Both the position numbers and the translations under genes were made by a program. From Candidatus Binatia bacterium (GTDB taxonomy: Bacteria; Desulfobacterota; Binatia; UBA9968; JAJDTQ01), in assembly GCA_963666515.2 (NCBI GenBank), contig OY762897.2, forward strand, positions 4,576,001 through 4,640,000: a DNA stretch of 64,000 nucleotides, in the 5' to 3' direction. Positions 1 through 64,000 of the stretch are shown here, one piece after another (position 1 is the first letter of the stretch; every line of letters starts with the position of its first letter). The notes under the pieces are model-generated. The model ran no database searches. It had not been told where the DNA came from and saw only the letters and a list, made by a program, of their open reading frames with translations.

Positions 1-303
1 AGACGGATGGAATTTAATGCACCCATGGACATGCGATTGTGGAGTGACCTACTAAATCGGACGATTCTCTTTATTGGGTACAGTTTTCGTGACCCAAACG
101 TGGCCTACCTTTTTCGACGCGTTAAGGAGCGATTCGCGGAACTGCCGGATACGGTCGATGGCTACCGGGCACACATAGTAGTGCAAGAACCGTCTAGGTT
201 TGAGCGGAGGTTGTTTCAAGAACGCAATATTCAGGTGATCCCTATAGACAGTGGTGACCTTACGCAACAGGTAGCGGCGCTGCTGGACGAAATCCGGAGT
301 TAG
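1..303 (+). CDS. SIR2-like (SIR2_2) domain protein, 3' part only (5' end outside window)
   Basis: Frame open from base 1; TILFIGYSFRDPNV matches the LFIGYSxxD C-terminal motif of SIR2_2 NADase-like proteins. Confidence 0.8.
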   Translation, partial: RRMEFNAPMDMRLWSDLLNRTILFIGYSFRDPNVAYLFRRVKERFAELPDTVDGYRAHIVVQEPSRFERRLFQERNIQVIPIDSGDLTQQVAALLDEIRS

Positions 304-306
304 GCT

Positions 307-963
307 ATGGCACAGGCAAAGAAGACACGTGTTGTTTATGTAACCAGCAGTGCATTTAAGCAGGAAGAGAACGCAGTATTCGTTGAACACTGCCGGTTGG
401 ATGACGGCAGGGTCGTTGGTGACGTTTTTGAGTTCGACATTCGGAGAGTGCCGATACAGGAAATCCTAAACGTGGACCTTAGGGTGATGGTCGCGGCTGA
501 GGTTGTGAGTGCGTACAGTCAGCTTAAGGTGCCCTGTATCGTCGAGCACGCCGGTCTCATATTTGAGGAGTACCTCGATGCGTCTTACCCAGGCGGGCTA
601 ACGAAACCGATGTGGGACACGCTGAAACAGGGTTTTGTGGATGAGACCAACTCGGCGAATAGAAAGGCTATCGCAAGGGCCGTTGTTGCATACTGCGACG
701 GAATGACTGTCAAGACGTTCGTCGGGGAGACGAGGGGGACCATTGCGGAGCAGCCTCGTGGTGACCGGGAATTCTATTGGGATACAGTATTTGTTCCGGA
801 TGATCCGTCCGGCAAGGCAACGGGGATGACGTACGCCGAAATCGCTCAGACTCGGTCACTGGGGCTACAGTATAAGGTGACGGAACTCTCGCAGTCGTCG
901 GTGGCGATGAAGAGCTTTCTTCGCCACCGTATCGAAGTGGGTGATCCCGCGCTCTGGCGGTAG
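307..963 (+). CDS. HAM1/ITPase-family (non-canonical purine NTP pyrophosphatase-like) protein with altered catalytic motifs
   Basis: YVTSSAFK, IVEHAGL (canonical E/DDSGL), YPGGLTK, GETRGTIAEQPRGDREFYWDTVFVP, TYAEI, SQS (canonical SHR); starts 3 nt after the SIR2 stop. Confidence 0.85.
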   Translation: MAQAKKTRVVYVTSSAFKQEENAVFVEHCRLDDGRVVGDVFEFDIRRVPIQEILNVDLRVMVAAEVVSAYSQLKVPCIVEHAGLIFEEYLDASYPGGLTKPMWDTLKQGFVDETNSANRKAIARAVVAYCDGMTVKTFVGETRGTIAEQPRGDREFYWDTVFVPDDPSGKATGMTYAEIAQTRSLGLQYKVTELSQSSVAMKSFLRHRIEVGDPALWR

Positions 964-1003
964 CGTTGAGTTGGTCGTCACAAGTGCCAGCGGCGACTGT
1001 CGC

Positions 1004-1178
1004 CTAGTCCACCTTGCCGTTCAGCAGGCTCGAGAGTGTCCCGTGTTTGCAGCCCAAGCGGGGCCGCCTCAGGGACATTTCAGCCGGTCTCTTCCGTGCC
1101 CTCGTGGATCAGTTCGCCCAAATGTGGTAGATTCAGCATAGGGCTTACACGTTTGATATCGTGGGCGCTCATCGTCAT
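1004..1178 (-). pseudogene. higA: HigA-family antitoxin remnant
   Basis: Minus strand reads MLNLPHLGELIHEGTEETG*NVPEAA..LGCKHGTLSSLLNGK with an in-frame stop, a frameshift and truncation. Confidence 0.7.
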
Positions 1179-1191
1179 TACTCCCTTCCCG

Positions 1192-1351
1192 TCAGTGATA
1201 GTCGATCAGGTCCAGGTCCACGGCTTCGCCGCCCACGAACCTGAACACTGCACGCCAGTTGCCGGATACACGAACACTTTGACGGCCAGCCCGGTCCCCC
1301 TTCAAGATGAAGCCGGGCGCGTCGCCACTACTTGGATGTGTTGCCTCTTGC
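1192..1351 (-). pseudogene. higB: HigB (RelE-like killer) toxin C-terminal remnant
   Basis: LKGDRAGRQSVRVSGNWRAVFRFVGGEAVDLDLIDYH is the typical HigB C-terminus; N-terminal half missing. Confidence 0.75.
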
Positions 1352-1399
1352 AATAGGATTCCTTGAAAATTGACCATTGACAGCGTAATATTCAAGGAA

Positions 1400-2545
1400 A
1401 TGCCTTTCATCGAGCGAGACGCAATAGAATTCCAGGTCACCCGTGCGTTGCGACGCAGCAGGGGTGTGGTGCTACTGGGTCCCCGCCAGTCGGGCAAGAC
1501 TACCGTGGCGCGCCGCATCGCCAGCGGTCAGCAGGGCGAGTATTTCGATCTTGAGGATCCGTCCGATGTGGCTCGTCTGGAGGCTCCCAGGCTGGTGCTG
1601 GAACGCGCGCAGGGTCTCGTCGTCCTGGACGAGATCCAGTTGCGGGTGGATCTTCTGCCTTTGCTGCGCGTGCTCCTGGACCGGCAGCCGCTTCCGGCCA
1701 AGTTTCTGCTCCTGGGCAGCGCGGCGCCTGAAATCGTGCGGGGCGCTTCCGAGACCCTCGCAGGCAGGGTAGAGATGGTCGCCATGGCGGGTTTCCGCTT
1801 GGCCGAGGTCGGCGCTACCGGTCGTGACAGGCTGTGGCTGCGCGGAGGCTTCCCGCCGTCGTTCCTCGCCGATTCCGACGAGGACAGCTTCGCTTGGCGC
1901 GACAGCTTCGTACAGACGTTCGTCGAGCGCGACCTCCGTCGCTGGGGTTTCGAGATGGCGCCCGCGGCCATGCGCCGCTTCCTGACGATGACCGCCCATC
2001 TCCACGGGCAGCGCTGGAACGCCTCGGCCGTAGGCTCTTCGCTTGGAATCTCGCAGAATACGGTGCGGCGCTACCTGGACCTTCTCACGGGCGCCTATCT
2101 GACCCGCCAACTGCACCCGTGGTTCGAAAATGTCGGCAAGCGGCTTGTCAAATCACCGAAGGTCTACGTCCGTGACAGCGGTGTGCTGCATGCCCTGCTG
2201 GGCCTGGAGCGTCAACGCGAGGTGGAGTCCCATCCCGGGCACGGCGCTTCGTGGGAGGGCCTCTGCGTCGAGGAGATCGTCGCCGTTCACGGCGAGCGGA
2301 ACTGCTGGTTCTGGGCCACTCACGGCGGAGCCGAACTGGACGTGCTGGTGCTCGACCGCGGACGGCGCATAGGCTACGAGTGCAAATTGACGGACACCCC
2401 GAGAATGACCAAGTCGATGCACGTGGTGCTGGCCGATCTCAAGCTCGACCATCTGTTCGTCGTCTATCCCGGGGAGCTACGGTTCCCGCTCGCGGAGCAT
2501 GTGACTGCAATCGGGCTGGCTGACATCGGGCGCGACCCGGCCTGA
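1400..2545 (+). CDS. AAA+ ATPase (AAA_14) with DUF4143 / C-terminal PD-(D/E)xK-like domain
   Basis: Walker A GPRQSGKT, Walker B LDEIQ, LLGSA, ETLAGR, GGFP, KSPKVYVRDSG, ELDVLV..GYECK; AAGGA before ATG 1400. Confidence 0.9.
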   Translation: MPFIERDAIEFQVTRALRRSRGVVLLGPRQSGKTTVARRIASGQQGEYFDLEDPSDVARLEAPRLVLERAQGLVVLDEIQLRVDLLPLLRVLLDRQPLPAKFLLLGSAAPEIVRGASETLAGRVEMVAMAGFRLAEVGATGRDRLWLRGGFPPSFLADSDEDSFAWRDSFVQTFVERDLRRWGFEMAPAAMRRFLTMTAHLHGQRWNASAVGSSLGISQNTVRRYLDLLTGAYLTRQLHPWFENVGKRLVKSPKVYVRDSGVLHALLGLERQREVESHPGHGASWEGLCVEEIVAVHGERNCWFWATHGGAELDVLVLDRGRRIGYECKLTDTPRMTKSMHVVLADLKLDHLFVVYPGELRFPLAEHVTAIGLADIGRDPA

Positions 2546-2570
2546 ACTGTGTTCAGGACGCCGCCCGCTC

Positions 2571-3200
2571 CTATGCCTTGTGGTTGGTCCCCTTCACTAC
2601 CGTGTAGAGCGAGAAGCGGGAGAAGCGGTAGGACGTGCACTCGGTGAAGCCGGTTTCCTGGAGGAAGGGCCTGAGCTTGAGGTTGGTGCTCCAGCCCAGC
2701 CGGCGGGTGATGGGGTCGAGGGACTTGGTGATGGGACCCCAGAAGCGGGACTCGGTGGTGAAGTGGTTGACGATGACGATGGTGCCGCCCGGGCGGCAGA
2801 CCCGGCGCATCTCCGCCATCATCCGGACCGGATCGGGCACCACCGTGACCACGTGGAACGCCATCACGTAGTCGAAGGCGTTGTCGGCGAAGGTGAGGTT
2901 CAGGGCGTCCATCTCCATGACTTCGAGATGGCGCCAGCCGTTCTTGGCGATCTTTTCACGGGCCTGGGCCAGCATGAGGGGCGCCTGGTCGATGCCGACG
3001 ACGTGGCAATCACGCGGGTAGGCCGGGAACGACGCGCCGGTGCCGACGCCCACTTCCAGAATCTCCGCCCCCGCGGCAATATCCACGTCCTGGATGACGT
3101 TGCGTTCGCGCGAGTAGAAGAACTTCGCGAACGTCTTGTCGTAAAGCGGGGCCAGATCCGAGTACAGCCTGCTCTGGTGTGGCGCTTCAAGCTCGGCCAT
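2571..3200 (-). CDS. pmtA: Class I SAM-dependent methyltransferase, phosphatidylethanolamine N-methyltransferase-like
   Basis: ILEVGVGTG motif I, VVTVVPDP, CRPGGTIVIVNHF. Confidence 0.7.
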   Translation of the reverse strand: MAELEAPHQSRLYSDLAPLYDKTFAKFFYSRERNVIQDVDIAAGAEILEVGVGTGASFPAYPRDCHVVGIDQAPLMLAQAREKIAKNGWRHLEVMEMDALNLTFADNAFDYVMAFHVVTVVPDPVRMMAEMRRVCRPGGTIVIVNHFTTESRFWGPITKSLDPITRRLGWSTNLKLRPFLQETGFTECTSYRFSRFSLYTVVKGTNHKA

Positions 3201-3491
3201 GTTCGTGGTCCTGCTCGTGCTCTTTCGTCCGCCGCTGTCCGGCGGTGGCGCGTCTGTCATGGAACTGAGAAAAAAGCTATCGATTTCAAGGGAAAAACCG
3301 AACGGACAATGCAATTCGGATATCAATTCAAGGTGGAACTGTCAAGGTGAAGCCCCCTCCCTGGCGGTCGGGGACGCGATTGGAAATCCGGCCGCGCCTT
3401 GGCTAAATTGGGATGGAGCGCCTTTGCGGCGGCCCACCTCCCGCAAGACGTACAACTACCCGAATTATCAGGGGGTCCGTTTCTTCCCATC

Positions 3492-5228
3492 ATGGCCGGC
3501 ATCGGACGGTTGATTGACTACCTGTGGCGCTACTGGCGCCGTTACGCGGTGGGTGGAGTGTGTCTGATCGGCACCACCAGCCTGCTCATGCTGGTTCCCT
3601 GGTGGGTGCGGGCGGCCATCGACGTCATCGAGCGCGGCGACCCCGACTCCGAACTGGGCGGCTACGTGCTGCTGATCGCCCTGGCCGCGGCCGGCGGCGG
3701 GCTCCTGCGGGGGGTCTCCCGCTCCATCATCTTCAACGCCGGCCGCAACGTCGAGTACGACCTCCGCAACGACCTCTTCGCGCACCTGGAGAAGCTCCCT
3801 CTGGGCTACTACCAGTCCCAGAAGACCGGCGACCTCATGTCGCGGGCGGTCAACGACATCAACGCCGTGCGCATGCTGCTGGGCCCCGGCTTCCTCAACC
3901 TGGTGAACACCCCGCTCTACCTGGTCTACGCCGCGGTGTTCATGTTCGCCATGAACTGGCAGTTGACGCTGGCGGTGGGCGCGTGCCTGACGCTGCTGGC
4001 GCTGGTGTTCCGCCAGTTCCGCGGGCGCATCCAGCGGGCGTCGCTGCGGGTCCAGCGGCAGATGTCGCGCATGAGCGCCCACGTGCAGGAGAACCTGAGC
4101 GGCATGCACGTGGTCAAGGCGTACGTGCAGGCGGAGCCCCAGACCGCCGGCTTCGCCGCGATGAACGACGAGTACCAGGTGCGGAGCCTCGACCTCGCCC
4201 GCTGCCGCGGCCTCATCAACCCCATAATGGTGGCGCTGCACGGCCTCACGGTGCTGGTGGTGCTGTGGTACGGCGGCTGGCTCATCATGCGCGAGCAGAG
4301 CGGCGTGGCCGACCTGGTGGCGTTCATCCTCTACCTGAACGTGCTGGCGTGGCCCATGGCGGCCTTCGGCTGGATGCTCTCGCTGCTGGAGCGCGGGCGC
4401 GCGGCCATGGAACGGCTGGAGGAGATCTTCGAGGTGGAGCCGGCCATCGCCGACCCCGAGCATCCGGCGCCGCTGGCGGACAAGGCGCGTGGCATCGAGT
4501 TCGACCGCGTATCCTTCGCCTACAACGGCGACGCGGTGCTCAAGGACATCAGCTTCGAGGTGCCGCCGGGGCGCAAGGTGGCCATCGTCGGGCGCACGGG
4601 TTCGGGCAAGAGCACGTTGACGCACCTGATCCCGCGTCTCTACGACGTCACCTCCGGCGCCATCCGCATGGGCGGCGTCGACGTTCGGGCGCTGTCCCTG
4701 GAAGAGCTGCGCGGCGCCATCGGCTACGCGCCGCAGGACCCGTTTCTCTTCTCCACCTCCATCCAGGACAACCTCAAGTTCGGCGACGCCGGCGCCAGCG
4801 AGCAGGAGGTGCGCCGGGTGCTCGGGGTGGCCGACCTGGAGAGCGAGGTGGAGGTCTTCCCGGACGGTCTCGACACCCGGGTGGGGGAGCGGGGCATCAC
4901 CCTCTCCGGCGGCCAGAAGCAGCGGGCGACCCTGGCCCGCGCCATCCTGGCGAATCCCGATTACCTGATCCTGGACGACTGCCTGTCGAGCGTGGACGCC
5001 CACACCGAGCAGCGCATCCTCGACAGCTTCGAGAGCGTGCTCAAGGGCAAGACCTGCATCATCATCTCGCACCGCATGGCGGTCATCAGGCAGGCCGACG
5101 AGATCCTGGTGCTGGACGACGGCCGCATCGTCGAGCGCGGCGACCACGAGTCGCTGCTGCGCGCCGGCGGACTGTACGCGCAGATGTACCGCCGGCAGCA
5201 GATGTCGGACGAGCTGGAGGAGCTGTAG
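3492..5228 (+). CDS. ABC exporter, fused permease/ATPase, subunit 1 of a heterodimer
   Basis: TM domain; GRTGSGKS, LSGGQKQR, ILDDCLSSVD (degenerate Walker B). Confidence 0.92.
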   Translation: MAGIGRLIDYLWRYWRRYAVGGVCLIGTTSLLMLVPWWVRAAIDVIERGDPDSELGGYVLLIALAAAGGGLLRGVSRSIIFNAGRNVEYDLRNDLFAHLEKLPLGYYQSQKTGDLMSRAVNDINAVRMLLGPGFLNLVNTPLYLVYAAVFMFAMNWQLTLAVGACLTLLALVFRQFRGRIQRASLRVQRQMSRMSAHVQENLSGMHVVKAYVQAEPQTAGFAAMNDEYQVRSLDLARCRGLINPIMVALHGLTVLVVLWYGGWLIMREQSGVADLVAFILYLNVLAWPMAAFGWMLSLLERGRAAMERLEEIFEVEPAIADPEHPAPLADKARGIEFDRVSFAYNGDAVLKDISFEVPPGRKVAIVGRTGSGKSTLTHLIPRLYDVTSGAIRMGGVDVRALSLEELRGAIGYAPQDPFLFSTSIQDNLKFGDAGASEQEVRRVLGVADLESEVEVFPDGLDTRVGERGITLSGGQKQRATLARAILANPDYLILDDCLSSVDAHTEQRILDSFESVLKGKTCIIISHRMAVIRQADEILVLDDGRIVERGDHESLLRAGGLYAQMYRRQQMSDELEEL

Positions 5229-5267
5229 GACATGCGCGCCGGCGGAGGTTTCAGGAACAGCGCGGCC

Positions 5268-7169
5268 ATGAACGCGCCGGAAGAACAGGAGAACATCTCC
5301 GGCAAGGCCTACGACCTGGCGCTGGCGCTGCGCCTGTGGCGGTTCCTGCGCCCGCACCGGAGGGTCTTCTTCCTGTCGCTGCTGCTCCTGCCCGTGCACC
5401 AGTGCTTCAACCTGATCCAGCCGCTGCTCCTGAAGGCCGGCATCGACGCAATCAGTGCGGGCGACGGCCTCACGCTCATGACCACCGGCCTGCTGTTCGC
5501 CGGCGCGCTGGCGGCGGAGGCCGGGGCGTTCTTCTTCCAGTACTACCTGGCCATGCTGGTGGCGCAGCGCTGCCTCGCCGACCTGCGCGTCGCGCTGTTC
5601 TCCCACGTGCAGCGCCTGCCCATGAGCTACTTCGACCGCAACCCCGTGGGCCGGCTCATGACTCGCATGACCACCGACGTGGAGGTGCTCCAGGAGATGT
5701 TCGTCGCCGGCGCCATGAACCTGGTGGCCGACCTGGTCCTCATTGCGGCTATCGTGGCCATCATGATGTCGCTGCACCTGGAGATGGCGCTGGTGTCGCT
5801 GGCGCTGATCCCGTTCCTGCTGGTGGGCATCAACGTCTTCCGCCTCAAGGCGCGGCAGACCTACCGCCTGATCCGCACCCGCATCGCCCGGGTCAACGCC
5901 TACCTCGGCGAGGCCATTCCGGGCATGGCCGTGATCCAGCTCTTCAACCGGCAGGCGCGGAGCTTCGAGGAGTTCGACGGCCTCAACCGGGACCACCGTG
6001 ACGCCATCAAGCGCTCCAACATCTACGAGGCGTCGCTGTTCTCCATGGTGGAGGCCGCGGGCTCCCTCAGCATCGCGTTGCTGCTCTGGTTCGGCGGCGG
6101 CGAGGTGCTGCAAGGCGTGGTGGGCATCGGCACCTTCGTGGCCTTCAGCGAGTACATCCGCCGGCTGTTCGTGCCGCTGCGCGACTTCAGCAACAAGTAC
6201 GCCGTGATCCAGGCGGCCATGACCGCGGCCGAGCGGATCTTCGAGCTGCTGGACACGCCGGTGGAGGCGCCGGGGCGGGTCGCTGCGGCGACTGCTTCCG
6301 CCGCTGATTCGGCCGTGGCCGCGCCTGAGGCCGCGATGCCGCAGGCCGCCACTTCGTCGGCCGCGGCGCCCCCGGTGATTGATCGGGCTCGCGGCGCGGT
6401 GGAGTTCGACGACGTCTGGTTCAGCTACCGGCCCGGCGACCCCGTGCTCAAGGGCGTGTCCTTCAGGATCGAGCCGGGCGAGCGGGTGGCGGTGATCGGC
6501 GCCACCGGCTCCGGCAAGACCACCACCATCAAGCTCATGAGCCGGTTCTACGACGTGGATAGCGGGGTGGTGCGCGTGGGCGGCCGGGACGTGCGCGACT
6601 GGGACCTCGACGCCCTGCGGCGCCACATGGGGGTGGTGCTCCAGGACGTGTTCCTGTTCTCCGGGGACATCCTTTCCAACCTCAAGCTCGGCAACCCGGA
6701 CGTTCCCGAGGACCGCATCCGCGCGGCGCTGCGCAGCGCCAACGCCGAGGGTTTCATCCGGCGCATGCCCGGCGGTTTGCAGGCCGCGGTGCGCGAGCGG
6801 GGCAACAACCTGTCCGCGGGACAGCGGCAACTCCTGGCGCTGGTGCGGATGTTCGTCGTTGATCCGGAGATATTGGTGCTGGACGAGGCCACCTCCAGCG
6901 TCGACACCGAGACCGAGTTCCTGGTGCAGGGCGCCTTCGAGAAGATCATGGCCAACCGCACGTGCCTGGTCATCGCCCACCGCCTCTCCACCATACGGAA
7001 CGCCGACCGCATCGTGGTCTTCCACCGGGGGGTGATCCGCGAGATGGGCTCCCACACCGAGTTGATGGAGAAGCGCGGGGTCTACTACCGGCTTCACCAG
7101 TTGCAGTTCCAGGGGGAGGGCGGCGTCGCGGCGTCGCCGGGCGCCCGGGAGTTGGCCGCAGAGCGCTAG
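5268..7169 (+). CDS. ABC exporter, fused permease/ATPase, subunit 2 of a heterodimer
   Basis: TM domain; GATGSGKT, LSAGQRQ, LDEATSSVD, IAHRLST. Confidence 0.92.
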   Translation: MNAPEEQENISGKAYDLALALRLWRFLRPHRRVFFLSLLLLPVHQCFNLIQPLLLKAGIDAISAGDGLTLMTTGLLFAGALAAEAGAFFFQYYLAMLVAQRCLADLRVALFSHVQRLPMSYFDRNPVGRLMTRMTTDVEVLQEMFVAGAMNLVADLVLIAAIVAIMMSLHLEMALVSLALIPFLLVGINVFRLKARQTYRLIRTRIARVNAYLGEAIPGMAVIQLFNRQARSFEEFDGLNRDHRDAIKRSNIYEASLFSMVEAAGSLSIALLLWFGGGEVLQGVVGIGTFVAFSEYIRRLFVPLRDFSNKYAVIQAAMTAAERIFELLDTPVEAPGRVAAATASAADSAVAAPEAAMPQAATSSAAAPPVIDRARGAVEFDDVWFSYRPGDPVLKGVSFRIEPGERVAVIGATGSGKTTTIKLMSRFYDVDSGVVRVGGRDVRDWDLDALRRHMGVVLQDVFLFSGDILSNLKLGNPDVPEDRIRAALRSANAEGFIRRMPGGLQAAVRERGNNLSAGQRQLLALVRMFVVDPEILVLDEATSSVDTETEFLVQGAFEKIMANRTCLVIAHRLSTIRNADRIVVFHRGVIREMGSHTELMEKRGVYYRLHQLQFQGEGGVAASPGARELAAER

Positions 7170-7206
7170 GCCCCCGGCTCTTGCGCCGCCGGCAAGAGGA
7201 ACAACC

Positions 7207-8256
7207 GTGCTCGTTGCCTTCAAGACATTGCTATGCGGCCTGCTGTTGCTGGTCCTGTCCGGCTGCTCGGCGGAGTACTACCTCCGGGCCGCGTGGGAGG
7301 AGGGCCGCATCCTGTGGCGGCGCACGCCCATCGAGGCCATGCTGGCCGGCGACGCCCTCGCGCCGGACGTCCGCCGGAAGCTCGAGATGGTGCTGCAGGT
7401 CCGCGACTTCGCCAGGGACGAGCTTCGGCTGAACGTCGGCGGCAGCTACGCCGCCCATTCCTACGTGGACCGGCGGGTGCTCCTCCACGTGCTGACCGCG
7501 GTGCCCAAGACCTCCTTCGAACCCCACACCTGGTGGTTCCCGTTCGTGGGGCGGGTCCCCTACAAGGGCTACTTCGACCGTAACGACGCCCAAAGGGAGG
7601 CCGACTCCCTGGCCGCCCAGGGATACGACACCAACATCCGTCCGGCAGGCGCCTTCAGCACCCTGGGGTGGTTCGACGACCCGTTGCTCGATCACCTCCT
7701 GCAACTCGACCGGGTGACCCTGGCCGACGTCGTGCTGCACGAGCTGCTCCACAACACGCTGTACGTGCCCGGCTCCGTGGCCTTCAACGAAAGCCTCGCC
7801 AACTTCGTCGGCAAGCGCGGCGCCATCGATTTCTTCACCCGGCGGTACGGCCCGCAAAGCCCGGAAGCCGGGGCCGCGCGCCGGGCGTGGCGGGAAGAGG
7901 TCGAGTTCTCCGGTCTGATGATGGAGCTGGTAAACTGCCTGCGCGAATTGTACGGCGGACAGCTCCCCGAGGCGGAGAAGCTGCGCCGCCGCGAGCAGGT
8001 GTTCGCCCGAAGCCGGCGGCAGTGGGGGGAGGCGCTGCAGAACAGGCCGGACCACCGGTACGCCTTCTTCAGCCAGCGACCCCTCGACAACGCCGTGATC
8101 CTGCAGAGTCTGCTCTACGTCACGGACTTGGCGCAGTTCGAGGAACTGTACCGGCGCGAGGGCGGGCAGTTGACAAGGACCATCGAGGCCGTGCGCGCCG
8201 CCGCGAAGGACGGGGGCGATCCGTTCGACATTCTGCCTTCGGCCGCCGCTCCGTGA
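7207..8256 (+). CDS. Putative zinc aminopeptidase lipoprotein
   Basis: Lipobox LSGC; WWFPFVGRVPYKGYF, AFSTLGWFDDP, HELLH..FNESLA. Confidence 0.85.
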   Translation: MLVAFKTLLCGLLLLVLSGCSAEYYLRAAWEEGRILWRRTPIEAMLAGDALAPDVRRKLEMVLQVRDFARDELRLNVGGSYAAHSYVDRRVLLHVLTAVPKTSFEPHTWWFPFVGRVPYKGYFDRNDAQREADSLAAQGYDTNIRPAGAFSTLGWFDDPLLDHLLQLDRVTLADVVLHELLHNTLYVPGSVAFNESLANFVGKRGAIDFFTRRYGPQSPEAGAARRAWREEVEFSGLMMELVNCLRELYGGQLPEAEKLRRREQVFARSRRQWGEALQNRPDHRYAFFSQRPLDNAVILQSLLYVTDLAQFEELYRREGGQLTRTIEAVRAAAKDGGDPFDILPSAAAP

Positions 8257-8262
8257 GGGCGC

Positions 8263-8595
8263 ATGAGAAAGCTCCTATCCATCATCCGGCTCCGTTGCCC
8301 CCGTTGCGCCGCCGGCCCGATCTTCGCGAGCCTCTTGCGGATGAATCCCCGGTGCCCGGTCTGCGGCCTTGAGTTCGAGCGTGAGCAGGGTTACTTTGTC
8401 GGCGCCATGTACTTCAGCTACGCTTTGGCCCTCGCCGCGGTCCTGCCCGTCGTCGTTGCCATGCTGCTGCTCGGCTTCGGGGCCGCCCCCATCTATGTCG
8501 TGTCGTGCTTGGTGCTGGTCGTTCTCGCGCCGTTCCTGTTCCGGTACTCCCGGGTCATCTGGATACATCTCGACCAGGTGATCGATCCGAGGTAG
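8263..8595 (+). CDS. DUF983-family membrane protein with Zn ribbon
   Basis: RCPRC..CPVCG followed by two TM helices. Confidence 0.75.
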   Translation: MRKLLSIIRLRCPRCAAGPIFASLLRMNPRCPVCGLEFEREQGYFVGAMYFSYALALAAVLPVVVAMLLLGFGAAPIYVVSCLVLVVLAPFLFRYSRVIWIHLDQVIDPR

Positions 8596-8612
8596 GAGGC
8601 GAAGAGAGGAAC

Positions 8613-9107
8613 ATGGCAATGGTTGAGCCCGCGAACGGCCCGCTGAGATTCGCCGCCGACAAGATGCTCGGCCGCTTGGCCAAGTGGCTCCGTATCATCG
8701 GGCAGGACGTCATCTACGGGCACCACCTCTCCGGACAGGGCTTGGTGCGGGCGGCGGCGCGCGAGCGGCGTGTCATGCTCACCCGGGACCGCAGGATCTG
8801 GCGCTGGAACCGGGAGCAGAGCATCTTCATCCGGGACGATCACTTCCGGGGACAGTTGAGACAGGTGGTGGCGGAATGCGGGCTGGACCCTTTCGAGGGT
8901 CTCCTGACCCGGTGCGTCGAGTGCAACGAGGCGCTCCAGCCCATCGCCCGGGAGCAGGTCAAGGAGACCGTCCCTCCGTACGTCTTCGAGACGCAGGAGG
9001 TCTTCTCCAGTTGTCCGGGCTGTAGCCGGCTCTTCTGGCCCGCCACGCACCAGAAGCTCATGATGGAGGAGCTTGAGCGCCTGGGATTCGCCGCTCCTGG
9101 AAATTGA
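8613..9107 (+). CDS. Mut7-C RNase (PIN-like) domain protein
   Basis: FAADKMLGRLAKWLR, LTRDR, RCVECN, CPGCSRLFWPATH. Confidence 0.88.
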   Translation: MAMVEPANGPLRFAADKMLGRLAKWLRIIGQDVIYGHHLSGQGLVRAAARERRVMLTRDRRIWRWNREQSIFIRDDHFRGQLRQVVAECGLDPFEGLLTRCVECNEALQPIAREQVKETVPPYVFETQEVFSSCPGCSRLFWPATHQKLMMEELERLGFAAPGN

Positions 9108-9160
9108 AGCGGCCGTGTGCTAGGTTCCGTGTGTCAGGTCTGTCAGGTCTTACCAGCCGT

Positions 9161-9236
<76 letters not shown>

Positions 9237-9277
9237 TTCTTCTACCGCCAGACTGCTCCAACTCCAGGAGACGCGAT

Positions 9278-10042
9278 ATGGCGGAAACAACAGTATTCGA
9301 ATCGGGCGGGTATCGTTTCGTGCGGGGACGGTTTCAGTACTCCGGGGGCGTCTCCGCGGAGCCGGGATTCGTCATCGAACGCGCCCGGTTCCTGCGACCC
9401 GTGCCGCTCGACGAGGGGTTCCGACGGATCGAGGCCTATCTCGGCGCTCTCGGGCGGCCGCCCACCGCGTTCTGCGCTTGTGAGCTGCGCTCGCCCGGCC
9501 AGTTCACCGAGGAAGGCTTCGTTGCCTTCAATCGGCGCTATGTGGGCACGCTCGAACGCTGGGGCATCTTCAGGGACGAGGAGAACCCCGTCGCGCGATC
9601 CAACGTATGTCCCGAAATCGATCCTCCCGCCGAGCCCAGCTTCCATGCCTTCTCGTACACCGTGCCGGCCGAGGCGGGCCATGCCGCGGGAGTGAAGAGC
9701 TTCGTCATAGCGGGCTCCGGCGAAGCGCCCGAGGGACCCGGAGGGTATCGGGACCGGATCATCCGTCTCGGTGACACTGCGCCCGATGCCATGCGGGAGA
9801 AGGCGCAGTTCGTCCTCGGCGCGCTGGAGCTTCGGATGGCTGCGCTGGGCCTGACGTGGGCGGACGCCACCACCAGCCAGGTCTACGCGGTACATGATTT
9901 CCATGGGCTGCTCGCCGACGAGATCGTCCGCCGGGGCGCGGCGCCCGACGGTGTCACATGGACCTACGCCCTGCCGCCGGTGGAAGGATTGGCTTTTGAA
10001 ATGGACGTACGAAGCGTGCCGGTGGAGCGGGTGATCGGCTGA
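9278..10042 (+). CDS. CnbZ-like (2-amino-5-chloromuconate deaminase family) protein
   Basis: GGYRFVRGRFQYSGGVSAEPG, AFCACELRSP, NPVARSNVCP, SFVIAGSGE; SD AGGAG. Confidence 0.65.
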   Translation: MAETTVFESGGYRFVRGRFQYSGGVSAEPGFVIERARFLRPVPLDEGFRRIEAYLGALGRPPTAFCACELRSPGQFTEEGFVAFNRRYVGTLERWGIFRDEENPVARSNVCPEIDPPAEPSFHAFSYTVPAEAGHAAGVKSFVIAGSGEAPEGPGGYRDRIIRLGDTAPDAMREKAQFVLGALELRMAALGLTWADATTSQVYAVHDFHGLLADEIVRRGAAPDGVTWTYALPPVEGLAFEMDVRSVPVERVIG

Positions 10043-10091
10043 TGCCGGGGTCCTGATGTCCCGGTTTCGCGCCGCCGGAATCCCCGGTCAA

Positions 10092-10129
10092 GACAAGACC
10101 CCGATGGGAGAACCCATCGGGGTCTTGTC
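10092..10129. terminator. Hairpin between convergent genes, probable terminator
   Basis: GACAAGACCCCGATGGG-AGAA-CCCATCGGGGTCTTGTC perfect 17-bp stem; no U tail. Confidence 0.65.
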
Positions 10130-10159
10130 GTCTCCGGCGTCGTGGAACGGGTGTCTGTT

Positions 10160-10591
10160 TCAGGACCCTTCGGGCCAGACGAAGTCCGGGCGAAGCCCTT
10201 CACAGACCGGGCGGCCGTCGTCCGGTCTCGGCACGCCGGTGGCCGGATCGTAGAAGGCGTGATAGGTCGCCGGCATGCTTTCCGGGTCAAAGCCCATCAG
10301 GTTCGGCGCGACCGCGCGAATGCGCTTCTGCTTGTCATCGAGCATGATGGGCGCGTCGCAGTTCTTGCAGGTGCAGAGCTCCAGGGGGCCGTCCGGGTTT
10401 TGATCGTTGAACGGCTGGCGGTTCAAAAGGTCGGGGTTGTCCACGCTGAGGTCGCCGTGATTGAAAAATGCGACATGGGTCGTGGGTTGTCCCGTAACGC
10501 GCTTGCACACGGAGCAGTGACAGGTGTGGACGTCGATCGGATCGGCCTCCGAGCTAGTGCGTATACACTTGCATCCTCCGGAATAAGCCAT
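10160..10591 (-). CDS. GFA / CENP-V family Zn-binding protein
   Basis: GGCKC, CHCSVCK, CKNC; SD GGAGG before ATG 10591. Confidence 0.85.
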   Translation of the reverse strand: MAYSGGCKCIRTSSEADPIDVHTCHCSVCKRVTGQPTTHVAFFNHGDLSVDNPDLLNRQPFNDQNPDGPLELCTCKNCDAPIMLDDKQKRIRAVAPNLMGFDPESMPATYHAFYDPATGVPRPDDGRPVCEGLRPDFVWPEGS

Positions 10592-10724
10592 GATTCCCCC
10601 TCCTTGTTTGCGCCCGCCAGTGTCGCCCACGATGAGCCCCTTCACCGTGTACATGCCCTCGATCGCGCCGAATATTATCCCAAGCGGCCCTTCCAATGCA
10701 ATAAATATCTTGACTTTGTGTCAG

Positions 10725-10791
10725 GGTTATATCAAATGATAAGTCATTATCATTTGATATAACCATTTGATATGGCGTTATCATTTAATAT
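10725..10791. promoter_or_regulatory. AT-rich perfect palindrome plus extra half-sites between divergent GFA gene and hsdR (probable operator)
   Basis: GGTTATATCAAATGATAA-GTCA-TTATCATTTGATATAACC (18-4-18); further copies CATTTGATAT (10764) and TTATCATTTAATAT (10778). Confidence 0.6.
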
Positions 10792-10915
10792 GATACAGCC
10801 CGAGAGCGGCGGCAAGGGCGTGCTGTACCCGTCGGCCCGCTAGTCGTTACGGCCGCTTTTGCTCGTTTGTCGAACGGGGTACAAATAGCTGACCGACGAA
10901 GGGCGAGTGACCGGA

Positions 10916-13681
10916 ATGCCGACCCCCAACCAGACCCCCGAGCAGGCCGCGCGGGACAGGATCGACGAGATGCTGTCCCGCGCGGGATGGGTGGTTCAGG
11001 ACAACAGGAAGATCGATTTCAGCGCCAGCCCGGGGGTCGCGGTCCGCGAGTACCAGACCGATGTCGGCCCGGCCGACTATGTTCTGTTCGTGGACAAGAA
11101 ACCGGTCGGGGTCGTCGAGGCCAAGCCGGAGGATTGGGGCCAGAAGATCACCACGGTCGAGGAGCAGTCCTCGGCCTATGCCGCGGCCAAGCTCAAGTGG
11201 GTGAACAACCGGGAGCCGCTGCCGTTCGTCTACGAGTCCACCGGCGTGTTGACCCGCTTCACCGACGGTCGCGATCCCAAGCCCCGATCCCGCGAAGTGT
11301 TCGGCTTCCCCCGGCCGGATACGGTGCAGCACTGGCGCGCCCAGCCGGCTTCGCTCCGCAGGCGGCTCCAGGGGCTTCCGGCATTGGATACGGCAGGCCT
11401 CCGGGCGTGCCAAGTCAACGCCATCGAGAAGCTGGAGACATCCTTCAGGGATGACCGTCCGCGCGCCCTCATCCAGATGGCCACGGGTTCGGGCAAGACC
11501 TATACCGCCATCACGTCGATCTACCGGCTCCTCAAGCACGCCGACGCCAAGCGGGTCCTCTTCCTGGTGGACACCAGGAACCTGGGCGAACAGGCCGAGC
11601 AGGAGTTCATGGCCTACCTGCCCTGCGACGAGAACCGCAAGTTCACCGAGTTGTACAACGTCCAGCGCCTCAGGTCGTCCTTCGTGGCCAGGGACAGCCA
11701 GGTCTGCATCAGCACCATCCAGCGCGTGTATTCGCTCCTGAAGGGCCAGGAGATGGACGAGTCCGCGGAGGAGATCAATCCCGCGGAGATGGTTCAGCCC
11801 AGACAACCCATGCCGGTGGTCTACAACGACAGGATTCCGCCCGAGTTCTTCGACTTCGTCATCATCGACGAGTGCCACCGGTCGATCTACAACCTCTGGA
11901 GCCAGGTCCTGGAGTACTTCGACGCCTATCTCATCGGCCTCACCGCCACGCCGGACAGCCGCACCTACGGGTTCTTCAGGAAGAACGTCGTCAGCGAATA
12001 CGACCACGAGCAGGCCGTGGCCGACGGCGTCAACGTGGGCAATGAAATCTACATCATCGACACGGAGAAGACGCGCCAGGGCGGCCAACTCAGGGCGGAC
12101 CAGCAGATCGAGAAGCGCGAACGCCTGACGCGCCGGAGGCGCTGGACGGTGCAGGACGAAGACACCACCTATGCCGCCAACCAGCTCGACCGTAGCGTCG
12201 TCAACCCGGACCAGATCCGCACCGTCGTCCGCGCCTTCCGCGAAAAGCTGCCGGAGATATTCCCCGGCCGCGGGGAAGTCCCGAAGACGCTGGTCTTCGC
12301 CAAGACCGACAGCCACGCCGACGACATCATCCAGACCGTGCGCGAGGAGTTCGGCGAGGGCAACGAGTTCTGCAAGAAGATCACCTACCGGGTCGAGGAA
12401 GACCCGAAGTCCCTCCTCGCCCAGTTCCGCAACGACTACTACCCGCGCATCGCCGTGACCGTGGACATGATCGCCACGGGCACCGACGTGAAGCCATTGG
12501 AATGCCTGCTTTTCATGCGTGACGTGCGGAGCCGCAACTACTTCGAGCAGATGAAGGGCCGCGGCACCCGCACCCTGGGCCACGACGATCTCAGGAAGGT
12601 CACCCCATCCGCTCTCACCGCCAAGACCCACTACGTGATCGTGGACGCCGTGGGAGTCACGAAGTCGCTCAAGACCGCCAGCCGGCCGCTCATCACCCAG
12701 CCGTCGGTCCCGCTCAAGGACCTCGCCATGGGCGTGATGATGGGCGCCCGGGACGAGGACACGGTGGCGTCCCTGGCCGGCCGCCTCGCCCGGCTCGATC
12801 GACAGCTCGACCACGCCGAGAAGGAGCGGATCAAGGCGAAGGCCGGGGGCACGGAACTGACGCAGATCGTCGGCGATCTCCTGGCGGCCATCGACCCGGA
12901 CCGCATCGACGAGAAGGCGCGCGAGATCGAGCCCGTGTCCGAAGGCGCGAAACCGTCGCCGGTGGCCTACGACAAGGCACGGGAAAAGTTGGTCGGCGAC
13001 GCCGCGGCCGTCTTCAACGGCGAGTTGATCGAGCTGATCGACTCGATCCGCCGCGACAAGGAACAGACCATCGACCACGAAAGCCTGGACAAGGTCCTCC
13101 GCGCCGAATGGGAAGGCGACGCTCAAGAGAACGCCGAGGCCATGGTCCAGGACTTCCGGAGCTACCTGGAAGCCCACCGCGACGAGATCGAAGCCCTCAC
13201 AATCTTCTACGCCCAGCCGCATCGCCGCCGGGAGCTGACCTACGCCATGATCCGCGAGGTGTTCGACAGGCTCAAGAGCGACCGGCCACTGCTGTCCCCC
13301 TTGCGGGTGTGGCAAGCCTACGCCCTGCTGGATGAATACAAGGGCGGCCAACCGGCCAGCGAGTTGACGGCGCTGGTCGCCCTGATCCGCAGGGTGTGCG
13401 GCATCGACGCGACCCTGTCGCCCTACGCCGAAACCGTGCGCCGCAACTTCCAGAACTGGATCATGACTCACCACAGCGGCGGCGGCGAGAAGTTCAACGA
13501 GGACCAGATGGAGTGGCTCCGCATGATCCGGGACCACATCACCCACTCCTTCCACCTGGAACGCGGCGACCTCGACATGGCGCCATTCGACGGCAAGGGC
13601 GGGTTGGGCAGGATGTACCAGTTGTTCGGGGAGCGGATGGACGGCGTGATTGATGAGTTGAATGGGGTGTTGGCGGGATGA
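10916..13681 (+). CDS. hsdR: Type I restriction enzyme R subunit (EcoEI/EcoAI-like)
   Basis: PADYVLF..VVEAK nuclease, MATGSGKT, IIDECHRS, LTATP, QMKGRGTR, EcoEI-type C-terminus. Confidence 0.95.
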   Translation: MPTPNQTPEQAARDRIDEMLSRAGWVVQDNRKIDFSASPGVAVREYQTDVGPADYVLFVDKKPVGVVEAKPEDWGQKITTVEEQSSAYAAAKLKWVNNREPLPFVYESTGVLTRFTDGRDPKPRSREVFGFPRPDTVQHWRAQPASLRRRLQGLPALDTAGLRACQVNAIEKLETSFRDDRPRALIQMATGSGKTYTAITSIYRLLKHADAKRVLFLVDTRNLGEQAEQEFMAYLPCDENRKFTELYNVQRLRSSFVARDSQVCISTIQRVYSLLKGQEMDESAEEINPAEMVQPRQPMPVVYNDRIPPEFFDFVIIDECHRSIYNLWSQVLEYFDAYLIGLTATPDSRTYGFFRKNVVSEYDHEQAVADGVNVGNEIYIIDTEKTRQGGQLRADQQIEKRERLTRRRRWTVQDEDTTYAANQLDRSVVNPDQIRTVVRAFREKLPEIFPGRGEVPKTLVFAKTDSHADDIIQTVREEFGEGNEFCKKITYRVEEDPKSLLAQFRNDYYPRIAVTVDMIATGTDVKPLECLLFMRDVRSRNYFEQMKGRGTRTLGHDDLRKVTPSALTAKTHYVIVDAVGVTKSLKTASRPLITQPSVPLKDLAMGVMMGARDEDTVASLAGRLARLDRQLDHAEKERIKAKAGGTELTQIVGDLLAAIDPDRIDEKAREIEPVSEGAKPSPVAYDKAREKLVGDAAAVFNGELIELIDSIRRDKEQTIDHESLDKVLRAEWEGDAQENAEAMVQDFRSYLEAHRDEIEALTIFYAQPHRRRELTYAMIREVFDRLKSDRPLLSPLRVWQAYALLDEYKGGQPASELTALVALIRRVCGIDATLSPYAETVRRNFQNWIMTHHSGGGEKFNEDQMEWLRMIRDHITHSFHLERGDLDMAPFDGKGGLGRMYQLFGERMDGVIDELNGVLAG

Positions 13682-15261
13682 AAGACCAGCCAACACCGGA
13701 CGTGCCCATCGGTTGGGAATGGGCGAGCCTTGACGCGGTCACGGAACTGAACCCACGATTCGAAATCGCCACCCGCACGGACAATCCGAATGTGTCGTTT
13801 GTACCTATGCCTGCCGTGGAGGCCGGTACGGGCATCGTTGATGTCAGTCGTACACGACGCCTTGAAGAGGTGAGAAAGGGCTACACTCATTTCAGAGAGG
13901 GCGACGTGCTTTTCGCCAAGATCACGCCGTGCATGGAAAACGGCAAGATGGCGGTCGTCCCGCCTCTGGAGAACGATCTTGGTTTCGGATCGACCGAGTT
14001 CCATGTGCTGAGGCCATACCGAGGAATTAGTCCACAGTACATCTACCACTATGTCTCGTCGCAACAGTTCCGCAGCCGAGCGCAACACAACATGACCGGC
14101 GCCGTCGGTCAGCGTCGTGTTCCGGCTTCCTATGTGGCGGATCAATCTGTGCCGATTCCACCGAGTTGTGAGCAACTACGCATCGTCGCCAAGATCGAAG
14201 AACTCTTCTCGGAACTCGACAGGGGCATCGAGAGTCTGAAGACAGCGCGCAGGCAGCTTGATGTCTATCGACAATCTGTCCTGAAGCACGCCTTCGAGGG
14301 GAAGCTCACGACACAATGGCGCGAAGAGAACAAGGACAAGCTTGAGACGCCAGACCAGTTGCGCGCCCGCATCAGGCGGGAGCGGAAAGAACACTACGAG
14401 CGGCAGCTTCAGAAGTGGAAACAAGCTATCAGCGGGTGGGAGGAGGCTGGCCAAGCAGGTAAGAAGCCGAGGAGGCCTGTGACTGTCGAGAGACTAACGG
14501 AAGAGGCCAATGCTAGATCGGAAGGACTTCCTGTCAACTGGACGTCGTTTTGCGCTGATTCACTGGGAGTCATTCAACTTGGTCGACAGCGGTCTCCCAA
14601 GAACAGATCGCGGGACTATCCAACGAAGTACATCAGGGCGGCAAACATCACGGAACGGGGTTTGGACTTGGACGATGTCCTTGACATGGATTTTCGTCCC
14701 GATGAAGTCGACGCATACCGGCTTGAGAAAGCGGATTTAGTGCTTTCGGAAGCCTCGGGGAGCCCAGCGCAGGTTGGAAAGCCGGCGATTTGGGCTGACC
14801 AAATCCCGAATTGTTGTTTCCAGAACACGGTTATAAGACATCAACCGCATCGTCGAGAACACGCTCCATATCTTTATTGGGTGTATCGCTTCTTCTACTT
14901 GAACGGGAAGTTCGCACAAGTTGCTGGGGGTGTTGGGATCAACCACTTGAGTGCATCCAAGTTTAGCCGGATGGTCGTTCCTCTGTGTTCCCTTCCAGAG
15001 CAAAGACAAGTGGTCGGTCTATTGGAGCAGCTATTCTCCGAGATAGAGCAGAACGAGCGCGAGATCATTACCGTCTTGGAGCAGGCCGAGGTGCTTCGCC
15101 AGTCGATTCTCAGGAAAGCATTCTCCGGCCAACTGGTCCCCCAGGACCCGGATGACGAGCCCGCTTCCATCCTGCTGGAGAAGATCAGGCTCGATAGGGA
15201 GAAGGCTGTTAGAGGCGCTCCAACCGCCAGACGAAAAAGGAAAACAACGCCTGTGGAATGA
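13678..15261 (+). CDS. hsdS: Type I R-M specificity subunit
   Basis: Two TRDs and repeated conserved helices (EQLRIVAKIEELF..RQSVLKHAFEGKL; EQRQVV..RQSILRKAFSGQLVPQDP); ATGA overlap with hsdR. Confidence 0.95.
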   Translation: MKDQPTPDVPIGWEWASLDAVTELNPRFEIATRTDNPNVSFVPMPAVEAGTGIVDVSRTRRLEEVRKGYTHFREGDVLFAKITPCMENGKMAVVPPLENDLGFGSTEFHVLRPYRGISPQYIYHYVSSQQFRSRAQHNMTGAVGQRRVPASYVADQSVPIPPSCEQLRIVAKIEELFSELDRGIESLKTARRQLDVYRQSVLKHAFEGKLTTQWREENKDKLETPDQLRARIRRERKEHYERQLQKWKQAISGWEEAGQAGKKPRRPVTVERLTEEANARSEGLPVNWTSFCADSLGVIQLGRQRSPKNRSRDYPTKYIRAANITERGLDLDDVLDMDFRPDEVDAYRLEKADLVLSEASGSPAQVGKPAIWADQIPNCCFQNTVIRHQPHRREHAPYLYWVYRFFYLNGKFAQVAGGVGINHLSASKFSRMVVPLCSLPEQRQVVGLLEQLFSEIEQNEREIITVLEQAEVLRQSILRKAFSGQLVPQDPDDEPASILLEKIRLDREKAVRGAPTARRKRKTTPVE

Positions 15262-15267
15262 ACACCG
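15257..15267 (+). repeat. 11-bp direct repeat AATGAACACCG (relic of hsdM start; partner at 21138-21148)
   Basis: Identical 11-mer overlapping the hsdS stop and at the real hsdM start. Confidence 0.75.
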
Positions 15268-15378
15268 TCGTCCGGTGGCGGGTTGAACTATCTTCGACTA
15301 TTCTTGGTCTACGTGATGGCGACACAGGAAGAAGCGGCGGCGCAGGCTTTCGACGCAGCGTTGCGCAGCCACGGCCGG

Positions 15379-15653
15379 GAACACGGAGGAGAGATCATGT
15401 CCTATGCCCAGCAACTCCTGGAGGAAGGCCGGAAGAAAGGTCGGAACCAAGGTCGAGTGGAGGGCGCACGACAAGGAAAGGTAGGAGTGGTTGAAGGTCT
15501 TCTGAGGGTCGGAGTGTCGTGGGAAGTGATCGAGTCGGCGACAGGGCTGAACGAAGCCGGTTTCCATGCCCTCAAGGAGCAGTTGTCGGCGTCCGACCGG
15601 TCCGACGGGCAGGGGGTGGAGTAGAGGCCGTAGCGGGGCCACGGCATGACCGG
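15379..15653 (+). repeat. ~270-bp imperfect direct repeat, copy 1 (copy 2 at 20023-20280)
   Basis: Both run from GAACACGGAGGAGAGATCATGTCCTATGC to CACGGCATGACCGG. Confidence 0.9.
15397..15624 (+). CDS. Rpn/YhgA-like C-terminal small protein (RpnS-like), within a 5'-truncated rpn remnant starting ~15270
   Basis: SD GGAGGA + MSYAQQLLEEGRKKGRNQGRVEG..LLRVGVSWEVIESATGL, typical Rpn C-terminus; nuclease domain absent. Confidence 0.7.
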   Translation: MSYAQQLLEEGRKKGRNQGRVEGARQGKVGVVEGLLRVGVSWEVIESATGLNEAGFHALKEQLSASDRSDGQGVE

Positions 15654-15795
15654 CGAGCTTCCCATTAACCTCCACGAGCTGCTGCGCCAGCGGACCATCG
15701 AGGGTGAACGGGTAGAGTAAAAGGCCGGCTGTCCCATCGGCTTAACCAGGAGTTTCTGCGGGATATCAGCAGCGATCTGGCTTCTGAAGCAGCCG
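15646..15795 (+). pseudogene. Deleted remnant of an AlbA_2/HATPase_c_4 gene
   Basis: MTGELPINLHELLRQRTIEGERVE*KAG joined to SHRLNQEFLRDISSDLA, homologous to ~20389-20453. Confidence 0.7.
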
Positions 15796-16257
15796 GCCGT
15801 TTCGGGAAGAAGGGCTAGCCAGAGATGTCTCGAACTCCCGTTCAGTTCCTCGTAGCCACTGATCAAACATCCGCGCGGTCCGTTCTGTCCGATTCCCACC
15901 CAGTGCACATTCCCAAATTATCGCCACTCGCCACCCGCCTTCCAACAGCTTCTGTCGTACGATTCGGTCGCGCTCCACATTGACCATGAACTTTGCCTGC
16001 CAGTATTCCCAGCGAGTAGACGGGTCCGTCGTGCGACGGCAACCGGCATGGCGGTGCCAAAAGCAACCATGAACGAAACACACCGCCCGGAATTGTCGGA
16101 ATGTGAGATCGGGCGTGCCGGGGAGGCTCGCAACATGAACGCGGTACCTGAGGCCACGCCCGTGTAGAGCCCTTCGCAACGTAAGCTCTGGTTTCGTGTT
16201 CCTTGTACCGATCCGCGCCATGCGCAGCCGGGTTGCTTGATCTACGGAATCAATCAT
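15766..16257 (-). CDS. vsr: Very short patch repair endonuclease
   Basis: MARIGTRNTKPE, LPGTPD, FVHGCFWHRH, NVERD, GWRVAIIWEC. Confidence 0.93.
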   Translation of the reverse strand: MIDSVDQATRLRMARIGTRNTKPELTLRRALHGRGLRYRVHVASLPGTPDLTFRQFRAVCFVHGCFWHRHAGCRRTTDPSTRWEYWQAKFMVNVERDRIVRQKLLEGGWRVAIIWECALGGNRTERTARMFDQWLRGTEREFETSLASPSSRNGRLLQKPDRC

Positions 16258-16505
16258 CCTAGCTTGTGCCAAAATTTTGACGTGCGACGAGGCGAAGCTA
16301 TTGATTTTTTGGGAGAAATGCAAGGAGATGGGGCGGCTAATGGGCATGGCCCAGATGGAAGCCGAGGAGGCGGCAAGCTCAGGCATGCGACCCGCCGGTC
16401 GAGCCGTGATCGGCCCCCTCCGATTTCCCGCCCGCCCGCAACCCGTCTACCGCTGAACCACTAATCATGATATCCTGGTTTCATCATTGTCGAAGGGAGC
16501 CGTTG

Positions 16506-16727
16506 GTGGAAGCGACAAAGGGCGAGATCTCTGACCTAGATTCTGAAGAGGTGCCACTCCAGGTCACCGTCCCGCCTCGGATCAAGCGCGAGCTCGACAT
16601 CCTCGCTGCTGGCGCCGGCCGTACAAAACGATCCATGGTCCTGGAAGCGCTTCGGGCCGTGGGGGTGAACGCTACCGACGCGGAAATCGCCGGTCGCCGA
16701 CCACGACGCAGCCCAAAGAGCATGTAG
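16506..16727 (+). CDS. Small ribbon-helix-helix-like regulator
   Basis: SD AAGGGAG + GTG; VPLQVTVPPRIKRELDILAA..TKRSMVLEAL pattern; 7 nt upstream of the ATPase gene. Confidence 0.55.
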   Translation: MEATKGEISDLDSEEVPLQVTVPPRIKRELDILAAGAGRTKRSMVLEALRAVGVNATDAEIAGRRPRRSPKSM

Positions 16728-16734
16728 GCCGCTG

Positions 16735-18858
16735 ATGGCTGACGACAAGTACAAGATGACCATCTCCCGCCTGACCGTCGACAAGTTGGGGGTCAAACTC
16801 TATGACCGCGTGTCGGCAGTGATTGCGGAGCTTGTTGCCAACGGATACGACGCCGACGCTGAAACGGTAACGGTTGAGGCCCCTATGGGAACGTATCTCG
16901 CGACGGTCTCGCAAGGGCAGATTCAGGACGCCGGCCATCGAATCGTCGTGCAAGACGACGGGTGCGGAATGTCTCCTGACGTCATAAACCCGTTTTATCT
17001 CAAGGTTGGCGCAGAAAGGCGCAATGATCCCGAGCGTGGCAACAAAAGCGCTAAACATGGACGCTTGGTAATGGGCCGTAAGGGTGTGGGTAAACTCGCC
17101 CCCTTCGGCATTTGTAACCAAATTGAAGTCATCTCCACTGGAGGCGACCTGACAGAGCGTTCTGAAAGCGGCAACGTCATTAGCGGCTACCGTACCGCCC
17201 ATCTCATCATGAGGAGGGACGCGATCCTCTCTGATGTTGACGAGGAGTATGCACCAACATTGGGTGACTTGGATGAGACCCTTCAGCCTGATCCGGGCAC
17301 ACGCATCATAATGACGGAGTTCATCAATCGTATGGTACCGGAACTGGAGACTTTTAACCGGCAACTGGCACAAAGATTTGGAGTTAAATCAGAAAATTGG
17401 CAGATAAGGCTCGTTGATACCAACCTTGTCTCCGGCACGACGGGCCGAGAAGTGGTAGTCGGAGATTTTGCGATACCGACGATGCCGAGTACGCGTATCT
17501 CACTTCAAGGCCCTACATCTGAAGTTGTCGGTCACTCCCGTAAGGGAGAATTCCGCGCAATCGACGAGGATGGCAACGAAGTACCTGGTGCTGAGGCCGG
17601 GTTCACGTTCCACGACGGCAGATTCTATCCTGTCGTCGGTTGGGTTGCCTACGCGAGAGAGTCCTATCGCGACGAGTTGATGGCCGGTGTGCGCATTTAC
17701 TGTCGCGGAAAAATCGCCGCGCAGACGAGCGTCTTCAATCGAAGATCAGGCTTCACCGGCGAATTCAACATACGAAGCTATCTTGTTGGCGAACTGCATG
17801 TAGATTGGTTGGATGAGGACGAGGACCTCATCCAAACAGACCGTCGCGACATCCTGTGGTCCGATCCTCTCGGCCAAGCATTTGAAAAGTGGGGCCAGAA
17901 TATCGTCACGCTCATTGGCACAAAGTCCCGAGAACCGATGAAAAAGAGGATCTGGGAGCAGTTCCTTGAAGTCGGGGACGTTGCGGAGCGAATCGACGAG
18001 GCCTATCCCGGCGAACGTTGGAAACCTGTTCGGGAAACAACATTTCGGTTAGCCAAACTAATGGGCGAACGGTTGCGAGAGGACGAGGTCAAGGACGCAG
18101 AACATGTAGAATCTCTTGTCCAGCTTAGCCTCATGTTGGGACCGCACGTCCAGCTTGACGAAGCGTTGCGCGACGCCGCAAATGAGGAAAAGGCACCGAT
18201 AGGCGTGATGGCCGCCATTCTTAGGACAGCCCGTGTCGCCGAACTCTCCTCTTATGGAATGATCGCTGAAAAGCGTGTCCAGGTAATCGGAAGGATCCTC
18301 GGACTTACGGGCACAGATCAAACTGATGAACAACAACTCCAGGACGCGCTTTTCGAAGCACCTTGGCTAATCAATCCACTTTGGTCCCCCATCACCGCAA
18401 ACCAATCCCTCTCAACCCTTCGCGACAGATTCGAGACGTTCTTCAAGGAGCAGACTGGTCAGGACATTTCGCTGGCCAGGTTTTCTGAAAGCAAGAAGCG
18501 ACCGGACTTCGTTTTGTCGAGTGACGATTTTGGGTTGCAAATCTTTGAAATCAAAAAGCCCAAGCATAAGCTAACGAACACTGAGTGGGAAAGGGTGCAG
18601 GTCTACATCGACCAAATGCAGGCGTTCCTGGACGCTCAGGGCAATCAGGAATTCAAGGAGATATTCAAACGTTTCACGGTGACGATAGTATGTGACCAGA
18701 TCGGGTTGTCAGGGTCCCAACTAAAAGCATTCCGGGCTTTTGAAGGAGAAAAGCAAGTCGAACACATTACGTGGGATGGTTTTCTGCTTCGGACGCGTCG
18801 GATGCACCAGGAGTTTCTCGAGGAAGCTGAGCGTCAGCGAGCGCTGGAGATTCAATGA
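16735..18858 (+). CDS. GHKL (MORC/HATPase_c_3) ATPase fused to C-terminal PD-(D/E)xK nuclease
   Basis: ELVANGYDA, DDGCGM, GRKGVGK, GTRI; C-terminal PWL, RPDFVL..FEIKKP, QVY. Confidence 0.85.
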   Translation: MADDKYKMTISRLTVDKLGVKLYDRVSAVIAELVANGYDADAETVTVEAPMGTYLATVSQGQIQDAGHRIVVQDDGCGMSPDVINPFYLKVGAERRNDPERGNKSAKHGRLVMGRKGVGKLAPFGICNQIEVISTGGDLTERSESGNVISGYRTAHLIMRRDAILSDVDEEYAPTLGDLDETLQPDPGTRIIMTEFINRMVPELETFNRQLAQRFGVKSENWQIRLVDTNLVSGTTGREVVVGDFAIPTMPSTRISLQGPTSEVVGHSRKGEFRAIDEDGNEVPGAEAGFTFHDGRFYPVVGWVAYARESYRDELMAGVRIYCRGKIAAQTSVFNRRSGFTGEFNIRSYLVGELHVDWLDEDEDLIQTDRRDILWSDPLGQAFEKWGQNIVTLIGTKSREPMKKRIWEQFLEVGDVAERIDEAYPGERWKPVRETTFRLAKLMGERLREDEVKDAEHVESLVQLSLMLGPHVQLDEALRDAANEEKAPIGVMAAILRTARVAELSSYGMIAEKRVQVIGRILGLTGTDQTDEQQLQDALFEAPWLINPLWSPITANQSLSTLRDRFETFFKEQTGQDISLARFSESKKRPDFVLSSDDFGLQIFEIKKPKHKLTNTEWERVQVYIDQMQAFLDAQGNQEFKEIFKRFTVTIVCDQIGLSGSQLKAFRAFEGEKQVEHITWDGFLLRTRRMHQEFLEEAERQRALEIQ

Positions 18859-19931
18859 TGCCGGCACCGCAGTTGCTCGCAGTCGAGGCATTCGCAGGGG
18901 GGGGCGGTCTGGCCGTTGGTCTGCGAGAGGCCGGCATTCGGACGGTTGCGGCAATAGAGATTGAGCCACATGCGGCCGCGACGTTCAAGGCCAATCATCC
19001 TCATGTACACGTATTTCGGCAAGATGTTCGGGAGGTCTCCGGCAAGGAGTTACTGAAGTTGGCCTCGGGGGGAGTCCATGTACTTGCAGCCTGCCCGCCG
19101 TGCCAGGGGTTCTCAAGCCTTACGTCAAAATGGCGACGAGACGATTCGCGAAACGAACTCGTGTCCGAAGTAGGTCGGTTGGCCCGGGAAATGCGGCCGC
19201 AAGCGATCATGATGGAAAATGTTCCCGGGTTGGGACAGAAGGGCAAGTCTTTGCTTGATGCCCTGATCTCAGAATTGAAAGTGCTAGGTTACATGTTGAA
19301 CTGTGATGTGCTCCAGGTCGCAGACTACGGTGTTCCGCAACGCCGTCGCCGACTCGTGCTTCTGGCCGGACTGGGCTTCCACATTGACATGCCGGAACCC
19401 ACGCACTCCAGGACCGGAGCCAACGGCCTTGAAAAATGGAGGACCTTACGCGACGCAATCCACGGGATGGAGGGACCTCTCACATTTCGCGAAGCCAAGA
19501 GTCGCGGTGGCGCTCAACTGTTCGGCTGGCATGTAGTACGCGACCTCGCTCCGCAGAATCGCCGTCGATTGCAAGCGGCGAAGCCGGGTGGTACGTGGTC
19601 AGACTTTTCGGAGGACCTGCGGGTTGACTGCCACCGAGGCGAATACAGAGGATTCTCCAATGTTTACGGACGGATGGTGTGGGATGAGCCATCGGTAACG
19701 ATTACCGCCGGTTGTACGACCTTAAGCAAGGGACGTTTTGGTCATCCAGATGAAGACCGAACCATTTCGTTGCGGGAGGCCGCCACGCTGCAGACGTTCC
19801 CATCAAGTTACATTTTCGAGACCCCGTACTTTGAACGCGCATGCGAAATTGTTGGAAACGCACTCCCCTGCCTATTCGCTAAGGCGATCGCGCGACGCGT
19901 CAAAGAAGCAATGTTGGATGCGAGCGCTTGA
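18855..19931 (+). CDS. C5-cytosine DNA methyltransferase
   Basis: FAGGGG, CPPCQGFS, ENVPG, PQRRRR, SLREAATLQTFP, VGNA; ATGA overlap with the ATPase gene. Confidence 0.95.
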   Translation: MMPAPQLLAVEAFAGGGGLAVGLREAGIRTVAAIEIEPHAAATFKANHPHVHVFRQDVREVSGKELLKLASGGVHVLAACPPCQGFSSLTSKWRRDDSRNELVSEVGRLAREMRPQAIMMENVPGLGQKGKSLLDALISELKVLGYMLNCDVLQVADYGVPQRRRRLVLLAGLGFHIDMPEPTHSRTGANGLEKWRTLRDAIHGMEGPLTFREAKSRGGAQLFGWHVVRDLAPQNRRRLQAAKPGGTWSDFSEDLRVDCHRGEYRGFSNVYGRMVWDEPSVTITAGCTTLSKGRFGHPDEDRTISLREAATLQTFPSSYIFETPYFERACEIVGNALPCLFAKAIARRVKEAMLDASA

Positions 19932-20022
19932 CGCTCCGCATCATCAACGCAAGGCCACCTGAGCCGGAAGGCGGGGGCGTCGCGTTCCACCTGCCCTTAG
20001 CGCCCCGCCGGCGTCTCAAACT

Positions 20023-20280
20023 GAACACGGAGGAGAGATCATGTCCTATGCTCAGCAACTCCTGGAGGCAGGTCGGAGCCAAGGCCGAGAGGAGGGCGCA
20101 AGACAAGGAAAGGTAGAAACCGTTGAAGGTCTTCTGAGGGTCGGAGTGTCGTGGGACGTGATCGAGTCGGCGACAGGGTTGAATGAAGCCCGGTTCCACG
20201 CTCTCAAGGAGCAGTTGTCGGCGTCCGACCGGTCCGACGGGCAGGGGGTAGATAGAGTAGAGGTCGCACGGCATGACCGG
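20023..20280 (+). repeat. Imperfect direct repeat, copy 2
   Basis: Matches 15379-15653 with a 12-nt deletion and small indels near the 3' end. Confidence 0.9.
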
Positions 20281-20352
20281 AAACTTCACGGTCCGCACCA
20301 AGGGCCAAGACGAGCGCGAGTTGCTAAGCTTGACAGCCACCGTGTCCTTTGA
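20041..20352 (+). CDS. Second RpnS-like small protein; original stop lost, C-terminally extended
   Basis: MSYAQQLLEAGRSQGREEG..VIESATGL; same SD as copy 1. Confidence 0.6.
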   Translation: MSYAQQLLEAGRSQGREEGARQGKVETVEGLLRVGVSWDVIESATGLNEARFHALKEQLSASDRSDGQGVDRVEVARHDRKLHGPHQGPRRARVAKLDSHRVL

Positions 20353-21142
20353 TGATCGATATCGCCAAACGGCTTCGCTCGATGACCTGTCCCATCGCCT
20401 TATCCGGGAATTTCTGCGGGATATTGGCAGCGACCTCGCGTTCGAAGCGGCGGAGCTTTCCGTCGAGGACTTGGGCAAGCGCCTTAACATCGTCGGCGGT
20501 CCACCCGAGGCGTTGTTTCCGAAGAACGTCGGGCTGCTGTTCTTCAATGACAGCCCGCACGACTTCTTCCCCGCAACACAGATCGACGTCGTGTGGTTCC
20601 CGGACGGCCCGGGTGGGGACCAATTCGAGGAGAAAGAGTTTCGAGGTCCCCTGTCGATCATACTCCGCGAGGCCCTCGGCTTCATCGAGAGGAACTATCT
20701 GAAGGTGACGGTCGTCAAGTATCCTCACAAGCCGGAAGCGGAGCGATTTTGGAACTTTCCCATAGAGGCCATCGAAGAAGCGGTGGTCAACGCCATCTAT
20801 CACCGCTCATACGAGGAGCGGGAACCCGTGGAGGTACGCATTACCCCGGAAGAGATGGTGGTCCTGAGCTTCCCCGGCCCCGACCGATCCATCCGCATGG
20901 AAGATTTCAAGACAGGGCAAGCCGTCAGCCGCCGCTACCGCAATCGCCGGATTGGAGAGTTTCTCAAGGAACTCGATCTGGCCAAAGGCAGGTCAACCGG
21001 AGTACCCAAGATTCTGCGGGCCATGCGGGGAAACGGCTCTCCGGCCCCGGTTTTCGAGAGCGACGAAGATCGCACTTGGTTCCTGGTCCGGCTTCCGGTG
21101 CACGAGCCACCGGCAATCAAGAGGAAGAACGCCCCTAAATGA
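20273..21142 (+). pseudogene. N-terminally deleted AlbA_2/HATPase_c_4 protein (open frame, Schlafen-like domain missing)
   Basis: EEAVVNAIYHRSY, SRRYRNRRIGEFLKEL, GRSTGVPKI; MTG joined directly to the mid-gene sequence. Confidence 0.7.
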
Positions 21143-22632
21143 ACACCGCCCCCATCGTCTCCAAAGTCTGGAGCTTTTGCACGACCCTGCGCGACGACGG
21201 CGTCAGCTATGGCGACTACCTGGAGCAGCTTACCTACCTGATCTTCCTCAAGATGGCCGACGAGTACGGGAAGCCGTTGCGCAACCGTGACGTGGGCATC
21301 CCGGCCGAGTACAACTGGTCGAGCCTGAGGTCGAAGCGGGGCGCGGAACTGGAAAGCCACTACGTCACGCTGCTTCGCGAGCTTGGCGCCAAGACCGGCA
21401 TGCTGGGGCAGATCTTCACCAAGGCGCAGAACAAGATCCAGGACCCGGCGAAACTGTACCGTCTCATCGACATGGTGGACGACACCGAGTGGGTCACCAT
21501 GGGCGCCGACGTCAAGGGGGACATCTACGAGGGTCTGCTTGAGAGGAACGCCGAGGACACGAAGTCGGGCGCCGGGCAGTATTTCACGCCTCGCGCCCTC
21601 ATCCGCGCCATGGTGGAATGCTTGCGGCCGGAACCGGGAAAGCTCATCGCCGACCCGGCCTGCGGCACCGGCGGGTTCTTTCTCGCGGCCTACGACTTCC
21701 TCAACAACCGGGACAACTTCAACCTGGATCGGCAGCAGAACGCCTTCCTCAAGCACGAGACGTTTCACGGCAACGAGATCGTCGCCAATACCCGGCGCCT
21801 GTGCCTGATGAACATGCTCCTCCACAACATCGGCGAGATTGACGGCAGCGCGCCCATATCGCCCAATGACGCGCTGGTGGCCGATTCCGGGCAGCGCTTC
21901 GACTACGTGTTCGCCAACCCGCCGTTCGGCAAGAAGAGCTCCATGAGCTTCACCAACGAGGAAGGGGAGCAGGAGACGGACGAGCTGACCTACAACCGGC
22001 AGGATTTCTGGGCTGCCACCTCCAACAAGCAGCTCAATTTCGTGCAGCACATCCGTACCATGCTCAAGACCGACGGCCGCGCCGCGGTCGTGGTGCCGGA
22101 CAACGTGCTGTTCGAGGGCGGCGCCGGCGAGACCATACGCAAGAAGCTGCTGGACAGCACGGACCTGCACACGATCCTGCGCCTTCCCACCGGCGTGTTC
22201 TACGCCCAGGGGGTCAAGGCCAACGTGATCTTCTTCGACAACCGCGAAGCCAGCCCCGATCCCTGGACGAAGCGGGTCTGGTACTACGACTACCGCACCA
22301 ACATTCACCACACGCTCAAGAAGAAGCCCATGCGCTACGAGGACCTGTCGGATTTCGTGAAGTGCTACAACCCGCGGAACCGGCATCGGCGCAAGCCCAC
22401 CTGGGACGAGAACGCCGCGCCGGAGGGCCGCTGGCGCAGCTACAGCTACGAGGAACTCACCGCCCGCGACAAGACCAGCCTCGACATCTTCTGGCTCAAG
22501 GACAAGAGCCTGACCGACCTGGACAACCTGCCCGAACCCGACGACTTGGCCGAGGAGATCATCGAGAACATCGAAGCCGGCCTCAACAGTTTCCGCGAGG
22601 TGCTTGCCGGGTTGCGGCAGGCGGGCGGTTAA
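21139..22632 (+). CDS. hsdM: Type I R-M N6-adenine methyltransferase subunit
   Basis: GQYFTPR, DPACGTGGF, NPPF, TILRLPTG. Confidence 0.96.
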   Translation: MNTAPIVSKVWSFCTTLRDDGVSYGDYLEQLTYLIFLKMADEYGKPLRNRDVGIPAEYNWSSLRSKRGAELESHYVTLLRELGAKTGMLGQIFTKAQNKIQDPAKLYRLIDMVDDTEWVTMGADVKGDIYEGLLERNAEDTKSGAGQYFTPRALIRAMVECLRPEPGKLIADPACGTGGFFLAAYDFLNNRDNFNLDRQQNAFLKHETFHGNEIVANTRRLCLMNMLLHNIGEIDGSAPISPNDALVADSGQRFDYVFANPPFGKKSSMSFTNEEGEQETDELTYNRQDFWAATSNKQLNFVQHIRTMLKTDGRAAVVVPDNVLFEGGAGETIRKKLLDSTDLHTILRLPTGVFYAQGVKANVIFFDNREASPDPWTKRVWYYDYRTNIHHTLKKKPMRYEDLSDFVKCYNPRNRHRRKPTWDENAAPEGRWRSYSYEELTARDKTSLDIFWLKDKSLTDLDNLPEPDDLAEEIIENIEAGLNSFREVLAGLRQAGG

Positions 22633-22732
22633 GCAGCCAAACGTGCCTACTATAGGCCGCGAACACCATCAGAGGTGCCCGGGTTGGAGTGGGGCTACGT
22701 GTTTCGATGGGGCTCTCACTGGCCCCTGGCTT

Positions 22733-22761
22733 TTGCAATCCACCTCCCGGTATTGTATGCT
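22733..22761 (+). promoter_or_regulatory. Sigma70-like promoter
   Basis: TTGCAA-17 nt-TATGCT with TG just upstream of the -10. Confidence 0.55.
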
Positions 22762-22769
22762 TGATTCCT

Positions 22770-22845
22770 ACCTTCGGCCACCCCGGCTATACTGTATATA
22801 GGGGGGCCGAACTACAGAAGGCCCCTGCGGGGGCCTTCTCACTTT
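22770..22845 (+). ncRNA. Candidate structured leader or small RNA: hairpin plus terminator-like hairpin
   Basis: TTCGGCCACCCC..TATACTGTATA..GGGGGGCCGAA stem, then AGAAGGCCCC-TGCG-GGGGCCTTCT-CACTTT. Confidence 0.45.
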
Positions 22846-22859
22846 GGGGGGAGAAGCGT

Positions 22860-23202
22860 ATGTCACGGGCGGCGATATTTGTCGATGCCGGGTACCTGTT
22901 TGCCCAGGGCTCCACGGCATCAGGACTCACCAGGAATGAGTACCAGTGAACCCGATCATGATGACCGGAGGATGCTGACGGACTTCATCGAGCGATTCGT
23001 CAATGAGCTCAGCGATGACCAGATCACCAAGCTGAGGGAACACTGGGCCAGGGCAGATGACGTTCCTCCAGAATATGACGGCAAGTTGCTGGCGACAGGG
23101 CGTTCCATTCTAGGGCGCAAGTTGGATCAGGAGGAACGACGGTTTCTCCGAGGCACATTCAGAGAGAAAGTGAGTTCGCCTGTGTCGAGCGGGGCGAGTT
23201 GA
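22860..23202 (+). pseudogene. NYN (LabA/DUF88-like PIN) domain gene with large internal deletion and frameshift
   Basis: MSRAAIFVDAGYLFAQGS N-terminus, then a different-frame C-terminal piece (VPPEYDGKLLA..LGRKLDQEERRFLR). Confidence 0.65.
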
Positions 23203-23384
23203 CGCCTGCTTCAGGAGGTCAGCGTGAGATGGAGACCGCACGGCATGCGGCCCGCTATACGTTCAATAAGACCCGGAGAGTCAACCTGCCGCTCACCGAG
23301 AACAGATAACTGGCGTCAATCCCGTGAAGGATTGGCAGCAGGAAGTCGGTAGCGCATTGGCGCTAGCGCCAGCCTTCCTCCAGC

Positions 23385-24875
23385 ATGGACTCACCTGCAA
23401 CAGTCCTCGTCACCGGCGCCACCGGCTACATCGGCGGTCGTCTGACTCCGCACCTCCTTCGAGAAGGCCATCACGTACGCGTCCTGGCTCGCAGTGCCGC
23501 CCGTGTCCGCTCGCGTTCCTGGGCGGAGCGGGTTGAGATCGTCGAGGGCGACGCGCTCGACCGGGACACGCTGTCGCGCGCTCTGGCGGGCGTCGATTGC
23601 GCCTTCTACCTGATCCACAGCATGGGCAGCGGCGCGGGGTTCCACGAGATGGACCTGGAGGCGGCGCGGCTTTTCGGACAGGTTGCCCGCGAAGTCGGCG
23701 TCCGCCGGATCGTCTATCTGGGAGGATTGGGCGACCCCAAGGCCGACCTGTCGCAACACCTGCGCTCCAGGCAAGAGACGGGGCGGGCGCTTCGCGAAGC
23801 GGGCGTTCCGGTGACGGAGTTCCGGGCGGCGGTGATCGTGGGCTCCGGCAGCATCTCCTTCGAGATGATCCGCTACTTGGTGGAGCGGCTGCCGGTGATG
23901 GTCTGTCCCCGCTGGATCTACTCGCGCGTCCAGCCCATCGCGGTGAACGACGTGCTGGACTATCTTGCCGCGGCAGTGACCAACGCCGCGTGCGGCGACA
24001 AGGAGATCGAGATCGGCGGCGAAGGGGTGACCACGTACAAGGGAATGATGCTGGGGTATGCCAGGGCCAGGGGTCTCCGGCGCTGGCTCGTGCCGGTGCC
24101 GGTGCTCACGCCGCGCCTCTCGTCGTACTGGGTGCACTGGATCACGCCGATCCCGTCCAGGGTGAGCGGCCCGCTCATCGAGGGGCTTCGGAACGAGGTG
24201 ATGGTGACCGGCCGTCTGGCGCGGGAGCTGTTCCCGCAAATCCAGCCGCGGGACTACGCTGCGGCCATCGCGGAGGTGATCGAGGACCTGGAGCACGGAC
24301 GCATCGAGACCGCCTGGAGCGACGCCCACGGCGCGCCCGCGTCAGCGGATTCGTTCTCCCGCGTGGAGTCCCACGAGGGGATGATCTTCGAGCGCCGCGC
24401 ACGACAGGTGGCGGCGCCGCCCAGCGAAGTGTACCGGGTGTTCACCGGCATCGGCGGCGACCGGGGCTGGTTCCATGCCGACTGGATGTGGCGCGTCCGG
24501 GGCAGGTTCGACCGCCTGCTGGGCGGCGTGGGGCTGCGCCGGGGACGCCGGCACCCAGACGAGTTGCGCGTGGGCGACGCGCTGGATTTCTGGCGGGTGG
24601 AGGCGCTTGAGCCGGACAGGCTGGTTCGCCTGAGGGCGGAGATGAAGCTGCCTGGCCGCGCTTGGCTCCAGTTCCGGGTGTCGGCGACCGGGGACGGGAA
24701 AACCCGGCTGGAGCAGACCGCGGCCTTCCTTCCCAAGGGCCTGGGCGGCCTGCTTTACTGGTACGGCCTGTACCCGGTCCACGCTCGCATCTTCGACGGA
24801 ATGGCGCGGGAGATCGCAAGGCGCGCCGAGGCGGGCGGGGAACGGACGCCTGGATTCCGGCTTTCGCCGGAATGA
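23385..24875 (+). CDS. NAD(P)-binding SDR-like protein with C-terminal DUF2867 (YbjT-like)
   Basis: VLVTGATGYIGG, YLIHSM, HLRSR, GDALDFWRVE, AEMKLPGRAWL. Confidence 0.9.
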   Translation: MDSPATVLVTGATGYIGGRLTPHLLREGHHVRVLARSAARVRSRSWAERVEIVEGDALDRDTLSRALAGVDCAFYLIHSMGSGAGFHEMDLEAARLFGQVAREVGVRRIVYLGGLGDPKADLSQHLRSRQETGRALREAGVPVTEFRAAVIVGSGSISFEMIRYLVERLPVMVCPRWIYSRVQPIAVNDVLDYLAAAVTNAACGDKEIEIGGEGVTTYKGMMLGYARARGLRRWLVPVPVLTPRLSSYWVHWITPIPSRVSGPLIEGLRNEVMVTGRLARELFPQIQPRDYAAAIAEVIEDLEHGRIETAWSDAHGAPASADSFSRVESHEGMIFERRARQVAAPPSEVYRVFTGIGGDRGWFHADWMWRVRGRFDRLLGGVGLRRGRRHPDELRVGDALDFWRVEALEPDRLVRLRAEMKLPGRAWLQFRVSATGDGKTRLEQTAAFLPKGLGGLLYWYGLYPVHARIFDGMAREIARRAEAGGERTPGFRLSPE

Positions 24876-24878
24876 CGG
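24849..24878. repeat. REP-like palindrome (CGTC family), single copy supplying the upstream gene's stop codon
   Basis: CCTGGATTCCGGCTTTCGCCGGAATGACGG identical to 41173-41202. Confidence 0.85.
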
Positions 24879-24899
24879 AAAGATCGGAGGTTGAGTAAA

Positions 24900-25913
24900 A
24901 TGCGTTTTGGTATTGCGTTCGGGAGCTACCCTTCCGACCTGGACCGGGCGGGCGTCGTCCGCGACTTCACGGCCCGGGCGCGGGTGGCCCACGCCAGCAA
25001 CTACGAGGCGCTGTTCGTGGCCCAGCATTACTCCACCGGGCCGGACGCGGCCATGCTGCAGTCCCTGCCGCTGCTGTCCTACTTCGCCGGTCTGACACCG
25101 GGCATGTACCTCGGGACGGCGATATTTCTGCTGCCCATGCACCAGCCGCTGATGGTGGCGGAGTACACGGCCACCCTCGACAACCTGTGCGACGGCAAGT
25201 TCCTGTTCGGCATCGGCCAGGGTTATCGCGACGTCGAATTCACCTCCATGGGCGTGCCCATGCGGGAGAAGCGTCCGCGGCTTGAGGAGAGCATCGAGGT
25301 GGTGAAGCGGCTGTGGACCGAGGACGAGGTGCGCCACCAGGGCGGTTTCTACCGCATCGACGGCGTCACCATCCACCCCAAGCCCTTGCAGAAGCCCCGG
25401 CCGCCTATCCTGCTGGGCGCTGACACGGTTCCCACTGTGGAACGGGTGCCGGAGGTGGCCGACCACTGGATAGCCAGCCGCCGTCACACCAAGACGTTCC
25501 TGCGCGAAGCCGTGCCCGCCTACAAGCGCGCCTTGGATGCCCACGGCAGGCCCTTCGAGGGCCTCTACATCTTCCGCGACCTCTGCGTCGCCGACAGCCG
25601 CAAGCAGGCGGAAGACCGCATCCGCGAGGGTTACGAGCGGCGCTACGAACGTTACCAGCGCTGGGGCCAGCCCGGCGAGCGCTACGACCTGCCCTTCGAG
25701 CAGTTGCAGCAGGACCGCCTCGTCCTCGGCAGCCCCGCGGAGGTGGCCGAGCAGGTGCTCTCCTACCACCAGGAGTTCGGCGCCGAGATCATGTGGTTCA
25801 TGGTGGACTGGCCCGGCATGGATTCCGCCATCACCCTCGAAACCATCCAGCGCTTCGGCGAGGAGGTGATACCGGAGTTGAAGCGGCTGACGCCGGAGTG
25901 CCGGTTGCCGTAG
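24900..25913 (+). CDS. LLM-class flavin-dependent oxidoreductase
   Basis: VAQHYS, AEYTATLDNLCDGKF..GIGQGYR, PKPLQKPRPPI, GSPAEVAE. Confidence 0.9.
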   Translation: MRFGIAFGSYPSDLDRAGVVRDFTARARVAHASNYEALFVAQHYSTGPDAAMLQSLPLLSYFAGLTPGMYLGTAIFLLPMHQPLMVAEYTATLDNLCDGKFLFGIGQGYRDVEFTSMGVPMREKRPRLEESIEVVKRLWTEDEVRHQGGFYRIDGVTIHPKPLQKPRPPILLGADTVPTVERVPEVADHWIASRRHTKTFLREAVPAYKRALDAHGRPFEGLYIFRDLCVADSRKQAEDRIREGYERRYERYQRWGQPGERYDLPFEQLQQDRLVLGSPAEVAEQVLSYHQEFGAEIMWFMVDWPGMDSAITLETIQRFGEEVIPELKRLTPECRLP

Positions 25914-26046
25914 TGGTCGCAGGCTTCCCGGTGTAGAGCTCGACTTCACGCATGGGATGGAATCTGCCACGGCCGGGCCGGACAGGGAAGGCCATTCACT
26001 CCAGGACAGACAGGAGGTGTGATTGGGGTATTTGCAGGACGGCGGC

Positions 26047-26111
26047 CGTTATTGTAGATTGGGGCTATAAAATACAATAGCGAGCGTCGTTATTGTAATT
26101 GCGTTCAATAG
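26047..26111 (+). promoter_or_regulatory. Repeated and inverted TATTGTA boxes upstream of the fic gene (probable operator)
   Basis: CGTTATTGTA at 26047 and 26088, inverted TACAATA at 26073, TTCAATA at 26104. Confidence 0.45.
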
Positions 26112-26123
26112 GGAAGCCCTGCC

Positions 26124-27284
26124 ATGGAGCGCGGAGAATGCGGGCGCTATCAGGTGACTCGCGTCGGCGAGGAGAGCGTTCGCGCCTTCGTGCCGGCGCC
26201 ACTGCCGCCTCAACCGCCTTTGGTCCTGGACGCTTCGTTGCAACAGGCTTTGGAATCGGCGGTCTTGGCTCTTGGCCGTCTCGACGGTGTCGCGACGCTC
26301 TTGCCGGACCACGAACTGTTCCTGTACGCCTACGTCCGCAAGGAAGCGGTGCTCTCGTCTCAAATCGAAGGTACGCAATCGTCGTTCTCCGATCTTCTTC
26401 TCTTCGAATTGGAGGAAGCCCCGGGAGTGCCGGTCGACGACGTGGTTGAGGTCTCGAACTACGTGGCGGCACTCCACTACGGGTTGAGCCGCCTTGGGGA
26501 CCAGTTTCCGCTCTCGAATCGCCTCATCCGCGAGATCCACGCCGTCCTGTTGTCAGGGGAACGGAACCGCTCCATGACGCCCGGTGAGTTTCGTCGTTCA
26601 CAGAACTGGATCGGCGGCTCCCGGCCGGGCAACGCTGTCTTTGTTCCGCCACCACACCAGGCCGTTCCCGGCTGCATGTCGGCGCTTGAACGTTTCCTCT
26701 ACTCCGAGGAGTTGCCGGTCCTGCTGCGGGCCGCGCTCTCGCACGTGCAGTTCGAAACCATTCATCCTTTTCTGGACGGGAACGGTCGTGTGGGGCGTTT
26801 GCTGATCACCCTGCTGCTGTGCGACGCCGGTGTGCTGCGCCAGCCGCTCCTGTATCTCAGCCTTTTCCTGAAGCAAAACCGGAGTACGTACTACGATCTT
26901 CTAAGTCGCGTGCGCAGCACCGGCGACTGGGAAGCATGGCTTGACTTCTTCCTTGAAGGGGTGAAACTGACGGCCGACGGCGCGGTAGGCACCGCTCGAC
27001 GCCTGTCCCGGATGTTTCAGGATGACCGGGATCGGGTCCAGACCGTTGGAGGTCGGAGAGCGGGCACGGCGCTACGCGTTCACGAGGCGCTCAAGTCCCG
27101 GCCGATCCTGTCGCTGCCCGGCGTGTGCCGTGATACCGACCTTACTTTTCACACCGTCGCTTCGGCCATGGCGCTTCTCGTGAGCCAGGGAATCGCCCGG
27201 GAGATTACCGGGAAGCGGCGTCACCGGCTGTTCGCCTACGATCAGTATCTCTCCATTCTCAACGAAGGGACCGAGGCGCCGTGA
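26124..27284 (+). CDS. Fic family protein with N-terminal inhibitory helix and C-terminal HTH
   Basis: SSQIEG, HPFLDGNGRVGR. Confidence 0.93.
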   Translation: MERGECGRYQVTRVGEESVRAFVPAPLPPQPPLVLDASLQQALESAVLALGRLDGVATLLPDHELFLYAYVRKEAVLSSQIEGTQSSFSDLLLFELEEAPGVPVDDVVEVSNYVAALHYGLSRLGDQFPLSNRLIREIHAVLLSGERNRSMTPGEFRRSQNWIGGSRPGNAVFVPPPHQAVPGCMSALERFLYSEELPVLLRAALSHVQFETIHPFLDGNGRVGRLLITLLLCDAGVLRQPLLYLSLFLKQNRSTYYDLLSRVRSTGDWEAWLDFFLEGVKLTADGAVGTARRLSRMFQDDRDRVQTVGGRRAGTALRVHEALKSRPILSLPGVCRDTDLTFHTVASAMALLVSQGIAREITGKRRHRLFAYDQYLSILNEGTEAP

Positions 27285-27310
27285 CAGCGGCGCGGACGGA
27301 GCGAGACGTC

Positions 27311-28156
27311 ATGAGCAAAGACTCCCCATTCCACGACCACGCGCACGCCGCCGAGTTCGACAGGCGCGCGGCCATGTCGGACATCCGCGGGCGGCTGGCC
27401 GAGCGGCTGATCGAGGCCATGGAGTTGCGCGGCGACGAGACCGTGCTGGACGTTGCCACCGGCACCGGGCGGTTTGCCCGGCCGGTTTCGCGGCGGCTGG
27501 CCGGCGGCAACATCGTCGGCATCGACGAGGCGCTGGCCATGCTGCGGGTGTCGCGGGAGCCGGACGCGGCGCCGATCTCCCGCTATGAGAGGATCGCCGC
27601 CACCGCGGAGCGCCTGCCGTTGCGGGCCGGCACCTTCGATCGCGCGTGGGTGGCGTTCAGTCTCCATCACTTCGTCAGCGCGCGGGACATGGTCAAGGAG
27701 GCGAGGCGCGTGCTCAAGCCCGGCGGCCGTCTGCTGATACTCGATCCGGTGATCCTGGCGGCGGACGACGCGCTGGACGCCGAGGTCGGCGGACTCATCA
27801 ACGAGGTCTTTCAGCGTTCCCACGGCGCGGGATTCCGTTTCTTCACGGTGGAGGAGGTCCGCGCGTTGATGACGGACGGCGGGCTGGAGGTGGTGCGCGC
27901 AGACTGCCACACCTACAGCGTGGACCAGGACGGCACCGAGGGCATCCCCACGGGCCGCCATTGGCTTGAGGTGGCGGACCAGTTGGAACAGCGGCCGGCG
28001 GAGTTGCGGGAACGCTTCGCCGAAAGGTACTTTCGCTACGAGAAGGCCGGCGACCGGCTTCACATCAGCGGCGGCTTCCACTATGGTCTCATCGCCGGAG
28101 AGAAGCGGCCCGGCGCCGCCGGCCGGCAAAGGATTCGCGGAAGGAGCACCCCATGA
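27311..28156 (+). CDS. Class I SAM-dependent methyltransferase (UbiE-like fold)
   Basis: VLDVATGTG, LHHF, RVLKPGG; alternative GTG start at 27281. Confidence 0.85.
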   Translation: MSKDSPFHDHAHAAEFDRRAAMSDIRGRLAERLIEAMELRGDETVLDVATGTGRFARPVSRRLAGGNIVGIDEALAMLRVSREPDAAPISRYERIAATAERLPLRAGTFDRAWVAFSLHHFVSARDMVKEARRVLKPGGRLLILDPVILAADDALDAEVGGLINEVFQRSHGAGFRFFTVEEVRALMTDGGLEVVRADCHTYSVDQDGTEGIPTGRHWLEVADQLEQRPAELRERFAERYFRYEKAGDRLHISGGFHYGLIAGEKRPGAAGRQRIRGRSTP

Positions 28157-29049
28157 AAACGCCATCGTCACTCATCACTCTGGGCACGTCGGGCGGGCCG
28201 TCGCTCACGCCGCATCGAGCACAGACGTCCCATCTGCTCACGGTCAACGGCACCTACTACGTGGTGGACGCAGGCGACGGCGTGGCCCGGCGCATGGCCC
28301 GTGCCGGGGCCGACGTGCGCAGGGTGGGGATCATCTTCCTCACCCACCATCACGACGACCATACCGCGGGCCTCGCCACCCTCATGGCCCTGGCCTGGGA
28401 CGGCCAGCGCACCGAGCCCATCAACGTCTACGGCCCGCCTCGGACGCAGGAACTGGTGGACGCCACGGTGAAGTACTGCAGCATCAGCGCCGACATCCGC
28501 ATCGCCGACGGCGGCCGCAGCGTCCCGCTCGACAAGGTGTTCTTCGGCCACGACGTGGGCATCGGCGAGGTTTACCAGGACGGCAACGTGCGCGTGAGCG
28601 CGGTGGAGAACACCCACTTCAGCTTCCACCGCGGCGTCGCCGAAGGCCGCTACAAGTCCTACTCCTACCGCTTCGAGACCCCCGACCGGGTCATCGTGTT
28701 CACCGGCGATACCGGCGCCAGCGCCGCGGTCACCGCGCTGGCCAGGGACGCGGACGTGCTGGTTACCGAGACCTCCTCCTGCGACGAGCGCAAGAACGCC
28801 ATGATCAAGGACGGCCGCTGGGAGGCCATGAGCACGGCCGAGCAGGAAGGCATCATGCGCCAAGCCACCCAGGGGCACATGGGCCTGGAGAACATCGCCA
28901 CGCTGGCGACGCAGGCCGGCGTCAAAAAGGTGGTGCTGTCCCACCTCACCCGCCGCGTGGACTCCACGGACTACGAGCCCTTCGCCGAAGAGGTGCGCAA
29001 GGGCTACGCCGGCGAGGTGGTCATCGCAGAGGACTGTATGGAGTTCTAG
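28153..29049 (+). CDS. MBL-fold metallo-hydrolase (RNase Z/arylsulfatase-like)
   Basis: LGTSGGP, VDAGDG, THHHDDH, FTGDT, LSH. Confidence 0.88.
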   Translation: MKTPSSLITLGTSGGPSLTPHRAQTSHLLTVNGTYYVVDAGDGVARRMARAGADVRRVGIIFLTHHHDDHTAGLATLMALAWDGQRTEPINVYGPPRTQELVDATVKYCSISADIRIADGGRSVPLDKVFFGHDVGIGEVYQDGNVRVSAVENTHFSFHRGVAEGRYKSYSYRFETPDRVIVFTGDTGASAAVTALARDADVLVTETSSCDERKNAMIKDGRWEAMSTAEQEGIMRQATQGHMGLENIATLATQAGVKKVVLSHLTRRVDSTDYEPFAEEVRKGYAGEVVIAEDCMEF

Positions 29050-29076
29050 GACCCGTCCGAGTAGTCGAATTTCAGG

Positions 29077-29147
29077 GGGCGACCGCGGGTCGCCCCTACA
29101 AATGCCCTAGCGATGAACCCCATGTAGGGGCGACCGGCCGGTCGCCC
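29077..29147. repeat. Inverted pair of GTAG-family REPs
   Basis: GGGCGACCGCGGGTCGCCCCTACA and TGTAGGGGCGACCGGCCGGTCGCCC. Confidence 0.85.
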
Positions 29148-29175
29148 TCTGGACAACGAGTTTCACAAAGCAGCC

Positions 29176-31383
29176 ATGAACATCATCGGCACCGCTGCCG
29201 CCCGCGTGGACGGCGTGGCCAAGGTCACCGGCCAGGCCGAATACGCTTCGGACATCACCGTGCCGGGCATGCTGTGCGGCAAGATACTTCGCAGCCCCCA
29301 CGCCCACGCACGCATTCTTTCCATCGACGCGAGCGCGGCGGAGCGGATTCCCGGGGTTCGCGCCGTCCTCACCCGGAAAGACTTCCGCGACCGGAACCCC
29401 TGGTTCAGCGGCAGGATTCAGGACCATCCCATCGTGGCGCTCGACCGTGCGCTCTTCGCCGGCCAGCCGGTGGCCGCGGTGGCGGCGGACGACGAGGCGG
29501 TGGCAGAGGATGCGCTCCGGGCGCTGGCGGTGGAGTACGAGCCCCTGCCCGCGGTGGTGGGCATCGAGGAGGCCATCGCCGGCGGCGCGCCGCAAGTCCA
29601 CGAGTCCGCGCCCGGCAACATCTGCTTCAGCGACCGCCTGGAGAAGGGCGACGTGGCGGCCGGGTTCGCCGAGGCCGACACCGTGGTCGAGGACACCTTC
29701 ACCTTTCCCATGGTGTACCACTACGCCATGGAGCCCCACGTGGCCATCGCCAAGGTGGACGCCGACGGCGTCACTGTGTGGAGTTCCTGCGCCCATCCCT
29801 TCGGCGTGCAGCTAGAACTGGCGCACATCTTCGACCTGCCGCTGTCCGCGGTGCGCGTGATCATCCCCTACGTGGGCGGCGCCTACGGCAGCAAGTCCGG
29901 CGCCAAGATCGAGCCCCTGACGGTGGCGCTGGCGCAGAAGTGCGGGCGGCCGGTGCGGATCGCGCAGAACGTCTCCGAGGCCATGATGACCGTGAGGCGC
30001 CACTCGGCGCTGTGCCGCGTGCGCACCGGCGCCAGACGCGACGGCACGCTGGTGGCGAAGCAGGCCGAGGTCTTCCTCAACACCGGCGCCTTCGCCGAGC
30101 TGGGCCCGGTGGTGACCAGCCGTACGCTCACCCGCATCCTCGGGCCGTACCGCATTCCGCACATCCGGGTCGAGTCCCACTGCGTCTACACCAACACGGT
30201 ATCCGCGGCGTCGTTCCGCTCCATCGGCGGCCCGCAGACCGCCTGGGCCAACGAGTCCCAGATGGACATGCTCGCCGACCGCCTCGGCATGGACCCGCTG
30301 GAGTTCCGCCTGAAGAACCTGCTGCACCGGGGCGAGGAGCTGAAGCCCGGCGGCAAGCCCCTGGACGCCGACCTCCGGGAAGGCCTTGGGCACGTCACCC
30401 GGCGCATCGGCTGGGACGGACCCGTGTCCCGCTCCGGCGCCGGCCGGGGACTGGCCTTCGGCGTCACCGACCCGGGGGCGCCGCTGGCCTCCACCTCCAC
30501 CGTGCACGCCCTTTCCGACGGCAGCGTCGTGCTGCTCATCGGCACCTCGGAGATCGGCCAAGGCTCCCGTACGGTCATGAGCCAGATCGTGGCCGAGGAG
30601 CTGCGCGTGCCCCTGGACAAGGTGCGGGTGCGCCCGCCGGACACCGCCTACACCCCCTACGACCGCTCCACCGGGTCGAGCCGCTCCACCACGGTGATGG
30701 GCAAGGCCACCCAGTTGGCCGCGGCCGACGCCCGCGAGCAGATCCTGGAGCTGGCCATGGAGCACTTCGAGGCCCCGCGCGAGGCCGTGGAGCTGGCCGA
30801 CGGCGAGGCCCGTGCGGGCGGCCAGGGCGTCCCCTACGGCGAGTTGATCCGCCGCCACTTCGCCATGCAGGGAGGCGAGATCGTGGGCCGCGGCTACGCC
30901 CACAGCGGCATGGCCGCGACCCCTTCCAACCCGCTCTTCTGGGAAATCGGCATCGGCGCGGTGGAGTTGGACGTGGACCGGGACACGGGCGAGGTGCGGC
31001 TCCAGCGCTACATCATGGCCGCCGACGTGGGCAAGGCCCTGAACCCGCTCCAGTGCGAAGGCCAGGACGAGGGCGCCGCCATGATGGGCATCGGCCACGC
31101 ATTGATGGAGTCCATCGAATACGGCGACGGCCAGATCCTCAACCCGAACCTCGTGGACTACCGCGTGCCCGGCTTCGAGAACCTGCCCGCCACCTTCGAA
31201 TCGATCCTGGTGGAAAACGGCGACGGCCCCGGCCCCTACGGCGCCAAGGGCATGGGAGAGGGCGGCATCATCCCGGTGGCGCCTGCCGTGGCCAACGCGG
31301 TGTTCCGCTGCACCGGCGCCCGCGTCAAGGACCTGCCGCTGACCCCCGAGAAGGTCTGGCGGGCCATGCGCCGGTCGGGGTGA
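29176..31383 (+). CDS. Xanthine dehydrogenase-family molybdopterin-binding subunit
   Basis: KVTGQAEY, LRSPHAHA, VGGAYGSK, EIGQG, GAKGMGEG. Confidence 0.93.
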   Translation: MNIIGTAAARVDGVAKVTGQAEYASDITVPGMLCGKILRSPHAHARILSIDASAAERIPGVRAVLTRKDFRDRNPWFSGRIQDHPIVALDRALFAGQPVAAVAADDEAVAEDALRALAVEYEPLPAVVGIEEAIAGGAPQVHESAPGNICFSDRLEKGDVAAGFAEADTVVEDTFTFPMVYHYAMEPHVAIAKVDADGVTVWSSCAHPFGVQLELAHIFDLPLSAVRVIIPYVGGAYGSKSGAKIEPLTVALAQKCGRPVRIAQNVSEAMMTVRRHSALCRVRTGARRDGTLVAKQAEVFLNTGAFAELGPVVTSRTLTRILGPYRIPHIRVESHCVYTNTVSAASFRSIGGPQTAWANESQMDMLADRLGMDPLEFRLKNLLHRGEELKPGGKPLDADLREGLGHVTRRIGWDGPVSRSGAGRGLAFGVTDPGAPLASTSTVHALSDGSVVLLIGTSEIGQGSRTVMSQIVAEELRVPLDKVRVRPPDTAYTPYDRSTGSSRSTTVMGKATQLAAADAREQILELAMEHFEAPREAVELADGEARAGGQGVPYGELIRRHFAMQGGEIVGRGYAHSGMAATPSNPLFWEIGIGAVELDVDRDTGEVRLQRYIMAADVGKALNPLQCEGQDEGAAMMGIGHALMESIEYGDGQILNPNLVDYRVPGFENLPATFESILVENGDGPGPYGAKGMGEGGIIPVAPAVANAVFRCTGARVKDLPLTPEKVWRAMRRSG

Positions 31384-31386
31384 GCC

Positions 31387-31419
31387 AAAAACAAAGGGCA
31401 GGTCCGGAGACCCGCCCTT
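31387..31419 (-). terminator. Intrinsic terminator for the amidohydrolase gene
   Basis: Minus strand AAGGGCGGGTC-TCCG-GACCTGCCCTT then TGTTTTT. Confidence 0.7.
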
Positions 31420-31447
31420 GCTCATTCAAGCGACGTAACCCCGGCCC

Positions 31448-32512
31448 CTACAACCCGTAAAACACCCGCGAATTGGTATTCAGGATCTTCTCGGCCTGCT
31501 CGGTGTCGATCCGCCCCTGGTCCACCCAGTTGTGCACCTCGTTGAGTCCGCTCAGGTTGGCGGAGATGTCGGTGTGACTGTAGTCCGTGCCGATGATCAG
31601 GTTGTCCTCGGTGTGGAACTTCAGGAGCGCCTCCACGTCGTCGATGGGGTCGATGGTGATGTAGGTGCGGTTCTTGCGGAAGATCTCGGGGTCGAGGTCG
31701 CACAGTTGCGGCAGGGTGGTTCCCGTGCCGCGGAGCGCCGCGCGCTTGGTCGCGCCCAGTTGCGACAACACGTAGGGTATCCACGACGCCCCCGACTCGA
31801 TGAACCCGAACCGCAGGTTGGGGAACATCTCCGGCACCTTGGAGGTCACCAGTTCGGCGAAGGCGTACATGATGGGGAAGCCACGGTCCCACTCGCGCGA
31901 CGGCAGCGGATGGCCCGTGTGGAAGCACAGCGGCATGTCCAGCCGGTTGGCCTCCTCGTACACCGGAAAGAAATGCGGGTCGGTGACCTTGCGGCCGATG
32001 TCGAAGCCGCGCTTGAAGATGCCGCAGGCGCCGTGCTCTTTGGCCCAGCGCAGCTCCTCGATGCCCATTTGGGGATCCAGCCACGGCAGCACCGCGGCCC
32101 ACTGCAACCGCCCGTTGGTGGGCTCGCACTTCTCGGCCAGCCAGCGGTTGTAGGTGGTGGTCAGCGCCCACTCGGCCTCGGCGTTCTGGGTGTTGTGGCG
32201 GATGAAGAAGGTCGGGAAGATGACCTGGATGTCCACGCCCATCTCGTCCATGTGGGCCAGGCGGCCCTCCACGTCGTCCAGCTCCCGCCGCACCCGCGGC
32301 GGATGGTTGATCTCGTCCCGCACCGCGCGGTTCTGGAGCCTCCCCTCCACCACCCAACTGCGCCGGGTCGTGGTGTTGAAGCCGGCCCGGTTCGCCTCCT
32401 CGTCGGACATGTGGACCGTCACCGGCATGTACTTCGCATAGGGCGTCCCCTCCAACGCGGCCCAGGTGGCATCGGACTCGTCGACATGGGTATCGGCATC
32501 GATCACGGACAT
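31448..32512 (-). CDS. Amidohydrolase_2 family protein
   Basis: IDADTHV, YNRWLAE, CFHTG, FIESGASW, GTDYSH. Confidence 0.9.
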   Translation of the reverse strand: MSVIDADTHVDESDATWAALEGTPYAKYMPVTVHMSDEEANRAGFNTTTRRSWVVEGRLQNRAVRDEINHPPRVRRELDDVEGRLAHMDEMGVDIQVIFPTFFIRHNTQNAEAEWALTTTYNRWLAEKCEPTNGRLQWAAVLPWLDPQMGIEELRWAKEHGACGIFKRGFDIGRKVTDPHFFPVYEEANRLDMPLCFHTGHPLPSREWDRGFPIMYAFAELVTSKVPEMFPNLRFGFIESGASWIPYVLSQLGATKRAALRGTGTTLPQLCDLDPEIFRKNRTYITIDPIDDVEALLKFHTEDNLIIGTDYSHTDISANLSGLNEVHNWVDQGRIDTEQAEKILNTNSRVFYGL

Positions 32513-32694
32513 GGCAAACCTCCTCGCTGGCGGCGCCCGGCCTCATTGAGCTGGCGCTATCGAGACGGATCGAAATTTTCAGTAGCCTACCAGCAATCGA
32601 GCATTGCGGCAATTTCCCGGCATTGTTTTCCGTTCGTGGTTCAAGACCCGGACGACGAGCGTCGGCGGGTCGCGTCCTCGCGTCTCCGGGGTGC

Positions 32695-32723
32695 TTGCTG
32701 AATGCGGTCAACGCTGTCATAAT
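32695..32723 (+). promoter_or_regulatory. Promoter giving a leaderless vapBC transcript
   Basis: TTGCTG-17 nt-CATAAT, 6 nt before the GTG start; no SD. Confidence 0.55.
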
Positions 32724-32729
32724 GCTTTC

Positions 32730-32966
32730 GTGACGGTACAGATCACCATCCGAGGGGTTCCGGAACATGTTCGCGACGAGTTGGCGGTGCGGGCGGCGTC
32801 GCAACGGCAATCCATGCAGGAGTATCTCCGTTGCGAGTTGGAGCGCATCGCCTCCCGTCCCTCCCTCGACGCATGGCTCCGAGACGTTCGCGACCGCAAG
32901 GAAGCGGCGGGCTCCCGCGTTGGACCTTCGAGCATCCTGCGTGCCCGTGACGCGGACCGAACGTGA
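32730..32966 (+). CDS. vapB: FitA-like RHH antitoxin
   Basis: QITIRGVPEHVRDELAVRAASQRQSMQEYLR; GTGA overlap with the PIN gene. Confidence 0.85.
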   Translation: MTVQITIRGVPEHVRDELAVRAASQRQSMQEYLRCELERIASRPSLDAWLRDVRDRKEAAGSRVGPSSILRARDADRT

Positions 32967-33364
32967 TCGTCCTCGATGCATCCGTGTTGGTCGCGGTGCT
33001 GGTGGACTCAGGCCACGAGGGACGGTGGGCGGAAACCGTCGTTGCCGACGGGGACTTGGCCGCCCCCGAGTTGGCGTTGGTCGAGGCCACCAACATCCTG
33101 CGGCGGCTGGAACAGTCCGGCGCGATTTCACGGCTGGAAGCCAACAGTGCGCATCCGGATCTATTGCGGCTGAACCTGGACCTGTTCCCGTTCGCGCCGT
33201 TTGCCGGCCGCGTATGGGCTTTGCGGGAGAACCTGACGGCTTACGACGCTTGGTACGTCGCGCTGGCCGAAGCGTTGGGCTGCCCGCTGGCGACCCTTGA
33301 CCGCAAGCTAAGCCGCGCCCCCGGTCCCGCCTGTGAGATCATCGTCCCGCCCCGCGCGCGGTGA
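32963..33364 (+). CDS. vapC: VapC PIN-domain toxin
   Basis: IVLDAS, VEATN, NLTAYDAWYVALAE, LATLDRKL. Confidence 0.92.
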   Translation: MIVLDASVLVAVLVDSGHEGRWAETVVADGDLAAPELALVEATNILRRLEQSGAISRLEANSAHPDLLRLNLDLFPFAPFAGRVWALRENLTAYDAWYVALAEALGCPLATLDRKLSRAPGPACEIIVPPRAR

Positions 33365-33386
33365 CGGAACATTCAGAGAGGCGGAA

Positions 33387-33415
33387 TTGCCAAACGAGGT
33401 TGTTGACCACATAAT
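33387..33415 (+). promoter_or_regulatory. Sigma70-like promoter for the PHP-ATPase operon
   Basis: TTGCCA-17 nt-CATAAT. Confidence 0.55.
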
Positions 33416-33474
33416 ACCAGTCCTGTCAGCAACGATGATGATCATGCCGAGGTCACAGTAAGGAATGAGTTGCC

Positions 33475-36168
33475 GTGGATCCTGTTGATAAAGCGCTTGA
33501 GCTATCCTCCGGCTCGGCTTTTCATCGCTGTGCACTCCAAGTGAACACGCACCACTATGGCAGCAAGTTTCGTGGTCAAGCTGTCGAGGGCGATGCACGA
33601 TCTCATGCTGAGGCCATCATCGCAAAGGCGGCCGAAATCGGGGTTTCGGTGCTGGCTGTCACAAACCACAACGACGTCAGTGAAGTGCCCGTCTTCCGAG
33701 ACGCCGCTGCGTCCTGTGGGATCACCATATTTCCGGGCTTTGAGCTTTCCTCTTCCGAAGGCATTCACGTTCTGTGTATTTACGCGCCCGATACCACCGA
33801 GGATCGACTTGGACGGTTCCTCGGTGAGTTCGGGATACGTGACACAGCGCCGTCCTCAGACCTGTCAAGTGACTCATTCGAAGAAATCCTTGCGAAAGTC
33901 CGAGAACAGGGAGGCATCTCGGTTGCCGCGCACGTAACGAACGAGAAAGGGCTCTTCAAGGCTCTTGATGGGCAGGCGCGAATTCAGGCTTGGACCGCTA
34001 AGGATCTCTTCGCGATTCAGATTCCTGGGTCCGTCGAGGATTTGCCCCAGGATGTTCGCCCGATTGTGGAGAACAAGAACCCCGATTACCGGCGACTTCA
34101 CCCAGCCGGCGAGAATCTGGCCGTGGCAGTTGTTAATGCCAAGGACGTCGTGCAGGCCCAGGATTTGGACGATCACTCGGCCACCTGCTGGATCAAGATG
34201 TCCGAGGTGAGCGTCGAAGGGTTGAGACAAGCGTTCCTGGATCCGGGATCGCGTATCCGTCCCAATCCTAAAGAAGGCGAACTGGAATCGGAAGAGCACG
34301 CCGAGATGCTTAGTCTCGCCTGGGAAGGCGGATTCCTTGATGGCGTGGCGATGCACTTGAACTCCAACCTCAACGTCCTAGTGGGCGGGCGCGGGGCCGG
34401 CAAGTCCACGATAATCGAAAGCTTGCGCTACGTGCTGGGCTTGGAACCCGTTGGAGAGGAGGCACAAAAGGCCCACAAGGGAATCGTCGGCCAAGTGCTC
34501 CGGAGCGGGACGAAGGTCTCACTTCTCGCGCGTTGCTATCGTCCGGCAAAGCGCCAATACCGGATCGAGCGCACCGTGCCGAACCCGCCGGTGGTTCGCG
34601 ACGAAAGCGGCCAGGTGTCAAGCCTCCTCCCGGGCGAGGTCCTCCCTCGCGTCGAGGTTTACGGTCAGCACGAAATTTCCGAACTCACCAGGAGCAGCGA
34701 GAAGCTCACCCGCCTTCTCGACCGATTCGTCGAACGCGACCAGTCTCTGGCCAGACGCAAGGCTGATGTCCGTCGAGACCTTGAGAAGACGAGGCGGTCG
34801 ATTCTGGACGTGCGGGCCGAGCAGGAGCAGATCGGGGAGCGTCTGGCGACTCTTCCGGGTCTGGAGGAAACCTTAGAGCGCTTTCGGGAAGCTGGGCTGG
34901 AAGACCGTCTGCGCGACCGGAGTCTTATCGTTCGGGAGGAGCGGGTACTCGATTCGATTCCCGAGCGCTTGGAGCCGTTGCGTGAATGCTTGGATAGACT
35001 CCGTCAGGAGATCCCCATTGACCGCGTGTTTCTCTCGCCAAAAGCGTTGGAGGAGTTGCCGGGTAAGGATATCCTCGCAGAAGCGGACGGGATCCTCGAT
35101 ACCCTGAGCCGGGAGATCGAGGAGTTGGTGCGGCAGTTAGAGGAAGCCTTGGTGCGAGCGGACGAGAGAATTAACGACATCCGTTCCCGTTGGGACGAGC
35201 GCAAGCGCGAAGTCCAGAAGGCTTACGAGAGAATCCTGCGTGAGCTCCAGAAGTCATCAGTGGACGGGGAGGAGTTCATCCGCCTGCGGCGTGAGATAGA
35301 GGGCCTCCGCCCGTTGCGGGAGCGAGAGTCCCTGCTGCAGCGCCTGGAAAATGAACACCTGGAGCGACGGCGCACTCTTTTGGCCGAATGGGAAGACCTG
35401 AAGGCGGAGGAGTTTCGGCTCCTCGACCGGGCCGCGAGGAAGGTAGGCAGAAAGCTTCGCGACCGCGTCCAGGTGGAGGTAACCGCAGCCGGTAATCGAG
35501 AACCGCTATTTGACATGCTCAAAGAAGAGATTCGAGGTCGCCTTTCCGAAGCACTCGATCAAATCAAGCAGTCGCCGGACCTATCATTGCCGGAGTTCGT
35601 CAACTGTTGCAGGGATGGTGCAGAGGCGGTGAAAAAAACCTACTCAATTCCACCCGCTCAGGCAGAACGTCTAGCCAAAGCGCCACTTGAGACTTTGATG
35701 CGGATTGAGGAGTTGGAATTGCCTCCTACGACCGCGGTCCGGCTCAATACAGCACCTTCTGGAGAGCCGCCGTCATGGCACGCGCTCGAAGATCTTTCGA
35801 CAGGCCAGAAGGCGACAGCGGTGCTCCTGCTCCTGCTGCTGGAGTCAGACTCCCCCTTGATCGTGGATCAGCCGGAGGACGACCTAGACAACCGCTTTAT
35901 CACCGAAGGTGTGGTTCCCAGAATGCGAGAGGAAAAGCGCTGCCGACAGTTTATTTTCTCAACCCACAACGCCAATATCCCGGTGCTTGGCGACGCCGAG
36001 CTTATTCTCGGGCTCACCGCAGCAGGCGGAGCGGACGGGGGAAAGGCGCGTATTGCCCCGAAACACATGGGCTCCATCGACAAACAATCGGTGCGGGAGC
36101 TTGTCGAGGATATTCTGGAAGGCGGAAAGGACGCCTTTGAGACGAGGCGGCTGAAGTACGGGTTCTGA
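33475..36168 (+). CDS. PHP-like domain fused to SMC-like coiled-coil ABC ATPase (Ppl/TrlF-like)
   Basis: CALQVNT, AVTNHN, PGFEL..GIHVL, AAHV; GGRGAGKS, LSTGQK, IVDQPEDDLDN, STHN. Confidence 0.85.
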   Translation: MDPVDKALELSSGSAFHRCALQVNTHHYGSKFRGQAVEGDARSHAEAIIAKAAEIGVSVLAVTNHNDVSEVPVFRDAAASCGITIFPGFELSSSEGIHVLCIYAPDTTEDRLGRFLGEFGIRDTAPSSDLSSDSFEEILAKVREQGGISVAAHVTNEKGLFKALDGQARIQAWTAKDLFAIQIPGSVEDLPQDVRPIVENKNPDYRRLHPAGENLAVAVVNAKDVVQAQDLDDHSATCWIKMSEVSVEGLRQAFLDPGSRIRPNPKEGELESEEHAEMLSLAWEGGFLDGVAMHLNSNLNVLVGGRGAGKSTIIESLRYVLGLEPVGEEAQKAHKGIVGQVLRSGTKVSLLARCYRPAKRQYRIERTVPNPPVVRDESGQVSSLLPGEVLPRVEVYGQHEISELTRSSEKLTRLLDRFVERDQSLARRKADVRRDLEKTRRSILDVRAEQEQIGERLATLPGLEETLERFREAGLEDRLRDRSLIVREERVLDSIPERLEPLRECLDRLRQEIPIDRVFLSPKALEELPGKDILAEADGILDTLSREIEELVRQLEEALVRADERINDIRSRWDERKREVQKAYERILRELQKSSVDGEEFIRLRREIEGLRPLRERESLLQRLENEHLERRRTLLAEWEDLKAEEFRLLDRAARKVGRKLRDRVQVEVTAAGNREPLFDMLKEEIRGRLSEALDQIKQSPDLSLPEFVNCCRDGAEAVKKTYSIPPAQAERLAKAPLETLMRIEELELPPTTAVRLNTAPSGEPPSWHALEDLSTGQKATAVLLLLLLESDSPLIVDQPEDDLDNRFITEGVVPRMREEKRCRQFIFSTHNANIPVLGDAELILGLTAAGGADGGKARIAPKHMGSIDKQSVRELVEDILEGGKDAFETRRLKYGF

Positions 36169-36177
36169 GAGCTTTCG

Positions 36178-37404
36178 ATGAACAAGGCCGAATTGATCGA
36201 GCTAATCCGCAATGGTGAGAACTCGGGCGTCGAGTTCAAGCGCGACGATATCACCGCGGAGAAGTTGGCTGGAGAGGTGGCAGCCCTTCTGAATCTGGAG
36301 GGAGGACACATTATCCTCGGCGTCGAAAACGATGGAACCGTCACGGGCCTTACTCGGCATCACGCGAAGGCCGAGGAATGGGTAATGGAAACGGCTCGCA
36401 CGCACCTTCAACCCGCCACGATTCCGTACTGGGAGAAGATCAGTTGGGACGGGGATAAGGTGGTCGGCATCGTGTCGCTCCCCGCAGATGCGCCGGACAA
36501 GCCCTACAAAGCAAAGCGTCGCTCGTTTTGGGTCTCGAAGGTGCGAGTCGGAACGACGACCCGCGACGCAACACGCGAAGAAGAGCAACGGTTGTATCAA
36601 CAATCCGGGCAAATCCGTTTTGGGCTGAAACCTGTTCCCGGAACCACTCTTGGTGCGCTTGATCGCCGGCGTTTGTGTGATTATTTTGTCCGCATTTTGG
36701 GTGGTGATGTTCCGGCCGAGGGGGACGTTGAGGGATGGCAGAGACTGCTCCACAATATGGACTTGGCCACGACAACTGCGGGGCGCGTTGCGGCAACCGT
36801 AGATGGTGTCATCATCTTTGGCCAGAACCCCGATCGTTTCCTCCCACAATCGGGCGTCCGAGCCGTCTGTTACCCTGGTCAGGAGCCGGATTATGCAACC
36901 CGTGCGGACGAAGATCTGAGGGGACCTCTGGTTCCGCTTGGCGCCCGCGATGGTTCGCTGGTTGAACCAGGGTTGATCGATCAGGCATGGGACTTCGTGC
37001 GGCGAAATACCATTCCGTCAGCTCGGCTGGAAGGTGCGCGACGGATCGACCGCTGGGACTATCCCGAAGCAGTGGTACGCGAGGCCGTCGGCAATGCCTT
37101 GGTTCATCGTGATTACAGCATCGCAGGCACCGACGTCATGCTGGTCCTCTTCTCCAACCGTCTCGAAATCGTGAGTCCGGGGCGTCTGCCAAACACGGTT
37201 ACGCCGGAAGGGATGAGGTCAGGGATGCGCTATGCCCGCAACCAGACCTTGGTCAATGTCATGCGCGATTACGGGTACGTCGATGCCCGCGGAATGGGGG
37301 TGCGGAACAAGATCATTCCTGGAATGCGTGCACATAACGGCACGGAGCCCGATTTGATCGAGGAGGAGCACCGCTTCACTGTCCGTTTGTGGAAGGAGAG
37401 TTGA
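36178..37404 (+). CDS. Schlafen/AlbA_2 domain + HATPase_c_4 protein
   Basis: ENSGVEFKRD, AALLNLEGG..LGVENDG; REAVGNALVHRDY, SPGRLP, ARN, GMGV. Confidence 0.88.
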   Translation: MNKAELIELIRNGENSGVEFKRDDITAEKLAGEVAALLNLEGGHIILGVENDGTVTGLTRHHAKAEEWVMETARTHLQPATIPYWEKISWDGDKVVGIVSLPADAPDKPYKAKRRSFWVSKVRVGTTTRDATREEEQRLYQQSGQIRFGLKPVPGTTLGALDRRRLCDYFVRILGGDVPAEGDVEGWQRLLHNMDLATTTAGRVAATVDGVIIFGQNPDRFLPQSGVRAVCYPGQEPDYATRADEDLRGPLVPLGARDGSLVEPGLIDQAWDFVRRNTIPSARLEGARRIDRWDYPEAVVREAVGNALVHRDYSIAGTDVMLVLFSNRLEIVSPGRLPNTVTPEGMRSGMRYARNQTLVNVMRDYGYVDARGMGVRNKIIPGMRAHNGTEPDLIEEEHRFTVRLWKES

Positions 37405-37803
37405 CTTGTTCTAAGCGTTCGCATGAACAGAAGCCGGACAAGGAGCCAGAGCTACGCTCAAAACTGGTGCACGGGCAGAGTTCGAGGAGGCGGCGCAACT
37501 CTGCTGAAATGGGGTTTGAAGACCAATGTTGCAGCGAGAAAGGAAAAGCAAATAGGAAAACCAGTAAGGTTTACAGGGTTCGCCTACGCGTAAAGTGCTG
37601 CCTTAAACCCCCAAACCGGAAGCCCGCGGGCACCCCTGCCGGTGCCATAGCAGCCCTACCGTCATGTCCCGGCAGTCAGCAGGGGTGCCTTGAGGTTTTC
37701 GACACAAGGCAATCCAGCACCCCTCCACCGAGTTGGGAGTTCAGCTTCCAGTCAAAGTCGCCTGGGGCTTGGAAAAGTACATACAGATCAAACACTCCTG
37801 ACC

Positions 37804-38940
37804 TCACCCTTTCTCCCCAACCCCCTCCCGCGTCTCCTCCACCACCAGGTCCACCACCGCGCGTAGCGCCTCCGCGTCGGTGTCTCCTTCCAGGCGGCGC
37901 AGGCGGTACAGGTCCACTTGGCGGTCGGCGGCGGCGCCTTCGCGGATGATGGCGAGGGTGTGGCGCACTTCGGCCTCGCAGCCCAGGGCGCGAGCGTCGT
38001 CGGCCAGTTCTTCCACCAGTTCGGCGGCGAAGTCCGCGACGTCCTTGCGGCCTCCGTGCTCGGTGTCGCCGTGGAAGCCGAGCACGCCATATCGTTGGGC
38101 GAGCCAGCGGTTCTCGGCGATAATCTCGGTGGGCGGTTCCTGCGGCAGGGCGCCGTCGCGGTCGAGGCGCGACAGGCGTCGGATGAGACACGCGTACAGG
38201 GCGGCGATGCACATGGCATCGTCGATGCGCGGGCATATGTCGCAGATGCGCAACTCGATGGTGGGGAAGCGCACGGACGGGCGGATGTCCCACCACAACT
38301 CGGTGCCGTCGCCGATGAGTCTCAGGCGCTGGTAGTCGGCTACAAGCTGATCGAATTCGGCCCGGGACCACAGGGGACCCGGCACGCCGGTGCGCGGCAA
38401 CGCTCCGAGCAGTGTCAGCCGGTAGGACTTGAACCCGGTCTCCCGCCCGCCGCTGAAGGGCGACGAACCGGAAAGGGCGTGCAGCAGCGGCATGTAGCGC
38501 CGCATGGCCGTCATGACGCGGATGCGCGAGTCGGCGTCGCCGAAGCTCGCGTGGATGTGCATGGCGCTCACCAGGAACCGGCGCGCGTCCTCCTGGAACT
38601 GGTTGGCCAGCCGTTGGTACCGTTCCTTGGGGGTGTGCATCTGGGATTCCCACGCCGCGAAGGGGTGGGTCGACGCGGCCATCACCGCGGCGCCGTGCCG
38701 GCGCGCGCCCTCGGCCGCGATGGCGCGCGTCTCTTGAAGCGCGCCGCGCAGCTCGGCCACCGACTCGCATACGCGCGTGTTGCATTCGATCTGGGAGCGA
38801 ATGAACTCGTGGACGAACAAGTGGGGCCCGCGGTTCTTCTCACACCAGTCGAAGATCCCGGGATCCGGGTCGGCGATCATGTCCCGGGTTTCCGGGTCGA
38901 CCAGAAAGAACTCTTCCTCGATGCCGAAGGTGATGTCCAT
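37804..38940 (-). CDS. ybdK: Carboxylate-amine ligase (GCS2/YbdK family)
   Basis: FGIEEEFFLVD, ASTHPF, MHIH, LWWDIRPS, TIELRICD, ENRWLAQRYG. Confidence 0.9.
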   Translation of the reverse strand: MDITFGIEEEFFLVDPETRDMIADPDPGIFDWCEKNRGPHLFVHEFIRSQIECNTRVCESVAELRGALQETRAIAAEGARRHGAAVMAASTHPFAAWESQMHTPKERYQRLANQFQEDARRFLVSAMHIHASFGDADSRIRVMTAMRRYMPLLHALSGSSPFSGGRETGFKSYRLTLLGALPRTGVPGPLWSRAEFDQLVADYQRLRLIGDGTELWWDIRPSVRFPTIELRICDICPRIDDAMCIAALYACLIRRLSRLDRDGALPQEPPTEIIAENRWLAQRYGVLGFHGDTEHGGRKDVADFAAELVEELADDARALGCEAEVRHTLAIIREGAAADRQVDLYRLRRLEGDTDAEALRAVVDLVVEETREGVGEKG

Positions 38941-39166
38941 GAGTTCACCCGATTTGGTGCTGGTTCCGTTGCCTTCCCTTGCCCGACCGTTGCTTTCCTT
39001 TATCCTATCTTACCATAACCGCGATGTGGCCCGAGTTTCCAGGTTCCGTTTCACTTTATCTTCTTTCGAGGGTCACCCAATCGCAACAACGGACGGCTAA
39101 GGATGAACGTGTGGTCGCCCTCGGACCTTCTCAGAAACCGAAACAGTACGAAAAGGGAGGACAGTC

Positions 39167-41068
39167 ATGGCAGGCACCGCCGAAAGGCACGAAGCATCAA
39201 CCGACGAGTTCGACGAGGCTCGCGATTCGCAACCCGCGGAAACCGATTTCGCCAGGCTGGCCGCCAGGGCCGTCTCCCGGCGCGGTTTCCTGAGCGGCAG
39301 CGCCGCCTTCGCGGCCTCCGCGTTCGTCATGAGCACCGGGGTGCTGAAGCCCCTGGCCGCTCTCGCCAGCAACAGCCGCTTCGGCTTCGAGGCGGTGGCG
39401 GCCAATACCCTGGACACCGTTACGGTTCCCAAGGGCTACAGTTGGCACGTGGTGGCCAGGTGGGGTGATCCCCTGTGGTCGCGCGGCACGGATTTCGACC
39501 AGGTGACCCGCGGCACCGGCGCCAGCCAGGAGCTGGCCTTCGGCGACAACAACGACGGTATGGCGCTGTTCAACCACCGCGGCCGGAACGTGCTCGCGGT
39601 CAACAACGAGTACGTGAACCTGGGCATCATCTTCGGCGGCAAGGGTTCGGGCAAGCCCGCCAACGCCGACGACGTGCGCAAGGGCAAGGCCGGACACGGC
39701 GTGTCCGTGCTGGAGATCGCCCGCAAGGGCGGCCAGTGGTCCATCGTCAAGGACTCTCCGTACAACCGCCGGATCACGCCGGATACTCCGATGGAGATCA
39801 CCGGGCCGGCCCGGGGCCACGCGCTGCTCAAGACCGCTGCCGACCCTGCGGGCGCCCGCAGCTTCGGCACCTGGAACAACTGCGGCAACGGCCGCACCCC
39901 CTGGGGCACCTATCTCGCGTGCGAGGAGAACTTCCACGACTATTTCTCGTCCAGCGATCCGGACATCAAGGTGTCCTCCGAGCTCAAGCGCTACGGCGTG
40001 GGCGCCAAGGACGAGGGCTACGCCTGGGCCGCCACCGACGAACGCTTCGACATCGCCAAGCATCCCAACGAGCCCAACCGCGCCGGCTACATCGTCGAGA
40101 TCGATCCGCTGGACCCCAAGTCCACCCCGAAGAAACGCACCGCCCTCGGCCGCTTCAAGCATGAGAACGCCGAGGTGGTGCTGGCCGCCAACGGCCAGGT
40201 GGTGGTCTACATGGGCGACGACGAGCGCGGCGAGTTTCTCTACAAGTTCGTGAGCGAAGGGCGCTACGCGGAGGGCGGCAACAACGCCGACCTGCTGGAA
40301 ACCGGCAAGCTCTACGTGGCCAAGTTCGCCGACGGCGGCCGGGGCCAATGGCTGGAGCTGACCCCCGAGGCCGCGGGTATGGCTTCCATGGCGGAGGTCT
40401 GCATCCATACCCGCATCGCCGCCTCCGCGGTGAAGGCCACGACCATGGACCGCCCCGAATGGGTGGCGGCGAACCCGAGGAAGGCCGAGGTCTACTGCGC
40501 CCTCACCAACAACAAGAACCGCGGCAAGAAGCCCAACGCCGGCGGCGACCCGACTCCCGTGGGCGGGCCCAACCCCCGCGCCGGCAACCGCTACGGCCAG
40601 ATCGTGCGCTGGCGGCCCGACGGCGGTAACCACTTGGCCACCGGGTTCGCCTGGGACCTGTACGTGATGGCGGGTAACCCCGGTGTCCACAGCGACGCCA
40701 ACGCCGGCTCGAAGAACGTCAACAAGGACAACATGTTCAACTCCCCCGACGGCCTCGCCTTCGACCGCAACGGCATGCTGTGGATCCAGACCGACGGCAA
40801 CTACTCCAACGCCAAGCGTTTCGCCGGACAGGGCAACAACCAGATGCTGGTGGGTGACCCGGTGACCGGCGAGATCCGCCGCTTCCTGGTGGGTCCCAGG
40901 CAGTGCGAGGTCACCGGCATCGCCTGGAGCGCTGACCGAAGGACCCTGTTCGTCGGCATCCAGCATCCCGGCGAGGAGGGCGACAGCCACTTCCCCGACG
41001 GCGGCGACACCGTCCCCCGCTCGGCCGTGATCGCGGTGACCCGCGACGACGGCGGCCTGATCGGCTGA
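39167..41068 (+). CDS. phoX: PhoX-family alkaline phosphatase, Tat-exported
   Basis: SRRGFL Tat motif; NCGNGRTPWGTYLACEEN, GRFKHE, MDRPE, SPDGL, IQHPGE. Confidence 0.93.
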   Translation: MAGTAERHEASTDEFDEARDSQPAETDFARLAARAVSRRGFLSGSAAFAASAFVMSTGVLKPLAALASNSRFGFEAVAANTLDTVTVPKGYSWHVVARWGDPLWSRGTDFDQVTRGTGASQELAFGDNNDGMALFNHRGRNVLAVNNEYVNLGIIFGGKGSGKPANADDVRKGKAGHGVSVLEIARKGGQWSIVKDSPYNRRITPDTPMEITGPARGHALLKTAADPAGARSFGTWNNCGNGRTPWGTYLACEENFHDYFSSSDPDIKVSSELKRYGVGAKDEGYAWAATDERFDIAKHPNEPNRAGYIVEIDPLDPKSTPKKRTALGRFKHENAEVVLAANGQVVVYMGDDERGEFLYKFVSEGRYAEGGNNADLLETGKLYVAKFADGGRGQWLELTPEAAGMASMAEVCIHTRIAASAVKATTMDRPEWVAANPRKAEVYCALTNNKNRGKKPNAGGDPTPVGGPNPRAGNRYGQIVRWRPDGGNHLATGFAWDLYVMAGNPGVHSDANAGSKNVNKDNMFNSPDGLAFDRNGMLWIQTDGNYSNAKRFAGQGNNQMLVGDPVTGEIRRFLVGPRQCEVTGIAWSADRRTLFVGIQHPGEEGDSHFPDGGDTVPRSAVIAVTRDDGGLIG

Positions 41069-41099
41069 GCCGCCGTTCCGTGGAGTGACGCCCCTCCAC

Positions 41100-41202
41100 C
41101 CGTCATTCCGGCGAAAGCCGGAATCCAGGGGAGGAGGCGTGTGGCGGCTGTGCTTCCCCCGGCCCCACCCCTCCTGGATTCCGGCTTTCGCCGGAATGAC
41201 GG
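41100..41202. repeat. Inverted REP pair (REPIN-like, CGTC family)
   Basis: CCGTCATTCCGGCGAAAGCCGGAATCCAGG ... CCTGGATTCCGGCTTTCGCCGGAATGACGG. Confidence 0.9.
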
Positions 41203-41333
41203 GGGCAGGGCCTTGGCGAGGTGTTCGGTGACAAGGTTGCAGACGGGAACCCGACGTTGTATATGGGCGGTCTGCGGTGAAGCGATTCACCGGTCCCGAC
41301 ATCCGGGCATCGGATGGGATCGCCGACGTGAGC

Positions 41334-42083
41334 ATGATCACGGCCAATCAAGCAATCCTTTCCCTCCTGGCCTTGGCGTTCTCCCTGACCCTGCTCCACT
41401 CCGATGGCTGGGCCTGCACGAACGCCGGAGGCGCGAGCGCGGAAGCCGACTGCAAGCAGGAAGAGGGCGCCCGATCCCGTCAGGACCACGAATCCCCGGT
41501 CCGCGACGACCCCGGACGGATGGTCCACATCGAGCGGATGACGTGCCAGGACGGGGCGGTGGCCCGGTGGCACCCCGTGGACCGCGACGTGGTGACCTTC
41601 AGGGTCAACGATTGGGCCGGCGTGTCCCTCGAGGTGGCGCTGGCTGTGCGCCGCGGCGTGCTGCAGTGGAACCGGGTGCAGCCGTTCTATGCCATGTGGG
41701 AAACGGGGAACAAGGAGGCCGATATCACCATCGAGTTGTACGACGACGTGTTGCCCGGGATCGTAGGCGCCACCAAGGTGAAATGCCGCAACGGCCGGGA
41801 AGGCATCCGCAAGGCGTACGTCTACCTCGGGCTCCGGGGGGTGGGCGCCGTGGAGGCCCAGAACATGACCGCGCACGAGATCGGGCACGCCATGGGGTTG
41901 GGCCATTCGAACCGCAGCCACGACCTCATGGACGCCGAGCTGGCGGAGAAGGACATCGACGAGCGGATGATATGCCCCAGCAACCTCAATCGGGCGGGAC
42001 TGATCGCGGGAACGCACTCCTACGCGATTCCCGAGAAGGAGTGGGCCGAGGTGGTCGACTGCTGGGGACGGACCAGCGGATGA
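41334..42083 (+). CDS. Secreted matrixin-like (metzincin) metalloprotease
   Basis: Hydrophobic signal peptide; HEIGHAMGLGH plus Met-turn DLM. Confidence 0.78.
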   Translation: MITANQAILSLLALAFSLTLLHSDGWACTNAGGASAEADCKQEEGARSRQDHESPVRDDPGRMVHIERMTCQDGAVARWHPVDRDVVTFRVNDWAGVSLEVALAVRRGVLQWNRVQPFYAMWETGNKEADITIELYDDVLPGIVGATKVKCRNGREGIRKAYVYLGLRGVGAVEAQNMTAHEIGHAMGLGHSNRSHDLMDAELAEKDIDERMICPSNLNRAGLIAGTHSYAIPEKEWAEVVDCWGRTSG

Positions 42084-42880
42084 GGCCCGTCGACTGCACC
42101 ATCCCGTCCGCCTTGACCGATTTTCCTGACATCGAAAAGGCTCTGGAGGGCAGACCGGCCGCCGTGTTCCTCGACTACGACGGCACGCTGACTCCCATCG
42201 TGGACACGCCTGCGCAGGCCGTGCTTTCCGAGGCCATGCGCGAGACCGTTCGCCGCCTCGGCGACCGTTGCGTCACGGCCGTGGTCAGTGGACGCGCGCT
42301 CGATGACGTGCAGGAACGGGTCGGGCTCGACAATCTCTTCTACGCCGGGAGCCACGGTTTCGATATCGTCGGGCCGGCGGGTTCCGGCATCCGACACCAG
42401 GTCGGGCAGGAGTTCCTCCCGGCGATCGAGGAGTTGGACCGGCGGCTCCACGGCGCCCTCGCGCAAGTCCCGGGCGTGTTGCTGGAGACCAAGGGCTACT
42501 CGATATCCGTTCACTACCGGCTTGCGGAAGAGGCTGCGGTGCCGGAGGTCGAAGCCGTGGTCGACGATCTCCTGCAAGACTCCCCCAGGCTCCGCAAGAA
42601 CCATGGCAGGAAGGTGTTCGAGATCAGGCCCTGCTTCGCTTGGAACAAGGGCAAGGCGGAGGAGTGGATCCTCCAGGTCCTTGGAGGCGGTCACGTACCC
42701 TTCCACCTCGGCGACGATACCACCGACGAGGATGCCTTCGAGTTCGTGGTCTGCAGGGGGGTGGGGATCCTCGTGGCGGACGAGCCCAGGCCGACGGCGG
42801 CGCGTTACCGTCTCCAGGACCCCGCCGCGGTGGGACGGTTCCTCGAACGCCTTGCGCGGGCGGTCCATGAGCCCGGGTGA
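42080..42880 (+). CDS. otsB: Trehalose-6-phosphate phosphatase
   Basis: FLDYDGTLTPIV, VSGR, YAGSHG, VHYR, EIRP..WNKG, GDDTTDEDAF. Confidence 0.93.
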   Translation: MRPVDCTIPSALTDFPDIEKALEGRPAAVFLDYDGTLTPIVDTPAQAVLSEAMRETVRRLGDRCVTAVVSGRALDDVQERVGLDNLFYAGSHGFDIVGPAGSGIRHQVGQEFLPAIEELDRRLHGALAQVPGVLLETKGYSISVHYRLAEEAAVPEVEAVVDDLLQDSPRLRKNHGRKVFEIRPCFAWNKGKAEEWILQVLGGGHVPFHLGDDTTDEDAFEFVVCRGVGILVADEPRPTAARYRLQDPAAVGRFLERLARAVHEPG

Positions 42881-42922
42881 CACCGGCCCGGGTGGGATGC
42901 CGGCGCGGACGTGCGCCGATCC

Positions 42923-44140
42923 ATGATGGAGGACCGGCGCGAACAGTTCTGGAGCCGGCTTCGGGCCGCGGGAATCCCCGGCGTTCCGGACGAGTTCTCG
43001 GTGACCTTCGCGCACCAGGCGGTCCCGGCCGCGGTGCTGGCGGAGATCGACGGCTTCATCCGCGTGTTCGAGGACGTCACCACCCGGCCGGTCTGGCGGG
43101 AGAGCGTCATCGCCTCGTCCGGACACGGCCTGCCGGCGCAACGGCCGGAGGTGTGTTTCTTCAGCGCCTGGGACTTTCACCTGCCTCCCGACGGGCCATG
43201 GCAGGTCATCGAGTTCAACGACAACGGCTCCGGTCTCCTGTACGCCGGCCTCATCAACGAATCGTTCCACGCCCTCATGGAGCCTGCTTCGCAGGCGTCC
43301 CTTGAAGCCCCCCCGGCCGCCGCCGATCTCGGCCGCCGCATCAAGCAGATGGTGCGCCGGGAAGCCGAGGAGTTTTTCGGCGCCATGCCCGACGGACTCT
43401 TCCTCATCCTCGATGAGCCAGAAGCCCTGGAGCGGGGCAAGTTCGGCGGCGAGATGGAGATGCTGCGAGAACTCTTCCGGGAGGAGGGGTGGCCCGCGGA
43501 CGTGACCTCGACCGCCGACCTGCGCTGGGACGGCGAGCGGCTTTGGCGCCGCGGAGAGCCGGTGTCGTTCATCGTGAACCGTTCCACCGACTTCTTCCTG
43601 GAGAAGGAGACCACCCGCCCGTTGCGGGATGCCTTCCTGCACGGCTGCGTGTACGTCGCGCCCAATCCTTTCACCTACGCCACGCGGAGCGACAAGCGGC
43701 TGCTGGAGTTCCTTTCGCTCCCGTCGTGGGACCGGGAGCTGGGGATCGAAGCGGGCGAGCGGGAAGTGCTCAGCCGGCACATCCCCGAGACCCATCTGCT
43801 CAGGGCCGACAACGTCGAAGCCATCGTCGAGGACCGGCACCGGTTCGTGTTCAAGCCGATCCGCAGCCACGCCAGCCGGGGGTTCCTGCCCAGCGCGCGG
43901 GTCGGGCGTTCGCGGTTGCAGCGGCTGGTGCGGCGGGGCGAAGGCTACGTCGCCCAGAGGAAGGTGGGGCGGCCCGAGATCCAGCTCGACGACGGTTCGT
44001 CCGTGTGGGCGGACCTCCGGGTATGGGCCTACCGGGGCGAGCGCGTCCTCCTGTCGGGGCGCACCTCCGTCGCCGAGGATTCGCTGGACCTGAGGCCCCC
44101 CGCCGGGTGGCTTCCCACCTTTGCCGCAGGGTCCGGTTGA
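42923..44140 (+). CDS. ATP-grasp ligase (glutathionylspermidine synthase-like / circularly permuted type)
   Basis: DFHL..IEFNDN, NRSTDF, PNP..SDKRLL, FKP, YVAQ, DLR. Confidence 0.65.
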   Translation: MMEDRREQFWSRLRAAGIPGVPDEFSVTFAHQAVPAAVLAEIDGFIRVFEDVTTRPVWRESVIASSGHGLPAQRPEVCFFSAWDFHLPPDGPWQVIEFNDNGSGLLYAGLINESFHALMEPASQASLEAPPAAADLGRRIKQMVRREAEEFFGAMPDGLFLILDEPEALERGKFGGEMEMLRELFREEGWPADVTSTADLRWDGERLWRRGEPVSFIVNRSTDFFLEKETTRPLRDAFLHGCVYVAPNPFTYATRSDKRLLEFLSLPSWDRELGIEAGEREVLSRHIPETHLLRADNVEAIVEDRHRFVFKPIRSHASRGFLPSARVGRSRLQRLVRRGEGYVAQRKVGRPEIQLDDGSSVWADLRVWAYRGERVLLSGRTSVAEDSLDLRPPAGWLPTFAAGSG

Positions 44141-44277
44141 GCAGTTGACCGCCCCGGCGGCGTGGTCTACCAATGGACGAGTTTCGGGAGCCGGCAGGAC
44201 AGCCTCCATGTGACTTCGTCTCCCGACCCCCATTCCGGCGCCGATGCCGGTGAACTTGCCGAACGGAGGAATCGAAC

Positions 44278-45987
44278 ATGATCGAAGTCAACGGACTCAC
44301 GGGCGCGGAGGCGTTCCTGCGCGTCCTGTCGGGCATGGGCGTGGAGCGCATCTTCGCGTCGCCGGGCTCGGAATGGTCGCCGGTGTGGGAGGCGCTGGCC
44401 AAGCCGGACGAGAGCATGCCGGTCTACCTCAGCTCGCGCCACGAAGAGATCGCCCTGGCCATGGCCAGCGGCTACGCCAAGGCCACCGGCAAGCTGCCCG
44501 GGGTCATGATCCACACCACCGTGGGGGCGCTGCACGGCTCCATGGCGCTGCGCGGAGCGCTCCACGAGCAGGTGCCCATGGTGGTCTTCACCGGCGAGTC
44601 CCTCGCCTTCGGCGAGGACGACGGCCCCGACCCCGGCGGCCAGTGGATGCGCTTCCTCTCGGACGTGGGCGGCCCGGCCCGGCTGGTGGACCGGTGCGTC
44701 AAGTGGAGCTTCGGGGTCAACGACAAGCACATCCTGGTCTCCACCATCCAGCGCGCCTGCCAGATGGCCATGAGCTCGCCCCGGGGGCCGGTGTTCGTGT
44801 CGCTGCCCATGGAGTACCTGTTCGACAAGGTGACGCGGGAGGCGCCCTTGAAAGTGTCCATGCCCACCATGCCGAGCCCCGACCCCGAAGGGATCGCCGA
44901 GTTGGCGGGCCTGCTGCGCACCGCGCGCAATCCGGTCATCGTGAGCGAGAACGCCGGCAGCAGCACGGCCATCGTGGAGCGCATGGTGGAGTTGGCGGAG
45001 CTGCTCAACGCGCCGGTGGTGGAGACCCGCAGCAGCGGCTATTTCAACTTCCCGCGCGACCACGATCTGCACGCCGGCTTCGAGCCCGGCGAGTTCATGG
45101 CCGACGCCGACGTGGTGTGCCTCATCGGCGCCACCCAGCCGTGGCATCCGGCCTCGGCGGCCATCGCGCAGGGCGCCAAGGTGGCGGCGCTGGACGAGGA
45201 GCCCCTGCACATGAACCTTCCCTACTGGGGCGTGCAGGTGGACCTGAGCATCGCCGGCGAGCTGGAGGCGTCGCTGAGCGCGCTGCTGGAGCGGCTCCGC
45301 AAGGACGGCGTGGAGGGCGCCGGCGCCGCGGAACGGCGGGCGAAGCTGCGCGAACAGGGCGCGGCGCGGCGGGCGGCGTGGGCCGAGCAGGCGCAAAGCC
45401 TGGAGTCGAAGGAGCCCATGGACACCAACTGGGTGATGTACCAGCTCAACCAGGCGCTGCCCGAGGACGTCTACCTGGTGGAGGAGACCATCACCCACCG
45501 CATGGCGCTGCACCAGTACCTGGACCGGGTGAAGCCCGGCAACTTCTTCAGCGGCTGCATCGGCGGCCTCGGCACCGGCTTGGGCACCGCCCTGGGCGTC
45601 AAGGCCGCGCACCCGGACAAGCCCGTGGTGCTGGTCATCGGCGACGGCTCATTCAACTACAACCCCGGCATCGCCGGCTTCGGCTTCGCCCAGGAATTCC
45701 GCATGCCGATCCTCATCGTGCTCATGAACAACCACGGCTACAAGTCCATGAAGCGCGGCGTCCCCGCGTACTACCCGGACGGCTGGGCGGTGCGCACCAA
45801 CCAGTTCGTGGGCACCTCCATCGCCCCCGCACCGGACTACGCCGCCATCGCCCGGGCCTTCGACGGCTTCGGCGAGCGGGTGCAGAGCCCGGCCGAGGTC
45901 AAGCCGGCCCTCGAACGGGGACTCCAGGCCGCGCGCGACGGACGGGTGGCCCTGGTGGACGTGTGGCTGGAGCCGGTGAACGACTAG
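44278..45987 (+). CDS. Thiamine pyrophosphate-binding enzyme
   Basis: RHEEIALAMASGY, PRGPVFVSLP, GDGSFNY..MNN. Confidence 0.92.
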   Translation: MIEVNGLTGAEAFLRVLSGMGVERIFASPGSEWSPVWEALAKPDESMPVYLSSRHEEIALAMASGYAKATGKLPGVMIHTTVGALHGSMALRGALHEQVPMVVFTGESLAFGEDDGPDPGGQWMRFLSDVGGPARLVDRCVKWSFGVNDKHILVSTIQRACQMAMSSPRGPVFVSLPMEYLFDKVTREAPLKVSMPTMPSPDPEGIAELAGLLRTARNPVIVSENAGSSTAIVERMVELAELLNAPVVETRSSGYFNFPRDHDLHAGFEPGEFMADADVVCLIGATQPWHPASAAIAQGAKVAALDEEPLHMNLPYWGVQVDLSIAGELEASLSALLERLRKDGVEGAGAAERRAKLREQGAARRAAWAEQAQSLESKEPMDTNWVMYQLNQALPEDVYLVEETITHRMALHQYLDRVKPGNFFSGCIGGLGTGLGTALGVKAAHPDKPVVLVIGDGSFNYNPGIAGFGFAQEFRMPILIVLMNNHGYKSMKRGVPAYYPDGWAVRTNQFVGTSIAPAPDYAAIARAFDGFGERVQSPAEVKPALERGLQAARDGRVALVDVWLEPVND

Positions 45988-45998
45988 GGGCATCGTCC

Positions 45999-46904
45999 AT
46001 GAAGATTCTTCGCTTCAATGATGACCGTATCGGCGTCCTCAAGAACGGCGCCAACGTCGTGGACGTGAGCGGCATCATCCAGTACCGTGTGGAGAAAGGC
46101 CCTCAGCGGGTGATGGAGGAGGTGATCGCCAACTTCGACGACTATCGGAAGGAGTTCGAGCGGCTGTGCCGCGAGGGGTCGGGCTTCCCGCTGAGCGTGG
46201 TCAAGCTGCTGGCGCCCATCCCGCGGCCGAGCAAGTGTCTGGCCGCCTTCGTCAACTACCTCGATTCACCCGAGCGCACCCCCGACACCCTGCCCATCGA
46301 GTTCTTCTACAAGGCCCCCGAACTGCTGGGGCCGGAAGGCGCGGTGGAGTTGCCCGACATCCCTGCGGTGGCCGTGACCCAGCCAGAGGCCGAGCTGGCC
46401 TTCGTCATGGGCCCGTGCGGGCGGAACGTCTCCGAGGCCGACGCCATGGACGCCGTGTTCGGCTACGTGCCGTTCTTCGACATCTCGAACCGGGGCATGG
46501 TGCGCCGCACCCAGTTCCTCCCCAAGGGGCAGGGCACCCACAGCCCCTGCGGCCCCTGGATCACCACCGCGGACGAGGTCCCCGACCCCCACGACCTCAC
46601 CGTCAAGTCCTGGGTCGGCGGCAAAGCCCGGCAGGACTACAACACCCGCCACATGGCCCACAAGATCCCCGAGCTGGTCTCATGGCTGTCGCGTTTCGTC
46701 CAGCTCCAGCCCGGCGACGTCATCGCCACCGGCACCTACCACGTGGGCCTCGGCCCCATGAACGACGGCGACACCCTGGAGATCGAAATCGAGAAGCTCG
46801 GCAAGGCCCGCTTCACGGTCAAGGCCGACGGCCCGCGCAAGGACGTGGAGTGGATCCCGGGCAAGTCGCAGCCGCCCGCCGGGGGCGGGATGTCGAAGGT
46901 GTAA
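45999..46904 (+). CDS. Fumarylacetoacetate hydrolase family protein
   Basis: PEAELA, DISNRG, GPWITTADE, LQPGDVIATGT. Confidence 0.9.
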   Translation: MKILRFNDDRIGVLKNGANVVDVSGIIQYRVEKGPQRVMEEVIANFDDYRKEFERLCREGSGFPLSVVKLLAPIPRPSKCLAAFVNYLDSPERTPDTLPIEFFYKAPELLGPEGAVELPDIPAVAVTQPEAELAFVMGPCGRNVSEADAMDAVFGYVPFFDISNRGMVRRTQFLPKGQGTHSPCGPWITTADEVPDPHDLTVKSWVGGKARQDYNTRHMAHKIPELVSWLSRFVQLQPGDVIATGTYHVGLGPMNDGDTLEIEIEKLGKARFTVKADGPRKDVEWIPGKSQPPAGGGMSKV

Positions 46905-46914
46905 AAGGACCGGC

Positions 46915-46950
46915 CGATGAACCCCATGTAGGGGCGCCCGCGGTCGCCCT
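46915..46950. repeat. GTAG-family REP copy
   Basis: Shares CGATGAACCCCATGTAGGGGCG with 29111-29132. Confidence 0.8.
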
Positions 46951-46962
46951 GGCGGCGTCCTG

Positions 46963-47560
46963 CTAGTCCCGTTTCATTTCGGTCAGCTCGGTCCGCAGTG
47001 CGCGGATCTCGGCCTGCAGGTCCGCGAGTGTGGGTTCGGGGGTGGACGCTCCGGGTTTCTTGGCGTCGAGTTCTCCATGCCCGTGCGTCTGCATCGCGTC
47101 GACGATGATGCCGATGAACAGGTTCAGCACGGCGAACGAGGTGATCAGGATGAACGGCACGAAGAAGAGCCAGGCGTGCGGAAACACCTCCATCACCGGT
47201 CGCACGATGCCCATCGACCAGCTTTCTAGGGTCATGATCTGGAACAGGGTATAGGCCGAGCTGCCGATGGTGCCGAACCAGTCCGGAAAGCGGTCGGCGA
47301 ACAGGTTGGTGGCCATGACCGAGAACACGAAGTAGATCACCGACAGCAGCATCACTACCGAACCCATGCCCGGCACCGCGTGGAGCAGTGCGCCGACCAC
47401 CCGGCGCATGGAGGGCACGGCGGAGATCAGCCGGAAGACCCGCAGAATCCTGAGGGCCCTCATCACTGAGAGGAACTCGGTGGCCGGTATCAGCGCGATG
47501 GTGACCACGATGGTGTCGAAGTGGTTCCAGGGATTGCGAACGAAGTCGCGGCGCTGGCCG
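46963..47560 (-). pseudogene. 5'-truncated second copy of the voltage-gated Na+ channel gene
   Basis: About 600 bp nearly identical to 51239-51836; S1-S2 missing; frame otherwise intact. Confidence 0.88.
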
Positions 47561-47668
47561 CTAGCGTCCATGCAGTGGCGGAAGGCTGGGGATGGGGAAA
47601 ACGATGTCGAAGGCGTTGGTCGACCGTGATCGCCCAGGGGTGTGGCGGGCGTAGCCACGAAGCTAAAC

Positions 47669-48596
47669 TCACATCAGCTCTTCGATGTCTCTTCGTTCAA
47701 GGCCAACTACTGCATTGCAACTGGACCACATCGCCTCGTTCACCATTCCTGCGGTAATGCCCGTTTCTCCCGGAATGTCGTGATGTACTACAGTTCCTGA
47801 GTTTCCTAAATGGATATTTCCACCAAGAATGTGGTTGACCTGTTCTTTTCCCTGTAGACTGACCGCAACTTTCGGATCCAACGGGAACAGGAATACCCTG
47901 AGCTCTCCGTGCTCTACCCAGCACCCACCCCTGCTTCCAATAATGAATCTTGAGTTGTCTACGATCCTCCATGCCGTGACGGTAAACTCCGGATTGCGTT
48001 TTCTGAAAATCTCATCAGCTAGCGCTCCCGTTTGTGCACGGTTGTGTCGCTGGTAGACGTATAGTAGTTCGTCACTAGGCGTTAGAGACTTCCCCAGTTC
48101 TGTCTCGATCCATTCTTGCAAATCCCGTTCTTCGCTTTCTTGTAGCCTGCGCCACAGCTCGTGCCCAGCTTCTTCCGACCGAAACATGGTTCTCAAGCAA
48201 TAGTCAACTATAGCTTGCACCCATTCTTCCTGCTTATGTGGACCGCACTTTACCGCAACGAAACGAGTCCGATTAGTCGAGCTTCTTGACCCATTTGATC
48301 ATTCCCTTGATGGCCCGAGCCCATTCATTCTCAAGCTTCTGTAAGGCTTCTGCGGTCACTTCGGTCCATTCTGGTTCACTTGCAAGTATCGCTGTCTCTC
48401 CCCGCTGTCTCAGCTTTGGAGGTTTGGCAAGGACCCTTTCACCATGGTCCTGGAAGAGAATATCCCTAACGGGCATTAGCCGGATTACTGCATTGCCCTT
48501 CTCTGCGAAATGCACCTTCCCTCGGTCGGGTTTTCGGAATCCCTTCAAAATGAACTGTGGGATGTAGTGGTCTCGGCGAAGCCTCCCGGTGGTCAC
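47669..48596 (-). pseudogene. DUF4238-like protein, frameshifted near 48275
   Basis: DHYIPQFILKGF N-terminal signature; reading continues in another frame (NRTRFVAVKC..WVQAIVDY). Confidence 0.65.
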
Positions 48597-48769
48597 TTCC
48601 GGGGCTTCGGGATGAAGGACACGTCCACGGGGCGTGTCAACAGGCGGGCCATGTCGTCCGGCGTCTTGCCTTCCATGTCGGAGAAGTCAATCTCCGCCTC
48701 CTTCTCCGCCTTCGTCGGCTGATAGCGGTTGCTCACCAGTTCCACTTTGTCCGGCTTCGGCTTGGTCAT
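48593..48769 (-). CDS. 58-aa hypothetical protein (YQPTKAE motif)
   Basis: SD AAGGAG; ATGA overlaps with both neighbours; intact frame MTKPKPDKVELVSNRYQPTKAEKE.. Confidence 0.65.
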   Translation of the reverse strand: MTKPKPDKVELVSNRYQPTKAEKEAEIDFSDMEGKTPDDMARLLTRPVDVSFIPKPRK

Positions 48770-50157
48770 GTTCGTGCTCCTTGCTGTCGCAGACCTTCCC
48801 GCACGAGGACCGCGACGAATTCGTCCTGGCTCCGGGCTCCCTTCATCGAATTGCAGGCCGCACATAGTAGCTGAAGGTTGGTTATGTGGTCGGTGCCACC
48901 CTTGGACTGCGGAACCACGTGGTCCACGGTCATGTTGCGGAATGGGAACATGACGCGGCACCCGGCGCACGTGCCTTCCTGGACCCCGTAGAGGGTGTGC
49001 TTGTGCGTCCGGTAGTCCGACACCTTGCCCTGATCCAGGCGGCGAGGGATGTCCAGCCGGTGGTGTACGTCGTAGAATAGACCCATTTCCTTCCGAAGCC
49101 GGAGCTTCACCAGGTCGGCAGCTTTCGAGGGACAGGTCAATCCCTACCCACTGGCGTCCAAGTTTCTCCGCCGCAACGCAGGCCGTGGCACAACCCGCGA
49201 ACGGGTCTAACACGATTTGCCCCTTGTCGCTGCTCGCCTTGATGATCCGCTCCAGCAGCGCAAGGGGTTTCTGTGTCGGGTAGCGGTGCGCTCCTTGGCA
49301 TGAGGCTGTATTCCTCGAATGTCGGTCTATACCGTGTCAACCGGAGTGCCTGGCATTTGGTCGAGGTAGCGTTTGAAGGCGGGGACCGCGCCCGGCTTCC
49401 GTTGTATTACCAAACCCTTCTGGTAGGCGTCTTCCATGCGTTCCCGTGTCCAGCGCCATACGCGGGTTACCCCGAGGAACTCATAGGTGAGATTCGGGCG
49501 GTCCTTGTTGGGGTTTGCGAGATTGTCAAGCCTATATCGCCGACCCGTGCCCGGTTCGACATGCCGGTAGAACTTCTTCACATAGCCCGGATCGTGCGGC
49601 GCAAAAGGCGGATTCCAGATATAGCTGTCAGAACCGCTGTAGTAGAGCAGATTGTCGGCGCTGTTCGGGTAGCCCTTGAAGGCTAGCCCCTTTGCGGTGG
49701 TCCGTCGCCACGTGATCTCGCTACGGAAATGGCGAGCCTTGAAAATCGCGTCGATGAGGGTCTTGAGATAGTGCGACGCGGTGGGGTCACAGTGCAGATA
49801 GATGGAGCCGGCTTCCTTCAGGATGCGCCGCATTTCCAGCAGACGGACGGCCATCATGATGAGGTAGGACTTCATGCCCTTGCCGTGGGCGAGTCCGGCC
49901 GCGGCGATGATAGCGTACAAAGTGGGGTCCCGGTCGGCAATCTCCCCGTGCCACGCTTCGTCTACGTCGTCAAGGGTCCACGTGTCCTTGAACTTGGCCC
50001 CGGCAGCTTCGGAGCCTATCGGCGCCGCATAGTCGCGGTTGGAGTTGAAGGGCGGGTCGAGATAGATGAGGTCAACCGACTCGCTGTTCATGCCGCGCAT
50101 GATGTCCAGGTTGTCCCCGGTCCAAAGGGTGCGGTTGACCCAGTTGGGAGTCGCCAT
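48766..50157 (-). pseudogene. N6/N4 DNA methyltransferase-HNH endonuclease fusion, one nonsense codon and two frameshifts
   Basis: YLDPPF, YPTQKP, LDPFAGCAT; CAGC..VDHVVPQSKGGTDHITNLQLLCAACN; lesions near 49328, 49285, 49128. Confidence 0.85.
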
Positions 50158-50600
50158 CAGAACATTTCCGATCCGGTTTGCGGGACGGGCTTTTCCGGTG
50201 CGGAGATCAGGTCCGCATAGCGGAGCCGCCTTCCGCCCATGTACGTCTCATCGACTTCCACAGGCCCGGAGAACTCAACGCCGTTCCGGGACCGCAACCC
50301 TTCACGGAGCCGGTGCGGCAAGTGCCAAGCGGACTTTTGGGCGATCTTGAGGTTCCCGTGAAGCTTCATGCTGGCATTGGTATTGATCAGGTACAGCGCA
50401 ATGGCCCATTTCGGGTAGCCGAGGTTCGAGGATTTCATCGCGGTCCCCATCTTGACGCTGAACTTCTTGTTGCAGGCGCGGCACCGAAGGGGCATGGTCT
50501 TGTGCTTGGCCCCCGTCTGCACGTTATCCGAATCGCATCGGATACAACGCGGGCCTTCGGGCCAACGCTGTTTCTCTAGCGCTTTCTCCTCCGAGGCCAC
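50157..50600 (-). mobile_element. IS1595-family transposase remnant, internally deleted
   Basis: RWPEGPRCIRC..CRAC.KKFSV Zn ribbon, QKSAW, GPVEVDETYMGG joined directly to C-terminal RRLRYADLI. Confidence 0.85.
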
Positions 50601-50866
50601 TGCTGGGCTGCGTGCAGGACACGAAGAATCGTTACGGCTTCTGTGTCCTCTGTATAGACCACAACATAATTCGAACGCACGAGCATTTCGCGGGTGCCTT
50701 CCAGCCGGCCCTTTCTGTATAGTCTCGGGTTCTCCGGCAAGCGGGAGACCTTGGTCTCGATATCTTCCTTCAAGGCTTGGGCGGCATCTGGATTGTCGTC
50801 CGAGATGTAGTCGACAATGGCCATGAGGTCAGCGACTGCGGTCAACTTCCACTCAAGACCGCGCAC
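50576..50866 (-). CDS. relE: RelE/ParE-family toxin
   Basis: DLMAIVDYISDDNPDAA, GRLEGTREM, YVVVY, ILRVLH. Confidence 0.9.
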   Translation of the reverse strand: MRGLEWKLTAVADLMAIVDYISDDNPDAAQALKEDIETKVSRLPENPRLYRKGRLEGTREMLVRSNYVVVYTEDTEAVTILRVLHAAQQWPRRRKR

Positions 50867-51152
50867 GGCGCTTTCCGTCGATCATCGCTTGGGCCCTGTC
50901 CATGGCCTGTTCGTGCGGAATGGCAGGACGCGGATCGTCCAAGGCTTCGCGTACCTTGGCACGGAACCATTCGTCATGGGCTTCGGGATCCGCGGTGAGA
51001 CCGGCAGGCAAGCCACCCTCCGCCGCAACACGGGTCAGGAGGATTCGTACGGCATCCGAAAGCGTCAGGCCGACGCTAGCCAACGTGTGGGCGGCCTTGT
51101 TCTTGAGTTGATTATCCACGCGGACGTGAAGCATCGAAGTGTGGGCTGGCAT
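50853..51152 (-). CDS. relB: RelB/DinJ-family antitoxin
   Basis: LHVRVDNQLK, GLTLSDAVRILL, HDEWFRAKVREAL. Confidence 0.9.
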   Translation of the reverse strand: MPAHTSMLHVRVDNQLKNKAAHTLASVGLTLSDAVRILLTRVAAEGGLPAGLTADPEAHDEWFRAKVREALDDPRPAIPHEQAMDRAQAMIDGKRRARS

Positions 51153-51238
51153 TGACTTCTCCTTTCACCGCACCAGTGTACGCATCTCAAATGAGATACG
51201 CAAGCGGCGAGGTGGACATCCCGACCGGAGTCTTCCTG

Positions 51239-52036
51239 CTAGTCCCGTTTCATTTCGGTCAGCTCGGTCCGAAGTGCGCGGATCTCGGCCTGCAGATCCG
51301 CGAGTGTGGGTTCGGGGGTGGACGCTCCGGGTTTCTTGGCGTCGAGTTCTCCATGCCCGTGCGTCTGCATCGCGTCGACGATGATGCCGATGAACAGGTT
51401 CAGGACGGCGAACGAGGTGATCAGGATGAACGGCACGAAGAAGAGCCAAGCGTGCGGAAACACCTCCATCACCGGCCGCACGATGCCCATGGACCAGCTC
51501 TCCAGAGTCATGATCTGGAACAGGGTATAGGCCGAACTGCCGATGCTGCCGAACCAGTCCGGGAAGCGGTCGGCAAACAGGTTGGTGGCCATCACCGAGA
51601 ACACGAAGTAGATCACCGACAGCAGCATCACCACCGAACCCATGCCCGGCACCGCGTGAAGCAGTGCGCCGACCACCCGGCGCATGGAGGGCACGGCGGA
51701 GATCAGCCGGAAGACCCGGAGAATCCTGAGCGCCCGCATCACCGAGAGAAACTCGGTGGCCGGAATGAGCGCGATGGCCACCACGATCGTGTCGAAGTGG
51801 TTCCAGGCGTCCCGGACGAAATCGCCGCGCTGTCCCACTACCTTGAGCAGGATCTCCACCACGAAGATCGCCAGGATCACCCGGTCGGCCAGCTTGAGGA
51901 AGCTCCCGGCCGCGGCCATGGCCGCCGGGCTGGTCTCCAGCGCCAGCACCAAGGCGTTCAGCACGATCAGGGTCGTGATCCAGCGTTGCGTGGCGCGGTG
52001 CTCGACAAATGAGCGGATACGGTCGGTCGCTCCCAT
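51239..52036 (-). CDS. Bacterial voltage-gated sodium channel (BacNav/NaChBac-like)
   Basis: Six TM; S4 RALRILRVFR; filter FQIMTLESWS; C-terminal coiled coil. Confidence 0.92.
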   Translation of the reverse strand: MGATDRIRSFVEHRATQRWITTLIVLNALVLALETSPAAMAAAGSFLKLADRVILAIFVVEILLKVVGQRGDFVRDAWNHFDTIVVAIALIPATEFLSVMRALRILRVFRLISAVPSMRRVVGALLHAVPGMGSVVMLLSVIYFVFSVMATNLFADRFPDWFGSIGSSAYTLFQIMTLESWSMGIVRPVMEVFPHAWLFFVPFILITSFAVLNLFIGIIVDAMQTHGHGELDAKKPGASTPEPTLADLQAEIRALRTELTEMKRD

Positions 52037-52047
52037 CGCCCTCTTGA

Positions 52048-52482
52048 TCAGGAAAGTAGCGGATTTCGGGTCGGAAGGCCGGGGAAACGACTGAAATCCC
52101 GGTCGGCCGTCCACAACTCCGTGACGCCGTGGTCGATACAGATCGCGGCAACCCTCGCGTCGTGGACCAAGGGTCCTCTTGCCTGGGCTGTCTGGAGTTG
52201 CCGCTTCAGTTCATCCCAGTGTGCATCGCCTTCGTGCAACAACACGGCAACGGGCGCTTCGAGCCATGCCTCGATCTGACCCACCGCGTCGGTCAGGGTC
52301 GACGGCGGGTCGTAGATCCTGGGGTGGGTGGCGATGGCCAGGAACTCGTGGACACACGGCCAAGGTATGCCCCACGCCACGCGCCCCTCCGCCAGACGTT
52401 CGATGCAGGATCTGGCCCGCTCATGCCACTCCGAATCGGCCCGGTGCGCGTAAACGAGGATGTTGGTATCGGTGGCGATCAA
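52048..52482 (-). CDS. vapC: VapC PIN-domain toxin
   Basis: IATDTNILVYAH, HEFL, VHDARVAA, LWTADRDF; TTG start overlapping the antitoxin stop. Confidence 0.9.
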   Translation of the reverse strand: MIATDTNILVYAHRADSEWHERARSCIERLAEGRVAWGIPWPCVHEFLAIATHPRIYDPPSTLTDAVGQIEAWLEAPVAVLLHEGDAHWDELKRQLQTAQARGPLVHDARVAAICIDHGVTELWTADRDFSRFPGLPTRNPLLS

Positions 52483-52724
52483 CTTCCCCGATCCTTGTAC
52501 ACCGCCTCCCTGATGCGGGACCAATCGGCGTCACGATAGTCGGCCTGCAACCCCCCGCCGCCAACGCTCGCGTTCTTCAACTTGAAGCCGGCTCGCTGCC
52601 GGTCCGCGCGCATGACCTCACGCAATCCGCGTTCTACCAGCGACCTCAACGTGATTTTGTGTCGGGCCGCATACGCTTTCGCCGTGTTGGCCAGATCGTC
52701 GGGAATCTCGATGGTCGTCTTCAT
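52479..52724 (-). CDS. vapB: VapB-like (DUF2191) antitoxin
   Basis: MKTTIEIPDDL..TLRSLVERGLR. Confidence 0.88.
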   Translation of the reverse strand: MKTTIEIPDDLANTAKAYAARHKITLRSLVERGLREVMRADRQRAGFKLKNASVGGGGLQADYRDADWSRIREAVYKDRGS

Positions 52725-52806
52725 TGTGTCTGCCTGTATTAATAAATATGGGTAACCCTACCAAGCCATGCAAATTTTGCAACGGATATCGCCGTGAAAG
52801 CGCAGC

Positions 52807-55800
52807 TCAGACTTCCGCCGGCTCGAACACCAACTCCGGTACTGCCACCTCCCATGTTTCGCACTTGAGTGTGTCGCGGTACTTGGGGTCCGATGTCTCG
52901 CGGCTCCACCGTACGATGGCCAGCACCGTGGCTGACCGGCAGCGCATGCCTCGCGGCGGCTTGAATTTCTTCGCGAAGCGTCCCACTGTCGCCTCCGTGG
53001 GTCCCAGCAACTCCCAACGACCTCCGCTCACTTCCCGCGCGACCAGCGGATCGCCGGGCGACAGTGCGGCGATGGCCCGGTGCGTCCGATGACCGGCTTT
53101 GCGGCGTCCGGCAAAGCCCAGGTCCACCTCCCGCAGGCTCGGCTGGACGTGGCGGTATCGCAGCGCCGGGGGGCAGGGCGGAAGCGCGGCCGGTTCCCGG
53201 CGGAGCACCGAGGGAAGGGCGAACAGCGCGTCCTGGAACGGGTGCCCCCCTTCGAAGCGCGCCAGCGCAAGGGTCTGTCGGGCCCGGGTCATGGCAACGT
53301 AGTACAGCCGCCGCGGAGCATCCCGGTCTTCGCCGGAGCCGACGCGCCCCCAACCGCCGTCCAGCACGGCCACGTGATCGAACTCCAGTCCCTTGGCGCG
53401 GTGGGCAGTGAGCAGAAGGAGGCCGTGCTGGCGCCGCCGTATCTCGCGGCCCCATTCGGCGAGCCACTCGATGAAGTGGTCGACCGGGATTTCACCGCCG
53501 CCGGTTTCCAGCGCCTGTTCGGCGATGGCCTGTTGCAGAAGTTTGTGCCAGCGGTTGGACGGCTGCGCTTCCGCCCACCGGCGCAGAGACGCGCCGTCCA
53601 CGAGACCGCTGTCGCGTTGGCGCAGCCAATCAACCAATGTCCGGGTCTCGCGCAGCCGCCAAAAGCTGGGGATCTCCTCGTTGCCCATCTGCACCGGGAT
53701 TTCGTTGGCCTCGCAGAACGCGCGCACCGGGACCAGATAGCTCCACTCCCGCGCGATCACGGCGCAACGCGCCCAGTCCCAGTCAGGCGACAGCTTCTCG
53801 AGTCGTTGCAACTCCTCCATGACGACCCGCGTCTGCGCCACCGGGTCACGTGGAGCCGCCAGAATCTGCACCCGTCCCTGCCCCACGGGGTCCAGTTCCT
53901 CCCACGTCCCGCCGGGCGCGTCCTCGGTCCGGGCGGCATTGACGTGGATGGGATGCTCGGCCTTCATCCGCTCGCGCGCCGGCTCGATGACGGCGTTGGC
54001 CGCGTCAATGATGTGGTCGGTGGACCGGTAATTCTCGACCAGATGGATGGGCTTTGGCCCGTAGTCCTGCTGGAAGCGGCGGATGAACTCCACCGAGGCG
54101 CCGTTGAAGGCGTAGACGTTCTGGTCGTCGTCGCCCACGGCGAACACGGTGAGCTTGCCGGCTTCGTCCTCGAGGGTGCGGCCGGCCAGCGCGGAGATCA
54201 GATCGTACTGGTCCGCGGCGATGTCCTGGTACTCGTCCACCAGGATCCAGCGGAACCCCGCCAATAGCCGTACGCGCTGCTCGTCGGCGTCTTCGGACGG
54301 CAGCCCGTGGCCGCGCAGCAGATCCACCGCGCGCCGCATCACTTCCCGGAACACGTCGTCATCGGGCCGCTCCGCGCGCCCGGTGAAGCTGGCGCCCGCC
54401 AGCCGCATGGCGAGGGCGTGGCAGGTGAGAACGGTCACGCCCCTGGCGTCGTCGCCGATCAGCTCCCCGAGCCGGCGGCGGATGTCCACCGCGGCATGCC
54501 GGTTGTACGCCAGCGCCAGGATGCCGCGAGCGTTCTCGCGCCGGACCCGGATCAAGTAGGCGATGCGGTGGACCAGCACGCGCGTCTTGCCGGAGCCGGG
54601 GCCTGCGAGCACCAGCACGTTGGTCTGCTCGCGGTCGTCGGCGACGATGCGCTGCTGCACGGGGTTCTTGAGGTCCTCGACGATGGCGGTCCACGACGCG
54701 GGAGTGGTCTGCCGGCTGATCTCGCGGCTGCGTCCCGGCAGCCAGCGTTCCAGGAACGCCTCCTGCTTGAGGGCGAAGTAGTCCAGAGCCATCCGGGTCG
54801 CCTCCGCCACGGCCTCCAGGCCCCGCTGGGCAAACTCCACCATCACGTGGATCTGCAGGACCTGTCCCCGGTAGTGAAGCGCAAGGGGCTCGAAGTCGGC
54901 GTTGGTGAAGCCCCGCCGGTCCTGTTGCAGGCGGATGGTCATGGCCGGCCGGAACACGGTCAGTCCCTTGTTGAGGCGGAGGACTTCCAGCTCATGCAGC
55001 CACAGCAGTGCGCGGTCCAGCAGCCTGGCGGGGTGACGGATTCTGCTCTTGATCTCCAGGTCGGACTCCATCGCGTGGGTGAGTCTGCCCAGCGTGGTTT
55101 CCGCCAGCAGGTCCGTGCCGCGGGCGCCGGACGGCAGGCAGGCCAGGAGATGCTCCAGCAGAAGTCCGGCTCCTTCCCGCCGGAGTCTCGCGGTCTCCTC
55201 CAGCGCTCCCCATTCGCGGTGCAGCGTCACCCGCGCGATTTCCGCATCGAGCTTGCGCACGGTCAGGCTGCCGGCGGCGCCGTCCTCGCCGCGGCCGTCG
55301 TAGGCGATGCCGCGGACGATGCGCCACAGCCGTTCCGGGAGGGGGTCGGCCACGCCCTCGTCCCGCAGCACCTGAGCCGCCACGCGCAAGTGCAGCGACG
55401 ACGTGCCGCCCTTGCCCAGGTCCGGCGCCGCCTCGCGCATGTGCCGTATCAGCGCAGTCTCCAGTTGGGCGGCGGCCTCCAGGCGCTTGACGGAGGAATG
55501 CTCCACCCCCTGGTGGACGAACGCGGTCAAGGCGGCGTCGTTGCTGGCGATGCCCAGCCGTTCCAGGTCGTAGAGCACGTGGCGCACGCCCTCGGGGCTC
55601 AGCCCGGACGCGCCCATCAGGTCGTCGGTCGAGAGTCCTTCGTCCGGCCTGGCGTCGATCAACGCCGCGGCCACGCGCTGCAACTGGTCGCGATAGGCGT
55701 CCGTGATGCGTGTCTGACGGAGGCGGTCGCGGACTTCCTCCGCCGACCGCACCCTCAGCGACGACGGGAACACCTGCACCCGGTTCTCCTCCCGGGTCAG

Positions 55801-57957
55801 CAGCGCGGCTTCCTCCAGCCATGCCACCGCGGTCCGCACGCGGGTGTCGTCGGTAGAGGAGTCGCGCTCGAACACTTGCTCCTCGTCCTCGCCGAGGATC
55901 TCGCCCGCGGTAGCCACCACCTTGCCGTCCAGGCGTTTCTTCCGATCCAGGTTGCGCAGCGCCCGCAGGATGCCGTGGATCTCCGTCCGGGTGAGGCGGG
56001 AGCGCGCCGACATGCCGAACTGCCGCTCCACGTCGTCCGCGGCGTACAGCAGCACGCAGCGCGCCGCGGCCCGGTCACGGCCGGCGCGGCCCGCCTCCTG
56101 GAGGTAGTTCTCGAGTGAGCCGGGGATGTCGGCGTGGATCACCAGCCGCACGTCGGGCTTGTCGATACCCATGCCGAAGGCATTGGTGGCGACGATGGCG
56201 CGCAGCTCGCCGTCGATGAATCGTTGCTGCACGTCCTTCTTGGTCTCCGGCGGCAGACCGGCGTGGAAATGGCCGGCGGCTACGTCCTTCAGTTGCAGGA
56301 ACTCAGCCACCTCCTCGCTCTGCCGGCGCGTGGCGCAATAGATGATGGCGCCGCCCGACGTCTGCGGCGGAAGGTACGATGTCAGTATCTGGTAAATGTC
56401 GGCGAACTTGTCGGACGCCGTCGTCGGCATGACCTCGAAGGTCAGATTGGACCGCTCCACGCCCCCGTCGATCACCGCCAGCTCGATGCCGAGACGGTCG
56501 CGGAAGTGCCGGGTGATGTCGTCCACCACGTCCGGCTTCGCGGTGGCAGTCAAACACAGTACGGGCGGCACGGGACCGTCCCCGGCCTTCTCCCGGATGA
56601 AACGGCCCACGTAGAGGTAGTCGGGCCGGAAGTCATGTCCCCAGCGCGAAAGACAGTGGGCCTCGTCCAGCACCCATGCGCCGATCTCGCGCTGGCCCAG
56701 GGCGCGGCGCAGGGACGGCGACCGGAGCTGCTCGGGAGAGACGAGCAGGATGCCCGCGTCTCCCAGCCGAACCCGGTCCAGAGCGTCGGCACGCTCCGGC
56801 ATGGACAGAAGACCGGTGACCGCCACGCAGCAACCTATGCCGCGCGCCTCCAGCCCGGCCACCTGGTCCGCCATCAGCGCCACCAGGGGAGAGACCACCA
56901 CCGTGAGCGCGCCGGTCTTGTCGTAACGCGACAGCGCCGGAATCTGGTAGCAGAGCGACTTCCCCGTGCCCGTGGGCAGGATCCCGAGCACGTGCCGCCC
57001 CGCCATGGCCGCCTCGACGATGGTGCGCTGCATCGGGCGCCCTTCGTCGTCCACCGGCTCCGGGCGGAAGTCGTCGAAGCCGAACCAGCGATGGAGTTCC
57101 TTGCGTGGGTCGTGGCGCTCCCGGCACCATTCGCAGGCCGCGTCGGTGCAGGGCGTGTCCCGCAGCCGGCGCACCAGCAGGCCCGCCTCCGGGAACTGAT
57201 GCCTTACCCACGGCGGCATCACCGAGTTGCCTCCCGCCACCGACAGCCACGCCAGCGCATAGGCCAGCGCCCACCTGGTGTCAGGGGACGGCGTCGGAGC
57301 GAGTCCGCCACGATGGCCGGATGCCTGCGCGTAGACGGCGCAGCCGGTGTCCTCCAGCCGCCTGTGAATGGCGGCCCACGCTTCGGCGTCCGAAGGGCGG
57401 TCCGCGCCGCGGATTTCCGAGAAAAGTGTATCGAGAGCGTGGTCGGCGCCGTCCGGCTCCGGCGTGACCAGCCAGTGCCACGCCGCCAGGAGATCGGGCT
57501 CGGTCTTCACCAGAGCTTCGCGCTGGTCGCCGAACACTTCCAGCGCCAGGCGTGCATCCAGCTCAGGATCGTTCAACTGCCGGCGCCGGAGCCCGCCGTC
57601 CTGGTAGTGCTTCACGAGGTGGTGATAGGGGTTGCGCGGGAAGGCCAGCGGGCTGAGGCGCAGGGTGTCCACCGCCGGCAGCCGGAGCAGCCGCAGGTCC
57701 GGCTTCGCAGCGGTCAGGTGGGTCAGGTCGAATGCGATCAGGTTGTGGCCGAGGATGAAGGATGCGCCGTCCGCGAAATCATCGAGTTCCTTGAGCGCCC
57801 TGTTCAGTCCGCCCCCCGAATGGACCTTCCTTCGTTTGGTGTCGGCGCGTATCGCGCCGAAGGCATGGATGCCCCCATCCTTCCTGCCGACCTCCAGGTC
57901 CAGCGCGAGGCAGCCCGAGAGGGGATCGTCGCGTCCGTGTGTCTTCCGCATCGGCAT
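52807..57957 (-). CDS. DEDD exonuclease-RecQ (SF2)-UvrD (SF1) multidomain helicase
   Basis: DLE / GHN..FD / NDPELD; PTGTGKS, DEAH, HDFRPDY, QEAGRAGRD; AGPGSGKT, DEYQD, GDDDQ, NYRS, HRAKGLEF, YVAMTRA. Confidence 0.9.
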   Translation of the reverse strand: MPMRKTHGRDDPLSGCLALDLEVGRKDGGIHAFGAIRADTKRRKVHSGGGLNRALKELDDFADGASFILGHNLIAFDLTHLTAAKPDLRLLRLPAVDTLRLSPLAFPRNPYHHLVKHYQDGGLRRRQLNDPELDARLALEVFGDQREALVKTEPDLLAAWHWLVTPEPDGADHALDTLFSEIRGADRPSDAEAWAAIHRRLEDTGCAVYAQASGHRGGLAPTPSPDTRWALAYALAWLSVAGGNSVMPPWVRHQFPEAGLLVRRLRDTPCTDAACEWCRERHDPRKELHRWFGFDDFRPEPVDDEGRPMQRTIVEAAMAGRHVLGILPTGTGKSLCYQIPALSRYDKTGALTVVVSPLVALMADQVAGLEARGIGCCVAVTGLLSMPERADALDRVRLGDAGILLVSPEQLRSPSLRRALGQREIGAWVLDEAHCLSRWGHDFRPDYLYVGRFIREKAGDGPVPPVLCLTATAKPDVVDDITRHFRDRLGIELAVIDGGVERSNLTFEVMPTTASDKFADIYQILTSYLPPQTSGGAIIYCATRRQSEEVAEFLQLKDVAAGHFHAGLPPETKKDVQQRFIDGELRAIVATNAFGMGIDKPDVRLVIHADIPGSLENYLQEAGRAGRDRAAARCVLLYAADDVERQFGMSARSRLTRTEIHGILRALRNLDRKKRLDGKVVATAGEILGEDEEQVFERDSSTDDTRVRTAVAWLEEAALLTREENRVQVFPSSLRVRSAEEVRDRLRQTRITDAYRDQLQRVAAALIDARPDEGLSTDDLMGASGLSPEGVRHVLYDLERLGIASNDAALTAFVHQGVEHSSVKRLEAAAQLETALIRHMREAAPDLGKGGTSSLHLRVAAQVLRDEGVADPLPERLWRIVRGIAYDGRGEDGAAGSLTVRKLDAEIARVTLHREWGALEETARLRREGAGLLLEHLLACLPSGARGTDLLAETTLGRLTHAMESDLEIKSRIRHPARLLDRALLWLHELEVLRLNKGLTVFRPAMTIRLQQDRRGFTNADFEPLALHYRGQVLQIHVMVEFAQRGLEAVAEATRMALDYFALKQEAFLERWLPGRSREISRQTTPASWTAIVEDLKNPVQQRIVADDREQTNVLVLAGPGSGKTRVLVHRIAYLIRVRRENARGILALAYNRHAAVDIRRRLGELIGDDARGVTVLTCHALAMRLAGASFTGRAERPDDDVFREVMRRAVDLLRGHGLPSEDADEQRVRLLAGFRWILVDEYQDIAADQYDLISALAGRTLEDEAGKLTVFAVGDDDQNVYAFNGASVEFIRRFQQDYGPKPIHLVENYRSTDHIIDAANAVIEPARERMKAEHPIHVNAARTEDAPGGTWEELDPVGQGRVQILAAPRDPVAQTRVVMEELQRLEKLSPDWDWARCAVIAREWSYLVPVRAFCEANEIPVQMGNEEIPSFWRLRETRTLVDWLRQRDSGLVDGASLRRWAEAQPSNRWHKLLQQAIAEQALETGGGEIPVDHFIEWLAEWGREIRRRQHGLLLLTAHRAKGLEFDHVAVLDGGWGRVGSGEDRDAPRRLYYVAMTRARQTLALARFEGGHPFQDALFALPSVLRREPAALPPCPPALRYRHVQPSLREVDLGFAGRRKAGHRTHRAIAALSPGDPLVAREVSGGRWELLGPTEATVGRFAKKFKPPRGMRCRSATVLAIVRWSRETSDPKYRDTLKCETWEVAVPELVFEPAEV

Positions 57958-58119
57958 TCCGTTCGGCGCCCGTGCTTGTTTGTGTTGACAATGTTGCGAC
58001 TATGTCAATGAATTTCTGGATAAATTAATTTCTTGGTATGGCACGATGGCCTGAAGGGATCTGCAAGTTCAGCATTGGAGTCATTGCTATTAGCCAAAAT
58101 TCGCGTAAAATTGGCATCC

Positions 58120-59268
58120 ATGTATGCCAGATTACTGAAAACCCCTACTCGTTCGGCTTTTCTTTTCGGTCCTCGAGGCACTGGAAAATCGACTTGGATT
58201 CGACAGCGATATCCAGAAGCGCCGCTTTACGACCTGCTCGACACGGGCGAAGCTCTGCGCCTCGCCGCGGACCCCCAAGCCCTCTATCGGGAACTCGCGA
58301 ATCGCCCCACCGGCAGTTGGGCGGTGATCGACGAGGTGCAAAAGGCGCCGGCGCTGCTCAACGAGGTGCATCGGCTGATCGAAGGGAAGGGTCTGCGCTT
58401 CGTTCTCTCGGGGTCAAGTGCCCGCAAGCTGCGGCGCGGGGGCGTTAATTTGCTCGCCGGACGGGCCATCACCACTAACCTGTTCCCGTTGACCTCTGCC
58501 GAGCTGTCCTCTGACTTCGACGTGGAGCACGCCCTGCAATTCGGCACCCTGCCGTTGGCCGTTGACGCCGACACGGCGCAGGACTATCTGCGCAGCTACG
58601 TGGAAACCTATCTGACCCAGGAAGTCCAGGCCGAAGCCCTGACCCGCAACGTCAGCGCCTTCGCCCGCTTTCTCGAAGTGACCGCGCGGCAAAATGCCCA
58701 AACCACCAACGCCACCGGCATTGCCCGCGACACCGGCGTCCATCGGCGCACGGTGGAGAGCCACTTCCAGATTCTTGTGGATACCCTGCTCGGCCATTGG
58801 CTGCCGGCTTGGCGATTGAAGTCGTCCAATCGGCAGTTGCAGCGCAGCAAGTTTTATTTCTTCGATTGCGGCGTCGCCCGAGCGCTGACGGGACGGCTGC
58901 CCTATCCGCCCACCGCCGAAGAGTTGGGTCCGCAAATGGAGACCCTCGTCCTCAACGAGTTGCGCGCTTACCTCGCCTATTCCAAGCTGGGCTACGTTCC
59001 CCACTACTGGCGCTCCTATGATGGCGCCGAGGTGGACTTCCTGATAGAAACCGCTCAGGGTTTCATCGCCATTGAGGTGAAAGCGGCTGGTAGGTGGGAA
59101 AAGCGCTTCAATCGGGGTCTAAGGCGCGTCGCCGATGAATTGGGGCGAAGCAGAACCACCTGCTACGGCATCTACTCCGGCGAACGCACTGCCCTCTGGG
59201 ATGATGTACAGGTGTTGCCCGTGACGGACTTTCTGCAGAGCCTTTGGGGTGGAGAGTTCATGGCCTGA
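58120..59268 (+). CDS. AAA+ ATPase (AAA_14) with DUF4143 / PD-(D/E)xK-like tail
   Basis: GPRGTGKS, IDEVQK, LSGSS, LLAGR, KFYFFDCG, EVDFL..IEVK. Confidence 0.9.
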   Translation: MYARLLKTPTRSAFLFGPRGTGKSTWIRQRYPEAPLYDLLDTGEALRLAADPQALYRELANRPTGSWAVIDEVQKAPALLNEVHRLIEGKGLRFVLSGSSARKLRRGGVNLLAGRAITTNLFPLTSAELSSDFDVEHALQFGTLPLAVDADTAQDYLRSYVETYLTQEVQAEALTRNVSAFARFLEVTARQNAQTTNATGIARDTGVHRRTVESHFQILVDTLLGHWLPAWRLKSSNRQLQRSKFYFFDCGVARALTGRLPYPPTAEELGPQMETLVLNELRAYLAYSKLGYVPHYWRSYDGAEVDFLIETAQGFIAIEVKAAGRWEKRFNRGLRRVADELGRSRTTCYGIYSGERTALWDDVQVLPVTDFLQSLWGGEFMA

Positions 59269-59292
59269 AACAACAACATCTTCCGGCGGGCA

Positions 59293-61950
59293 CTAAAAGC
59301 TCAGCGAGATGTCCCGGTGGTGCGACAGGCAGGCTGCCACTTCTTTCGCCACCGGGGTCGGCAGCCGCTCGAGCTGCCGTATTCCGATGGTTCCGCGAAG
59401 GGCGTCCTCGTAGGCGGTCAGACCGGGATCGAGTTCCCGGGCGGCCCGCGAGCGCCATTCCAGCTCTCGCTCGAACAGGCCGACCGCTTCGTCCAGGCGG
59501 GTCGCGGCGCGCTTCCGGCCGGAGGCGCCCCGCCTCACGTCGGCGCGCGCCTTCGACAGGGAGTTCCGCAGATCGTAGGTTCCGGGGACCTTTCGGAGCG
59601 ACCGCTCGGCGTCGCGGATGACGGCGCCCGCCTCCTTCGGCGCCTGCGTTCGAAGGACTTCTGGCAGCGCCTTGATCTTCGCGCCGGCGGCCTCCAACTC
59701 CGGCACCTTCGCCAGCATCTCGCGTACGGTCCGCACGGAGCCGGCGGCGTCGTCGACATTGCGCCGGTAGTTGCGGCGGGCGGTGTTTTCCTTCTTCTCC
59801 AGGGACAGGTAGCGCTGGCGCAACTCTTTGGCGCCCTCCGGGCGTGTCGCCTCCACCCGTTCCCTTCGTTTCGTCAACTCCTCCACCTCATGGCGCAAGT
59901 CCGCCACCACCTCGGGGCCGGCGTCCCGTCCCAGCCGCCGGATGGTGGTCCGGATCTCGCGGATCTCCCGGTCGATGCGACGTTCGTCCGCGTTGATGCG
60001 CCGGACCACGGCATGGGTGGACTTGTAGGTCTCCCCGAACGCGCTTCGTTCCGCGTCGGTGCGGCGTACCTCCGCAACCAGGTCGAAGGTGCGGGCCGCC
60101 TTCTCCATGCCGCCCGTGAGGCTGCGGCGGAGCTTTTCCGGCAAGTAGCTCGTGTCGAGGGCCTGCGCGGTCCGGATGCTCGCCAGGATGGTCTGGCGGT
60201 CGCGGTCGTACTGCTCGAACAGGTGCTGCTCCAGGCAGCGCTGGAGGCGCGGGTTCCGGGGCGGCGGCGCGGTCTCGCCGGTGAGAGACGTGCGCGCCGG
60301 CAGGTAGTTCACGAGCGGAGGATAGAATCCGACGATGGCCAGGGCCACGAGCTGCAGCACGATGAACGCCACCACGCCGCGGTAGATGTCGGTGGTCAGC
60401 ACCGAGGGCGGCGCCACCCCGCGCAGATAGAACAGCGCGAAGCCGAACGGCGGCGTCAGGAAGGAGGTCTGCATGTTGACGCCGATCATGACGCCGAGCC
60501 AGACCGCGGTGATGTTGGCCGATGGGTCCGACAGCAGGATGGGCGCCACGATGGGCACCACCACCACCGCGATCTCGATGAAGTCGAGGAAGAAGCCGAG
60601 GATGAAGATCACCGCCATGACCACGATGAACTGGGTCCAGAAACCGCCGGGCAGGGTGGTCAGGAACTCCTTCACCAGCTCCTCGCCGCCGAAGCCCCGG
60701 AAGGCTGCCGTCAGCATGGCCGCGCCCAGCAGGATGATGAAGACCATGGCCGTGGTCTTGGCGGTCTCCACCATGACGCCGGCGAGCATCCGCTCGGTGC
60801 GGTAGGCGCGCCAGCCGCTCCAGGTCACGGCCACCAGCAGCCCGGCCACCGCGATGGCGGCAAGGCTCACGCCCACCGCCTCGTAGGCGCCGTGAACGGT
60901 GCGTATGTTCAGGTCGAAGGTCGCCAGCAGGACGGCGAGGGCGAGCAAGGAAACGCCCGCGATGATGGCCGGCGTGAAGCACCCGCGCTGTCCCTCCCTG
61001 AGCCGGTATCCCGCCATGATGGTGGCGCCGACGGCGCCGATGGCGCCGGCTTGGTTGACCGTGGCGATGCCGGCGATGATGGAGCCGAGCACGGCCAGGA
61101 TGAGCGCCAGCGGCGGCACCAGGGCCAGCACCACCCGGACGGCGAACTGGCGGTCGAAGCGTCCTTCCATGGGGATGGCCGGCGCGCTGCCGGGCCGGAT
61201 GAGCGCCACCGCGAGGATGTAGATGACGTACAGCCCCACCAGCACCAGCCCGGGCACGATGGCGCCCAGGAACATGTCGCCGGCGCTGGCCGAGGTGATG
61301 TCGAACTCGGTGGGCATGACGAAGTTGCCGGTGGCGGCCTTGTAGTCCACCTGCCGCAACGTGCTGGCCTGGTCGGTGGCGTTGGAGAGCTGGTCGGCCA
61401 GGATGATGAGCACGACGGAGGGCGGAATGATCTGCCCCAACGTGCCCGCCGCGGAAATGGTACCGGTGGCGAGCTGGCGCGAGTAGCCGTTGCGCAGCAT
61501 GGCCGGCAGCGAGATCAGCCCCATGGCCACCACGGTGGCGCCGAGAATGCCGGTGGTGGCGGCGAGCAGCGCTCCCACCAGCACCACCGAGATGCCGAGG
61601 CCGCCGGGGATCGGCCCGAACAGGCGAGCCATGGTCACTAGCAGATCCTCGGCGATCTTGGAGCGCTGCAGCATGATGCCCATGAACACGAACAACGGCA
61701 CCGCGATGATGGTGTCGCGCTCCACCTCCCAGTAGACGCCGCGGAAGTTGGTGACGCCCGCGGTCAGCCACTGGACCGGCCCGTCCTGGGCGAAGAACGA
61801 GCTGGCGTCGCCGGTGAAGACGTAGCCGGCGAGCGCCGCGAGCCCGATGGTCAGGATGGCCGAGCCGGGCAGCGCGAAGGCCACCGGGAACCCCGATGCC
61901 AGGGCTCCGGCCATGGCCAGGATCAGCAGTGCGAGGAAGAGATGCTCCAC
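59293..61950 (-). CDS. dctM: TRAP transporter large permease with long soluble C-terminal extension
   Basis: GFPVAFAL, AGTLGQIIPPS, NMQTSFLTPPFGFALFYLRG. Confidence 0.92.
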   Translation of the reverse strand: MEHLFLALLILAMAGALASGFPVAFALPGSAILTIGLAALAGYVFTGDASSFFAQDGPVQWLTAGVTNFRGVYWEVERDTIIAVPLFVFMGIMLQRSKIAEDLLVTMARLFGPIPGGLGISVVLVGALLAATTGILGATVVAMGLISLPAMLRNGYSRQLATGTISAAGTLGQIIPPSVVLIILADQLSNATDQASTLRQVDYKAATGNFVMPTEFDITSASAGDMFLGAIVPGLVLVGLYVIYILAVALIRPGSAPAIPMEGRFDRQFAVRVVLALVPPLALILAVLGSIIAGIATVNQAGAIGAVGATIMAGYRLREGQRGCFTPAIIAGVSLLALAVLLATFDLNIRTVHGAYEAVGVSLAAIAVAGLLVAVTWSGWRAYRTERMLAGVMVETAKTTAMVFIILLGAAMLTAAFRGFGGEELVKEFLTTLPGGFWTQFIVVMAVIFILGFFLDFIEIAVVVVPIVAPILLSDPSANITAVWLGVMIGVNMQTSFLTPPFGFALFYLRGVAPPSVLTTDIYRGVVAFIVLQLVALAIVGFYPPLVNYLPARTSLTGETAPPPRNPRLQRCLEQHLFEQYDRDRQTILASIRTAQALDTSYLPEKLRRSLTGGMEKAARTFDLVAEVRRTDAERSAFGETYKSTHAVVRRINADERRIDREIREIRTTIRRLGRDAGPEVVADLRHEVEELTKRRERVEATRPEGAKELRQRYLSLEKKENTARRNYRRNVDDAAGSVRTVREMLAKVPELEAAGAKIKALPEVLRTQAPKEAGAVIRDAERSLRKVPGTYDLRNSLSKARADVRRGASGRKRAATRLDEAVGLFERELEWRSRAARELDPGLTAYEDALRGTIGIRQLERLPTPVAKEVAACLSHHRDISLSF

Positions 61951-61952
61951 GG

Positions 61953-62960
61953 TCAGGACGGCTCGGGTGTAGCTTGGTCAGCGGTCTGGCCGCGAAGCAC
62001 CGCCATGGCGTCCAGGAAGTAGGCCAGGAACTGGGTCATCATGGACACGGCGTACACGGCGAGGAAGCCCGCCATCAGGTACTTGACGTAGAGGCCGAAC
62101 CCGCTCTGCGAGGTCTCGAAATAGAGCAGCGGGCTGTTGATGACCGACGCCTTGCCCGCCATGCCGACGGCCAGGATGGTCCAGCACAGCGGCACGCCCA
62201 GCACCATGGAGCCCCAGGCGTTGACCAGGGCCTTGCGCTTTTCACTGAAATGGGTGAACAGCACGTCCACACGGACGTGGCCTTCGGCCACCAGGGTGTG
62301 GGCGCTGGCAAACAGGAACAGCGCGGCGTACCAGAAACGGACCAGGTCGCCCATGAAGGCCTGCTCGTAGGAGAAGATGAAGCGCGCGATGACGATCTGA
62401 AATTCGGCCACCACCACCAGCAGCGAGAGCCAGATGAAGTCGAGCCCGCGCTTGAACCAGGCCACCACCGCCGCGGCCAGGATCAGCGGGATGTGGACGT
62501 AGGCGCCGCGGAAGCTCGACACGCCCAGTCGCTGGGCCAGCGTCTCGCCGAAGACCGGCGGGAGCAGCCCTTCCACGCGCAGGAACGACAGGACTCCGTC
62601 GACGATGCCGATGAAGAACGTCGCCCAGAAGGCGGTGGCGATGATGTAGGCGGTGACGGCGCTGAGCAGCGCGGCGTCCGATGCGAACGGCCGCTCACGG
62701 GTCCGCAGCGTGATGACGACGATGCCAGCCACCGCCAGGACGTAGCCGGCGAACTGCAGCCATGCCTGGACAATAGCGGTTACGTCGAGCGGCGCCGAGC
62801 CGAGGATGCTTCCGGCGCCGGGCCAGCCCTGCCAGAAAGTGAGGTAGTTGTTGAGGAGAAAAACGAACGTCGTCGCGGCCAGCGACAGCGCCAACGCGCG
62901 GTAGAGCGCATCCGCCGTGCCGTGCCGTCTCGCGCCCGCATCCAACCGAGCCCCCGTCAC
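61953..62960 (-). CDS. dctQ: TRAP transporter small permease with extra N-terminal TM segments
   Basis: VIARFIF, EGHVRVDVLF; between dctP and dctM. Confidence 0.88.
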   Translation of the reverse strand: MTGARLDAGARRHGTADALYRALALSLAATTFVFLLNNYLTFWQGWPGAGSILGSAPLDVTAIVQAWLQFAGYVLAVAGIVVITLRTRERPFASDAALLSAVTAYIIATAFWATFFIGIVDGVLSFLRVEGLLPPVFGETLAQRLGVSSFRGAYVHIPLILAAAVVAWFKRGLDFIWLSLLVVVAEFQIVIARFIFSYEQAFMGDLVRFWYAALFLFASAHTLVAEGHVRVDVLFTHFSEKRKALVNAWGSMVLGVPLCWTILAVGMAGKASVINSPLLYFETSQSGFGLYVKYLMAGFLAVYAVSMMTQFLAYFLDAMAVLRGQTADQATPEPS

Positions 62961-63033
62961 CGTGGGAAACCGTAGCGGCCTGCAGGATGACGGGTCGGCG
63001 TCTGGCGCGACGCCGGCCCGTAGTCCCGGATGT

Positions 63034-64000
63034 TTAGCTGGACACGCCCAGCACGCGGTTGCGCTGTGCCACGTAGGCCTGGTCGGAGAGGTTCGACCAG
63101 CCGCCGATCTCCCGGCGCGCCTTGTCGAAGCTCTCGTGAATCCGCCGGGCGAGCTTGCTGTGGGTCACCACTCCGGCGAAGACCTCCTCGGCCGCCTTGC
63201 CGAACGAGTCGTAGATGTCGTCGTTGAACTTGCGCACCTGGACGCCCTGGTCGCGCGTCAGCCGGGCCAGCGCCGCGCCGTTCTTGGCGTTGTACTCGGC
63301 CATCATCACGTCGTTCTCCGTGGCGGCCGCGGCATCGAGCAGCGCCTGATCCGACTTCGACAATGAGTCCCAGAACTTCTTGTTGAAGCCTGCCGACAGC
63401 ATCGAGCCGGGCTCGTGCATGCCCGGATAGTAGTAGTACTTGGCCGCCTCGTAGAACTTCATGACCTCGTCGTTCCACGGCCCCACCCACTCGGTGGCGT
63501 CGATGGCGCCCGAGACGAGGTTCTCGTAGATCTGCCCGCCCGGCAGGGACACCGGCGAGGCGCCGAGCTTGGCCATGACGTCGCCGCCCAGGCCCGGGAT
63601 ACGCATCTTGAGGCCCTTGAGGTCGTCGGCGCTGTTGATCTCCTTGCGGAACCAGCCGCCCATCTGGACGCCCGTGTTGCCGCACATGAGACCCTTGAGA
63701 CCGAACTCGCCGGCCAGCTCGTCCCACAGCTCCTGTCCGCCCCCGAAACGCATCCAGCCGTTCATCTCGGTGTAGGTGAGGCCGAAAGGCACCGACGTGA
63801 CGTAGGCCCAGCCGGGATGCTTGCCCTTCCAGTAGTAGTCCGCGGCGTGATAGGCCTGCGCGTTGCCCGAAGCCACCTCGTCGAACGAGTCGAAGGCGCC
63901 GACGCGCTCGCCCGCGGCGAAATAGCTCACCTGGATGCGGCCGTCGCTCATGTCCTGGATGCGCTTGGCAAAGCGCTGAGCGCCGGTGCCGAGACCGGGG
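63034..64000 (-). CDS. dctP: TRAP substrate-binding protein (TakP-like), 5' end outside window
   Basis: YYWKGK, GNTGVQMGGWF, LKMRIPGLGG, DATEWVGP. Confidence 0.93.
   Translation of the reverse strand, partial: PGLGTGAQRFAKRIQDMSDGRIQVSYFAAGERVGAFDSFDEVASGNAQAYHAADYYWKGKHPGWAYVTSVPFGLTYTEMNGWMRFGGGQELWDELAGEFGLKGLMCGNTGVQMGGWFRKEINSADDLKGLKMRIPGLGGDVMAKLGASPVSLPGGQIYENLVSGAIDATEWVGPWNDEVMKFYEAAKYYYYPGMHEPGSMLSAGFNKKFWDSLSKSDQALLDAAAATENDVMMAEYNAKNGAALARLTRDQGVQVRKFNDDIYDSFGKAAEEVFAGVVTHSKLARRIHESFDKARREIGGWSNLSDQAYVAQRNRVLGVSS

Follow-up and report, generated by a model that had tools for sequence, protein, structure and literature searches.

The window analysed here is a 64,000-nucleotide stretch of forward-strand DNA, the first 963 positions of which form the 3' end of a low-GC operon. 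Two + strand open reading frames occupy this segment: the first (window 1–303, open at its 5' end) supplies the last 100 codons of a SIR2 protein and the second (window 307–963) encodes a HAM1/ITPase-fold protein of 218 amino acids, the TAG stop of the former being separated by 3 nt (GCT) from the ATG of the latter. Moving upstream, within a segment designated L004 (G000:C1:4561001–4579000; a window position equals the L004 position minus 15000), we see that the operon starts outside the window, spans 4.5 kb and contains five genes, in the order Dam-type methyltransferase, HNK, TehB-like methyltransferase, SIR2, HAM1. The first (L004:11441–12313; 290 aa) encodes a Dam-family D12 DNA adenine methyltransferase (PF02086, TIGR00571); the second (L004:12322–13869 from an ATG, 515 aa; or 519 aa from a GTG at 12310) a fusion of HARE-HTH, Nudix-fold and NMP-kinase-like domains, here abbreviated to HNK; and the third (L004:13866–14489; 207 aa) a TehB-like small-molecule SAM methyltransferase (PF03848). 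The KomC-like SIR2 gene (L004:14476–15303; 275 aa) then begins 524 nt upstream of the window and ends at window 303, with the KomB-like HAM1 gene after it.

The GC content of window 1–963 is 53.3%, as compared with 64.2% in the remaining window; across the whole island it is 53.1%, against 69.0% in the 10.6 kb further upstream. Both the composition and the family matches given below are in agreement with the original prediction, made from the window alone, of a SIR2_2 C-terminus followed after 3 nt by a HAM1-fold gene, the two being lower in GC than their surroundings. The pair is followed downstream by a HigB-like remnant and then by a DUF4143 ATPase. An Rfam scan of the island and its flanks returned no match at E ≤ 0.01, and a scan of 18 kb no tRNA; a search for direct repeats at the island ends gave a single 14-nt pair within genes, which we regard as chance, and the number of promoter and terminator sites was not above that of shuffled sequence.

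The SIR2 protein is matched by SIR2_2 with an E-value of 5.9e-10 for the 100-aa fragment and of 2.1e-29 for the full 275-aa gene; its best solved relative is KomC (PDB: 8zsf; E 1.8e-38, residues 5–258), a subunit of the Kongming system. Residues N120, H158 and D206 are kept in 77/77 aligned SIR2s, the latter two corresponding to H146 and D194 of KomC, both of which are reported to be essential in the Kongming literature (10.1101/2024.12.20.629578; PMC13454610); there, the Asp equivalent to D206 is also described as conserved in immune NADase effectors and missing from non-immune deacetylases. Homology thus identifies a KomC-type NADase in which no catalytic residue is missing. In PADLOC v2 the protein matches just the generic SIR2 parts of other systems. 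Thoeris ThsA was one such candidate, which we reject: the PADLOC ThsA models cover the SIR2 part alone (profile positions 19–214 of 478), and the SLOG (STALD) domain of ThsA is missing from the SIR2 protein which, at 275 aa, has no second domain.

The HAM1 protein (Ham1p_like, E 3.5e-15) matches two KomB structures (PDB: 9v0g, E 6.9e-23; PDB: 8zsg, E 1.4e-22) and scores 46.6 bits against TIGR00042, the model for housekeeping RdgB/HAM1, where the cut-off is 145; PADLOC v2 holds no model for it. A separate housekeeping RdgB is encoded in the same genome and aligns with it throughout. As in RdgB/ITPA, the HAM1 fold and phosphate-binding residues are present; unlike RdgB/ITPA, the protein has a SIR2 coupled to it, and the catalytic Asp, G-Y-D and S-H-R are all altered. 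In the alignment with the genome's own RdgB, residues 80–84 read EHAGL (versus EDTGL), residues 156–160 FYWDT (versus WGYDP) and residues 195–197 SQS (versus SHR), exactly as first read from the window. The catalytic Asp position is therefore occupied by a histidine, H81, with nucleotide-binding residues K18, E21 and E52 retained; the surrounding segment reads VEHAGL here, VEHTGL in KomB and VEDTGL in RdgB. Every defensive HAM1 described has His in place of this Asp (Zeng et al., bioRxiv 10.1101/2024.12.20.629578), and because of this change we predict a KomB-type sensor that is unable to hydrolyse its ligand, which supports the non-hydrolysing role originally suggested. Not all of the motif changes speak for a variant: canonical KomBs read EHTGL and FQWD, such that EHAGL and F-x-W-D are the ordinary KomB state and place the protein in the defensive clade without being new in themselves, whereas SQS and the replacement of KomB Q141 by Tyr do set the protein apart.

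In KomB, H11, Q141 and R168 are reported to contact the hypoxanthine or the 2' position, with R168 and Q141 called critical for dITP recognition (Li et al., Nat Commun 2026, PMC13454610). Of the KomB dITP-recognition residues, W142 is kept here, with N9 replaced by Ser (S15), H11 by Phe, Q141 by Tyr (Y157) and R168 by Ser, the S-M-R168 of KomB becoming S-Q-S. The loss of SHR to which attention had been drawn is thus a real loss of Arg, one that canonical KomB, with its S-M-R, has not undergone. S15, Y157, S-Q-S at 195–197 and two insertions are specific to a ‘long’ clade of HAM1s, to which the 218-aa protein belongs, and across which the H11 position is F, Y or H. EHAGL is found in 59/60 long-clade ORFs (the remaining ORF is without that region) and SQS in all 59 that extend to the motif. 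A ‘short’ clade, associated with the same HNK/methyltransferase module, reads SQA in 5/5 and retains N9 and Q141, leaving Arg loss as the sole change that tracks the module; KomA-linked KomBs read SMR in 10/10. These counts omit one locus (L046), where the flank match is an ordinary RdgB (DDSGL, SHR). By this comparison, S-Q-S instead of S-M-R, with the attendant loss of R168, appears to be specific to methyltransferase-linked forms.

Two observations temper the weight that can be placed on this arginine. Our tree joins both methyltransferase-linked HAM1 clades in one group, though not with strong support (93/66), and the correlation of motif with module is therefore one observation, not 64—probably a single evolutionary event. 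Secondly, the Arg is missing as well from 9v0g, a KomB-like protein of solved structure, which reads S-P-L; a literature search for this PDB entry found no paper, and if its ligand is dITP, then any argument about the ligand based on Arg becomes weaker.

Upstream of the pair, where the original prediction had looked to another signal enzyme, lie the TehB-like methyltransferase, HNK and the Dam-type methyltransferase. HNK combines a HARE-HTH match (E 4.6e-9) with profile matches to the putative Nudix protein 3e57 (E 1.2e-8) and to the kinases 3lw7/3h0k (E ~1e-5). For a predicted structure (pLDDT 85), Foldseek returned 3e57 (TMt 0.71) and AMP-bound 3lw7 (TMt 0.80), the closest fold to the kinase domain being an AMP-bound relative of adenylate kinase. 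The Nudix REx2EE, GFGGH, the Walker A GSGK and DGxR are unchanged in 26 relatives. A recurring association of HARE-HTH domains with restriction enzymes and N6-adenine methyltransferases has been described (Iyer et al. 2016, PMC4738411); the domain in HNK may be no more than a transcriptional regulator.

The small-molecule methyltransferase (PF03848, E 3.4e-15; 4dq0, E 9e-12) is not the TehB tellurite methyltransferase itself, scoring 68.8 bits against NF008405, for which the cut-off is 218. Its predicted structure (pLDDT 91) is closest to TehB and other small-molecule methyltransferases, among them the heterocycle N-methyltransferases Rv0560c and NodS and, more weakly, toxoflavin methyltransferases; and its SAM motif is unchanged in 12 orthologues. 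We therefore consider it a relative of TehB, with a TehB-like predicted fold and C-terminal motif. Both this enzyme and HNK look active and small-molecule directed. The Dam-type protein (PF02086, E 2.4e-40) clears the TIGR00571 cut-off of 114.85 with a score of 195 bits; it contains FLGGGA, and DPTY at motif IV as opposed to the DPPY/DPPF of more distant orthologues.

The module travels as a unit. Of the 16 genome loci in a search seeded with HAM1, 12 combine HNK, methyltransferase, SIR2 and HAM1, the other four comprising two cut by contig ends, one decayed remnant and one rearranged at a contig end. An independent search seeded with HNK found all three partners in 52 of 80 metagenome loci; no locus with at least 2300 nt downstream of HNK is without them, the remaining 28 being too short. 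The SIR2 and HAM1 genes are adjacent, with SIR2 first, in every complete locus (12/12 genome, 52/52 metagenome), so that the gene order noted in the original prediction is borne out. Three loci carry the alternative order methyltransferase-SIR2-HAM1-Dam-HNK, and for this reason one apparent exception (L097, where the 1841 nt that follow HNK contain no methyltransferase) is not taken as such, since its sequence is cut 2 nt upstream of HNK. The D12 methyltransferase is a less constant companion, occurring in 8/12 complete genome loci and 53/64 testable metagenome loci (not found in 11/64).

Hosts fall in Acidobacteriota, Nitrospirota, Actinomycetota, Verrucomicrobiota, Bacteroidota and Alphaproteobacteria, and neighbours across the loci include HEPN/DUF499, AbiGi, AAA_15/21, DndB, HsdM, integrases and a relaxase. 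HNK was found in none of the 60 relatives searched (0/60), the site of the operon being a variable hotspot within the genus. Taken with base composition, this patchy spread points to a horizontally acquired operon. In the viral contigs searched, all relatives were of the canonical KomABC type (32% identity) and the present clade did not occur; there is thus no sign of phage carriage. No adenosine deaminase (PF00962) was found in the operon or in the whole genome (98.35% complete), consistent with the earlier remark that none follows the pair, and tblastn of all collected loci with a Vibrio plasmid KomA gave matches restricted to canonical KomABC loci, with none in those linked to HNK and the methyltransferase. 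At one Pantoea plasmid locus, examined out of 95 matching Pantoea records, a KomBC pair stands without an adjoining signal enzyme; such pairs exist, therefore, and enzymes adjoining them need not be signal synthases.

Kongming, as described for E. coli NCTC13216, consists of KomA, KomB and KomC; it is triggered by a phage dNMP kinase and signals through the base-modified nucleotide dITP (10.1101/2024.12.20.629578; PMC13454610). Our operon shares with it a KomC-homologous SIR2 with the H146 and D194 equivalents, a KomB-homologous HAM1 in which the catalytic Asp is likewise His and the K/E/E residues for nucleotide binding are retained, the adjacency and co-inheritance of these two genes, and a defence-island or mobile setting. 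The Kongming-like assignment made from the window is upheld by these matches, which are to subunits of a solved complex (KomC, E 1.8e-38; KomB, E ~1e-22). It also differs, in keeping with the accompanying suggestion of a possible variant: the operon has no adenosine deaminase, carrying instead the TehB-like methyltransferase and HNK, usually with the Dam-type methyltransferase; it encodes its own kinase domain, whereas Kongming borrows that of the phage; SIR2 here precedes HAM1; and the sensor differs at S-Q-S and Q141. A second parallel is with methylation-marked defences that have a DNA-modification reader, as in restriction-modification logic and in HARE-HTH fusions to restriction enzymes and N6A methyltransferases (PMC4738411), in that our operon sets a Dam-family methyltransferase beside a HARE-HTH protein; in contrast, it has no nuclease, its Dam gene is dispensable in some loci, and it would act through a nucleotide signal and the depletion of NAD+.

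Where other enzymes stand in for KomA, the signal has been suggested to differ as well (10.1101/2024.12.20.629578; PMC13454610), and Zeng et al. (10.1101/2024.12.20.629578) name a SAM-dependent methyltransferase and an NTPase as candidate-type partners of KomBC without KomA. These candidate types (their fig. S19A), presented as uncharacterised, very likely include the architecture described here, as judged from one sentence of their text; the text compared offers neither a domain analysis nor counts of linkage, and reports no differences in the sensor motifs and no experiments. Our literature search for the HNK/methyltransferase/SIR2/HAM1 architecture found nothing beyond that sentence.

We lean towards the view that this is a Kongming-family anti-phage operon, with another nucleotide-modifying module substituting for KomA. 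The SIR2 and HAM1 assignments, and the co-travelling of HNK and the methyltransferase with them, are founded on homology and conserved linkage; the chemistry of the signal we infer from domain content. With a methyltransferase and a Nudix/kinase protein in place of the deaminase, the alarm molecule is probably different from dITP, and probably a methylated nucleotide. Upon infection, HNK and the methyltransferase would turn an ordinary (d)NTP into such a nucleotide: the Nudix domain would generate the monophosphate, the methyltransferase would methylate it (on base, sugar or phosphate), the kinase domain would begin its re-phosphorylation and host NDK would finish it, yielding a counterpart of Kongming's dITP with no need for a phage kinase. 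SIR2 and HAM1 would already form an assembly, and binding of the modified triphosphate to its HAM1 subunits would then switch on NAD+ hydrolysis, whereupon the infected cell would halt growth or die. HARE-HTH, in combination with Dam methylation of self DNA, could serve as a self/non-self sensor that gates signal synthesis. This complete scheme—a methylated-NTP second messenger ‘written’ by the TehB-like methyltransferase and Nudix/NMP-kinase domains when HARE-HTH senses DNA without the Dam mark, and ‘read’ by an Arg-less, dead ITPase that turns on the SIR2 NADase—we offer tentatively, as a possible and specific version of the broader proposal.

HNK and the methyltransferase might alternatively act after the NADase, destroying its products, with HAM1 sensing a phage- or host-made nucleotide; we think this unlikely. 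Many Nudix enzymes cleave ADP-ribose, and that of HNK could do so whilst the methyltransferase N-methylates nicotinamide, so blocking phage reconstitution of NAD+; against this, ADP-ribose pyrophosphatases typically have a proline ~15 residues past the Nudix box, and HNK shows none there. SIR2 NADases do release ADP-ribose and nicotinamide, and phages are reported to rebuild NAD+ from ADP-ribose (PMC13586617; PMC12774641). The heterocycle N-methyltransferases among the closest folds, the AMP bound by the closest fold to the kinase, and the ability of KomBC pairs to stand without a signal enzyme are all compatible with product destruction, which would however leave the HARE-HTH domain, Dam gene and kinase without a role, and sits poorly with a HAM1 ligand-site change that goes with the module.

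We give little credence to ordinary Kongming signalling, with dITP (or ITP/XTP) coming from an unlinked deaminase or phage enzymes, and HNK and the methyltransferase as regulators or passengers. The sensor's retention of K18, E21, E52 and F-x-W-D would fit, as would the wording of Zeng et al. (10.1101/2024.12.20.629578), who leave open ‘dITP or other nucleotide-based’ signals, and 9v0g indicates that the SMR Arg is not universal among KomB-like proteins; but the genome has no PF00962 deaminase, R168 is replaced throughout (Q141 also, in the long clade), and linkage of HNK and the methyltransferase in every testable locus, from two independent seeds, is a poor fit to passengers. Lastly, although all five protein families have housekeeping members, a non-immune operon for nucleotide-pool maintenance or DNA methylation, with a HAM1 that clears methylated nucleotides and a SIR2 that deacetylates proteins, is highly improbable given the lost HAM1 catalytic Asp alongside a resident RdgB, the D206 Asp of immune NADases, reported absent from non-immune deacetylases, and the patchy, low-GC, defence- or mobile-associated setting.

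Returning to the Kongming-family reading, no variant with enzymes other than KomA was defined or tested in the literature searched; one is now defined, which has four conserved core genes, with Dam as an optional fifth, and is widespread among the phyla of soil, and the sensor residues that have changed along with its module are identified. With a kinase domain of its own, such an operon would not need to hijack that of a phage. If the proposed mechanism is true, it would represent the first nucleotide alarm signal written by methylation, and would directly link self-marking in the style of restriction-modification to abortive infection; its sensor may also lend itself to the development of detectors for modified nucleotides.

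The window opens inside a SIR2 gene, the 3′ part of which (positions 1–303, + strand; SIR2_2, E = 5.9e-10 for this 100-aa piece) is followed, 3 nt past its TAG, by a HAM1 open reading frame of 218 codons (307–963, + strand; Ham1p_like, E = 3.5e-15). Open reading frames and family matches agree here with the gene pair of the original prediction, as does composition: the SIR2-HAM1 stretch has a GC content of 53.3% versus 64.2% for the remaining window. The motifs quoted for HAM1—EHAGL, FYWDT and SQS—are likewise present, the corresponding motifs in the genome’s own RdgB reading EDTGL, WGYDP and SHR.

With the upstream 15 kb added (locus L004, contig positions 4,561,001–4,579,000; window position = L004 position − 15,000), we see that the pair belongs to a low-GC block of 4.5 kb (L004:11441–15963; 53.1% GC, against 69.0% for the preceding 10.6 kb), holding five genes that run in one direction and overlap or nearly abut. 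Gene 1 encodes a Dam-family D12 DNA methyltransferase (L004:11441–12313; PF02086, E = 2.4e-40; TIGR00571, 195 bits, above cut-off); its closest relatives have DPTY or DPAY at motif IV, where more distant orthologues have the customary DPPY or DPPF. Gene 2 encodes a 515-aa protein of three domains—HARE-HTH, Nudix-fold and P-loop NMP-kinase, hence ‘HNK’—and gene 3 a TehB-like SAM methyltransferase of 207 aa (TehB, E = 9e-12); these two are what the suggested upstream look for another signal enzyme brings to light. Genes 4 and 5 are the complete SIR2 (275 aa) and HAM1.

Within HNK, the N-terminus matches HARE-HTH (E = 4.6e-9), the middle domain is a Nudix fold closest to TM1382 (PDB: 3e57; E = 1.2e-8 by sequence, TMt 0.71 by fold), and the C-terminus is nearest to the AMP-bound adenylate-kinase relative 3lw7 (TMt 0.80), with adenylate and UMP/CMP kinases next. 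The Nudix R-E-x2-E-E and GFGGH, the Walker A GSGK and a DGxR motif are invariant in 26 aligned relatives, and both enzyme domains therefore look active, as judged from sequence. The methyltransferase model (pLDDT 91) has only small-molecule methyltransferases as its nearest folds, and 12 orthologues show no or almost no variation in its SAM motif and in a His-rich, TehB-like motif at the C-terminus. Two metagenome loci carry this gene split by about 1.25–1.5 kb of inserted DNA (L064:6721–7976, L089:7634–9112).

A search of 60 relatives, including 27 congeners, found HNK in none. Two conserved flanking genes, a formyltransferase-domain gene and an ABC transporter, lie 7.8 kb apart here (L004:10609 to window position 3399) and 1.06, 3.5, 3.75, 11.5 and 18.9 kb apart in five congeners; the island thus sits in a variable hotspot for accessory DNA. 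Directly before Dam is a VapBC-like pair (L004:10672–11417; MazE-like match weak, E = 0.019; PIN domain, E = 3.3e-18), ending 23 nt before the Dam start, its GC content of 61.7% falling between those of island and host. On the − strand, window positions 1192–1305 encode what remains of the C-terminus of a HigB-like toxin (PF05015, E = 3.2e-4, under the cut-off; ending ...DYH), and copies 72% identical to the surrounding stretch (1009–1314) occur in the same genome at loci L002 and L003. The same hotspot contains an AAA_14 + DUF4143 ATPase (1370–2545, + strand; PADLOC candidate PDC-S01, E = 2.7e-78), which does not accompany the five-gene module at other loci.

The best solved relative of the SIR2 is the Kongming NADase KomC (8zsf; E = 1.8e-38, over nearly the whole length), and among solved structures HAM1 comes closest to the KomB-type chains 9v0g and 8zsg (E about 1e-22), with archaeal and human ITPases far behind. 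Alignment to KomB, KomC and RdgB, as had been advised, places H81 of HAM1 at the catalytic Asp, alongside K18, E21 and E52, all as in KomB; in the SIR2, H158 and D206 correspond to KomC H146 and D194 and, together with N120, are invariant in 77/77 aligned SIR2s. Defensive HAM1s are described in the preprint of Zeng et al. as always having His for the catalytic Asp, keeping their nucleotide-binding residues and being tightly linked to KomC. The EHAGL read in the original prediction as catalytic remodelling is therefore real but is the normal KomB state, not a peculiarity of this gene. KomB likewise has the F-x-W-D frame, with Gln as x where this gene has Tyr. Unlike the canonical KomB-KomC order, the SIR2 lies upstream of HAM1; and no adenosine deaminase occurs in the operon, PF00962 having zero matches across a 98.35%-complete genome. 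Separately, a Pantoea ananatis plasmid (L023, the one Pantoea record examined among 95 matching) carries KomBC with neither an adjacent adenosine deaminase nor another signal enzyme, its sensor reading SNR.

Linkage was assessed in two scans with independent seeds, HAM1 and HNK. The HAM1-seeded scan (one-genome-per-species contigs) gave 16 loci, 12 of which hold HNK, methyltransferase, SIR2 and HAM1 together. The remaining four comprise two truncated at contig ends (L015, L017), a decayed remnant (L013) and one locus with a rearrangement at the start of its contig (L019). D12 methyltransferases occur in 8 of the 12 (seven by tblastn; a divergent one, in L012, by Pfam). Named hosts span Acidobacteriota, Nitrospirota, Actinomycetota, Verrucomicrobiota, Bacteroidota and Alphaproteobacteria, and the flanks of the 12 include HEPN_Swt1+DUF499, AbiGi, AAA_15/AAA_21, DndB and HsdM as well as integrases, a relaxase and a resolvase. 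In the HNK-seeded scan of metagenome contigs, for which the best 80 of 213 encoding stretches were kept, 52 of those 80 have methyltransferase, SIR2 and HAM1 beside HNK and 28 are too short to judge; none with at least 2300 nt downstream lacks the partners. Among these same best 80 of 213, Dam-HNK-methyltransferase-SIR2-HAM1 is the commonest order (35 loci; a Dam-less version, 12), Dam is found in 53 of 64 testable loci, and SIR2 precedes HAM1 in every full set, so that the order originally noted is general there. An AAA_28 (NadR-type kinase-like) gene just upstream of Dam in two loci (L009:1732–2715, L011:3460–4149) may be an accessory tied to NAD metabolism; in Sulfitobacter, a 711-aa phosphoribosyltransferase + NADAR protein lies downstream of the module, beside a resolvase (L018:9912–12047).

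As described by Li et al. (PMC13454610), the hypoxanthine 6-carbonyl is bonded in KomB by H11, the F140 backbone and Q141, the 2′ position is crowded by Q141 and W142, and R168 stabilises the base; mutation of F140, Q141, W142, K49 or R8 abolishes defence. We compared these motifs in 76 HAM1 ORFs from all loci and one further KomA-linked locus. At the N9/H11 positions, KomA-linked KomBs (10/10) have N then H or N, followed by EHTGL (one EQTCL), FQWD and SMR; E. coli KomB (8zsg) agrees throughout. The long clade, which includes the studied gene, has S then F, Y or H, with EHAGL, FYWD and SQS (59/59 ORFs reaching the motif), and a short clade (181–186 aa) has N then F, with EHGGL, FQWD and SQA (5/5). 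Short-clade loci carry the same HNK + methyltransferase module (L070, L071, L092, L096 and L105; also L109, which is cut) and a SIR2 30–35% identical to the studied one, which suggests that modules have been exchanged or that the family has diverged deeply. The sole module-tracking change common to both clades is S-[MN]-R to S-Q-[SA], that is, loss of the Arg168 equivalent. In an RdgB-rooted tree the two clades group together with moderate support (93/66; the KomA-linked group is well supported, 98/93); we therefore weigh the correlation as a single observation, most simply reflecting one ancestral event. Caution is also called for by chain A of the solved KomB-like 9v0g, the best PDB match of both clades, which has FHWD and S-P-L where KomB has FQWD and S-M-R, and by the Pantoea plasmid locus described above; for 9v0g, no paper on this entry was found in the literature searched.

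The effector half of the mechanism is well supported by homology: the SIR2-HAM1 assembly would stay inactive until HAM1 binds a non-canonical nucleotide triphosphate, whereupon NAD+ would be destroyed. The input half we infer. The dITP of Kongming arises when KomA deaminates dAMP and the product is raised to the triphosphate by a phage dNMP kinase together with host NDK; systems without KomA may use other signals, according to the discussion of Li et al. (PMC13454610). Here the Nudix domain would convert a triphosphate to a monophosphate, for the small-molecule methyltransferase and then the NMP kinase to act upon—the same scheme, except that methylation replaces deamination and that the kinase is supplied by the system itself rather than by the phage, so that the trigger would have to differ from the phage dNMP kinase. 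A methylated purine (d)NTP would fit a sensor without the arginine that reads the 6-oxo group, though sugar or phosphate might be the acceptor instead of the base; for TehB itself, the methyl acceptor is an oxyanion. HARE-HTH domains are repeatedly found together with N6-adenine methyltransferases and restriction enzymes, and the suggestion has been made that they read modified DNA (Iyer et al. 2016, PMC4738411), a role described in a later paper as unproven, with cytosine marks perhaps read instead (PMC11037411). The adjoining Dam gene suggests self-marking and sensing of unmarked DNA, the least secure step, since Dam is missing from a minority of loci.

Alternatively, HNK and the methyltransferase may act downstream of the NADase, destroying ADP-ribose and nicotinamide and so blocking NAD+ reconstitution by the phage; this draws on known chemistry of the Nudix and methyltransferase families but offers no account of the HARE-HTH, the kinase, Dam or the change in the sensor. 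Another possibility is that dITP remains the messenger and comes from a source not linked to the operon. That the five genes may form a housekeeping operon is contradicted by the dead catalytic site of HAM1 and the NADase-type SIR2, by the presence of a separate RdgB in the genome, and by a distribution that is patchy and mobile.

No paper defining or testing this architecture was found in the literature searched, and the operon is therefore an uncharacterised Kongming variant. It is partly anticipated in print: the preprint of Zeng et al. names SAM-dependent methyltransferase and NTPase as partners of KomBC in candidate types that lack KomA, and Li et al. mention the prospect of other signals. 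To this we add the full gene set and the domain make-up of HNK, linkage from two independent seeds, a second effector clade joined to the same input module, and a sensor residue that changes together with that module.
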